DNA of 64,000 nucleotides from an uncultured Acidobacteriota bacterium. Lineage in GTDB: Bacteria; Acidobacteriota; UBA6911. Each line of letters begins with the position of its first letter. The stretch's first letter is position 1. The notes beneath the pieces were generated by a model, which did not search any database, was not told the DNA's origin, and worked only from the letters and a program-made list of their open reading frames with translations. The translations under genes were made by a program, and so were the position numbers. This document shows positions 1 to 64,000 of the stretch, in pieces. Location of the stretch: contig CAWHCF010000022.1 of the NCBI GenBank assembly GCA_963827655.1, forward strand, positions 288,001 through 352,000, given 5' to 3'.

Positions 1-7
1 TTCGCTA

Positions 8-136
8 ATTGCAGATTGCGGATTGCGGATTGCGATTGGAAACAGATCGCCATTGATTGAAAAACTTGGCGGTTAATCGATCGCATCACATCGCGCTGCT
101 GTCAATCCGCAATCTGCAATCCGCAATCCGCAATCG
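8..136. repeat. Inverted heptamer array (GATTGCG)n ... (CAATCCG)n
   Basis: attgcagattgcggattgcggattgcgattg at 8-38 and caatccgcaatctgcaatccgcaatccgcaatcg at 103-136, immediately downstream of the yajQ stop. Confidence 0.85.
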
Positions 137-137
137 A

Positions 138-641
138 TCAGCCTCGGTAGTTCCCGAAATTCAGCTCCACGCCGAAGTCTTGTTCCCGCAGCCGAGCCAT
201 CACAACCTGAAGATCATCGCGAGAGGGTGCGGAAACCCGAACCTGGTCCTTCTGGATTTCCGCCTGGACTTTCTTCATCTTTTGATCCTTGATGAACTTT
301 ACGATCGAGCGGGAGGTCTCGGTAGGGATACCTTGCTGCAGAAGAATATCCTGTGTGACCGTAGCGCCGGCGGCGGGCATGATGTTCCCGGGCTGCAGGT
401 TTCGCACCGGCACCTTTCGTCGGACTAATTTCTCCTGCAGCACTTCCCACAGGGCCTTCAGCTTGAAGTCATCCGGCGCCCGGAGCACGAGCTTGTTCTC
501 CGCCCTGGGAAAATCGATCCCAACCTTCAGGCCCTTGAAGTCATAACGCTGGTTGATCTCCTTCATTGCCTGGTTAACGGCGTTGTCGACCTCCTGCAGG
601 TCGCATCCGGTAGTAATGTCAAACGACTGGGTAACTGCCAT
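138..641 (-). CDS. yajQ: YajQ family nucleotide/c-di-GMP-binding protein
   Basis: SFDI..DLQEVDNAVNQA.KEI.QRYDFKG, VQAEIQKDQVRVS..SRDDLQ, LNFGNYR; GGAGG RBS upstream. Confidence 0.95.
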   Translation of the reverse strand: MAVTQSFDITTGCDLQEVDNAVNQAMKEINQRYDFKGLKVGIDFPRAENKLVLRAPDDFKLKALWEVLQEKLVRRKVPVRNLQPGNIMPAAGATVTQDILLQQGIPTETSRSIVKFIKDQKMKKVQAEIQKDQVRVSAPSRDDLQVVMARLREQDFGVELNFGNYRG

Positions 642-769
642 TAAACCTCCAAACCAATACCGCTAAGTCAGGTTCAATTGCGCCGACTGGCAAAGACGGC
701 GACGATGCGTACCCGCGCAGTACGTGGAGCCGACACCATCGGGCCTCCTGCGTTCTGTCGACTCAGTTC

Positions 770-3551
770 CTTCGAAGGAATCTGATGCCCAGTCTGCCTT
801 GTGTTACTTCGCCAGTATCTTGACGCACCCAAGCTCACCCTGGCTGCTGTGCCTGGAGTGGCGCGGTCGATAGGTCTTCCCTGTTCGCCTATCGCCTTGA
901 TCAGCTCCTGAGTGGCGCGGTCGAAGTTTCGGGCCTGCCGGATCAGCTCCGATGAAGCAACTGATTTAGTTGCCTCCGAAGCGGGAGATGGCGCGGATGT
1001 CTGGGTCGAGGAGGGTTCTGACGGTGGTGGGGGGTGGACCGGTCGCCCTGGAATATCCGGGCCAGCGCCGCTTCCAGCGTCTCCTCCATCGCGATTCTGT
1101 TTTCGTAGGCAACGATGACCCGTTTCAGCTCGGGAATCTTGCCGGCTTCCGCCCTCAGATACAGAGGACGAACATAGAGCAGCGCTTCTTCGATCGGAAT
1201 TACCAGCAGAGTCCCCTGAATGACCTGGGATCCCCGCTGATCCCACAATGATATCTGCCGCGAGATCTCGGCATCCTGGTTGATCCGGGCCACGATCTGT
1301 CTCGGACCGTAAATCAGCTTCTGCTTGGGAAAGCGATAGACCACCAGCTGTCCATACTGGTCGCCATCGCTGCGGCCGACCATCCAGGCTGAAAGATTAT
1401 CCTTTCGCCCCGGAGTGAACGGCAGCATCAGGATGAACTCTTCTGTTTTTTCCTGAGGGAGCCGCATGATCGTGTAGTAAGGGGACATCGAACTCTGGTT
1501 GCCCTGCGAACCGAGCGCCGGAATTTCCCAGAGATCTTCCTTGTTGTAAAAAGCCTGCGTGTTCGTCATGTGGTACACGGCATAGACGTAAGACTGAACC
1601 GTGAATATGTCTTCCGGATAGCGAAGGTGACGGCGCAGGTCCTCCGAAAGGTCCGAGAGAGGACGGAAGATTCCGGGAAAGATGGATTGATAAACCTTGA
1701 TCAGCGGATCCTTCCGATCGGCAATGTAAAGCTCGACGTTTCCATTGTAGGCGTCGATGACAAGCTTCACGGAATTGCGCATGTAATTGCCGACTCCGAT
1801 CGTCGGCGTCGAGTACGGATAACGGTCCCCTACCGTGTATGCGTCCTGGATCCAATACAATTTCCCGTCGGATATCACGAGGTAGGGATCTTTGTCGGGC
1901 AGCAGGAAGGGCGCGACCCGCCGGACGCGACTCTTGATATCCCGAAAGTAGAGGAAGCGGCTTTCAGATTTGAGCAGTGGCGACAGAACGATGTTTGCAT
2001 CCTTGAAATAAAACGCAAAGAGCAGCTTCCTGAAAAACGAGTTGACCGGGACGCCGCCGGAGCCCTGGTATGAAGTGAAGACATTCTCCTCCCCGGCAGG
2101 ATAGTCGAACTCCTGCTCACCGGTCTTGACCACGACATATCCGGTCGTCAGCTCGCCGAAGTAGATCTCGGGGCGGTCGATTTTGAAAGTCGGTTGCGCC
2201 GAGCGCGGAGGTATATCCTGCACCAGCAAGACCGGTAGCCCTTCGGTGGTCACACGATTGACAGGGCCCAGCGTCAGGCCGTATCCGTGGGTGAATTGCA
2301 GATGCTCGTTGATCCACTTGCGATCGGGCAGGCTGGCCGAGTTCAACTCGCGGGCGGACAGCATCATCTGCTGAGTCAGCCCGTTGAGAGTATAGCGATC
2401 ATTATCCACCGAGGTGAAATCGTAGTAGGTTCGGATCTCCTGGATCTGGCTGAAGGTGTCGAGCAGCGGTTCGTGATCCCAGAGACGAATGCTCTGAATG
2501 GTGGCCGCATTCGCTCGAATATCCGCGGGAGTGAGAGCCTTGTCTCCTGACAGATTCCTCTCCTGAACATTGTCCAGGCCGTACCCTTGTATCGTTGCCT
2601 CAATGTTGTGCTGGATCTGCGGCGATTCCCTTCCCAGCTCATTGGGAGCCACGATAAACCTGTGTACGATGGCCGGATAGACCCGTCCTGCAACGATGAA
2701 CACAAAATACAGGGCAACCGCCCCGATCGCCCCGCGGTAGGTCGAGGAGAAGGCGTTGTAAATCCAGAGCAGCCGCGCCCAGCGAGAGCGGCTGCCGCCA
2801 GCAGCGAAAGCATCGGAAGGCGCGCATTGAGGTCCGTGTACGTAGCCCCATACAGAGGGCCGCCATGATTCGAAAAAAGGATCTGAAACCGGCTGATATA
2901 GGCATCGGCTGCGAGCAGCAGGAATGCCAGCGCCGCCAGCAGAGAAACGTGCCGCCTGACGCGGCTTCCCCTCTCAAAGGTGCGGATTCTCGGAAGCGAC
3001 ACGGCACCCTTGAAGTAGTACAGGACCAATACTCCCACGCCCGAAAAGAAACAAAGAACCAGACCGAGGCGCACCACTTCTTCAAAGACCGGCAGCGAAA
3101 AGAAGTAAAAACCGATGTCTCGCGTAAAGACCCTGTCCGTGACCTCGAAATTGACGCTGTGCAGCCACCGCCAGACGATCTCCCACCTCTGGGCGCTGCG
3201 CATCGCGAGCACGAATGCAATTCCAAGCGAAATCAGGCCCAGTACTCGCCGGATCTGTTCATTGGGGAAAGTGTAGGCGGTGATTTGACCGCTGGGAGTC
3301 GGAATTCCGATCTGGATGTTGCCAGGGCTTCTATGGGCGTACCAGAGATTCAGATACAGGAACAAAAAGACCAGGAAGAGCGTGGCCGAAAAGACAGAGC
3401 CTTTGGCGTAAAGAGTCGTGGTAAATATAGTCGCTTTGCCGATCTCCTGAAACCAGAGCCAATCGAAGTACATGTCGACGGCAAAAGAGAGCCCTCCGAG
3501 GAGCACAAAGAAAGCCACGACTACGAACATGAATGGGATTCTCTTGCGCAT
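770..3551 (-). CDS. UPF0182 family membrane protein (frameshifted near 2720 and 1020; 3' end garbled, end coordinate approximate)
   Basis: N-part [33 protein letters not shown] (ORF 2376-3563); C-part [57 protein letters not shown] (ORF 943-2703). Confidence 0.9.
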
Positions 3552-3615
3552 AGAAAGCCTCACGCCTCGCTCATTGTTTTTTCCAGCATGTCACTACGTT
3601 ACGGATAAATCAAGC

Positions 3616-3827
3616 GATTGACGATTTACAAGATTGACGATTGACGATTGACGATTGACGATTTACCAATAAGGATTCGCGGCAGGTCAGGTATGAACAA
3701 TCGTCAATCGTCAATCCGTCGGTCAATCGTCAATTCGTCGGTTAATCGTTAATGGCTAATCGTCGATCGGCAATCGTAAATCGTCAATCGTCGGCCAATC
3801 GTCAATCGTCAATCGTCAATCGTCAAT
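3616..3827. repeat. Inverted heptamer array (GATTGAC)n ... (AATCGTC)n
   Basis: About 7 units on the left arm (3616-3666); long degenerate complementary arm (3698-3827) that runs into the next ORF. Confidence 0.9.
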
Positions 3828-5623
3828 CCCTGGTCGTGGCCCTCGTCGCGGCGCTCCTGTACCTCCCGGCCTTGTCCTACGATTTCACTTTCGACGACGG
3901 GACGATCGTGGCGAGAAACCCGGCGGTTCAGGACTGGGGGAACTGGAAGCTCATTTTCTTCTCGGATTACTGGCCCGAGGCACACTCGGCCCTGTATCGC
4001 CCCGTGACGATTTTTTCCTTCGCGCTGGAGAGACTGCTCCATGGCGCCGCCCCGTCCGGTTTTCATTTGACCAACCTTTTCCTTCACTCGGCGGTTTCCG
4101 CCATGGTCTTCCTGCTGGCCACACGGCTGATGGGAACGACCTGGGGCGCTGCGCTGGCGGGCATTCTCTTCGCGGTTCACCCTGTGCATTGCGAAGCGGT
4201 AAGCGGCGTTGTCGGGCGCGCCGAATTACTCTCGTCCCTGTTGGGCCTTGGAGCTTTTTGGATCTGGGCCGGCGACCCGGATTCGGATCGGTCTTCCGGG
4301 CCACGCCCAGCCTTGCTGAAAGGAATGTTACTGTATCTCCTCGCGCTGGGAGCCAAGGAGAATGTGATCATTCTCCCGGGAGTTCTTTTTCTCTGGGAGA
4401 TTGCGCGCGCGCGCGCCGGAGCAGTAGGGGCGCAAATCCGTCAGGTGGTTCGAAGCCCCAGGCTCTGGGGACTCATCGCTGTGACGCTGGGGTTCCTGGC
4501 GATACGAAGCATGGCGTTGGGGGGGATTCAGGCCTCGCTGAGTCCTGCGCCGTCATTCGTTGAGAACCCGCTGGTACGCGAGCCTGCAGCGGCCCGCATC
4601 CTGAGCGCTCTCTCCAACCAATGGCATGCGCTGGTCCTCCACGTAATACCTCGTCCCTTGATTGCCGACTACTCCTTCGACACTTTGCCCGTAGTTCATA
4701 GCTGGATGAATCTCAAAGCCGCTGCCATGCTGCTGTTCGCCATAGGCTCCCTGGCGCTCTGGGGAATGAGACACCGGATGGCGGCTGTTCTGACCCTGGT
4801 CCCTTCCTGGTATCTACTGGCCGTCTTGCCCACGAGCAACATCCCCTTGGCGATTGGAACCGTCTTTGCCGAACGTCTGCTTTACTTCCCGTCGGTTGCG
4901 TTCTGTATTGGAGTAGGGGCGCTTGCTTCAGCCGCCTTGGGACGGGAAGCCGCGATGTGGAAGATACCGGTTTCTCGCGCGGGCAAGGCGATCCTGGGTT
5001 GTTCTCTGCTTGTCGTCCTCGCGTTTTCGGTGCTGACGCTCGCGCGTAATCCTGTCTGGAAGAACGACCTGGCGCTGTTCACAGACACGGTGGACAAAGC
5101 CCCCCGCAATGTCAAAGCCCGCTTGTGGCTCGGAGACTCTCTGGTGCGGTCTGGAGATCTGAGCGCCGCGATCAGTCAGTACCGCGCGGCCCTGGAAATC
5201 TATCCCGACTACGCGCCCGCGGCCGCCAACCTTGTCGTTCCATTGAAGGGTCTGGGAAGGCTGCAGGAAGCGATCGACACTGGCGAACGAGCGCGTGCGT
5301 TATTCGGAAATGAGAATGCCGGACTGCTTTATAACCTGGCACTCACCTACCTCGAGGCCGGCGAGCCGGTGCCCTTTCTCGACTACATGGGACGGGTTGT
5401 AAGACTTGAGCCAAACAACAGCAGGGCTCACCTGCGGCTTGGGCTGTACTATTTCCAGCGCGGAGCCGACCGCGCCGCTGCCCGAGCGCACCTCGAGCAG
5501 GCGCTGCGATCGAACCCTTCGGCCGAGGATGCCGCCGCGATCAAGAACTTACTGGCGAGAATCAGTTCTTCCCCGCTAGTGTCTGCAAAGATGGTGGGCG
5601 CGCTTTTGCCTCGCGCCCTGTAA
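3752..5623 (+). CDS. TMTC-like GT-C membrane glycosyltransferase with C-terminal TPR repeats
   Basis: FTFDD, YRPVT, HPVHCEAV..VVGRAEL, AKE, DYSF, AERLLYFPS motifs, many TM segments, TPRs after RNPVWKNDLALF; start uncertain because it lies in the repeat. Confidence 0.85.
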   Translation: MANRRSAIVNRQSSANRQSSIVNRQSLVVALVAALLYLPALSYDFTFDDGTIVARNPAVQDWGNWKLIFFSDYWPEAHSALYRPVTIFSFALERLLHGAAPSGFHLTNLFLHSAVSAMVFLLATRLMGTTWGAALAGILFAVHPVHCEAVSGVVGRAELLSSLLGLGAFWIWAGDPDSDRSSGPRPALLKGMLLYLLALGAKENVIILPGVLFLWEIARARAGAVGAQIRQVVRSPRLWGLIAVTLGFLAIRSMALGGIQASLSPAPSFVENPLVREPAAARILSALSNQWHALVLHVIPRPLIADYSFDTLPVVHSWMNLKAAAMLLFAIGSLALWGMRHRMAAVLTLVPSWYLLAVLPTSNIPLAIGTVFAERLLYFPSVAFCIGVGALASAALGREAAMWKIPVSRAGKAILGCSLLVVLAFSVLTLARNPVWKNDLALFTDTVDKAPRNVKARLWLGDSLVRSGDLSAAISQYRAALEIYPDYAPAAANLVVPLKGLGRLQEAIDTGERARALFGNENAGLLYNLALTYLEAGEPVPFLDYMGRVVRLEPNNSRAHLRLGLYYFQRGADRAAARAHLEQALRSNPSAEDAAAIKNLLARISSSPLVSAKMVGALLPRAL

Positions 5624-6018
5624 GAAGGTGCGACAGAAATTGATGCCGTGGCGCGGGTCATCAGCGAAACTGTCGCAAACTGCCCCCGGTTATGTACGGA
5701 CGGGCAATCAGAGCCACGTCCGGCTCCCGAGGGCCCTACTGGACTTTTAAGCGTTAAGGCGCCGCGACTACATAACTTGCTGACGGGCCAATGCGCCCGT
5801 CGCCACAGGGTGCTTGGACATAGTCGCCGTCAAAGCCGCTCGCGGCGTCGCGGCTGCAGCTTGCCATCAGGTCGGCTAATTATCCTCGCCCCTCACAGGG
5901 CTAAAGGGTCTGCCGGACCGATCAAGATGCCGTCGCTGAAGGTTCACAGCTTCTAAGGCCGGGATTAATTACCTCGTGTTGAGCGCTGAAGGCGCTGCAC
6001 ATGTTAATAGCCATCGTG

Positions 6019-9000
6019 TTACGCGGCGACTGCGGTTGCCCTCACACTCGCAAGCACCGCCACCAACTCGTCAACCTGCGAAGAACTGAAAAGCCCGTCA
6101 GGTCCCCGCGGCGTGAGATCCGTGAACGGCGACTCGTAAAGCAGCGCGGCCTCCATCACGCCGTGCTCGGTCAAGTGGTTCACGATCAGGTTCACGAACT
6201 CGATCTGGTTCGCGCCGAGCGTCTTCCCTGCCAGGAACCCTGCCAGCGCCCCTTTGGCCGCCTCGCGATCCATCCCCACCAGAGATCGAACGAACAAGCC
6301 TAGCCCCTGCGACTCCGTTCTTGCGCGGTTGACGTACTCGGCCGCCCCGACGCCGCTCTGCGACGAGCATTCGCTCCAGTTCGGCCAGATCGGCCGCAGT
6401 GAGCGGCCTGGTTCATCCGCAGCTTGTGGATCGTGACGTGATCCTGGTGCGCGCGCAAAAATGCCTGCGCCTTCGCGCGGAACTTCGCGTAGTCCGTGCC
6501 TTCCGCGAAGCCGGGCAGCGCAAAGTCGGTTTCGCCGCCCATCACATCCTCAAAATCGGTGTAGATGGGTTTGCGCTTCTGCTTTTCGATCAACTTCACG
6601 AGATCCCGCAGGCGCCGCCGGACACTCTCGAGCATCGGGATGGTCACGTCCTGCCACCACTCGTCCGTCTGCACCTCCTGGATGAGCGCCATCTGCTCAC
6701 GCACCATCGGAATGGCCGACTTCTCCTCGAGCAGACCGGCGATTTCCTTGACCTGATCCCGCAGACGCTCGAAGCCCGGTTCTGAGCGAAGACGCGCGAG
6801 CTGCAGGTTGAGAAGGAGCAGATCGAAGCGTTTCGCCTCTTCGGCCTCAGCCTCTAGTTCCGACGGCAAACCCGCGACCTCGTGCGACAGCTCCGACAAG
6901 GCCTCGGCAGAGAGCGCCGTCCACGCTTTCGAGCGTGGAGTACTTCTCCACGACGCGGCGATGCGGCCGGACCACGAAGTTGTCGAGGTTCATCGCCGCC
7001 ACTTCCCTGTGCAGCAGCTCGCCGATCGCGTGCCGGACTTCCGCGTCGGTCTTCGGCTCGCCGTAGGCAGTGATTTCAGGCTGCTTCACGCTCTCACCGG
7101 CGCCATGCTTGTCCAACTCGCCGATCAGCTCCAATCGTGCCGTGAACAGCCGCTTGCCCAGCGACTCTGCCGGCGCACCTTCGGTCGCCTCGGGGTTCTG
7201 GCTGAAGTACTCCAGGTTCTGGCAGTAGTCGAAGAGGTAGAAGAACGGCTTGTGCTGCCCGGGCCCGAACAGGTCGGGGCAGAGGCGCGTGCCTCGGCCA
7301 ACCATCTGCCAGAACTTGGTCTTCGAGCGCACCAGCTTGAAGAAGACCAGGTTCACGACTTCCGGGATGTCGATGCCGGTATCGAGCATGTCCACTGAAA
7401 TTGCGATGTGCGGCGCCTTGTCCTTGTTCGAGAAGTTGTCGATCAGGCTTTGCGCGTACTCGGTCTTGAAGGTGATGACGCGCGCGAACTCACCTTTGTA
7501 ATGCGGATAGTTCGCGTTGAAGCGCTCGGCGATGAACTCCGCATGGGCCTGGTTCTTGGCGAAGACGATGGTCTTTCCCAGGCGGTCGCCCCCTGCGACC
7601 TTCATGCCGCGCGTCATCAGGTGCTCGAGCACCTTGTCGACCGTGTCCTTGTTGAAGAGCCACTTGTTGACGGCTTCGGCCTCGACCCGGTCGGGCACAC
7701 CGCCGTCCTCGTCCCACTCGAGCGCATCCCACTGGTCCTTGTCGTCTTCCGACAGGTCGTCGTACTTGATCCCCTCGCGCTGGAACTTGAGCGGCACCGA
7801 GACGGCCTTCGGCGGCACGAGAAAGCCGTCTCTCACTGCTTCTTCGAGCGAGTAGGCGTCGGTCGGCACGCCGTTTTCGAGATCGAACAGGCCGTAGGTA
7901 TTGCGGTCCACCTCGTCCTTGGGTGTGGCGGTGAGCCCGACCAGCAGCGAATCGAAGTAGTCGAAGATGGCGCGGTACTTCTGGAATACCGAGCGGTGCG
8001 CCTCGTCAATGATCACCAGATCGAAGTGGCCGGCGCCGAAGCGGCGCTGGCCCTGCCGCGTCTCGTCGATCAGCCCCATCATCGTCGGATAGGTCGAGAC
8101 GAAGACGCGCCCCTCGGCGTCCTTCTCGGTGACCAGATTCACCGGCGCCGCGTCGGGCAGATGCCGCTTGAACGCATTCACCGCCTGGTTGACGAGCGCC
8201 ACGCGGTCCGCCAGAAACAGCACCCGCTTCACCCAGTTGCAGCGCATCAGCAGATCGCAGAGCGCGATCACCGTGCGGGTCTTGCCCGCGCCGGTGGCCA
8301 TCACCAGGAGCGCCTTGCGGTCGTGATCGCGCTCGAAGGCCTCGGCGATGCGGCGAATGCCGCGCGTCTGGTAGAACCGCTCGACGATGGCCGGGTTGAC
8401 CTCGGCGGCGGCCAGAGACTTCCGGCTGCTGCGCCGCTGGATGACGAGCTCCAGCTCCGCCTTCTTGTAGAAGCCCTGCACCCGGCGCGGCGGATAAGAC
8501 GCGTCGTCCCACAGCCAGTGCTCGTAGCCGTTCGAGTAGAAGATCAGCGGGCGCCGGCCGAACTGCCGCTCCAGGCAGTCGGCATAGAGCTTGGCCTGCT
8601 GCTGCCCCACGCGCGGGTCGCGGCGGGTGCGCTTGGCTTCGACCAGGCCCAGGGGCTTGCCGTCGTCGCCCCAGAGCACGTAGTCCACAAAACCCTTGCC
8701 TTCCCGGTTGGGCATGCCGGCGACTTCGAACTCCCGGTCGCGGGCCTGGTCCAGCGGCCAGCCGGCTTCTTTCAACAGCAGGTCGATGAAGAAGTCGCGC
8801 GTCTCGGTTTCCGCATAATCGTGGGTATCGGGCTGCGCCGCGGCGGCCTTTTTCGCCTCGGCCACTTCGGCGCGCAGGCGCTTCAGCTCCTCATCGAGCG
8901 TCGACCTGTCGGCCAGGAGCGCCGCGAGTTTCTCGTCGCGTTCGCGCAGCGCGGTCTCGAGCCGCTGCAGCTGTTCGGCGGTCTGCTTCGGCGCCGGCGC

Positions 9001-9429
9001 AGCCTTCGGCAGCGCGCTCGCGTCGAAGACCAGCCCGGGCGCCGGGCGCACCGCGCGGCCGTAGGTGCGAGCCAGCCAGTACGTCACATGGAACAGCTCG
9101 CGCACGGCAACCAGCGCGTCGTCCGCCGGGATCGCGCGGTGGCTGTGGACGGCGCGGTTGCCGAGCGTGTTGACCACCCGCGCCTTGCTGAAGACGGCCT
9201 CCCCCGCCGTCTGCTTGAAGCTCGGCTCGTGGATCAGCGCGCTCAGATTGTCCTGGTACGGCAGCTTCAGCGCCGCGTCGTGCTTGTAGGCCCACGCCAC
9301 AGCCAGCTCGAGCGCGCGCCGGGCGTAGAAGCAGGCCGTGCGCGGGTCGGCGTGAACCGCCGCCTCGGCCTTGCCGGCGGCCTCGAACACGTCCGGCCAT
9401 TCGCGCTGGAGGAAGGCGAAGTGGGTCAT
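6019..9429 (-). CDS. hsdR: Type I restriction enzyme subunit R (DUF4145 N-terminus, EcoEI-R-like C-terminus); frameshifts near 6920 and 6300-6410
   Basis: VDYVLW...VEAKR nuclease motif, MATGAGKT Walker [30 protein letters not shown]-terminal LYESPFTD. Confidence 0.92.
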
Positions 9430-9514
9430 TGGCTCCGCTCCGCCATGTCGCAAGTTTGTCGCAAGTTATGTCGCAGGTCTGTCATCGCGTGTCACAGCTT
9501 GTCACAGCTCCGTG

Positions 9515-9658
9515 TCACAGCCTGTCATAGCTTCCCGGGCAATTCACCCACTCGTCCGAGAGCGTCGCCGCCTCCAGAAACCCTCGCGCCCGCTCGATGG
9601 CCGTCAGGCCGGCGGTGATTGTGTTGGTGATGGTGAAGCGGGGAGCGAAGGAGACCAC
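9515..9658 (-). pseudogene. Fic-family protein remnant (N-terminus only)
   Basis: GTG start just after the hsdS stop; [37 protein letters not shown] resembles Fic N-termini; no HPFxxGNGR motif; followed by tgtcacag/gtcgcaag repeats. Confidence 0.55.
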
Positions 9659-9660
9659 GG

Positions 9661-10866
9661 CTACAGCTCCCCGCGGAAGGCGCGATGCTGGAGCGAGGCG
9701 AAGAGCGCGTCGAGTTCGGCGAGCGAGGCGCGGTGGGTGGCTTTGAGTTTCTCGACGGCGGCGACGCGGCGAGCGAAGTCGTGCTGGAGCTCGACGGTGG
9801 GCAGCGGAATCGGCATCCTTCGAAATCGCCCTGGTCAAGTTCGACGCGCTGCGCCGTCGTACTGTAGTCTCGAGCATCTCGCTCTGACAGCGGCAATGTC
9901 GCAGAACAGCATCGAAGAAACATCGGTCGACGCATTGCTCCAGCGGTCGCAGCCGCAATGATGCGTCGTGTTGAGTAGCAATGCGGCAATGCTCGTCAGG
10001 CACATCGCGCGATCGTCCGCAGGTCGCCAGTCCTTCGCGACGAGCACGTCGCCGCATCGACGCGTAGTGCGTCGTAACGTCTGCGTCGTACTTCGTCGGC
10101 GATGAATGCCGTTCGGTGTCGTCGACGAAACTCGTCCGTCGACGATGTTCATCGACGTTCGATAAGCCTGATGCGCTTCGTCGCGAATTGCTGCGGCTCG
10201 CTCGGCACCTTCCTGAATGAGCTCGCACACGTTCGCCAACGTCTCGACGATTGGCCATCCCTTCGGATTCGTGGCGGGGTCGCCGAACATGTCGAGGAAG
10301 ATGGATTGGGTGAGGGTGTCGAGTTGGGCGAGGGCGGCGCGGCGCTTGGCCCGCAGCGCCTCCGCCCGGTCCAGCACCTCCGCAATCCGCCGCTGCTCGG
10401 GGAGGGGCGGGAGCGGGATCTCGACTCCGTGCGCCATGTCGTCTGGAACGTCGCTTGAACAGTTGCGCCCGTCGCCTGCATGCGCACTGTCGGCGTGAAT
10501 CTGAGCGCATGAGAAGTGGAGCAAGTAGTCGCCATCCAGGTTCGTCGGCAGTCGCGGACGCATGCATGCTCGATGGCTGCAACCATACGCCGACGTCGAT
10601 CAGCCGATGATACGTCGCGCACGTTCGTTGCGACAGGCACTGCGATTGCAGAAAGGACGTCTGCCGGCAGCAATACGTCTGGACTCGCACTGACTTCGCT
10701 GCATCGGAGTCGACCCACGATCCTTCGACGTCTGGACCTCCGGAGCTCGCAGGCTCGATGCTGACAGATCGAGTGGCCGTTCGCGTGCGTCGCAACTCGA
10801 CGGAGCTCCACCGTTGATCGACGCTTCACGCAAGCTCGCCGAGTGGCAATCGAGCCAGCGACTCAT
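9661..10866 (-). CDS. hsdS: Type I R-M specificity subunit; both TRDs unreadable or scrambled
   Basis: ATG overlaps the hsdM TGA; clean central region [41 protein letters not shown] and clean end [36 protein letters not shown]. Confidence 0.88.
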
Positions 10867-21510: not shown

Positions 21511-21740
21511 CTGCGTCGCACGTTCAGCGATCATGGTTAGTAAGACGTCAGATTTCGGCCAACCGCAGGCATCCGGTCAGGCCGTGCAGACCCGTCACTG
21601 CAAGATACATCACGTAATCGCGAACAGGTCGGCCTCAGCGCAGCTTCTTCGCCTGCGCTTGATACACGCAGTGAACCGCGAGGAGGGCGCCTCGCCCGGT
21701 TGCGACATCGCAGACCGCGCGGCGGCCCTCCCGGACCGAA

Positions 21741-22199
21741 ATGCACAAGACTTCGAAGAAGGCGGGTTCAGTGCGATTCCTGGTCAGCCTCTTGATCGCG
21801 ACCCTCATCGACCTCGGGAGCCCTGGTTTCGCGGTGCAGCAGCCCCACACCCCGAAACCGGGGAGCTCCGAACGGAAGCAGATCACCGAGGCGCTCCGCT
21901 CGGTCGTGGAAAAGGAGCTCAAGAAGCCGGTGGTGTTCCGGATTGACGCACTGAACGTGCAGAACGAATGGGCCTTTCTCCGGGGCGCTCCGCTGCAAAA
22001 ATCCGGGAAACCGATGGACTACCGCGGAACCCGTTACCAGAAATTGATCGACGCCGGCACGTTCGATGATTGGATCTGCTCGTTATTGCGCAAGGAAGCA
22101 AAACAATGGCGGGTGGTAGACCATGTCATCGGCGCCACCGACGTACCGTTCGCCGATTGGGCGGAGCGCTATCACGCGCCGGCGGCCATCTTCAAATAG
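21741..22199 (+). CDS. Secreted hypothetical protein
   Basis: Signal peptide; TPKPGSSERKQI.EALR..WRVVDHVIGATDV. Confidence 0.7.
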   Translation: MHKTSKKAGSVRFLVSLLIATLIDLGSPGFAVQQPHTPKPGSSERKQITEALRSVVEKELKKPVVFRIDALNVQNEWAFLRGAPLQKSGKPMDYRGTRYQKLIDAGTFDDWICSLLRKEAKQWRVVDHVIGATDVPFADWAERYHAPAAIFK

Positions 22200-22303
22200 T
22201 CTAGTTAGACAGCTCTAACCACAAAGACACGAAGACACCGAAAGAAACATTCTGAGTAGTGTTTCTTGAAGTCTTGTGTTACGGGGTTAACTAGGAGGGA
22301 GCC

Positions 22304-22932
22304 GTGAGCGGACACCATCACCACGACGATGACGACCATACCGAACCGCCTTCCGATCTTGTGTTGCGCGTCAAGGCGCTCGAATCGCTGCTGATCGAGA
22401 AGGGGCTGGTCGAACCGGCGGCGATCGACGAACTCATCGACGTTTATGAAACCAAGGTTGGTCCCCGCAATGGCGCCAGAGTCGTCGCGCGCGCGTGGAC
22501 CGATCCCGCCTTCAAGAAATGGCTGATCGAGGACGCGTCCGCCGCCATCGCCTCGTTGGGCTACACCGGCCGGCAGGGTGAACCATGCGAGTGGTAGAGA
22601 ACACGCCGAGGGTCCACAACCTGGTGGTCTGTACCCTGTGTTCCTGCTATCCATGGCCGGTGCTGGGGCTGCCGCCGGTCTGGTACAAATCGGCGCCGTA
22701 CCGCGCCCGCGCCGTGGCCGACCCGCGCGGTGTTTTGAAAGAATTCGGCACGGAACTGTCCGAGGACGTCGAAATCCGCGTCTGGGATTCGACCTCGGAA
22801 ATGCGGTATCTCGTGCTGCCGGAACGTCCCGAGGAGACCGGGGACTTGAGCGAGGAGGAACTCGCCCAACTCGTGACTCGCAACGCCATGATCGGCGTGG
22901 AAAAGGTAAAGTCATCCGGGAGGAGCCGATGA
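22304..22932 (+). CDS. nthA: Nitrile hydratase alpha subunit, cobalt type (frameshift near 22580)
   Basis: [40 protein letters not shown] metal site, [14 protein letters not shown]; AGGAGG RBS. Confidence 0.93.
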
Positions 22933-23638
22933 ACGGCGCGCACGACCTGGGCGGCATGCATGGCCTGGGCCCGATCAATGCGGAACCCGAGGCCGAAGAA
23001 CCCGTCTTCCACACCGCGTGGGAAAAGCGCGTGTTCGGTTTGACCCTGGCGGCCGGGTCCCTGGGGAAATGGAACATAGACATCTCCCGCCATGCCCGCG
23101 AACGCCAGCACCCGATCGATTATCTGCGGCATACCTACTACGAAAACTGGCTGGTGGGGTTGGAAAAACTGCTGGTGGAAGCCGGTCTGGTAACCACAGA
23201 GGAGCTGGCGACGGGAAAGGCCGCAGGGCCGGCGGACGAGGAAACCAGAAGACGCATCCTCAAGGCCGAGAATGTTGCTCGGGTCCTGGCTCAAGGCTCC
23301 CCACGGCGCTGCCGATCGACACCCCACCTCGCTTTCGGCCTGGCGACAAGGTTCGCGCCATCAACCGGCATCCGCGCGGCCATACGCGCGAGCCCCGCTA
23401 CGTGCGTGGCCGAGCGGGCGTGATCCAGGCGTATCACGGCGCCCATATCTTCCCCGACCGCAGCGCCGAAGGTGTGAAGGAGGCGCGGCATCTGTATAGC
23501 GTCCGGTTTGAGGCGGCGGAGCTTTGGGGTGAGGGGGTTGCCGGCCGAAGCGCCGTTTACGTCGACCTGTGGGAAGATTATCTGGAGCCTGCTAACAAAA
23601 ACCAACCACTGAGACGCAAAGACTCGAAGAAACGCTAA
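22929..23638 (+). CDS. nthB: Nitrile hydratase beta subunit (frameshift near 23300)
   Basis: [40 protein letters not shown]...[13 protein letters not shown]; ATGA overlap with nthA. Confidence 0.93.
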
Positions 23639-23664
23639 GGGTTCGCGCAGAAATAAGTTCTCAT

Positions 23665-23790
23665 TCTGCTGCAGGCCCCCAGGCCCGCTGGCGAGGCGCG
23701 AGCGACGATGCGTACCCGATGCGGTACGTGAGGAGCGAGCAACAAAGCCAGCGGGCCTGCGGGCCGCAGCCCGAAGGGGCGCGGCCGCCC
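23665..23790. mobile_element. MITE-like structured repeat at the kinase breakpoint
   Basis: Perfect 13-bp inverted repeat caggcccgctggc (23680-23692) / gccagcgggcctg (23747-23759) around gcgacgatgcgtacccg..gtacgtg; the same core occurs at 699-726. Confidence 0.6.
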
Positions 23791-24423
23791 AGTTAGCGCC
23801 TCATACAACACGCAACCGAACGACCAGATGTCGGTCCGCTTGTCCACCGGCTTGCCCCGCGCCTGCTCAGGGCTCATGTAGGATGGCGTACCCAGAATCA
23901 CTCCTTGGCGCGTGCCGACTTCGGTCACCGCCGATGATTCGGCAAGATCGGCGGCAAAGGCCTTCGCGAGGCCAAAGTCCAGCACCTTAACCTTTCCTTC
24001 GGGAGTAATCTTTATGTTGGCTGGCTTCAAGTCCCGGTGAATGACCCCTCTCTCGTGGGCCGCTTCCAAGCCCTGCGCGATCTGGACACAGATTCGAAGT
24101 GCCTCTTCGATTCGGAGCGGGCCCGCGGACAGTCGGTCGGCAAGGGTTTCACCTGGAACCAATTCCAGCACGAGGTACGGAATGCCGCGGGATTGCTCGA
24201 ACCCATGGATCGCGGCGATATTCGGGTGGTTCAGCGAAGCCAGCAGGCGCGCCTCGCGCTCGAAGCGTGCCAGGCGCTCAGGATCGCGCACGAAGGCGTC
24301 AGGTAAGACCTTTATAGCAACTTCGCGTCCGAGCTTCGTGTCGCTCGCCCGGTAGACTTCACCCATTCCGCCTGCGGCGAGCCTTTCGACGATGCGGTAG
24401 TGCGCAAGGGTTTGACCAATCAT
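23785..24423 (-). pseudogene. Truncated Hanks-type Ser/Thr kinase
   Basis: GGMGEVY, VAIK, HRDLKPAN, DFGLAK, YMSPEQ, DIWSFG, then similarity stops after LYEALTG. Confidence 0.85.
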
Positions 24424-24474
24424 GAGCGAGGAATCCATCTCTGGCGGCGATCTTAAGTCCGACCTGAAGGCTGG

Positions 24475-24828
24475 TCAATCTGAACAAATAGATTTCTCAA
24501 GCCCGCGCAGAAAACGGCTGCCTGGACGGCGCAACGAAATGGACTTCAGATCCATGTGCTTGATCGGGACTAACCTATGTCCCAGCATATCGATTACGGC
24601 CTGAGATTGTTCCAAGACAATGTAACCAATCAAGGCTTCGTCAATGCCATCCTCCGGCTTCATCTCAACAAACAAGACCTCGTTATAGATGGGCCGAAAA
24701 CCTTCAATCTGTATCCTCACTGGCCCGCAAATGTCGCCTTCAACGCTCTCCTGGGTGGCGGTTTCGAGACTTATTCTCAGCGCTGACTTAGCATCGAGCA
24801 CAGAAACCGGTTCAATCGATTGTCGCAT
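24475..24828 (-). pseudogene. Fragment of a clan AA aspartic protease-like small protein
   Basis: GPVRIQIEGFRPIYNEVLF..EALIGYIVLEQSQAVIDMLGHRLV resembles the C-terminal half; no DTG motif seen. Confidence 0.45.
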
Positions 24829-24915
24829 CCGACTCTCGATGAACCAGAATGTGACCGAGTCTATTTGCCCATTCGCGCATAGAGTATACCCTCGAGATCG
24901 AGATCAATTGTGTAC

Positions 24916-27386
24916 TCACTCGCGCCGCAGGGCGGTTGCCGGATCGATTCGCGCCGCGCGGCGCGACGGAATGTAGCAGGCGAGCGCCGCGGCAGCGGCC
25001 AGGATCATCACGACCGACGCATAAGTGAGCGGATCCGTGGGGCTGGCGCCGTGAAGGTAACCGGCGATCAGCCGCGATAGCGCCCATGCGGTCCCGATCC
25101 CGGCCAGGATGCCGAGTACAGCCAGCGTCATCCCCTGCCTGAGGACCATGGCGAGGACGGCGCGCTGGCGGGCTCCCAGCGCCATGCGAATCCCGATCTC
25201 GCGCGTCCGGCGCGCGACCGAGTAGGCCATGATGCTGTAGACACCGCTTACGGCCAGGACGAGCGCGAGCAGTCCCGCGGCGCCCAGGAGCGCCGCCGCC
25301 GTGCGCTCGACCGCCAGGGCCTCCGCCATCTGAGTCCGAAGTGTCCTGGCGTCGAACACGGGCAGGTCCGGATCGAGCGCCGCGAATTCACGCTCCACGA
25401 CCGGCAGCATCGTCATCGGGTTCCCCTCGGTCCGGACGTGAAGCATCATCTCGGGAAAGTAACCGCTGATAGACGCGGCACGTAAAGGTAGGGCGCCGGC
25501 TCGCCCCAGATCGAGCGCTGGCGGACGTCGCCGGCAATTCCCACGATCTCGTACAACTCCCGCGCGCGCGTGGCGCAGTCGGACGCGCCGCCCCAGCGGA
25601 TCCTCGCCCGGCCAGTAGCGGCGCGCCATGGTTTCATTGATGATCGCCGCGCCTATGGGCGACGACTCGTCGTCCCTGTCGGTGAAATCGCGACCGCGCA
25701 CCAGTCGAATCCCGAGAGTTTCCAGATAGCGCGGTCCCGTGACGTTCGCGTCTGCCCGGATCCAGTCGGCTTCCCCCGAGACGGTTGTGCCCTCCTTTAC
25801 GAACCAGATCAGCAGGCGGCGGCGCGCGAGCGGGACGTCGCCGCCCCACGTCGCCGCAACCACACCCGGAACACTCCGGACTCTCTCCAGCGCGCTCCGG
25901 TAAAATTGCATCGCCTTCGACTCATCGTAACGAGAACGCATCGAGTTGAAGTCGACCGAGAGGACGAGCACGTTGTCGAGCCGCAGCCCCAGGTCGATCG
26001 ACTGCGCTCGAACCAGCGTGCGCAGGAACAACCCGGCCCCGGCAAGCAGGACGAGCGAAAGCGCCACCTCGGCGACGACCAGGCCGCTCCGGAGACGGCT
26101 GTGCCGGAAGCTCCGGCCGGAACTGCCGGCCTGTTCCTGGAGCGCAGTCCTCAAGTCGGCGCGCGCGGTCGCCAGCGCCGGGAACAGTCCCGACACGACG
26201 GTCGCGACCAGCGAGACGGCCAGCGTGAACAGAAGAACCCGGCGGTCGAGACCCAGTTCCAGGTTCAGCGGAACTTCGAACGGAAGCGGAAAGCGCGATA
26301 GAAGCAGGATCCCGCCGCGGGCGATCGCGAATCCTGCCAGGAGCCCGAGGACCGAAAGCACCAGGCTTTCAACCAGGAGTCCCAGGACCAGCCGCCGCCG
26401 GCTCGCCCCGAGCGCCAGCCGCAGAGCCATCTCACGTTCGCGGGCCGCCCCGCGCGCAAGCTGCAGGTTGGCGACGTTGGCGCACGCGAGCAGCAGGACG
26501 AAACCGACGGTGGCAACCAGCAGACCCGCGAACGCGGTCACGGAGCGGCGATAGGCCGGCCAGAAACGGGCCTCGCGCCCCGGAAGCACTTCGACGCTCC
26601 AGGTCCGGTTTGTCTCCGGGTACTCTGCCTGGAGCTGCGCCGCTCGAACCCGCACCGCGTTCGCGCTTGCTCGAGCGTGACTCCCGGCTGCAGCCGCCCG
26701 ACGACCAGCGCGCTGCGAGCCTCGCGCCACTCGAGCGTCCGCCTCGCCTGAAACCGCGGAATGAATTCGTCGAACCAGCCCATCGGCACCCAGACCTCGG
26801 GTGGCCGTCCCCAGTCGAGCGTCACGCCGCGGAATCCGCGCGGCGCCACGCCGACGATGGTGAAGCTCCGGCCGTGGATTCGGACCGGGCGTCCCACCAC
26901 CGACGGGTCGCCGCCGAAAGCGCGCTGCCAGAGGCCGTCGCTGATCACCACCACCGGGTGGGGGGCTCCGGGCCGGTCTTCTCCGGCTCGGAAGCCTCGG
27001 CCGGCGGTCATCCCAAGCCCGAGCGTCTCGAAGTAGTTGAAGGTGACGTGCTCGCCCGACAAACGCTCCGTCCGCCCGCCGGCATCGAAGCTGAGTGGTA
27101 TCCGAATGTACGCCATCAGGCCGGCGAAGACGTCCGTTTGCTCCCGATAGTTCAGGTAGTCCGGATAGGACGTCCCGCTCCAGCTGGCATCGCTCAAACG
27201 CACGGAATAAAGCGCGACCAGCCGGTCGGGCTCGTGAACTGGAAAGGGCCGGAAGAAGATAGCGTCGACCAGACTGAAAAGCGCCCCACTCGCTCCAATG
27301 CCGAGTGCCAGACTGAGGACCGCAACGGAGGCGAAGCCAATGCTGTGACGGAGCGAGCGGGCCGAGAAGCGAAGATCAGTCAGCAA
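24916..27386 (-). CDS. ADOP-family duplicated ABC permease (frameshifts near 26660 and 25470-25570; start region occupied by a repeat)
   Basis: DLRFSARSL..SLALGIGA, LACANVANLQLAR..RE.ALR.ALGA, RRTREIGIRMALGA, PSRRAARIDP..ALR.E. Confidence 0.9.
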
Positions 27387-27522
27387 GAAATTCGGGGACA
27401 GGCTCCTAATTGCGTGTCAAGACACCAGTCTTTTGGCCTCTCTTAACAACGCAATTAGGAGCCTGTCCCCGAATTTCTTGCGCTCTCTTAACAACGCAAT
27501 TAGGAGCCTGTCCCCGAATTTC
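27383..27522. repeat. REP-like triplet: one 33-bp inverted pair plus a 40-bp direct duplication
   Basis: 27383-27415 is the exact reverse complement of 27449-27481; 27438-27477 is identical to 27483-27522; core GGGGACAGGCTCCTAATT. Confidence 0.9.
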
Positions 27523-30384
27523 ACTTCCGCGTGACCCAGATGGGCGACGACCAGGCCAGCTGACCATCGTATTGCAGGACGCGCACATAGTAATAAGCTT
27601 CGCCGGTCGCGGCCTCGGAGTCGGTGAACGTAAAATCGCTCTCCGGCTTGCCTGGCTCAACAGTGTAGACATAGCGGTTGTTCTTGATGATGTCCACGCG
27701 CTGGATGGGCGATGTGCCGATCGCATGGACCTTCAGCTTCGGCGCCGCAGTGATCGCGACCGATGCTCCCATCAAATGCTCGGTTCCGGTTCCGCGTCCA
27801 CCAATCTGTAGTCGAGCAGGATGTTGTCGGTTGCGCCGTAAGTCCGGCGGGCGCGCATCGCATCCATCAGCTCCCGCCGGGACAGCCCGGTCACATAGAG
27901 ACACGAGTAAGAGAGATGAGTCGAAACATGGTCGGAGCTTGCCTGAATGCCCAGCTTGTATCCCTTGGCCAGCGCATTCCAGTAGAAACCAAGGGGCTGG
28001 TAGCCGCTCTTGAAGAGGTACGGCCGGTCAGCAGTGGCGCTCTTCGGGGACCCTTCATACTCGTAAGAATTGCGGAAGCCCTGATAGATCTCGACCAGCG
28101 GCTCCAGCGTCGGATCGTTGTCGCGCCAGTCAGTCCCCTGATTGGTAGCAATGGTGTGGGCGAACGCGATTCCGCCGTTCTCCCTGAGGTACTGATAAAG
28201 CTTTGCCGCGCCCTCCTTTCCCTGACGCTCTTCAAGACTGCTGGGAAGGGTCCGCACTCCTCTGTGATCAAAGACAATATTACGGTGGCCGTTGGGATAG
28301 GGGAGACTGCGCTCGTAGCCGAAGAGGGGCGTGAACGCATCCGGTACCATGAAAAGGTCACTCGACTTCTGCGTCCGCCACCACGAGTATTCGAGATCGT
28401 TGCCGGCCCCATGATCGGTTACCGCGATAAAATCCAGAGCCGCGGCATCGAGAGCATAGCGATAAAGGTCAAGCAGCGACCCGTCTCCGATCCCATCGCC
28501 TGAAATGTCGGTGTGGCGATGCAGATCGCCGCGCACTATGCGGTAGGTTTCACGCCCGAGCTGCGCGCGATAGCTGCGGATGCGGCGCACGTCCTCGGCC
28601 TCGGCCGGATGAGCCGGAAGCTGCGCGGTGGCGGGTACGCTTCTTACCCTGGTTCGAAGCTCGGCTGCCGGCGCCGGACGCGCCGATACCTGTGTCGCAT
28701 AGACGCCGTAGTCCTGTGCCAGACCGCCAAGAAAAGGGCGATGATCACTGGCGTAAGCCGCTGCCACGCCATCGCGCACGGGCGCCGCGGCCGGACGCCC
28801 GTCGTTTCGCCCCAGGCTGCGCGCCAGCGCTATCGGCCGCTCCCAGCGCGAACCGGTGTAGCACATGGCGGCGTTTTCCCAGCCGCCGCCCGCCCCCCAT
28901 AGATCCGCGGTGCGCGTGCGCGCGCCGGCGAGGTAGCGGAACACAACCCAGATGCGTCCGGAGCCATCGGCATGAATGGACGGCAAGGAAGAATACAATT
29001 GCATATCGAGAGGGAGGGATCCCTGAATGTCCTGCTCCGGCTCGAGCACCTTGTCGCCGTCGAGGCACACCACGCGGAGAGTCCGGCTCATGTAAAGCCC
29101 GATGCCTCGATCTTTCGAGAGAAATCCCCAGTCCTTTCCCCAGTTCTCGCCCGCTTCGTCGTAAGCTATCCACGGACGACCGCGGTCATCCAGGGTGATT
29201 GAAGCATGCGCTTCCATGCGCGCGCTCGCTGCCACCGGCATGACCGGGGAGAGGGTACCGTCGCGAAAAGTGCGCGCCACGACGTCGTAACTGGAAGCGG
29301 CGCCCGGTCGCGCGGCGCGGTACGTATCCCAGACAATCCAGCCGCGGCCCTGTGAATCCACGGCCACGGAGGGCTCCCAATCGTTCGACCCGGTTTCGCT
29401 GATACGTGTCGCAGCCGTCCAGCTCCCGTTTTGATAGATGCGCAAGAAAATGTCCGATTGGCCGCGGTCGAAACCCTGCCACACGAGCCAGAGCCTCCCT
29501 TTCGAATCGGCCGCGAGTCTGTGGTGAAAACTCAATCCCGGCGCCTCGCTCAACTTCTCGGCACGGCTCCAATTCGCGCCGTCGAAGCTCCGCCCCCAGA
29601 GATGCCAGCTGCCGGCTTCGCGGGCAGCCCAGACTACCAGAATACGGCCGTCACCCGCTTCAGCCACAGCCGTCCGGTATACATCGCCGCTTTCGGAAAG
29701 CGTCGCGGCTGCGCTCCAGGTATCACCCGAAAGTGACCGTGCCAGAACGCGCTCGCTGCCGCCGCGATATTCCTGCCACGCTACCCACACTGTCCCGCTA
29801 CGGGTAACAGCTATGCTTGGGTAATCCGCTTCGCCGGCATCGCCTCCAATCCGATGCAGCTCCGGCAGCCGTTCAATTTCAATAGCGCCATCCCGAAACT
29901 GCGCCGGCCCGCGATCCAGTTCGCCCAGGCTCAGGCTGACGGACTCGTGGTGCTTGAATCGCAGGTTCAACTTTGTCCGGCTGTCGCCGGTCAGAAAAAC
30001 CAGGATGCCAACCGGCCAGACCGGTCGCGGAGCAGGCAGAACCGGCGATAGATCCACGTGTACGTTGGGAACCTGGCCGAGCAACGACTGAGCCTCCCAG
30101 CTATCGGGACCCGTAATCTGGCAGCGCGGCCCCGCCTGGTTCGGTCCGGGCAACGGAGGAAAGTGCCAGCCTTCCAGTTTTTCGAGCCGCCCTTCCGTCA
30201 CTTCCAGCGTTCCGCTCCAGTCCGTCGAGGTGGCGTCCTTCAGCGCGAAGCGCGCGTTCACCAGGACTTTTCCCGGCGTACCGCGATCGGGGCGCGTCGC
30301 CTGCGCTCCCAGGCGGGTCGCTGAACGTGGAATCGCTGCTGCGAGCACAAACAGAATGGCGGCGGAAATCACGGAGTTGCGCAT
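27521..30384 (-). CDS. Secreted beta-propeller + PHP-like (DUF3604-like) metallohydrolase, paralog 1 (frameshift near 27790)
   Basis: Signal peptide; repeated P.IA.D..G.VWVAWQ blades; GDLHRHTDISGD, VTDH, YERS..YPNGHRN, AHT, EIYQG, ASSDH, YYYVRV.Q.DGQLAWSSP.W. Confidence 0.82.
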
Positions 30385-30542
30385 CTATTCTTCAGTTGCC
30401 TTTCCAGAACAATGGGTCTAATTTCTGGGTGTCTTTACGTCCCAGTAATAACTCGCCCCCGAGAAACAAAGAAGCCAGTCCCCTCCCCCTCTGGTTCCCA
30501 GAAAATCGCTGCGTTGAAACTATCACAAAAATGGAGGACTCG

Positions 30543-32228
30543 ATGAAGAGTGAAAACTCGGAACTGCGAAATCCTCAGGCTGGAATCCCGGCGAAAAAAA
30601 CGTCTTCCTCTCCGGCTGGCCGCAGCAGGCGAAAATTTCTCGAGTATCTCGGTGGAACTACCGGGGTCGCTCTGGCCGCCGGCGCCTCGCCTTTGATTCA
30701 AGCTGTAACACCTGACACCCAGTCAGCTTCGACGAGCAGGCCGACGCGGGCCGAGCAAGCCTATCAAATTCGCGTCTCCTCGGCCTTGCGCGAGAAAAAT
30801 GCTGTGCCGGCCGCTCACCCGGTCAACGGCGATGAAGACCGTTATCCCAGTAAATTTGCGAGCTATTCGAAGGCGCTGCCGCACAACCAGCTCGGCGAGG
30901 TTCATCCGGACGCCTACGATACTTATCTGCTTGCGCTCGCAACCGGCAAACCATCTGACTTCGAAAACATCCTCCTCGGAGGGAAAGTCAAGCTCACCAA
31001 TCCTCAGGCCGGACTGGCTTTTGAGATGGAAGGACCCGATTCACACGCCATGGCTCAGCCACCGGCGCCCGCTTTCAGCAGCGCGGAAGAGGCGGCCGAG
31101 ATAGCCGAGAATTACTGGATGGCGCTCGCGCGCGATGTCTCTTTCACCGAGTACGAAACCAACCCTCTCACGGTCGCGGCCGCCGCCGATCTGTCAAGGT
31201 TTTCGGATCTCAGAGTTCCGAAAACCGGAGGCCGGGTCACGCCGGCCACGCTGTTTCGTGGGCTCACGCCGGGTGACGTGACCGGTCCCTACATCTCGCA
31301 GTTCCTGTGGTTGGAGACACCGTTCGGCGCCGAAACCATTGACCGCCGGATGCGCACGACCGCGGCCGGCATTGACTACATGACGAATTACTTCGACTGG
31401 CTGGCCGTGCAGGACGGATCAGAAACCGGACCCTATCCGTTGGACCCGACGCCTCGCTACATCCGCAACGGGCGCGACCTGGGCGAGTGGGTGCACATCG
31501 ACGTGCTGTTCCAGGCTTATTTCAATGCGTTCTTGATTCTGGGAAGCCTCGGGGCGCCCGTTGACGCGGGCAATCCCTATAACGCTTCGCGAACTCAGAT
31601 CGGCTTCGGCACCTTCGGCGGTCCCTACATGGCATCCGTACTATGCGCCATCGCCAGGCCTGCGCTGAAGGCGGTCTGGTATCAGAAGTGGTTCGTTCAC
31701 CGCCGCCTGCGGCCCGAAGAGTTTGCGGGACGGGTGCACAACCACGTGACCCGCCGGACCAGCTATCCGATCAATTCGGAGATTCTCACCTCGCCCGTGC
31801 TGGATGAAGTCTTCCGACGGCACGGCACCTACCTCTTACCGATGGCGTTTCCGGAAGGTGCGCCGACCCATCCGGCCTACGGCGCCGGCCATGCGACGGT
31901 TGCGGGCGCGTGCGTGACCATCTTGAAAGCATTGTTTGACGAATCGTGGGTCATTCCAAATCCCGTGCAGGCGAGTCCCGACGGCCTCGCGCTTGTGCCT
32001 TACAACGGGCCCCCTCTCACAGTTGGCGGTGAGTTGAACAAGCTCGCGGCCAACGTTGCGCTCGGTCGCGACATTGCCGGCGTCCACTGGCGCTCGGACG
32101 CGACCGAGTCCCTGAAACTGGGCGAGGGCGTTGCGATCAGCTACCTGAGAGAGGAACGAGGCTGTTTCAACGAGCGATTCGAGGGGCTTTCTCTCACCAC
32201 GTTTGACGGCAGGACCGTCGTCATTTGA
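30543..32228 (+). CDS. Vanadium-dependent haloperoxidase with Tat signal
   Basis: SRRKFL; KAVWYQKWFVHRRLRPEE, HPAYGAGHA, GRDIAGVHWRSD vanadate motifs; GGAGG RBS. Confidence 0.92.
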   Translation: MKSENSELRNPQAGIPAKKTSSSPAGRSRRKFLEYLGGTTGVALAAGASPLIQAVTPDTQSASTSRPTRAEQAYQIRVSSALREKNAVPAAHPVNGDEDRYPSKFASYSKALPHNQLGEVHPDAYDTYLLALATGKPSDFENILLGGKVKLTNPQAGLAFEMEGPDSHAMAQPPAPAFSSAEEAAEIAENYWMALARDVSFTEYETNPLTVAAAADLSRFSDLRVPKTGGRVTPATLFRGLTPGDVTGPYISQFLWLETPFGAETIDRRMRTTAAGIDYMTNYFDWLAVQDGSETGPYPLDPTPRYIRNGRDLGEWVHIDVLFQAYFNAFLILGSLGAPVDAGNPYNASRTQIGFGTFGGPYMASVLCAIARPALKAVWYQKWFVHRRLRPEEFAGRVHNHVTRRTSYPINSEILTSPVLDEVFRRHGTYLLPMAFPEGAPTHPAYGAGHATVAGACVTILKALFDESWVIPNPVQASPDGLALVPYNGPPLTVGGELNKLAANVALGRDIAGVHWRSDATESLKLGEGVAISYLREERGCFNERFEGLSLTTFDGRTVVI

Positions 32229-32480
32229 TTGACGATTTACGATTGACGATTGACGATTGAATCGATTCGGCGAGTTTCGCGTAGAAGGCTCCTTCCCTCC
32301 TCGAGCTGTCATTCAACGAGCGATTACGAGGCGGCTTTCGATTCGACTACAGTTTGACGGCAGGACCGTCGTCATCTGATTTACGATTGACGATTTACGA
32401 TTGACGATTTGTTCACGATCGACGATTGTCCCTTCATGGATGTTTAACAATCGTCAATCGTCAATCGTAAATCGTCAATT
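32227..32480. repeat. Inverted (GATTGAC)n array enclosing degenerate copies of both flanking gene ends
   Basis: Arms at 32227-32260, 32378-32410 and 32448-32480; 32269-32377 duplicates 32496-32530 and 32165-32228 with indels. Confidence 0.8.
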
Positions 32481-32481
32481 C

Positions 32482-34047
32482 CTACTGCTGGGCCACGAGT
32501 TTCGCGTAGAAGGCCCTTCCCTCCTCGAAGCGTCCCAGAGCCAGGGCCTTGTCGGCTTCGCTCGCGAAGCGGTAGTTCTTCCGGATAAACCGGATCGACT
32601 GCTCGATGTCATCGACAAACGAGCCGGCTGCTTCCGCGCGCCTTGCCAGAGTCCCCTTGAGCGTGTAATAAACCGGGCTGGAGTGAGCAAAAACCGTGTA
32701 TCCGGCGTGAGTCCTGGCCTCGCTGCGAATGCGCGCGGCTAGCCAGCCGCCGCGCTCGACCGGGATTTCTTCTTGCAGCCGCGCTTCCCGCTGGTTGTGC
32801 GCCAGAGCTTCGGCCACCACGATGCCATCGCGGACGATTTCGAGCCGGTCGAAAGGAAGGCGCGACAGGGCGCGCGCAACGACAGTCAGGCGCTCCGGCC
32901 CCTCGAGCACCGACCCCGGCCCCTTCCCGTTCACCGTCAGGGAAAGCAGCGGACCGTTGGAAACGAACGTGCGGCCTGCCCGCAGGCCCGCAATCCAGGA
33001 GTCATAGTTAAACGAGCCTTCCACCTGGACGAAGACCCGGTTGTGATCGTAGATCCACCAGTCGGTGCCGGACGACGCCGGAAGTCGAAACCCGCAATTG
33101 AGAAGCTGGTAGTAGCGCGCGTAGTCGGCCTCGTTGCCGTCCGCGAGATTGAAGGCATCGACATGACCCAGCGCAACCGCCGTGGGCATTTCCATGCCGC
33201 CGCCGTTGTGACACCAGACCGTGGTGCCGCCAATCCGCCGGGCCTCGGCGCAAAGCATCGAAAGAGTCGGGAAATCGGGCGCCTTGCCGTCGCGCGAAAG
33301 CACACCGGTCGAAACCGGCTCCACCAGTCGAGGAATGTTCAAGAAGAGGCAGTGGCCGTAGCCCGTCCCCCAGGGCGTGCTGTTGTTGCGCGCCTCTTCT
33401 CCCATATCGATGAGGGTTCCGTGTTGTGAAAACTGAGGCAGGCGCCCAATCGGGTAGCGGTTGGTAATGTAGGGCGACTCGTTGCGAATCAGGTAGCTGA
33501 TCACGCTCACATCGAGCGCCTCGGCCGGGGGAACCAGCCGCAGCCTTTCGTCGGGATCTTCATCAAGCTCGAGATGGTAATGGGTATGGGTGTTGCCCGA
33601 ATACCAGCCGGAAGCCCCCAGATCCCAGAGCGCCGGAATCGTGAAGTCGGCCACACGAGTCAGTCCCGCGCCGACCTCGACCGCACTCAATACCGCCTCG
33701 TGGCAGATGCCGCGAACCACTTCGATGTCGTAGCGCCCAGGGGGGACCGCTATTTCGTAAGAACCGCGCGCGTAAAAGTAGTGCTTGACCGAGCCTCGCG
33801 TACGCTGCGGCATGGTCTTGATTGCCGGAGCCGGCATGAACGCTTCGCCCGAGTTGCTGACGCGCATCTTGGCCGCGACCGGCTTCCCCGACGCGCCGTC
33901 GCGCAGCACGCCACGGATGGTTCCTCGCGGACGGTCGTCCAGAAGCGCTCCGTTTAGAACGCCCAGCGGCAAGAGAAGACTTCCCGAGCCGAGGATCGAA
34001 ATCGACTGGAGAATTTCACGGCGCGAGCGATGCGGTATTTCTCCCAT
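32482..34047 (-). CDS. CehA/McbA family PHP metallohydrolase with Tat signal
   Basis: SRREILQ; WYSGNTHTH, GEEAR, YGH, WCHN, ASSGTD, GRTFVSNGP, FAHSSPVY. Confidence 0.85.
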   Translation of the reverse strand: MGEIPHRSRREILQSISILGSGSLLLPLGVLNGALLDDRPRGTIRGVLRDGASGKPVAAKMRVSNSGEAFMPAPAIKTMPQRTRGSVKHYFYARGSYEIAVPPGRYDIEVVRGICHEAVLSAVEVGAGLTRVADFTIPALWDLGASGWYSGNTHTHYHLELDEDPDERLRLVPPAEALDVSVISYLIRNESPYITNRYPIGRLPQFSQHGTLIDMGEEARNNSTPWGTGYGHCLFLNIPRLVEPVSTGVLSRDGKAPDFPTLSMLCAEARRIGGTTVWCHNGGGMEMPTAVALGHVDAFNLADGNEADYARYYQLLNCGFRLPASSGTDWWIYDHNRVFVQVEGSFNYDSWIAGLRAGRTFVSNGPLLSLTVNGKGPGSVLEGPERLTVVARALSRLPFDRLEIVRDGIVVAEALAHNQREARLQEEIPVERGGWLAARIRSEARTHAGYTVFAHSSPVYYTLKGTLARRAEAAGSFVDDIEQSIRFIRKNYRFASEADKALALGRFEEGRAFYAKLVAQQ

Positions 34048-34095
34048 AAACACTCCCTTACCGCGAAGACGCCAAGGCGCCAACGAGACGCCGCC

Positions 34096-37000
34096 TTAGA
34101 ATTCCATCTTCAAACCGAATTGCAGGATTCTCGCCGGAAGGGTGTCATCGATGACGCCGAAAAGCGGCGATCCCAGGGCCCTGCCGGGCTCCTGAAAATT
34201 GGCGTGGTTTAGTATGTTGAACGCTTCGAAGCGAAACTGGATATTGAAGTGTTCCTTCCAGCGATGGTTCTTGAGCAGCGAAACATCCAGGCCGGCAATG
34301 CCGGGCCCGGTCAGCAGGGCGCGGCCGGAATTACCGAAGGTGAATTGTGCCGGCGCCGCGACCGCTGAGGTGTCGAACCAACGGTCCAAGCTTCTCTCAG
34401 GATCCGGGAGTTCCGGGTTGCGGAGCAGGTTTACCCACTGCGAGCCGGGTGCGAAGGCGTTGGTGGAACTCGCCTGCGTTACCAGTCCATAGGGGCTGCC
34501 GGCCTGCAGGAGCAGGATGGTTCCGAGATTCCAGCCACCCAGGACCATCGATTGCGCACCCTGGCTCAGCCAGCGTCTTCCCTTTCCTATCGGCAGTTCA
34601 TAGACCGAGCTCCATACCAGGCGATTGCGCACGTCGTTGCCCGACAGAGATTTTTCCGCGCGGCGATTGTAAAGGTTCTGAATGCCGCCTGACACGACGC
34701 CGACCTCAAAGCCGGCCGCTACATCGTCGATGAACTTCGAGAAGGTGTAGTTAGCCAGAAAGTTCAGCCCATGAGAGAAGCGTTTTTCCACTTTGACGTT
34801 CAGAGCATGATAGCTGGAGTTTCCCCACATCGGCGTGAGCAAGGTTAGGTTTCCAAATTGGGGAAAAGGTCTGCGCACCTGGGCATTGCCCGCCCCCATG
34901 AGCGCCTCGGGAACCTGGTTGATATTCGTGTTGGGCCCGGGCAGCTTATGGCCGACGTTGCCCAGGTAACCCACTTCGAGCAACGTCTGCCATCCGAGGT
35001 CTTGCTGGATGGCAAGATTCCACTGCTGCGAATATCCCAGGGGGCGGGAAGTCTCAATGAACTGAGGAGCAAAACGAACCGGCTGACCCACGGGTACGGC
35101 GCCAAACTCGGGGCCGATTTGGGCGCGGCTCGTGCTGGGAAAGCCATCTCGCAACAAGAACGGGGGCGTGATTCCATTGTCCGGCGTGGAAAAATTGCCG
35201 CTGGTTTCAAATCCGGCGCTGGCGGTATTCGAACCGGGAATCGGGGGACCAAAGAAGACCCCATATCCGGAACGGATGATCGTCCGCGTTCCGAAGAGCT
35301 GCCAGGCAAATCCGATGCGAGGCGCAAAGTTGTTATAGTCCCCGTCGTAGACGTTTCGACCCATGCCGTCCCGGCCGGCGAAGGTGACCACGCCCGGGGT
35401 ATTCGACACCGGGTTGATCGCAACAGGGTCGAACCCATTCTGGCGATCGTTGATATCGAAGCGCGGCGTGTGCGTTTCCCAGCGCACGCCAAGGTTCAGG
35501 GTGAATCTGGAACTCACTTTCCAATCGTCGTGCACGAACAGGGCAAAATATTTGGCGCGCCGATCGAGCAGGTCGGTGTCGAGAATGGAGGCAGAGTTCG
35601 GAAATCCCAGAAGCAGGCTGGCGATTGCGTTCCCGGTATTGGTCACTCCTGGTTGTGAACTCGGCTGGTCACCGAAGTTGAGGGCGCCGGAAATCTGGCT
35701 ATTGAGGTCGTCAACATTGCGGGCCAATCGAACTTCACCGCCGAATTTCACGGAATGGGCGCCGCGAAACCAGGAGGCGTTCTCCACGATGTGGGTATCG
35801 TGTATGGGAATCTGGATCCGTTCCTGGGTGGCTGCTCCCATGGCACTGTACCCCGCCGGCGTGACACGCGGGAAAGCGCGATCGGAGACCCCCTTCAAGC
35901 CCAGTTTTGTCGGCCAGCCCTCGTCCAGGCCGAGCGCAAGGTTTTTGAACCGGCGCGGTTGCCAGTTGAAGCGGAAGTCATTGAGGAACGTAGCCGAAAA
36001 AGTATGAATCTCGTTGATCAACAGGCTGTAGGCGCGCCGATCGCTTTCATTGGCATTCGGGTCGGCCGCCGGCTCGTCAAAGGCCGGAGTAATATTGGTA
36101 GGAAAATCGTGCAGGATAAACCGGCCGGAGATTCGATCCTGGTTGCTGAGCTGATGATCAACCTTGGTGGTCCAGGTCGTGATATTCAGGGCATTGACCG
36201 CGTTCCGGCTGAAATTGTTGGCGCCTGCGCGATTGGTCGGCGGGCGGGTTGGAAGCGGGTATAACGCCACGATGTTTGCGCCCACGGGGTCGATGCGGCT
36301 GCTGGGAATCCGGTTCCCTTCAAACTGATCGCGAATCCTTTGATTAGGATTGGCTGGATTGGGGCGCGTCGTGTCGGGATTGTAAATGGGAATCAATGCC
36401 CCTGCGGCGGTGAACGTCTGCGAGAAATCACCGGCTCGTTGAAGTTCGGTGGGGACCGTCAGGAGGCGGTTGACTCCGATTCGCTGGCGCTGCCACTCCG
36501 TGGAGGTAAAAAAGAAAGTGCGGTTCTTGATGACCGGGCCGCCCACGGCAAAACCGAAGATGTTCCAGCGCAGCGGCTCTTTCTCGTCGGAGAAAAACCT
36601 GCGCGCGTCCAGCACGTCGTTGCGGAAGAATTCGTACAGATTCCCGTGCAAGCGCATTCGTGCCCGATTTGGTTGATATGGAAACGACTCCGCCGCCGCT
36701 GTTGCCGAACTCAGCCGAGTAGTTGTTCTGCTGAACCCGAATTTCCTGCACGGCGTCGACCGGCGGATTGAAGAGCGCTTGAGGGATTTCCAGAGCGATA
36801 TTCGAAGAGTTGACGCCGTCGATCATCCACTGTTGATGGTCCGCGCGCCCGCCGGCGATCGTCACTCGCGGGCGGATCACATCGCCGCTGACGAAAACGG
36901 CATTGCCCATCAGTCCGAGAAGCTCTCCCACACGGCGTCCGTTCAGCGGCATGTCGACGATGGTCTTGTTTTCGATAAACTGGCTGACGGTCGAGCTTTC

Positions 37001-37378
37001 GGATTCGAGCAAGGGGGCGGCGCCGCTCACTTCGACCGTCTGGGCCACCTGGCCGAGCTCGAGCGAGAGATCGAGTCGCGTTACGCGCCCGAGCTCGAGA
37101 ACGAGACCCGAACGCGAGTACATGCGGAATCCCGTGGCGGTCGCGGCCAGGCGGTAGCGTCCGGGCGGAAGCAAGGAGAACGTATACTCGCCTTGCGCGT
37201 TCGTCACCACCGCCGCGCTGACGCCGGTGTCTTCGTTGGTGAGTTCCACGTTGATTCCAGGCAGCCGGGCCTGACTCGGATCGGTGACGATCCCTGTCAG
37301 CGTAGCGCTGGAAACCTGGGCCCAGGCAACTGTTTCGAATACAAGAAAGGCGAGAGCAACCAGCGGCAGGCGACCCAT
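34096..37378 (-). CDS. Oar-like TonB-dependent receptor with carboxypeptidase-regulatory-like N-domain (frameshift near 36660)
   Basis: Signal peptide; MPLNGR, DAVQEIRVQ..YSAEFG, HGNLYEFFRN..LDA, NNFAPRIGFAW, RILQFGLKMEF terminal Phe. Confidence 0.93.
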
Positions 37379-37531
37379 GAGACCCTCCCTCGTTTGCCCC
37401 GATCTTATACCAGCAGTCCGCGCTGTTGGGTAGGGAGAATCCTGCTTAACCACGAAGGCTCGAAGACGCGAAGAATCTCTTGTCTTAAGAATTCGGCAGG
37501 ATGGAGACGTAAAGATCAACCCCTGTCCGGA

Positions 37532-37774
37532 CTACCGAGCGGCGAACTCATCGCGGGCGTACGACTCGAGGTACCCGCAGGAGTCGCAGCGGAAGGTGCC
37601 GATGGGGATGATCAACTTCTCGGACACCTTGGTGCCGGTCCAGAACGACTTCTCGGGCGCGCCGGCCCCCCAGTGGCTGACCCCCCGCGACCCGTACCCG
37701 TAGTTGTTGTCGAGGACGAAACCCTGCTTCATCAAACCCCCGCACTTCGCGCACCGCTGAGATGAATCCGCCAT
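37532..37774 (-). CDS. Small Zn-ribbon protein (PF20097-like)
   Basis: CAKCGGLMKQGFVLD...TFRCDSCGYLESYA; GAAGGAG RBS-like sequence upstream. Confidence 0.75.
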   Translation of the reverse strand: MADSSQRCAKCGGLMKQGFVLDNNYGYGSRGVSHWGAGAPEKSFWTGTKVSEKLIIPIGTFRCDSCGYLESYARDEFAAR

Positions 37775-37973
37775 CGCCTTCGCTCCTTCCGTTAGCCAGC
37801 CGACCCCTATCTTACCTCGATCGATGCCAGCAACGGTTGGGTTCGGTCACTTCCGCCTTGAGGAGCGAATTAGCGTCTGTTCGGAAACCGACCTGGTCGT
37901 TGAGAGATCGTTTTCACGTGCTGCGGACGTAATCCGGCGGGGCATTTGAAGGAAGGTCGAGAGCGGCATCCCG

Positions 37974-38063
37974 ACTCTGATGTGACGACGGGTCATCAGA
38001 GACTGTTGCAAAAAGTCTCCCGATTACACTGTGCCGGACGGGCTTCATAGCCCGTCCGCACAT
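37974..38063. repeat. Three consecutive hairpins (terminator/REP-like) downstream of the BON gene
   Basis: ctctgatg..catcagag; gagact-gttgcaaaa-agtctc; cggacgggct-tcat-agcccgtccg. Confidence 0.55.
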
Positions 38064-38114
38064 AAACACCCTGGGCCTTCCGGCCTGATGTTCGCGGGCG
38101 GGTCGGCGATTCTA

Positions 38115-38513
38115 CTACTCCTTGATCGTCAGCCGCGGCGTGACGCTCTTCACACCCTCGACGCTCTTGGCAAGCGCAACCGCCTTATCCGCTTCGGCCT
38201 TCGTGTTTACGGTTCCCGTCAACGTGACGTTGCCATCTTTGGTATCGACATTGATGTCGAATGCGTCAACCGTCTTGTCGGCGGCGAACTTCATCTTGAC
38301 CGCGGATGTCGTCGTGGCGTCATCGGTCTTGTCCGCCACTTTCTTGCCGACCTCGGCGGTCTTCTGGCCGACGTCCTCGGCCTTGTCACCCACTTCCTTT
38401 CCCGCGGCAACCGTAGCATCCTTGGTGGTGGATCCGGTATTTCTCGCCGTCGCGCAGGCAGCCGACAGGGCAACAACAAACGACAGACTCAGTACAGCCA
38501 GGTAGTTCTTCAT
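38115..38513 (-). CDS. BON domain (OsmY-like) lipoprotein
   Basis: LSAAC lipobox; DDATTTSAVK..INVDTKDGNVTLTG..AKSVEGVKSV. Confidence 0.92.
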   Translation of the reverse strand: MKNYLAVLSLSFVVALSAACATARNTGSTTKDATVAAGKEVGDKAEDVGQKTAEVGKKVADKTDDATTTSAVKMKFAADKTVDAFDINVDTKDGNVTLTGTVNTKAEADKAVALAKSVEGVKSVTPRLTIKE

Positions 38514-38772
38514 AGTTTTTTCCCTCATGTTTAAAAGTGCACCACATCTTCAAACCCCTGAAGGAAGGCAAACGCGATGCCAGTACCGGGGATCACTCTC
38601 AACTTATACTGTGGCCGGAACTAAGCCTTCCTTGATGTGATGCGAATACGCGGGGCCTGATCGCGTCATTCCGCGAAAATATTCCCTTGCGGGTGTTTGC
38701 GTTTTGCACCCAGGCCGTTTTGCGTCTTCGCGTCTTTGTGGTGGGTTTGTCACCCAGGGCCGCTCTGATAGA

Positions 38773-40938
38773 ATGACGCTCATGCAATCTGAGGCCAATC
38801 TCGTTGAACTGGAATCAGTCCTGAGAGAGAAATTCGGTTATGGCAGTTTCCGCCCTGGGCAGCGCGAATTGATCGAAGCTGTGCTGGCCGGGCGCGACGC
38901 TCTCGGAGTGCTTCCAACTGGAGGCGGCAAGTCGCTCACCTATCAACTCCCTGCGACGCTGCTGAAGGATGTCACTATAGTGGTCTCACCCCTTATCGCC
39001 CTCATGACCGATCAGGTGGAGGCCTTCAACCGGAGAGGCGGACCGCTAGCGGTGGCGTTGCATTCGAACCTACCTCCTGGTGAAGCTGCCAGAGTCCTGG
39101 CCCAGGTTCGCGGGGGCAGAGCCAGTCTCCTTTATGTCGCGCCCGAACGGTTAGAGCTGCCGGGATTTCGCGAGCTGATGGTGGCCCTGAAACCCAAGCT
39201 TTTTGTGATTGACGAAGCTCACTGCGTGAGCCAATGGGGCTACGATTTCCGCCCATCGTACCTCGCGTTGCAACAGATTGTGTCCGCGCTTCGGCCCGGT
39301 CCGGTCCTGGCGCTCACCGCCACAGCGACGCCGGCGACGCAAGGCGATATCGTAAGAGGCTTGAACCTTGACCACCCATTGCTGTTCGTCGCGCCTTTCG
39401 ATCGACCGAATCTGAGCTTTGAAGTTCACCCGTGCAAGGCCGGCGACAAACCGCGCCGCTTGCTCCAGCTCGTGAGAGAGCAGGCCGGGAAAGGCTCGCA
39501 AATCGTATACGTCGGGCGGCGGAAAGATGCCGACGAGATCGCGGCCACGCTCTCCAGCTATGGGCTGGGTGCAGTTCCCTACCATGCCGGCATGGCCGCT
39601 CGCCAACGCCAGGCTGCTCAAGAAGCGTGGCTCTCGGGAAAGAAACCGATAGCCGTGGCCACAGTCGCCTTTGGGATGGGAATCGACAAGCCGGACGTGC
39701 GGTCAGTGATCCATTACCAGCATCCGGCGTCGCTCGAAGCCTATTATCAGGAAGCGGGGCGCGCCGGACGCGACGGCGCTCCGGCGCGGTGCATCACGCT
39801 CTTCAGTACCAAGGACGTATCCCTGGCGCACTATTTCATCCGCAATCGCTACCCGAGCCGCGACCAGGTCGTTCACGTGCTGCAAACCATCCCGCCCGAT
39901 GGAACCTCCCCCGATACGCTGAAGTATGGCGCCGGCGACCTGAGTGACGAGCAAGTCAAAGTTGCGCTTCTCGCACTCCTCGAGCAAGGGCGCATCCGGC
40001 GTGACGAGCACGGGAATTTCAGGCGTGAGAAGCTCACTCGCGCCAGCCTCAACTTTTCTCTTAACGCGATGTTCGCCCGCAAGAATGCCGACTACCGCCG
40101 TCTTGACGCCGTGGTCGCGTACTGCACCGATACCAGCTGTCACCGGGCGTACATCCTGCGCTATTTCGGTGAACGCCTGGCGGAAGCCTATCGTTGCGGA
40201 AACTGTTCGGCCTGTTCCGGCGGCTCCTCCAGGACAGGCTGGGCGGCTTCGCAGGAAGAAGCGGGAAGCATTTACCAGGCGCATCGTGATGCGCTGGAAA
40301 GCGGAGCCGCCATCAGCTCCGAGATGTTCGCCCGATTTCTCCGCGGCCGCGCCTCCAGGAAAATACCGTCATCCTGGCGTCGACTCGCCGGGTTCGGCGC
40401 TTTTTCGAATACGCCGATGAGCGACCTGCGCGCTCTGGCGGTCCGGGTTCTGGAAACTCAAGCGGCGCGACCCCCGGCAAAGAGGGCCGCCGCGCAAGTT
40501 GTCTCGGGCGGGAGTATCACACAAGACGCAGGCATCCGGACACGCGGCCCGAGCGAAGATCCTGAATCATCCGGCAACGAGAAAGCCCCCTTCTGGCGAT
40601 CGAATGAGCGCGCGTTCTCGAGCAGACGAGTTAAAAATCGGAAGGTGCCCCGCACCGTTGGTCTATGCGTGCTCGGGCTCGTGGCCGAGGTGGAGGGGAG
40701 GCTCTCGCCTTCAGGAGTCGCAAACCTGCTGCGAGGCTCGCGCACTTGCAGCGCGGTCAAGACCGAGCCGGAACTCGGGAATTTGAAGCACTTCGGCGTA
40801 CACCGAGAATCGAGCTACGCGGAGCTCTTGCCCGACGTTCTGGCAATGTATGCCAAAGGGTATCTCGGCAAATCCGGCGAGAGGAGCAAGAGGCTTGTGC
40901 TCACGCCCAAGGGACGAGCTGTGCTGGATCGATACTGA
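38773..40938 (+). CDS. recQ: RecQ-family ATP-dependent DNA helicase with atypical C-terminus
   Basis: FRPGQ, PTGGGKS, DEAHCVSQWGYDFRP, TATA, FGMGIDKPDVR, YYQEAGRAGRDG, Zn motif CHR..YFGE..CGNCSAC; no obvious HRDC. Confidence 0.9.
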   Translation: MTLMQSEANLVELESVLREKFGYGSFRPGQRELIEAVLAGRDALGVLPTGGGKSLTYQLPATLLKDVTIVVSPLIALMTDQVEAFNRRGGPLAVALHSNLPPGEAARVLAQVRGGRASLLYVAPERLELPGFRELMVALKPKLFVIDEAHCVSQWGYDFRPSYLALQQIVSALRPGPVLALTATATPATQGDIVRGLNLDHPLLFVAPFDRPNLSFEVHPCKAGDKPRRLLQLVREQAGKGSQIVYVGRRKDADEIAATLSSYGLGAVPYHAGMAARQRQAAQEAWLSGKKPIAVATVAFGMGIDKPDVRSVIHYQHPASLEAYYQEAGRAGRDGAPARCITLFSTKDVSLAHYFIRNRYPSRDQVVHVLQTIPPDGTSPDTLKYGAGDLSDEQVKVALLALLEQGRIRRDEHGNFRREKLTRASLNFSLNAMFARKNADYRRLDAVVAYCTDTSCHRAYILRYFGERLAEAYRCGNCSACSGGSSRTGWAASQEEAGSIYQAHRDALESGAAISSEMFARFLRGRASRKIPSSWRRLAGFGAFSNTPMSDLRALAVRVLETQAARPPAKRAAAQVVSGGSITQDAGIRTRGPSEDPESSGNEKAPFWRSNERAFSSRRVKNRKVPRTVGLCVLGLVAEVEGRLSPSGVANLLRGSRTCSAVKTEPELGNLKHFGVHRESSYAELLPDVLAMYAKGYLGKSGERSKRLVLTPKGRAVLDRY

Positions 40939-40962
40939 CCAATCGCACTGCGAATTTCGCGA

Positions 40963-43900
40963 CTACTGTGTCCCGCGTTTTCCGCGATACGTGATCCACA
41001 TGGGCGAAACCCAAACGATCTCGCCATCCGCCTGCTCGCCGCGAACATAGTAGTAACTGGTCTTTCCCGGCTCCGCCGCCGTATCCCGCCAGGTGAGATC
41101 CACAGACGCCGTCTTGGGCTCCGTCGTGTACACAAACCGATTATCCTTGATGACGTGTACCTTGGCGAATGGCGCGGTGCCAACCAGCTTCAACGTAAGC
41201 GAAGGCCAGTCCGGCGTTTCGAATTCGTCCCCCATCATGTGCTTGCCGCTGCGCAAGTCGGCGAGAATGTCATCGGTCGCTGCATAGACGTGCCGTTTCT
41301 GAAACGCTTCGAGCACTGCCTCGCGCGTCGGTGCCGAAACATACACATTGCAGTAGCTCATGTGCGTCGAAACGTGATCCGAACTCGCCTGGAATCCAAG
41401 CTTGTATCCCTTTTCAAGCGCAAGCGAGACAAAACCCTTGGGGCGCCATCCTCCGATCGAGTCTTGCTCGTTGTTGGAGCGAGGGGCTTGCGGCATTTCG
41501 TAGTTCTGCCTCAACGCCTGGTAAATCTCGACGATGGGTTCAGTCCGTGGGTCGTTATCCCGCCAGTCGGTCCCCATGTTGGTGGCGCTGGTGTGAACCG
41601 CCACGATGCCGTTGAAATGGCGTAGATACTTGTAAAGCATCTGCGTGTCGGGGGCTGGTCCGGTCGAGTCGTCGGCCACCTTGGGGAGCCGCGGCAACGT
41701 GCGTACGCCGCGCTGGGCGAAGATGATGTTTCGATGACCCTCCGGGTATGACACGCTCCGTTCGTAGTTGAACATCGGAGTGAAGACGCCCGGCTGGTGA
41801 AATATATCGGTCAGCTTCTGCGTGATCCACCAGGAGTATTCCCGGCCGAACCCGTTGTCGTGGTCGCAGCAGCCAAGCCAGTCGAGCGCGGCAGCATCCA
41901 GGGAGTAGCGCCAGGCATCCCAGATCGAGCCGTCTCGCGCCGCATCCATCGAGATTTCTGTGTGGCGGTGGAACTCGCCGCGAAGAACACGGTAATCGAC
42001 GCCGTTGATCCGGGCGCGATAGTCGCGCAGCCGTCGTACGTGGGCCCCCTCCGGCTCTACCGCCGCAGGGCCGGTCTCGCGCGCGGCCGATTCGAGCTTG
42101 GCGGGCTTGACCTTTTCGGCCAGGACGATACGGGAGGCATAAAGATCGTTGTTGTAACGATCGTCAAAAGTAGCGAACTGTTGGGTCGCACCGTAGACAT
42201 TGCGCAGGGTCTGATCAAACTGTTGCCGCCCATCGGAGGATCGTACAATCAGCAGCTCGCCCGCGGCCGTGGAAGCAAGAGCCGGTCGATTGTCCAGAAG
42301 GTTGTCGCTGTGCGGGATGAAGATCGGAAGCGTCCAGGAAGCGCCGTCGAACGAGACCACGTTCTCGAACCACACGGTTCCGATCGAGGTCCACCAGATC
42401 GGCTGAGCGGTACGGTAGGCGAGCCACACCCGGCCTCCCCGATCCGACAGCAGCCGCGGGATAGCTGTTCAGCGGGCGCGGCGGAGGCTGCGGCGGCGCG
42501 GCTGGGCGCGCGGTTCTTGGCCAATTGAGGATCGGGCTGTGTTCCCTTTAAACCCTTCTCCCTGGCGTTCCGTCGCGTCCACCATTCGGTTAGGAACACC
42601 GGGCAGAACCGCCCCTAGATTCCCGGGCACAAACGCCTGCTCTCCCTGCCATACCTTCACTTGAATCCAGCGCCCCTGATAGAGCGCCATTCCCGTGGTT
42701 TCGTGGGCGCCAAAGTCTTTGCCCCAGCTCTCGTCCGATTCTTCCCACGCCACCCATAAACGACCGGATTCATCATAGGCGAGGGAAGGGTAAGCCTCAT
42801 AGCGAGCGCTCGCGGCGGCCGGAACCTCCGTTCCGGCGCGGCCGGAGGCGTCGAAGGTGCGAAAATATACGTCGTAGTTCCCTTTCCGATAGCTGTCCCA
42901 GGCCACAGCGACCTCGCCTTTGGGAGAGGCCGCGATCGCAGGATTCCACTCGTTGCCGGCGGATGAAGCCACGGTTAACTCCTCCGCAAAAGACGTCCCT
43001 TGCTGGCGCGACGCGCGAATTTGCGAGCGTCCGTTTCGAAATGCCTGCCATGCCACCCAAACCCGTCCCTGGGCATCCGTGGCGGCGGCGGGCACGATGT
43101 CTGCGCCGCGGTCCGTCGAAAGGCGCAGCGTTTTTCCAGGCTTGCCGGCTTCAAACGGGCGCGCATAAAGGTCGAAATTCCCGCCGGTGTTGGCCGACCA
43201 GAAGACCCATACGCGATTCGATCCATCGACCGCGACGGCCGGCTTGTAGAGATCGCCGCGAGCTTCGGAGACGGAAACCGGTTCCGACCACTTGCCGTCC
43301 GAATAGCGCGCAAGAAGAATCTGGTCTCCCCCGGTCGGCTCAGCCAGCTCAGCCAGGTTCTTGGGAGCCTCCGGGATGCCCAGACGAACGCCGGTGAATT
43401 TGGCATTGGGAGTGAACTGAAGATATGCGATCCAGAGGTTACCGGCTTGATCCACGGCCGCCGCCGGATAGTCCTGGTCTTCGCGCGACCGCGAGACCTG
43501 AGTGGTCGCCGGAACGCGGTCCACCATGACGCGGCCATCCAGAAACTTCGCCGAGGTGCCGTAGGGGACGTCCGCGGGCCGGAACTGAAATTTCCCCTGG
43601 GTCGTGTCCACCCGCACTTCGGACGCGTCGACGAGCTTGCTGAAGGTAGCGACCACGCCGTTCGCCGCTACCGGTCGTTCCGCGGCAGCGCCAAAGACGC
43701 GCACCTGGTGCGTCGAAATCTTCCAGCCCGAGGTTCCTTCCAGCCGATCCTCCTCGTCGAAGCGCCAGGGTTCGAGACGCGCGACAGAGCCCGGCGAGAC
43801 CACCAGGGATCCATCCCATGGAGTCGGCTTTGTGTCTGTGAGCCCAAGCAAGATCCGGAAGCTGATCTCTTCCTCGGGCGCCGCCGGAACCGGCGGCGTG

Positions 43901-43995
43901 GCGGCGGAACCCTGAGGACTGGTCCCGGATTGGAAGCTCAACAGGAACAGAGGAAGGAGCGCAAACAAAAACCAAAGGCGTGAAACCCTGGCCAT
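40963..43995 (-). CDS. Secreted beta-propeller + PHP-like (DUF3604-like) metallohydrolase, paralog 2 (frameshift near 42450)
   Basis: FRILLG.TDTKPTPWDG; propeller blades; GEFHRHTEIS, CCDHDN, YERS..GHRN, AVHTS, ASSDH, YYYVRGEQADGEIVWVSPMW. Confidence 0.85.
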
Positions 43996-44173
43996 TTGTG
44001 ATTCCCTCCAGGTTGGATTCTCGTTGGACTGGGATTGAAACTAACCCCAATCGGAACAGAATTTCAACGGTTTTCAGCCGACCGTTACTTCCCCGAGGCG
44101 AAAGCGGCGATTCTACTATCTAATTGGCTCCACTTCTGGTAGAATTGTGGCTACAAGCGAGCGGGGTGCAATA

Positions 44174-44443
44174 ATGGCGCGTGTGGGAATAAGAGCTCTA
44201 AAGAACGACCTGAGTCGGTATCTGCGCCGCGTGCAGGCGGGTGAACGGATCGTGATCACGGATCATGGCAGACCGGTAGCCGCTCTCACGGCCGCGGAAG
44301 ACCCGGGCGAAGCCTCCTGGGCCTGGAACTTAGTTGAGGAGGGATTTGCAGCATGGAACGGAGGTAAGCCTCTCGGCTGTCACAATCCGCCTCGTGTACG
44401 CGGGAAGACGGCAGCCGAGATCGTGCTTGAGAACCGACGATGA
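44174..44443 (+). CDS. Phd/YefM family antitoxin
   Basis: VGIRALKNDLSRYLRRVQAGERIVITDHGRPVA. Confidence 0.9.
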   Translation: MARVGIRALKNDLSRYLRRVQAGERIVITDHGRPVAALTAAEDPGEASWAWNLVEEGFAAWNGGKPLGCHNPPRVRGKTAAEIVLENRR

Positions 44444-44856
44444 TCCTCTACTTGGACACCAGCAGTCTCATTCTAAGAGTTGAACCAGGTTCCGAAATTG
44501 TCCGCCGTCTTCTTGGCCAGGCATCTATCGTATCAACGTCGGTTATCGCATACCCTGAATCTCGCGCGGCGCTAGGCCGTCTCCGACGCGAGGGTACTCT
44601 GACACTGCTCGATCACGAACGATCAAAGCGCGCTCTCGAGAACGACTGGACTCGACTCCTCGCCCTCAATGTAACGGAAAGAGTTTACCGTCGCGCCGGG
44701 GACCTTGCGGAGAAACATGGACTCAGGGGTTTCGATAGCCTTCACTTGGCTTCATACCTCGGATTGATTGGCCAGAGCGAAGGTCAGCCCGTTCGCTTCT
44801 CATCCTTCGACGACTCTCTCAATCGTGCCGCCCGCAGAGAAACCCCTCGAACATAG
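44440..44856 (+). CDS. vapC: VapC/PIN domain toxin
   Basis: ILYLDTSSL, LRGFDSLHLAS, FSSFD; ATGA overlap with the antitoxin. Confidence 0.88.
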   Translation: MILYLDTSSLILRVEPGSEIVRRLLGQASIVSTSVIAYPESRAALGRLRREGTLTLLDHERSKRALENDWTRLLALNVTERVYRRAGDLAEKHGLRGFDSLHLASYLGLIGQSEGQPVRFSSFDDSLNRAARRETPRT

Positions 44857-44899
44857 ACTCAAATTTGACAGTTCACATTAGTCTGCGCCAGCAGTCTCG

Positions 44900-45103
44900 A
44901 GATGCCGGTATTTCCCTCGGTATCCCTGCCAGTCAGGCGTCGGCGAAGACTCGGAAAACAGCAGGGCGAGCGCAGTCGGGGGCGGATCGAAATCGATAAC
45001 CTTACTTCGTTTTCTCAGCGTCTCCGCGGATGGGCGATGGATGCTATACACGCACCTCGATAGCGAGGAAAGCGACCTCATGCTGGTGGAGAACTTCCGT
45101 TAG
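44900..45103 (+). pseudogene. Orphan C-terminal fragment of a TolB/PD40 propeller protein
   Basis: [33 protein letters not shown], typical terminus of acidobacterial PD40 proteins; no upstream body; start approximate. Confidence 0.6.
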
Positions 45104-47250
45104 CCGGCGTCGGCCGCGGCCGTGGCGCTCTTCGCCTTGTCGAAGTCCGCGAAGGTCTTTCCCTGTTCGGCCAGCTGCTTCAACAGCGGGGCGGGTTGCC
45201 ACAGGTCTCCGTGTTGGCGCCGGAAATCAGAGATCCGTTCGTAAACCTTATCCAACCCGACCGTGTCCGCATACCACATCGGACCGCCACGATAAACCGG
45301 AAAGCCATAACCGTTGAGATAGATGATATCGATGTCGACGGCCCGAAGCGCGAAGCCTTCTTCCAGGATTCTGGCTCCCTCATTCACCAGAGCGTAGATG
45401 GTCCGCTCAATAATCTCTTCCGGCGCAATAGTCCGTCTCTCGATGCCGGCCGCTCTCGAGCACTCCTCAATGATTTCTTCGACTTCGGGATCCGAGGTTC
45501 GCGTGCGGTCGTTCGGGTTATAGCGGTACCAACCCGCCCCGGTCTTCTGGCCAAAGCGGCGCAATTCGCACAGGCGATCCGCTACCAGGGGGCGGCGCCG
45601 GCCGGGCGTCTCGAGATGCCGGTATTCCTGTCTTATTCGCCAACCGACGTCGAGTCCTGACAAATCACCGGTCGCCAGCGGACCCATGGCCATGCCGAAG
45701 TGGTAGAGCACGCCATCGACTTCTTCCACGCTGGCCCCCTCTTCGACCAGGAACTGGGCCTCGCGCTGATAATAATGGTACATTCGATTGCCGACGAAAC
45801 CGCGACAGTTGCCGACCAGAACGCCGATCTTGCCCAATCTCCTTGCCAGAGCCATCGATGAGGCAATGACGTCATTCGCGCTCGCCTTTCCGCGCACAAC
45901 TTCTATCAGGCGCATCACGTTCGCCGGAGCAAAGAAATGATGGCCGATCACCCGCTCCGGGTGTTGGGTCGCAGAAGCGATCTGGTCGATATCCAGCGTC
46001 GAAGTGTTGGAGGCTAGAATCACCTCGGGCTTGCAAACCTGGTCCAATTCGGAGAAGACCTGTTTCTTTACCTCCATTCCCTCGAAGACTGCTTCGACCG
46101 CAATGTCCACCTCGCCGAACTCGTCGTAACTCAGGGTTGGATGAATCAGAGCCATCCGCTTGTCCACCATCTGCGGAGTGAAGCGTCCTCTCCTGACCGA
46201 AGTATCGTAGTTCCTCCGGATGTTTGAGATTCCGCGGTCAAGAAATTCCTTGGAGACTTCCTTGAGGACCACCGGAATTCCAGCATTGGCGTAGACCATC
46301 GCGATGCCGCCTCCCATGGTTCCAGCCCCGACAACCGCGGCCTTTCTAACTTCCAGGACAGGAGTCTTCTTGGGGAGACCGGGAATCTTCGCAACCTCAC
46401 GCTCGCCAAAGAAGACATGAATCATCGCCTTGGATTGGCCCGAGTAGAGGCATTCTTGAAAGAGCTCTGCCTCTCGCTTACAACCCTCTTCAAAGGAAAG
46501 CCTGGTGGCGGCTTCGACCGCATCGATCGCCTTGTGGGGGGCCATCATGCCGCGGGCTTTTCTGGCCGCCAGTTCACGGGCCGCGCCGAACAGGGCGGCG
46601 TTCCCCTTCTGGTCGCCGAGTTTCTCATTGCGGTCGCGCGTCTTTCGCGGACGCTCACCCCGGGCGAGGAGGTCTCGCGCAAAAACCAACGCCCCTGCCA
46701 GGAGGTCCCCTTCGATGATCTTGTCCACGATGCCGGCCTCGAGCGCTTGTGGGGCACCCACCGGATCTCCCAGAGCGCACATCTCCAGCGCTTTGGCCAC
46801 ACCGGCGAGCCGCGGCAGCCTCTGGGTTCCAGCCGCGCCGGGAATGATTCCGAGCTTTACTTCCGGCTGCCCGACCTGAGCCGTCGGTACGGCTACGCGA
46901 TAGTGGCAGGCCATCGCCACTTCAAGTCCGCCCCCGAAGGCAGTTCCGTGAATCGCGCACACCACTGGCTTGGGGCAGTCCTCTATTTTGAGCAACAGTG
47001 GCAGCAAACCGGGACCACGACTCTTTTCGCCCGACGTGATCTTGCCAAACTCTCGGATGTCCGCCCCCGCGATGAATGTCCGTCCGCTGCCGATCAGAAC
47101 AATGGCTTTGATCGCGGCGTCGGATTGCGCAGCGTCAATCGAACTGCCGATGCCTTCAGGCACGCCGGGGCTCAGCGCATTAACCGGGGGGTTATTGATA
47201 GTAATGATGCCGATGTCGCCATCTCTGGTCAGCGATACCAGTTCGCTCAT
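45100..47250 (-). CDS. Enoyl-CoA hydratase / 3-hydroxyacyl-CoA dehydrogenase (FadB-like)
   Basis: [56 protein letters not shown]. Confidence 0.95.
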
Positions 47251-47279
47251 TTTTAGCCACTCCGCTTATGGAAACTTAT

Positions 47280-47308
47280 TAACCACCAAGACACGAAGAC
47301 ACAAGAAA
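47280..47308 (+). repeat. 3x9-bp dispersed repeat, near-consensus copy
   Basis: taaccaccaagacacgaagacacaagaaa between the SDR and fadB-like genes. Confidence 0.85.
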
Positions 47309-47318
47309 CACCATCACG

Positions 47319-48089
47319 TCAGACGATCGTCATGCCTCCATCGACCACCAGGGTCTGGCCCGTGATGTAGTTCGATGCTTCGGATGCCAGAAATACCGCG
47401 ACGCCTTTCAACTCTCCTTTGCGTCCCACCCTTCCCATCGGGATCTGCGCCTCGAGCGAGCTCTGCTCTTCCTGCAGCACTTTTTCAGTCATGCGCGATG
47501 GGAAAAAGCCCGGCGCAATGCCGTTCACGCGAATGTTGTATTGGGCCCATTTCGCCGCCAGCTCGCGCGTCAGCGCGATCAGGCCTCCTTTGGCCGCTAC
47601 ATAGCCCGTGATGTGATGCATTCCCGCGGGAAAGCTGCCGACAAGACCCGCGATCGAGGCGATGTTGATGATGCGGCCGTACTTTCGCCGGATCATTTCG
47701 CGTCCAGCGGCCTGGCTGAACAGGAACGCGCCGGTAAGGTTGATGTCGATTACCATGCGCCATTTTTCCAGGGGCATCTCCTCGGCAGGCGCGCCCCAGG
47801 TGACTCCTGCATTATTGACCAGTATGTCGATCTGCCCGTAGATATCCCGTGTCCTGGCGATCATCGCCTGCACGGCTTCGGGATCTGAAACATCGCAGAT
47901 CGAGCCTTCGCACCGAAAGCCGCGTTGCTTCAAGTCTTCCACCGCCGGCCCCAGCCATTGCTCGCGCCGAGCCAGAATCATCAGCGAAGCGCCCGCTTCA
48001 GCCAATCCTTCCGCAATCTCGAGTCCCAGGCCGCGAGAACCGCCGGTCACGAGCGCGACTTTACCACTCAGGTCGAAAAGCTTGTTCAT
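47319..48089 (-). CDS. SDR family oxidoreductase
   Basis: TGGSRGLG, NNAG, YVAAK, IAPGFFP. Confidence 0.93.
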   Translation of the reverse strand: MNKLFDLSGKVALVTGGSRGLGLEIAEGLAEAGASLMILARREQWLGPAVEDLKQRGFRCEGSICDVSDPEAVQAMIARTRDIYGQIDILVNNAGVTWGAPAEEMPLEKWRMVIDINLTGAFLFSQAAGREMIRRKYGRIINIASIAGLVGSFPAGMHHITGYVAAKGGLIALTRELAAKWAQYNIRVNGIAPGFFPSRMTEKVLQEEQSSLEAQIPMGRVGRKGELKGVAVFLASEASNYITGQTLVVDGGMTIV

Positions 48090-48092
48090 TTC

Positions 48093-48199
48093 GATTGACG
48101 ATTTACGATTGACGATTGACGATTGTAACTTAGCTCTTAACCGTGGGGCTATTTCGAAATGGTAACAATCGTCAATCGTAAATCGTCAATCGTCAATCG
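48093..48199. repeat. Inverted (GATTGAC)n array in a divergent promoter region
   Basis: Arms at 48093-48125 and 48166-48199 with about 40-bp spacer; the arms sit next to both start codons. Confidence 0.9.
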
Positions 48200-48211
48200 A
48201 ACGGAGAAACC

Positions 48212-51200
48212 ATGCGACGAGGCTATGGGCTTTGGATTCTACTCATCTCGGCTGCCACGATCACAGGCTTTTCACTTGGTCCCCAGGGGCAACAGGCAGC
48301 CCGACAGGAGCCGGCGAAGATGCCCGAGGCGATCTCGTTCCGGATTCTGCTGGGCATAGGTGACAAGGAACCCACGGTCTGGGACGGCAAGATTCAGGCC
48401 GCCTCGGGCAGAGTATTGGCCATTCGAGGCTGGCGTCTGGCCGAGAACGACGCCGCACAAGGCGCCGCCTGGAAGATCTCCACTCGCAGAGGGCTGCCTC
48501 CAGTGGGTGCGCAAAATCGCGGCTTGCCCGGGGCCATGCTCGAGAACGGCGTTATCGTGACCGCCGTCCCTGATGGTCCGTCTGCCGGGTTTTCGGTTGA
48601 GACGCCGCAGGGAAAGTTCTCCTTCACGCCCCAGGAGGTATCCTACGGGGAGCCAAAATCATTTCTGGACGGCAGAGTACAGGTCGATCGAGTCCCGAAC
48701 AGCGTGCAGCTGACCAGTTCGGCGGAGGAACAGGACTTCCCGGCCGCGGCACAAACGGAGACCGACGTTTACCTTGCCTATGTAGAATTCGTACACGGCG
48801 ACCGCTCGCAGACTGTTCAAGGACAGTTTCCCTCGGAGCCGAAGGACTTTACTTTTCTCGCGCGTCCGGCCGGAGGGGACCAGGTCATGATGATGCGTTA
48901 CTCAAAAGCCCAACGGACCTGGGATCCGCCCGTGCCGGTTTCGGCGCCGAAGCAGGATGTCCTGCGCGCGGCCGTCGCGGTCGATGGCCAAAAACGGGTC
49001 TGGGTCATCTGGTCGGCAAACAAGGACGGCAACTTCGACCTCTACGCGAGAGCTTACTCCGGCGGTGCATGGTCCTCCGAGTTGCGCCTGACCTCCGATC
49101 CGGGCACCGACATTAACCCGGTGGCGGCGGCGGATGCCAAAGGACGGGTCTGGGTCGCCTGGCAGGCATTTCGCCTCAACAACCTGGAGATCCTCGCAGC
49201 GGCTCAGAACGGCGATGGCTTCACGAAGGAAACCCTGGTCTCGACCTCGCGGAGCAGCGATTGGGATCCCGCCATCGCTTCCGCTCCCAACGGAGACGTG
49301 GCGGTGTCCTGGGACACGTACGACAAAGGGGACTACGATGTGTATTTTCGCAGATTCCGCTGGGACCAGGATCTCCAGATGGATGCGCCCGTGGCCGTGG
49401 CCGCCAGCCAGAATTTCGAGGCTCGAAGTTCGCTGGCCTACGATCCTCAAAACCGGCTCTGGGTCGCTTACGAGGCGTCGGATACAAAGTGGGGAAAGGA
49501 TTTTGGAGCCTACGAAACCACCGGCATTGCGCTCTATCAGGGACACAATGTGCAGCTGAAATGCTTCCAGGGCGCGCGCGTCCTGACCACGCCCGCCGCG
49601 CTCGTCGAGGCTCTCCCCGGCCCGCCGGGAGCGCAGAACCTGGGCCGACGCCGGAGCCAAACTCAAAGCGCCGGCCAGGGGAGCGATGCGAGCAGCGCTA
49701 GCGCGAATCAACCAAACGCTGCGCTGGCCTCAAACCGAAGGCCGAGCGCGACGCCGCAGCCGCCCCCTCTGCCGCTCAACAGCTTCCCCCGGCTTGCCGT
49801 AGATTCAAAGGGGATGGTTTACCTGGCCTTCCGCACGTTCGCGGGCGGCGCCCGCACTCCGATCGGCTTTCCCTGGATCGAGAACGTCGTCTATTTCGAC
49901 GGCGCCGAGTGGCGAGGCCCGGCTCTCGTGCCGCAGAGCGATGGATTGCTCGATAGCCGTCCGGCCGTGCTGTCGCCGGCTGCAGGGACTCTGTTGCTCG
50001 TCGCCGCCACAGACTACCGCCGGTCGCCCCTGGCGGGAAGCGCAGGGCGCGCCGGCGAAGCGATCAATACCGATCTCTATGCCGCCGAGATGAGGGTCGA
50101 TGCCAGTCTGCGGACCTCCGAGTTGAAGGCTTTGCCGGCCGAAACGGCCGCGGCGCCGCATCCCGAAGTCAAGCCGGAGCTGGATCAGGTCGCCCGGCTG
50201 CGCAATCACCGCCTGCAGCTTGGGAAGGAGAAGCTGCAGTTGCTGCGCGGCGAATTCCATCGTCACACCGAGATGTCGGGCGACGGCGGCCGCGACGGTC
50301 CGCTGATCGATGCTTATCGCTACATGATCGACGCCGCCTACATGGATTGGGTCGGTTGCTGCGACCATGATAACGGCGGCGGCAGGGAATACTACTGGTG
50401 GACCCAGCAGAAGCTCACCGACGCCTACAAGCTGGGCCAGCAGTTTATCCCGATGTTCAGCTACGAACGAAGCGTGCGCTACCCGGAGGGACATCGTAAC
50501 GTGGTCATGGCTCGCCGCGGAATTCGCCCGCTCCCAAGGCTACCCAAGGTGCCGGACGACGCCCCCTCCGCGCCGGCGCCCGACACGCAAATGCTCTACC
50601 GTTACCTGCGCGAGTTCGGCGGCATTGCCGCGGTTCACACCTCGGCCACCGATATGGGGACCGATTGGCGCGACAACGACCCGATCGTCGAGCCCGTGGT
50701 CGAGATCTACCAGGGAGACCGGCAAAACTACGAGATGCCCGAGGGACCACGCTCCAATAATTCTCAAGATTCGATTGGCGGCTGGCGCCCTCTCGGCTTC
50801 GTTTCTCTGGCGCTGCAGAAGGGATACAAGATAGGCTTCCAGGCCTCGAGCGACCATATCTCCACCCATATGTCGTACTGTAACCTCTGGGTCACGGCTC
50901 CCACCAGGGAGGCCATCATGGACGCGTTTCGCAAGCGCCGGGTTTATGGAGCCACCGAAAACATCCTGGCCGATGTTCGCTGCGGAGAGCACTTCATGGG
51001 CGAGGAGTTCTCGACCAGCGCGCCTCCCGCCATCTCAGTCAAACTGGCCGGCACTGCGAATTTTGCCAAGGTCCACATCGTGAAAGACAACCAGTATGTT
51101 TACTCCACCGAGCCCGGCACGAAGACGGTCGATTTCGTGTGGAAAGACGCCGCCGCCGAGAAGGGCAAGACCAGCTTCTACTACGTCCGGGGCGAGCAGA

Positions 51201-51250
51201 CCGACGGCGAGCTGGTCTGGGTAAGCCCGATGTGGATCACCTACCGATAA
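48212..51250 (+). CDS. Secreted beta-propeller + PHP-like (DUF3604-like) metallohydrolase, paralog 3 (intact, 1012 aa)
   Basis: Same architecture and motifs as 40963-43995: GEFHRHTEMSGD, CCDHDN, GHRN, AVHTS, ASSDH, WVSPMWITYR. Confidence 0.88.
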   Translation: MRRGYGLWILLISAATITGFSLGPQGQQAARQEPAKMPEAISFRILLGIGDKEPTVWDGKIQAASGRVLAIRGWRLAENDAAQGAAWKISTRRGLPPVGAQNRGLPGAMLENGVIVTAVPDGPSAGFSVETPQGKFSFTPQEVSYGEPKSFLDGRVQVDRVPNSVQLTSSAEEQDFPAAAQTETDVYLAYVEFVHGDRSQTVQGQFPSEPKDFTFLARPAGGDQVMMMRYSKAQRTWDPPVPVSAPKQDVLRAAVAVDGQKRVWVIWSANKDGNFDLYARAYSGGAWSSELRLTSDPGTDINPVAAADAKGRVWVAWQAFRLNNLEILAAAQNGDGFTKETLVSTSRSSDWDPAIASAPNGDVAVSWDTYDKGDYDVYFRRFRWDQDLQMDAPVAVAASQNFEARSSLAYDPQNRLWVAYEASDTKWGKDFGAYETTGIALYQGHNVQLKCFQGARVLTTPAALVEALPGPPGAQNLGRRRSQTQSAGQGSDASSASANQPNAALASNRRPSATPQPPPLPLNSFPRLAVDSKGMVYLAFRTFAGGARTPIGFPWIENVVYFDGAEWRGPALVPQSDGLLDSRPAVLSPAAGTLLLVAATDYRRSPLAGSAGRAGEAINTDLYAAEMRVDASLRTSELKALPAETAAAPHPEVKPELDQVARLRNHRLQLGKEKLQLLRGEFHRHTEMSGDGGRDGPLIDAYRYMIDAAYMDWVGCCDHDNGGGREYYWWTQQKLTDAYKLGQQFIPMFSYERSVRYPEGHRNVVMARRGIRPLPRLPKVPDDAPSAPAPDTQMLYRYLREFGGIAAVHTSATDMGTDWRDNDPIVEPVVEIYQGDRQNYEMPEGPRSNNSQDSIGGWRPLGFVSLALQKGYKIGFQASSDHISTHMSYCNLWVTAPTREAIMDAFRKRRVYGATENILADVRCGEHFMGEEFSTSAPPAISVKLAGTANFAKVHIVKDNQYVYSTEPGTKTVDFVWKDAAAEKGKTSFYYVRGEQTDGELVWVSPMWITYR

Positions 51251-51280
51251 CCGCGAAGACGCAAAGACGCTAAAAAAACC

Positions 51281-51318
51281 TTGACTTATTCTTCGGTAAT
51301 TCTATTATTGTGGAATTA
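51281..51318 (+). promoter_or_regulatory. Sigma70-like promoter with overlapping ArsR operator
   Basis: TTGACT-N16-TATTAT; inverted repeat taattc(51297-51302)/gaatta(51313-51318); no RBS before the ATG at 51318. Confidence 0.6.
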
Positions 51319-51666
51319 TGAAAAGACAGCCTTCTCAGGAAGAGGTGGCGCGATTTGCCGACATGCTTTCGGCTATGGGGACCGAGCCCCGGCTGCGCAT
51401 CATGCGGCTCTTGCTCTCGGCCCATCCCGACGGGATGGTTGTGGGCGACGTTCAGGCTGAACTCGGAATTCCCCGCCTCTACCCTTTCGCATCACCTGGA
51501 GAAGCTGAAACACGAAGGCCTGGTCACCGTTCGTCGGGAGCGCCAGTTCCTCTGGTACGCCGCCAGCACGGAAGCCCTGGAGGAGCTCCTGTCGTTTCTC
51601 TTCGCGGAATGCTGCTCGCGCAGCAAGGCCGTCAAGGCGGAGAACATCGTGCAGCTATCGAGATGA
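51318..51666 (+). CDS. arsR: ArsR/SmtB transcriptional repressor (frameshift near 51470)
   Basis: AMGTEPRLRIMRLLLSAHPDG.VVG / ASTLSHHLEKL..FLFAECC (C-terminal vicinal Cys). Confidence 0.9.
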
Positions 51667-51693
51667 CCGGTCTTTTCGAGAACGGAGAACCAA

Positions 51694-52506
51694 ATGAGTC
51701 AAGACATCAAAGAAGTCGTGAGAGAGAAATACGGACAGATCGCGTCACAGGTTTCAACCGGTGGCGGCTCTTGCTGCGGAGCGCCGACCGCTTCGAGCCG
51801 GGAGTGCGACCCGATTACTGGCAACCTTTATCAACCAACGGAAACCGCCGATATCCCGACCGACGCAGTCACAGCCTCGCTGGGCTGCGGCAATCCGACG
51901 GCACTGGCGGAACTGCGTCCTGGCGAGACGGTCCTGGATCTCGGATCGGGGGGCGGCATTGATGTGTTGTTATCGGCCAAGCGAGTCGGGCCAACCGGAA
52001 AAGTCTATGGGCTCGACATGACCGACGAAATGCTGGCATTGGCGCGCGCCAACCAGCAAAAATCGGGCATCGCCAACGTGGATTTTCTAAAGGGGGAAAT
52101 CGAAAACATTCCTCTTCCCGACAATTCCGTCGATGTCATCATCTCCAACTGCGTGATCAACCTTTCGGCCGACAAGGATCGGGTCATGGCTGAGGCCTTC
52201 CGGGTTCTGCGGCCAGGCGGGCGGTTTGCTGTCTCCGACGTGGTCGTGCGGGGCGAAGTACCGGCCGAGATTCGCCGCAATGTTGAACTGTGGATTGGCT
52301 GCGTGGCAGGCGCTCTGCAGGAACACGAGTACATTTCCAAGTTGGAGCAGGCCGGTTTCACCGATGTGGAGGTCGAACCGACCCGGGTATACCGGATGGA
52401 AGACGCCCGGGAGTTTCTAGCCGAGGCCGGTCCGAATATCGCCGAGTTGGCTCCGCTGGCGGACGAAAAGTTCATGAGCGCCTTCGTCCGGGCTCGCAAG
52501 CCCTAG
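51694..52506 (+). CDS. arsM: Arsenite S-adenosylmethionine methyltransferase
   Basis: [35 protein letters not shown]; downstream of arsR. Confidence 0.94.
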
Positions 52507-52533
52507 CGTCCTGGCGTCTTCGCGGTGGATTGT

Positions 52534-53736
52534 CTACTGGTAGCGACTCAGTTCCAGCTTGGCGATCGCCTCGCGGTGCACCTCGTCCGGACCATCGGCC
52601 AGACGAAGCGTGCGCGCTCCGGCCCACGCCGCAGCCAGTCCGAAGTCCTCGCACACGCCTCCGCCGCCGTGAGCCTGAATGGCTCGGTCGATGACGCGCA
52701 GCGCCATGCTGGGCGCAATCACTTTGATCATGGCAATCTCGGCGCGGGCCTCCTTGTTGCCGACCGTGTCCATCATGTAGGCCGCCTTCAGAGTAAGGAG
52801 GCGCGCCTGCTCGATCTCGATTCTGGATTCGGCGATATCCGACCGGATTGTACCCTGCTCGGCGATCGGCTTCCCGAACGCAACTCGCGATTTCACGCGC
52901 CTGCACATCGCCTCCAGCGCCCGTTCGGCCAGGCCGACCAGCCGCATGCAGTGATGAATCCGTCCCGGTCCGAGGCGCCCCTGGGCGATTTCGAAGCCTC
53001 GTCCCTCACCCAGGAGAATGTTGGAAGCCGGCACGCGCACGTTTTCAAAGATAACCTCTCCGTGACCGTGCGGCGCGTGGTCGTAGCCGAATACCGTAAG
53101 CAAGCGCTTTACCCTCACTCCCGGCGAATCCATCGGCACCAGAATCATCGACTGCTGCTTGTGGCGGGGCGCCGTCGGGTCGGTCTTGCCCATGAAAATA
53201 GCAATCTTGCAGCGCGGATCACCCGCGCCGGAGCTCCACCATTTATGACCGTTGATCACGTAGGCGTCGCCATCCCGCTGGATTCTGGATTGTATGTTGG
53301 TCGCATCGGAGGAAGCGACATTCGGCTCGGTCATGGCGAAGCAGGAGCGGATCTCGCCGGCTAGCAGCGGCTTGAGCCATTTTTCTTTCTGTTCCTGACT
53401 CCCGTAGCGAACCAGCACTTCCATGTTGCCGGTGTCGGGCGCCGAGCAGTTGAACACTTCCGGCGCCATGAGGGAGCGCCCCATGATCTCGCACAGCGGC
53501 GCATACTCGATGTTCGCGAGGCCGGCGCCATATTCGCTTTCCGGCAGGAACAGGTTCCACAGCCCGCTCGTTTTTGCCTTCTTTTTAAGCTCCTCCACGA
53601 CCCCTGTCGGTTGCCAGCGATTATCGTCTTGAATCTCGGCGTGGTACCTCTTCTCGTTAGGGTAAATGTACTCATCCATGAATGCGGAGACGCGCTTCTG
53701 GAGATCCTTCACCTTTTCGGAGTGTTCGAAGTGCAT
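52534..53736 (-). CDS. Acyl-CoA dehydrogenase
   Basis: [50 protein letters not shown]. Confidence 0.95.
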
Positions 53737-53985
53737 ACCGGTAGTTTCCTTTCAGTAATTAGCGAATTTAGCCCGACAGGAAACCCTGCGGCAACGGCAA
53801 AGTCGTTGGTAGAGAGTCTTGGATACTTCGCGCTCAAAAGAGCGGAGTTCCAGATTTCCAGCGATCTCGAAATGATCAATGACAAATCGACTGGGGCGGC
53901 TTGCCCCGGATTTGTTCATCTCTCATTAGTCTCTCATTGCCAATCTGACTGTTTTGCTCAGGCAGGAAGGCGAAGGCAGGCGGCG

Positions 53986-54327
53986 CTATAGCTTGAGGAG
54001 ATCTCTCAGCTTGCTCGCGACCGTGTTCCGCGTGGATGTATTGATACTTCCAAGGTATCGCGCCAGGCTTGAACAATGGATTGTTGCCATTTTATGGATG
54101 CGCAAAGTTGATAGCGTCTTGAGATTCGTGGAGCGGAACTCCGGTTTGCTCGGGTCCAAGAGCACATCGGAAGGAAGAACTTGTGTTGGGATTACCGACG
54201 AGATGTATGCTACCAAAACCTCTGGGACTGATCCGAGTGTTCCGGTAAGCAACAACACTGGACGCAGCTTCATTCCCGGAACGTCCCCGAAAGGAAACAG
54301 GGCTAGATAGATCTCACCGTGGACCAT
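53986..54327 (-). CDS. PemK/MazF family toxin
   Basis: GEIYLALFPFGD..KLRPVLLL..VAYISS..NLKTLSTLRIHKMATI. Confidence 0.85.
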   Translation of the reverse strand: MVHGEIYLALFPFGDVPGMKLRPVLLLTGTLGSVPEVLVAYISSVIPTQVLPSDVLLDPSKPEFRSTNLKTLSTLRIHKMATIHCSSLARYLGSINTSTRNTVASKLRDLLKL

Positions 54328-54562
54328 TCACAGGCTGCCCGTCGTCCAGAGTGTAGATATCCTGCTGCGAATCACTCAATTCAGACGCCCATTCCCTGGC
54401 AACCCCGTGTACCCAGGCGCTGCCCGCTTCGTCCTCGTCCGGTAATAGCACGATCAAGCGCACTCGCCCGACCGGGAGCCCCTCCGGCACTTCGGCATGA
54501 AGGCGGTGTTGTTCATCTATATCGCCTACCAGTTCGATTGCTTTCATCGGTGCCCTGTCCAT
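54314..54562 (-). CDS. Putative antitoxin of the PemK/MazF toxin
   Basis: Small acidic ORF overlapping the toxin start; MKAIELVGDIDEQHRL..VRLIVLLP..DIYTLDDG.P. Confidence 0.7.
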   Translation of the reverse strand: MDRAPMKAIELVGDIDEQHRLHAEVPEGLPVGRVRLIVLLPDEDEAGSAWVHGVAREWASELSDSQQDIYTLDDGQPVNGPR

Positions 54563-54710
54563 TGTACCTTTGAGTGTCTACGTTCTGATGATAGCAAAAT
54601 TCGCCTCTAACCCTCACGAATTTCAGAAACGGCATTAACAGCTTGCCAATGGTCAGCGCATCGCCCGCTCGATCGCAGATTGTGTGGTCCAAGGAGCGGC
54701 GATCAGCGGG

Positions 54711-55388
54711 TCAGCGTTTCGAGCGCCGGTACGCAGTGGCCAGGCAGTCGGCGTACTCGTTCCAGCGGAATCCGGAGTGCGCCGCGATCCAGCGCAGCTT
54801 GAGCTCCGGCCGGCGGCTGAAAATGACATAGAGTTCCTGAACCAGCTCGAGGTTCTTGATCTCCCCGCCTTTGCGTTTCCAGCCCCGCTTTTCCCAGCCT
54901 GCGGCCCATTGCGTGATGGTGCTGACGCACAGCTGGCTGTCGGTGTAGATCACCGCCGGCGTTCCTTGGGGCACGAGCCCGACGCCGGCGATCAACGCCG
55001 ACAGCTCCATGCGATTGTTGGTGGTGTGGGCTTCATGTCCCTCGCGCTCGGCGACGATCTCGTTGTTGACGACGTAGACAGCCCCCCAGCCGCCGGGACC
55101 GGGATTTGGATCGGCCGCGCCGTCCGTGAACACGCCGTCGGTGGGGCCCGCCGTGAAGTTGGCGAGCACCTCCGATGTCGTCAGATTCCCTTCGCGCTCC
55201 GACGCCGATCGGGTGGGTATATGCTTCGCGGCTGGACGTGCGGCGCCTGTCTTGAAATGCGAGGTGCCGCCGGACTGCTTTTTTCTGCAGGACAGGCAGC
55301 GCCTGGGCTGCCAGCCTGGAAATTTAGCGAGCGTCGCCGCCTGCAGCTCGAACGGGCGTCCGCAATCCTGGCAGGTGAAGTTTGGCAT
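54711..55388 (-). CDS. rnhA: Ribonuclease HI with N-terminal CxxC..CxxC zinc ribbon
   Basis: VFTDG, TTNNRMEL, IYTDS, WIAAH, NEYAD catalytic set; CQDC-x21-CLSC; GAGG RBS. Confidence 0.9.
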   Translation of the reverse strand: MPNFTCQDCGRPFELQAATLAKFPGWQPRRCLSCRKKQSGGTSHFKTGAARPAAKHIPTRSASEREGNLTTSEVLANFTAGPTDGVFTDGAADPNPGPGGWGAVYVVNNEIVAEREGHEAHTTNNRMELSALIAGVGLVPQGTPAVIYTDSQLCVSTITQWAAGWEKRGWKRKGGEIKNLELVQELYVIFSRRPELKLRWIAAHSGFRWNEYADCLATAYRRSKR

Positions 55389-55619
55389 GCGGTCCTCTAC
55401 TCCCGGGGAGCTCGTGGCGATTTAGCTCCCAATAGCGGCTGATGATGCGCTCGGCTCCTGGTGGTTCAACAAAATCCCGGCCCGTACTGATACCACGCCT
55501 GACAGTATCTATCCAGATCGAAGAGCATGCTACGGTGGGCTCGGGGACCTGTGCTCCAGCCGCCTGAAATGCAATAAATCGGTTCTTCAGGTTCGTCTCC
55601 GATAGGACAAGATCCGCCA

Positions 55620-55915
55620 GGGCATGCTTGCCGCGGCGGCGATCGGCTACCTGTGCAAGCACAATGCGACGCTGTCCGGCGCCGAGGGCGGCTGCCAGGC
55701 GGAGATCGGCGTCGCGTCGGCGATGGCCGCGGCATTGGTCGCGGCGGCACACGACGCGAGTCCCAGGGTCGTCGAGAACGCGGCGGAGTCGGCGCTGGAG
55801 CATCATCTGGCGATGACCTGCGACCCGGTCGCCGGGTTCGTGCAGGTCCCGTGCGTCGAGCGATGCGCATTCGGCGCCGTCAAGGCCTGGACCGCCTACG
55901 CCATCGCCAGCCATG
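55620..55915 (+). pseudogene. Internal fragment of an Fe-S L-serine dehydratase
   Basis: [41 protein letters not shown]; no start, ends next to a 9-mer repeat pair. Confidence 0.8.
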
Positions 55916-55949
55916 TTCGGCGCTCTTTGAAGGTTGCGGATGCTTCGCG

Positions 55950-56027
55950 TTTCTTGGTGTCTTCGCGTCTTCGTGGTTGATTTTTTTCCGCCGCGGTAAC
56001 CACGAAGACTCGAAGAACCGCCAAGAA
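55950..56027. repeat. Back-to-back pair of 3x9-bp repeats
   Basis: tttcttggtgtcttcgcgtcttcgtggtt ... taaccacgaagactcgaagaa. Confidence 0.8.
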
Positions 56028-56075
56028 GCTTGCGCGGATGTGATACCATCGCTTTCATCCATTGAGGACCCGGTT

Positions 56076-56663
56076 ATGCATTGGACAGATCTTTCGCGCC
56101 GGCTTTTTCTTCAGCGGTCCTGCGCTGGAATCGGTTCAACCTGGCTCGCGTCCCGCTGGACCGAGATCCTGGCGGCGCAGGAGCATGCTCACCGTGCCGC
56201 CCTCGCCGCGCCGGAAAGCAAGCTCGAGATTCTCTCCGCGGAAGAGGCCGCCGAAATCGAAGCCGTCGCAGCCCAGATAATTCCAACCGACAGCACCGCC
56301 GGGGCGCGCGAAGCCCACGTCATCTACTTCATAGACCGGGCGCTCGCAACCTTCGACGGTGACAAACGCAAGCTTTACGCCCGAGGGTTGGCGGAGCTTC
56401 AGAGCCGGTCGCGCAAGCTCTTTCGGGGCACGCGACGGTTTTCCGACTTGACCGCGGATCAACAAATCGAGGTCCTCAAATCGATCGAGAAGACTCAGTT
56501 TTTCGAAATCGTTCGCAAGCATACGATCATCGGTTTTTTCGCCAACCCCGAGTACGGCGGCAACCAGGACCAGACAGGATGGAAGCACATCGGCTTTGAG
56601 AATGCCTTCACCTTTGAGCCCCCCTTTGGCTCTTATGACCGCGATCACAAGGAGGGGCATTAA
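56076..56663 (+). CDS. Gluconate 2-dehydrogenase subunit 3 family protein (Tat)
   Basis: SRRLFL; IIPTD..GAREA.V.YFIDRAL; GFFANPEYGGN..GWKHIGF; GAGG RBS. Confidence 0.9.
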   Translation: MHWTDLSRRLFLQRSCAGIGSTWLASRWTEILAAQEHAHRAALAAPESKLEILSAEEAAEIEAVAAQIIPTDSTAGAREAHVIYFIDRALATFDGDKRKLYARGLAELQSRSRKLFRGTRRFSDLTADQQIEVLKSIEKTQFFEIVRKHTIIGFFANPEYGGNQDQTGWKHIGFENAFTFEPPFGSYDRDHKEGH

Positions 56664-56668
56664 GAGAC

Positions 56669-58336
56669 GTGAGAGCCCGGAGTCAGCTCTTTGAAACCGG
56701 CACGCAGGTCGACTTCGCGGTCGTCGGTTCGGGCGCTGCCGGCGGAATCGTGGCGAAGGAACTGGCTGCAGCCGGATTCACGGTTGTTGTCCTCGAGCAG
56801 GGACCCTATCTCAGAGAAGAGGATTTCAAGCACGACGAGCTGAAATACGTGGGGCAGGCGGAAATCACCAACGACTATAAATTGCAGCCCAATACTTTTC
56901 GCAAAACTCCCAGAGCCAAGGCTGTTCTCCAGCCGGCCGTGGGTTATGCCCGGCTGGTGGGAGGCGGCTCCGTCCACTTCACCGCCAATTACTGGCGTTT
57001 TCACCAGATTGATTTTGAGGAGCGCAGCCGGCTGGGGTCGATCGCAGGAACGGGATTTACCGATTGGCCCATTCGTTACTCGGACCTCGAGCCTTACTAC
57101 ACCAAGGCCGAGTGGGAGCTCGGGGTGTCGGGACTTGCCGGCGCAAGCCCGTGGGATCCGCCGCGTTCCCAGCCTTATCCTCTGCCGCCACTCCCGGTCA
57201 AGTCATCAGGCATACTTCTGGAGCGAGCGGCGCGCAAGCTGGGCTGGCATGCTTTCCCTGCTCCGATGGCGATCATTTCTCAACCGTATCGGGGCCGAGG
57301 AGCATGCCTGCACTGCGGCTTCTGCAAATTCTTCGGCTGCGAAGTAAGAGCCAAGTCAAGCACCGCGGCCACCGTGATTCCGATGGCCGAAAAGACGGGA
57401 CGGTGCCAGATTCGTCCAAATTCCTACGTGCGGAAGATCGAGACGGATAAAGCCGGACGGGTTACGGGGGTTATCTACTTCGATGCAGAACGACGCGAGC
57501 ATTTACAGAAAGCCAGAGCAGTCGTTCTCTGCGCCAACGGGGCGGAGACCCCACGCCTGCTCCTGATCTCGAAATCGAATCTGTTTCCGAACGGGCTGGC
57601 AAATTCCAGCGGGCTGGTCGGAAAGTATCTCATGTTCAACGGCGGCGCGGCTGCGGGCGGGGTTTTCGAGCGCCAATTGAACGAATACAAGAGCGTGGTT
57701 GTGACCCGGATCATCCACGACTTCTATGACTCCGACCCGAAGCGAGGTTTCTATGGCGGCGGCGGCATCGATGCGCGTTTCGACTTTCTTCCGATCGGGT
57801 TTGCGCTCGGGGGCTTGCCCCAGGATGCGCCGCGTTGGGGAACCGCATATAAGGCCATGCTCAAGGAGTACTTCACTCGAACAATGTACGTGATCTCCCA
57901 CACTACCTCGCTGCCAGTGGAGACTAACAGCATTTCTCTCGATGCCAATGTGAAAGACGCCTGGGGACTGCCTGCGATACGAGTTACCTATCAGGATCAT
58001 CCGGACGACATGCGCACGATGAAGTTTTTTCTTCAGCGCAGTTCCGAACTGCTGGAGGCGGCCGGAGCCCTCAAAAAGTGGGAATATCCGGTTGAAGAAC
58101 AGACCTTTTCCTTGCATCTTCTGGGCACCTGCCGCATGGGTGACAATCCCGGCAAGTCCGTCGTGGACCAGTTTCACCGCGCGCACGATGTTCCCAACCT
58201 GTTCATCGTAGATGGCAGCAGTCTGGTCACGTCGGGCCGGGGGCAACCGACCTGCACGATTCAAGCGCTGGCTTATCGCGCGGCCGATCACATCATTCGG
58301 TCCGCCAAATCAGGAGAGATCAAGACGTCCGTTTGA
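56669..58336 (+). CDS. GMC family FAD oxidoreductase
   Basis: VGSGAAGG, VGGGS, C..CGFC..GC, ETPRLLL.S, HLLGTCRMG, QPTCTIQALA. Confidence 0.93.
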   Translation: MRARSQLFETGTQVDFAVVGSGAAGGIVAKELAAAGFTVVVLEQGPYLREEDFKHDELKYVGQAEITNDYKLQPNTFRKTPRAKAVLQPAVGYARLVGGGSVHFTANYWRFHQIDFEERSRLGSIAGTGFTDWPIRYSDLEPYYTKAEWELGVSGLAGASPWDPPRSQPYPLPPLPVKSSGILLERAARKLGWHAFPAPMAIISQPYRGRGACLHCGFCKFFGCEVRAKSSTAATVIPMAEKTGRCQIRPNSYVRKIETDKAGRVTGVIYFDAERREHLQKARAVVLCANGAETPRLLLISKSNLFPNGLANSSGLVGKYLMFNGGAAAGGVFERQLNEYKSVVVTRIIHDFYDSDPKRGFYGGGGIDARFDFLPIGFALGGLPQDAPRWGTAYKAMLKEYFTRTMYVISHTTSLPVETNSISLDANVKDAWGLPAIRVTYQDHPDDMRTMKFFLQRSSELLEAAGALKKWEYPVEEQTFSLHLLGTCRMGDNPGKSVVDQFHRAHDVPNLFIVDGSSLVTSGRGQPTCTIQALAYRAADHIIRSAKSGEIKTSV

Positions 58337-58366
58337 TTGACGATTTACGATTGACGATTGACGATT
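58335..58366 (+). repeat. Solo (GATTGAC)n arm
   Basis: gattgacgatttacgattgacgattgacgatt, identical to 32227-32258 and 48093-48124; overlaps the GMC stop codon. Confidence 0.9.
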
Positions 58367-58388
58367 CAAAGGTGGTGCAGTCCTGAAA

Positions 58389-59342
58389 ATGAACAGAACT
58401 GTCACTTTGTGGGTGGTCTGCGCACTCTTCCTCGCCGCCACTCAGGCATGCAAAAAAGCATCGCCCGGTGGTTCAACCACACCCGCCAAGCCCACGGCAC
58501 CAGCTCCTGCAGAGCAGCCCTCGGTCGTTCCGTCCGCCGCCGCATCCACGGACGGGATGGTCCTTATTAAGGGAGCGACGTTTCTCATGGGAACCGACGA
58601 TGCCTTTCCTTACGAAGGACCGGCTCACCGCGTGACCGTGAAATCGTTCTGGATCGACCGGCACGAGGTTACGGTGGCCGCCTTTACCAGGTTCGTCAAG
58701 GCGACCAACCACAAGACCGACGCGGAGAAGTTCGGCTGGTCGGGCGTTTTCGACGTGAAGACCGGGGAATGGAAAAGAGTGGATGGCGCGGACTGGCGGC
58801 ATCCTGAAGGTCCTGATACATCGGCGAAGCCCCAGGAACCGGTCGTGCACATCTCATGGAACGATGCGTCGGCCTACGCAAAATGGGCCAAGAAGCGGCT
58901 TCCGACCGAAGCCGAGTGGGAGTATGCCGCCGCCGGAGGATCAGCCGGAAAAAGGTTCAACTGGGGCGACGATTTTCTTCTGAACGGCAAATGCGTCGCC
59001 AACTGGTGGCAAGGAACCTTCCCCGAGCGAAACACGGGCGAAGATGGCTACGTCGGCCGGGCCCCGGTGGGCAGCTTTCCGGCGAATGGCTACAAACTTT
59101 ACGACATGGCCGGCAATGTCTGGGAATGGTGCAGCGATTGGTTTGACGAAGGATACTACTCGAGGAGTCCAGAAATCGATCCGCCGGGACCCTCGAGCGG
59201 CACAGAGCGGGTCATTCGAGGTGGTTCCTGGATGTGCAGCCAGAATTACTGCCAGGGTATTCGGGTCGCCGCGCGCAGCCAATCCGCCACGGACAGCGGG
59301 CTGAACAATCTGGGATTCCGGTGCGTTCGCGATGCGTCCTGA
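58389..59342 (+). CDS. Formylglycine-generating enzyme (sulfatase maturase)
   Basis: RLPTEAEWEYAA, DMAGNVWEW, RGGSWMCSQNYC..R, GFRC; both catalytic Cys present; precedes a sulfatase. Confidence 0.93.
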   Translation: MNRTVTLWVVCALFLAATQACKKASPGGSTTPAKPTAPAPAEQPSVVPSAAASTDGMVLIKGATFLMGTDDAFPYEGPAHRVTVKSFWIDRHEVTVAAFTRFVKATNHKTDAEKFGWSGVFDVKTGEWKRVDGADWRHPEGPDTSAKPQEPVVHISWNDASAYAKWAKKRLPTEAEWEYAAAGGSAGKRFNWGDDFLLNGKCVANWWQGTFPERNTGEDGYVGRAPVGSFPANGYKLYDMAGNVWEWCSDWFDEGYYSRSPEIDPPGPSSGTERVIRGGSWMCSQNYCQGIRVAARSQSATDSGLNNLGFRCVRDAS

Positions 59343-59373
59343 GCAAGCTCCACCGCGCGGACCACGCTAACTA

Positions 59374-60822
59374 ATGAGGAGGCGCGAGAAAATGCAAGCA
59401 ACACTGCGCAGATGGAGCCTGTTAGGCCTGCTCTCGGTGTCAGCCATTGGTTCTTTTCATCACCCGGCACGATCTCAGCCCGATCGAAAACTGAATGTCC
59501 TGTTGATCGCCGTAGACGACCTGAACACCAACCTGGGCTGCTATGGTGATCCTCTGGCGCGATCCCCCAACATCGACAAGCTGGCAAGCCGGGGAGTCAA
59601 GTTCGAGCGCGCCTACTGCCAGTATCCGCTTTGCAACCCTTCACGCACGTCGATCCTGAGCGGGCGGCGCCCTGATACAACCAGAATCTTCAATAACACC
59701 ACTCCTCCGCGCGCCTACCTGAAGGAGGTTGTATTCCTGCCGGAGTATTTCCGGCAACACGGCTATTTCACGGCTCGCGTCGGCAAGATTGCGCACGGGA
59801 GATTCGAGGACGCTGTCCGGTGGGACGTATCGGAAAACGCCCAGGGGCGCCCGGGCGCGGCGCCGCCGCAACAGCCGCCGCCGGCCAGCACACCGGAAAC
59901 CGGAAATCCGGGAGACGGAGGAGCCAGGCTCTCATGGCTTGCGACCGACAATCACGACGAAGAGGAACCTGACGGGAAAACTGCCAGGCGCATCGTGCGC
60001 CTGTTGCAGGAGAACAAGGACAAGCCCTTCTTCATCGCAGCCGGATTTCACAAGCCCCATCTCAGGTGGGTCGCTCCCAGGAAATACTTTGCCCTGCACC
60101 CTCCCGAAAAGGTCAAACTGCCAAGGACGCCTGAGGACGACCGCAAGGATATTCCCGCAGTTGCGCTGACCCGCACCGCAGGCGACGAGACGATGACTGA
60201 CGAGCAGAAACGGCAGGCGGTTGCGGCTTATTCTGCCTGCGTCTCTTTCACCGACGCGCAGGTCGGTATCGTCCTGGACGAAGTCGACCGGCTGAAACTG
60301 GCCGACAAGACCATAGTGGTTTTCTGGGGCGACCATGGCTTCCATCTGGGCGAACACCATGGGTTGTGGCGCAAGATGACGCTGTTTGAAGAATCCACGC
60401 GCGTCCCGCTTATCATTGCGGCGCCCGGAAAACGCGCTGGTGTCGCCTCGCCCCGCCTGGCCGAATTGGTCGATCTCTACCCGACGCTAACCCAGCTCTG
60501 CGGACTTCCGCAGCCGCCGAAGCTCGAAGGCGTCAGTCTGGTGCCCCTGCTCGAGGATCCTGATCGAGCCGTCAAGCAGGCTGCTTATACTGTCGTTGCC
60601 CGTGGACGCGGCGTGTTGGGGCGAAGCGTTCGGACGGAACGATACCGGTACACCGAATGGGGCGACGAAAAAACGGCCGAGCTGTACGATCACGAGACCG
60701 ATCCGCGCGAATATACCAATCTTGTCCGTGATCCCAAGCACTCCAAGACGCTGGTCGAAATGAAGAGCTTGCTCCATGCGGGCGGAGCGACGAGCCCGGA
60801 GAATCGAGCCGGAAGACGCTGA
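59374..60822 (+). CDS. Cys-type sulfatase (iduronate/choline sulfatase-like), secreted
   Basis: IAVDD, CNPSR, VGKIAH, GFHKPH, GDHG.HLGEH, WRKMTLFE. Confidence 0.93.
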   Translation: MRRREKMQATLRRWSLLGLLSVSAIGSFHHPARSQPDRKLNVLLIAVDDLNTNLGCYGDPLARSPNIDKLASRGVKFERAYCQYPLCNPSRTSILSGRRPDTTRIFNNTTPPRAYLKEVVFLPEYFRQHGYFTARVGKIAHGRFEDAVRWDVSENAQGRPGAAPPQQPPPASTPETGNPGDGGARLSWLATDNHDEEEPDGKTARRIVRLLQENKDKPFFIAAGFHKPHLRWVAPRKYFALHPPEKVKLPRTPEDDRKDIPAVALTRTAGDETMTDEQKRQAVAAYSACVSFTDAQVGIVLDEVDRLKLADKTIVVFWGDHGFHLGEHHGLWRKMTLFEESTRVPLIIAAPGKRAGVASPRLAELVDLYPTLTQLCGLPQPPKLEGVSLVPLLEDPDRAVKQAAYTVVARGRGVLGRSVRTERYRYTEWGDEKTAELYDHETDPREYTNLVRDPKHSKTLVEMKSLLHAGGATSPENRAGRR

Positions 60823-61017
60823 ACCGTCTTCGAGTCTTTGGTTTCTTCGTGTTTGGCTTCGTCCGGCTAAGAATACTATCGACAAACGTCACAGTTTAGG
60901 GTACGAAATGATTGCTGAGTAACTTCAGATGTTTTCGCCCGTACTGGCTTGCATTTCTAGACTTTAGTATTATGGGACTCTTCGCTGGGAGCGAAGAATT
61001 ACTGAACAGGAGAAGAC

Positions 61018-61278
61018 ATGACTTACATCATTACAGAACCTTGTGTTGGCGTCAAAGATACCGCGTGCGTCGACGTCTGCCCGGTCGATTGCATTCATCC
61101 GCGGAAAGATGAGGCCGAGTTTGCTGAAGCGACGCAACTCTACATCAATCCCGATGAATGCATCGATTGCGGCGCCTGCGAACCTGCTTGCCCGGTAGCG
61201 GCGATCTTTCCAGAAGAGGAAACCCCGGAGAAATGGAAATCTTTCATTCAGCTTAATTACGATTACTGGAAGAAGTAG
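61018..61278 (+). CDS. FdxA-type ferredoxin
   Basis: EPCVGVKDTACVDVCPVDCIH, CIDCGACEPACP; AGGAG RBS. Confidence 0.95.
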   Translation: MTYIITEPCVGVKDTACVDVCPVDCIHPRKDEAEFAEATQLYINPDECIDCGACEPACPVAAIFPEEETPEKWKSFIQLNYDYWKK

Positions 61279-61315
61279 CCATTTGAAGGAGTCCGTTCTG
61301 CTAAGGAGAAGGATT

Positions 61316-62387
61316 ATGCTCACGCGCATGCGTCCTGGTTCGAAGGAACTCTTGCTGCTTTTGACTTTGATCTTTGTCATCAGTCTCGCGGGCTGCAGTA
61401 CCACGACCGAGAAGAAAGCCGAGCCGCCTCCGTATGTGCCCGAAGTGCTTCCGATACCTGCGCCGCCGACCGGATTCGAGCCCATGCCGGAGCCGCCCGA
61501 TAATCCAACCACGCCCGAAAAAGTAGCCTTGGGCCGGCAGCTGTTCTTCGACAAACGGCTCAGTTTCGACGGCAGCCGCTCGTGTTATTCGTGCCACCTC
61601 AACGAGCGCGGCCTTACCGACGGACTGCCGACTGCCGTGGGCGCAGGCAACAAGCCGCTGCCACGCAGCAGCCCTTCGCTGTGGAATATCGGATATCACA
61701 AGGAGTTCTACTGGGACGGTCGCAGCCCGACGCTCGAGGCTCAAGCCCAGGCGGCCTGGGCCGGCGGCAACATGGGCGCCAAGGGGCATGAAGGCGAAAT
61801 CGTGGGCAAGATCAAAGCCATCCCGGGATACCGGGCGCAGTTTCAGAAGGTCTTCGCTGCCGACGCTACTGCCGCAACCATAATGAAGGCGATTACGGCG
61901 TACGAGCGAACCATCGTTTGCGGCGACACGCCCTGGGACAAATTCCAGCAGGGGGACGCTTCCGCCATCAGCGACGAAGCCAAAAGGGGTTGGGAGATCT
62001 TTCGTGGTAAAGCCGGATGCGGGACCTGCCACGCCGGGGCCCTCTTGACCGACCTGCAGTATCACAACGTCGGGGTGGGAATGGATCAGCCCAAGCCGGA
62101 CGAAGGACGCAAGAACTTCACCAAGGATGAGAAGGATACCGGGCGCGTTCAAGACGCCTACCTTGCGCAGCGTTTCGAAATCGGCGCCTTACTTCCACAA
62201 CGGAAGCAAGGCAACCCTCGAAGAAGCCGTAGACTTCGTGCTGGGCGGAGGATACCCGAACAAATACCTGGACAAGAAGAATCTGAAAAAAGTGAAGCTG
62301 ACGGCGAAGGAGAGGGACGACCTCCTGGCATTCTTGAGATCGCTCGATTGCGGTGTGGAGCTGAAAGAGCCGAAACTGCCCGAATAA
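61316..62387 (+). CDS. Di-heme cytochrome c peroxidase (CcpA/MauG family) lipoprotein (frameshift near 62140)
   Basis: LAGC lipobox; [26 protein letters not shown], then [16 protein letters not shown] in the next frame. Confidence 0.9.
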
Positions 62388-62396
62388 CAGGCCGGG

Positions 62397-62469
62397 TTCT
62401 TCGTGTCTTTGTGTCCTAGTGGTATTGGTTTCATAGCGCTAACCGCAAAGACACGAGGACGCGAAGAAA
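62397..62469. repeat. Back-to-back pair of 3x9-bp repeats
   Basis: ttcttcgtgtctttgtgtcctagtggta ... taaccgcaaagacacgaggacgcgaagaaa. Confidence 0.8.
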
Positions 62470-62480
62470 TACCAAGAGCG

Positions 62481-63668
62481 GTAGAGTTGTTTTCACGCAT
62501 TGCTTCCAGGCTCCACGCAGAAACAAATCCACTCTATAGAATCCGCGCCCAGATCGAGTCCCGGGGAGAGCAGATACTCGACCTTGTCTCGGGAAATCCC
62601 AACCAGCACGGCATATTTTTTCCTCAAGAGCCGCTCGAAGCCAGTCTGATTCGTGGCGCGAGGCAGGCTCGCTGCTATCATCCCGATTCGTTAGGGCAGC
62701 GTCCGGCGCGGGAAGCCATTTCGTCCTACTATCGAAACCAGGGACTGGCAATCCCGCCCGAAAACATCCTGCTTACTCCCGGAACCAGCATTTCTTACTG
62801 GTACTGCTTTAAACTGCTGGCCGATGAAGGGGAGGAGATTCTGTGTCCGCGCCCCTCGTATCCGCTCTTCGACTACATTGCCGAAATGAGCGGCGTGCGA
62901 ATGGTTTCTTACCCTATGGACGAGGCTCGCGCCTGGGCTATCGACCTCGATCGTCTGGAGGCCTCGATCTCCACCGGCACTCGTGCCATCATCCTCATAT
63001 CGCCGCATAATCCCACCGGCCACGTCGCTTCGCTCGATGAGATCCACGGACTGGCCGAGATCGCCCGCCGGCATGACCTGGCGATCATCAGCGATGAGGT
63101 CTTCAGCGAATTCCTTTTCGAGTCCCAGGTCTTGCCCCGCGCGGCCGCCAGCGCCGCTCCGCTGGTTTTTACCCTCAACGGCTTCTCCAAAATGTTCGCT
63201 CTGCCCGGCCTCAAGCTGGGCTGGATGACGGTCTCGGGCCAGAGCGACCAGGTGAAAGACGCGATCCGCAGCCTGGAGCTGATCTCCGATACCTTCTTAC
63301 CGGTGAATGAAATGGTTCAGGCGGCAGTCCCCGCCATCTTCGAGGAGGGGGGGACCTTCTTGAGATTCTATGCTCGAGAAATAGCGCAGCGCTGGATGGA
63401 GGCGCGGCGGATTCTGAGCCGCTGCGCTCACATCGCCTTCGTCGAACCTGGAGGAGGATTCTACGTTACGCTGAAGCTCCAGAGCATTGAGGAAGAGCCG
63501 GCCGCGCAAGCAATTCTCGCCACCAACCATTTGCTGGCACATCCGGGTTACTTTTATGACATCGATCCCGATCACCTGGTTTTGAGCTTCATCCAGGAGC
63601 CGGAGATCATCCGGACCAGCCTTCCCCGCCTTATTGCCACGTTAGAACATGCGTCCCGCTGTCTGTGA
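62481..63668 (+). CDS. Class I/II PLP aminotransferase (start approximate)
   Basis: PSYPLFDY, ISPHNPTG, ISDEVF, NGFSKM..LPGLKLGW. Confidence 0.9.
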   Translation, partial: VELFSRIASRLHAETNPLYRIRAQIESRGEQILDLVSGNPNQHGIFFPQEPLEASLIRGARQARCYHPDSLGQRPAREAISSYYRNQGLAIPPENILLTPGTSISYWYCFKLLADEGEEILCPRPSYPLFDYIAEMSGVRMVSYPMDEARAWAIDLDRLEASISTGTRAIILISPHNPTGHVASLDEIHGLAEIARRHDLAIISDEVFSEFLFESQVLPRAAASAAPLVFTLNGFSKMFALPGLKLGWMTVSGQSDQVKDAIRSLELISDTFLPVNEMVQAAVPAIFEEGGTFLRFYAREIAQRWMEARRILSRCAHIAFVEPGGGFYVTLKLQSIEEEPAAQAILATNHLLAHPGYFYDIDPDHLVLSFIQEPEIIRTSLPRLIATLEHASRCL

Positions 63669-63774
63669 TTCTTCACGGTACGCACGTCAAGCAAACCAAC
63701 AGGGAATCAAAGAATCGCTTGATGCCGGGCAGCGCAGGATCTATGATGGCGCACATCAAGTCACAACCGGAGAT

Positions 63775-64000
63775 ATGTCAATGAATCGCTGGAGTAGACT
63801 GCTCATTGCGCTCGTGCTCGCGTCTCCCGTCTCGGCAGCTGAGTTGCAGAAGCCTGCCGCTTCACCCGCGATCCTCGCGCAGCCGTTCGCTTCCCGAGAA
63901 GAAATCGAGGAATTCTTACGAAATGCCAGGATCGTCAAAGCGAAAGGGACCGGTATCGGCATTACAAACCCCCTGAAGCTTACGCTCGACGATGGCCGCG
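63775..64000 (+). CDS. Secreted hypothetical protein, partial (runs off the window)
   Basis: GGAG RBS; MSMNRWSRLLIALVLASPVSA..EEIEEFLRNARIVK..GIGITNP.KLTL open to the end. Confidence 0.6.
   Translation, partial: MSMNRWSRLLIALVLASPVSAAELQKPAASPAILAQPFASREEIEEFLRNARIVKAKGTGIGITNPLKLTLDDGR

Follow-up and report, generated by a model that had tools for sequence, protein, structure and literature searches.

Target-recognition domains of a Type I hsdS gene that probably represent a consensus over different alleles

In this work we have analysed an hsdS gene in a 64,000-nucleotide stretch of DNA, referred to below as the window (G000:C22:288001-352000), which belongs to a genome assembly of 8.18 Mb in 53 contigs that is 90% complete. 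The text that fills the two target-recognition domains (TRDs) of this gene is most probably a consensus over reads whose TRDs could not be aligned with each other, and is neither a real allele nor the remains of a decayed gene. The gene itself probably varies in the sampled community. What is seen at this locus is likely to reflect the assembly and not the gene, and it is unlikely that any cell carries the TRD text; we would annotate the hsdS neither as a pseudogene nor as a new kind of hsdS.

The hsdS gene, its operon and the assembly

A Type I restriction-modification operon with the order hsdM-hsdS-hsdR lies on the minus strand of the window. Its features are as follows.

10863..12401, minus strand: hsdM, an intact open reading frame of 512 aa (Pfam N6_Mtase 5.1e-61, HsdM_N 2.4e-17)
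9661..10866, minus strand: interrupted hsdS frame of 402 codons, counting the stop (three-frame translations)
10426..10866, minus strand: TRD1, scrambled, consensus-like text of 441 nt (composition, ghost in frame 2)
10600..10602, minus strand: in-frame TGA within TRD1 (stop mapping in frame 1)
10246..10425, minus strand: central conserved helix region, clean, frame 1 (identity to relative G008, periodicity)
9829..10245, minus strand: TRD2, scrambled, consensus-like text of 417 nt (composition, ghost in frame 3)
9835..9837, minus strand: in-frame TGA at the end of TRD2 (stop mapping in frame 1)
9664..9828, minus strand: C-terminal conserved helix, clean, frame 1 (identity to G008, periodicity)
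9454..9660, no strand: hsdS-hsdR spacer of 207 bp with short direct repeats (repeat search)
6847..9453, minus strand: first piece of hsdR, an open reading frame of 868 aa (Pfam DUF4145, HSDR_N, ResIII, Helicase_C)
6022..6935, minus strand: two further pieces of hsdR in other frames, 6935-6405 and 6363-6022 (tblastn with G008 HsdR)

hsdS is located between hsdM and hsdR, and its ATG overlaps the hsdM stop codon. The first-pass annotation had placed the gene at 9661-10866, with a normal total length of about 400 codons and with clean conserved segments next to a clean hsdM, and each part of this description was borne out. The 402 codons compare with 396 in the relative G008 and 402 in the relative G055. 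They do not form one uninterrupted frame, since there are two in-frame TGA codons, one for each TRD, and frame changes inside both TRDs. The two conserved helices, on the other hand, are homologous to those in the HsdS proteins of G008 and G055, and both are read in frame 1. The central helix shows strong codon periodicity and is 93% identical in nucleotide sequence to G008 over 10253-10399, while the C-terminal helix is likewise periodic, with a GC content by codon position of 0.75/0.43/0.89, and is 85% identical over 9590-9726. Throughout the helices, hsdM and hsdR, the GC content of the richest codon position was 0.88-0.95 and that of the poorest 0.39-0.44. The two above-cut-off matches to the TRD profile Methylase_S (PF01420) that an HsdS protein may show were absent: the profile matched nothing but the helix that follows TRD1, and with 18.3-18.5 bits this match stays below the cut-off of 22 bits; the TRD text translated in frame 1 had no Methylase_S match in Pfam.

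The genes on both sides of hsdS can be read against G008. The intact hsdM has a GC3 of 0.95 and is 87% identical in nucleotide sequence to its counterpart there. The first piece of hsdR has 84% amino acid identity to residues 4-844 of the G008 HsdR, which is an intact protein of 1144 aa, and a tblastn search matched residues 841-1017 and 1031-1144 of that protein to the two pieces in shifted frames. Compared with G008, hsdR therefore contains two frameshifts, one-base indels near 6936 and 6406, a point on which the first-pass annotation was silent. Its shifted C-terminal third takes in the stretch with homology to the EcoEI_R_C end of the G008 protein. The spacer between hsdS and hsdR contains three copies of a 22-nt repeat at 9478-9532 with similar 9-nt words just ahead of them, the whole spanning 9445-9532. 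At the position of the spacer G008 has a gene of 390 aa with AAA_14/DUF4143, and the homology to G008 runs beyond the hsdS stop to 9590. The repeats are possibly the scar of a deletion, or another collapsed spot.

The operon as a whole (6022-12401) is compositionally foreign to its host: its neighbours, a TPR/TMTC-like gene (3752-5623) and an aminotransferase gene (13887-15206), have a GC3 of 0.69-0.73, compared to 0.88-0.95 in the operon. Relatives of the HsdM of the window, with a protein identity of 85-93%, were found in records labelled Verrucomicrobiae, Burkholderiales, Acidobacteria, Chloroflexota, Nitrospira, cyanobacteria and Methanosarcina; the operon family is very mobile and has spread across phyla.

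How far can a broken frame in this assembly be trusted? We looked at two essential genes, rpoB and rpoC, and both were broken (G000:C8:77634-86281): rpoB is split into 1161 and 392 aa and rpoC into 573 and 828 aa, by one frameshift each, which amounts to about one indel per 4 kb there. Since living cells cannot have rpoB and rpoC both broken, the assembly carries indel errors. It is an error-prone consensus, with an indel rate typical of uncorrected long-read consensus, and the two polymerase genes are a sign of this that is independent of hsdS. Nanopore consensus is reported to carry indels which cause frameshifts (PMC9262707). With frameshifts even in rpoB and rpoC, genes that appear broken elsewhere in this genome need to be checked before they are given a biological reading.

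Composition of the TRD text and its distribution in the genome

The first-pass annotation had called both TRDs rich in CG and TCGA, broken in frame and still marked by ghosts of TRD motifs, and our measurements agree. The GC content by codon position is flat in both (0.59/0.63/0.62 in TRD1 and 0.61/0.61/0.57 in TRD2), and codon periodicity falls to 0.03 and 0.06, respectively. The motifs GDVLVAK and GAARR can still be read in frame 1 and GATVQ in frame 2, and the opening of TRD2, about 15 codons, is still plausible in frame 1. In a blastx comparison with the 107 intact HsdS proteins of the family, frame 2 of TRD1 resembled one TRD family, and frame 3 accounted for most of the resemblance of TRD2 to another, the GDVL portion of the same motif being read in frame 1. 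When the DNA of the TRDs was aligned to the nearest alleles, 60-80 small gaps were needed compared to 9-42 in pairs of real alleles, which is weak evidence given that the alignment was gap-lenient.

The ratio of observed to expected CpG was about 1.45 in TRD1 and 1.78-1.86 in TRD2. The words CGTCG and CGACG together occurred 23 times per kb in TRD1 and 38-42 times per kb in TRD2, against 5 in the window, and TCGA occurred 21-26 times per kb in the TRDs against 8. Beneath this enrichment lies a shortage of neighbouring identical letters. The fraction of same-letter dinucleotides was 0.141 in TRD1 and 0.132 in TRD2, whereas real alleles of similar GC content (61 of TRD1 and 40 of TRD2) had 0.235±0.02 and a minimum of 0.183; runs of at least three identical letters occurred about 7 times per kb (6.8 in TRD1), compared to 36-39 per kb in the real alleles, whose minimum was 20. 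The excess of CG, TCGA and CGTCG arises because C and G are the commonest letters while CC and GG are avoided.

We scanned the genome for this depletion, using a same-letter fraction of at most 0.145 in windows of 420 bp. Only 42 of the 407,771 scan windows were that depleted; 8 of them lie in the hsdS described above, the remaining 34 lie at C29:20.2-21.8 kb, and none was found elsewhere. The depletion of the TRDs is thus far beyond chance, as all 42 depleted windows fall in two hsdS genes: the second site is the hsdS of another Type I operon, which belongs to an unrelated family. Its layout is the same, with a scrambled TRD1, a periodic central helix, a scrambled TRD2 and a periodic C-terminal helix. 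The Methylase_S profile misses this gene. In the operon around it (G000:C29:18735-25000; L175 3736-10035), hsdM is divided into 2 open reading frames and the domains of hsdR are spread across 4 overlapping ones. The frameshifts in rpoB and rpoC mean that these interruptions, like those in the hsdR of the window, are not evidence of decay. A partial integrase fragment is present just upstream of the second operon, at C29:17770-17919.

A looser test, which combined a same-letter fraction below 0.17 with a periodicity below 0.12 in windows of 300 bp, gave 26 matches, 19 of which were in the two hsdS genes. Beyond these genes G000:C26:273051-273450 was the sole site with more than one window (3) low in both measures. 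Other regions with a low same-letter fraction, on contigs C34, C43, C35 and C46, were rejected, as they are periodic and represent ordinary coding DNA. The density of CGTCG and CGACG was dropped as a genome-wide detector, being confounded by GC content and mostly flagging C22:1-28,500. This end of the contig (G000:C22:1-28500) has 68-81% GC compared to 59% in the genome, with patchy codon periodicity, and may be a foreign island or a chimeric join.

Averaging of alleles as a source of the text

A text averaged over many alleles should be moderately similar to all of them and closely similar to none. We aligned all TRDs against all, in a set of 110 sequences made up of 109 real alleles and the window. 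Both TRDs of the window ranked 1 of 110 by median score, with 0.0249 for TRD1 and 0.0242 for TRD2, and the best real alleles reached 0.0178 and 0.0150. By the score of their nearest relative, the same two TRDs ranked just 96 and 85 of 110. No real allele is thus as close to the average allele as these two TRDs are, and neither of the two has a close relative, a combination which has the look of an average over many alleles. Resamples from composition-matched Markov models scored 0.0157±0.0016 for TRD1 and 0.0144±0.0018 for TRD2; the window lies 5-6 SD above them, and composition therefore does not explain its rank.

We also simulated such averaging in a toy model, in which repeated pileup voting was applied to mixtures of 6-71 real alleles with or without read noise. 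Periodicity always dropped in the resulting consensus, to 0.02-0.19 from a mean of 0.21. Homopolymer depletion appeared under only one of four scoring schemes, the gap-lenient one (+2/-3/-1), which gave a same-letter fraction of 0.12-0.17 and a CpG ratio of 1.34-1.38, and under this scheme the consensus was shortened to 346-374 nt compared to the 417-441 nt observed. Minimap2-like, edit-distance, Racon-like and near-LCS scoring produced no homopolymer depletion, the same-letter fraction being 0.20-0.25 where it was measured, a range it also kept to under stiff gap penalties, and no scheme of the model reached the observed density of CGTCG and CGACG (7-13 per kb compared to 23-38 per kb). In simulation, then, an indel-tolerant consensus of unalignable alleles can yield the signature, although the toy model reproduces it incompletely.

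According to the reading we prefer, the reads at this locus would have agreed in hsdM, in both helices of hsdS and in hsdR, and would have differed in the TRDs beyond the possibility of alignment. Repeated polishing tolerant of indels would then have averaged the TRDs into a centroid-like string of normal length, in which one or two allele families could still be made out faintly. Such averaging would destroy frame and periodicity and collapse runs of identical letters, and would leave behind a text rich in CG, TCGA and CGTCG. Both the heterogeneity of the reads and the role of the assembler or polisher as the source of the text are what we infer from the assembled sequence, rather than from the reads.

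The proposal of the first-pass annotation that the TRDs are a consensus over many alleles is supported indirectly, by the signature, the second hsdS on C29, the similarity to an average allele, the frameshifts and the toy model. Its further suggestion, specificity switching at the level of the population, did not gain support. Where could the mixed reads have come from? HsdM proteins are 85-93% identical across phyla and the composition of the operon is foreign, and the reads could therefore belong to other species, collapsed onto hsdM and hsdR. Their source could be a set of strains within one species, or else other species which share the mobile operon. That a single species population is so polymorphic in the TRDs of both its Type I systems that no allele holds a majority seems to us a rather doubtful possibility. 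If it were true, it would amount to a shufflon distributed across cells, supplied through recombination at the conserved helices of hsdS from a pool of TRDs shared across phyla, and neither local silent cassettes nor an invertase would be needed.

Some measurements on HsdM and on sequencing runs belong here as well. A single private residue was counted in the HsdM of the window (rank 15 of 137), the median being 3 and the range 0-7 in the 56 sequences with comparable nearest neighbours, and this HsdM ranks 4 of 137 by its match to the plurality residue, a rank which is biased by the choice of the sequence set. In a sequencing-run index no run contained at least half of the sampled words of the window; 20 runs from 14 studies had fractions of 0.08-0.12, which do not count as evidence.

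Alternative readings, known systems and related loci

The strongest rival to a consensus over alleles is an artefact without any allelic diversity: coverage may have dropped at the locus, a misjoin may have occurred or the polisher may have erred, and the cells would carry one normal hsdS. The assembly is demonstrably error-prone in rpoB and rpoC, and our simulation fell short of the observed motif density, both of which fit such a process. However, such a fault would not explain why the signature is limited to four TRDs of two unrelated hsdS genes in 8.18 Mb and ends at the borders of the helices, when the TRDs are the sole parts expected to differ between alleles. The TRD text also has a position-specific similarity to real alleles that goes beyond composition, and we regard this explanation as unlikely.

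Could the gene instead be truly decayed, a pseudogene in a dying restriction-modification system with TRDs mutated past recognition? The in-frame stops and frame changes in hsdS and the two frameshifts in hsdR are what one would expect to see in that case, but frameshifts are no evidence of decay in an assembly in which rpoB and rpoC have them as well. Neutral decay cannot erase the periodicity of the TRDs and yet spare in-frame helices which are still 93% and 85% identical to those of a relative, and the identical pattern is present at the second locus on C29. A loss of same-letter neighbours is not what any mutational process known to us would cause, and this too counts against decay, which we consider very improbable.

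Equally improbable, in our opinion, is a local phase-variable shufflon, in which hsdS recombines with silent cassettes left unresolved by the assembly. Invertible hsdS cassettes are found in the pneumococcal system SpnD39III and in the hsd systems of Mycoplasma. A phase-variable Type I system is also reported in Bacteroides fragilis (PMC7641763), and all of these would give mixed specificities at one locus; mixed orientations, too, would confuse a consensus. At the locus in the window, in contrast to these systems, silent hsdS copies, an adjacent recombinase and long inverted repeats are all absent. A search of the genome with Methylase_S gave 1 match, the locus of the window itself, and the hsdS DNA matched only itself across the genome, the hsdS on C29 being part of a separate operon and contig. 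Contig C22 is free of tyrosine and serine recombinases, as the 20 Phage_integrase and 9 Resolvase matches of the genome are all on other contigs. The longest pair of inverted repeats within 6000-12500 was 33 nt long with 73% complementarity, and there was no excess of self-complementarity. A mixture of forward and inverted reads was rejected, because the score of the text against its own reverse complement was only about 1 SD above composition-matched Markov controls. The first-pass annotation had seen no silent hsdS copy and no invertase in the window and had concluded that this was not a classical local shufflon, which holds for the searches made here; with the genome 90% complete, silent cassettes may have stayed unassembled.

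We also considered a target of a diversity-generating retroelement, and rejected it since such elements change a gene while keeping its reading frame, the frames here are broken and no template copy of the hsdS DNA is present in the genome; the closest RVT_1 gene lies some 105 kb from hsdS (G000:C22:192008-192574, 1.1e-34).

It is already well known that TRDs are diverse on a conserved hsdS framework, and in ordinary Type I systems, for example in Helicobacter and Staphylococcus, TRDs are swapped between strains. The locus in the window shares with them the order hsdM-hsdS-hsdR, the two variable TRDs and the two conserved helices, and the relatives studied here carry unrelated TRDs on a near-identical framework. 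It differs from them in giving no readable functional HsdS, and the diversity that we propose is deduced from a damaged consensus, not from discrete alleles. The closest parallel to the reading as a consensus over alleles is therefore to be sought among assemblies. In the Strainberry paper (PMC8302730), Flye is described as merging related strains into consensus contigs, a related species included. The merged contig described there matches no single strain and has indels and frameshifts where strains differ, features which it has in common with our locus. Here the merged parts would be unalignable TRD families rather than variants at the SNV level, and the outcome is a frame-less text poor in homopolymers and no mosaic of SNVs. 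A non-exhaustive search of the literature gave no description of such a signature.

Because the signature singled out just the TRDs of two hsdS genes in 8.18 Mb, it could serve as a flag. Flat codon periodicity together with a same-letter fraction below about 0.15 would be a cheap way of recognizing collapsed hypervariable loci, and perhaps of marking those where a strain-resolved re-analysis of reads would recover the real specificity alleles.

How usual, finally, are broken hsdS genes in this family? We surveyed 160 loci encoding HsdM relatives, 80 from metagenomes and 80 from genomes, which together with the loci of kin genomes made 174. In 112 of these, hsdM was followed on one strand by the two helices in order, first the central and then the C-terminal one, and these were kept; the others were left out on account of a contig end, genes between hsdM and hsdS or an operon on the other strand. 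The hsdS was uninterrupted in 107 of the 112 related loci, and the remaining 5 had stops or insertions in TRD1 (four) or a frame change (one). At 47 loci hsdS was not detectable right after hsdM; 8 of these had enough downstream DNA, and in those of the 8 that were read other genes were inserted, and no scrambled text was seen. Within the 1.5-kb flanks of 28 N6_Mtase loci from 28 relatives, the same-letter fraction never fell below 0.195, and other metagenome-assembled genomes consisting of few contigs had an intact hsdS. Since hsdS is intact elsewhere, the effect belongs to particular assemblies and is no general one. A further case is the locus L095, which has the closest HsdM in the genome collection (90%) and comes from another metagenome-assembled genome, presumably the product of a long-read project. 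Its hsdS (5033-6100), which is shorter at about 340 codons, is scrambled too, with remnants of the helices between text that has stops in all frames; the signature is less pronounced there, the same-letter fraction being 0.17-0.21. Intact hsdS genes are present at four other loci which seem to stem from a project similar to that of L095.
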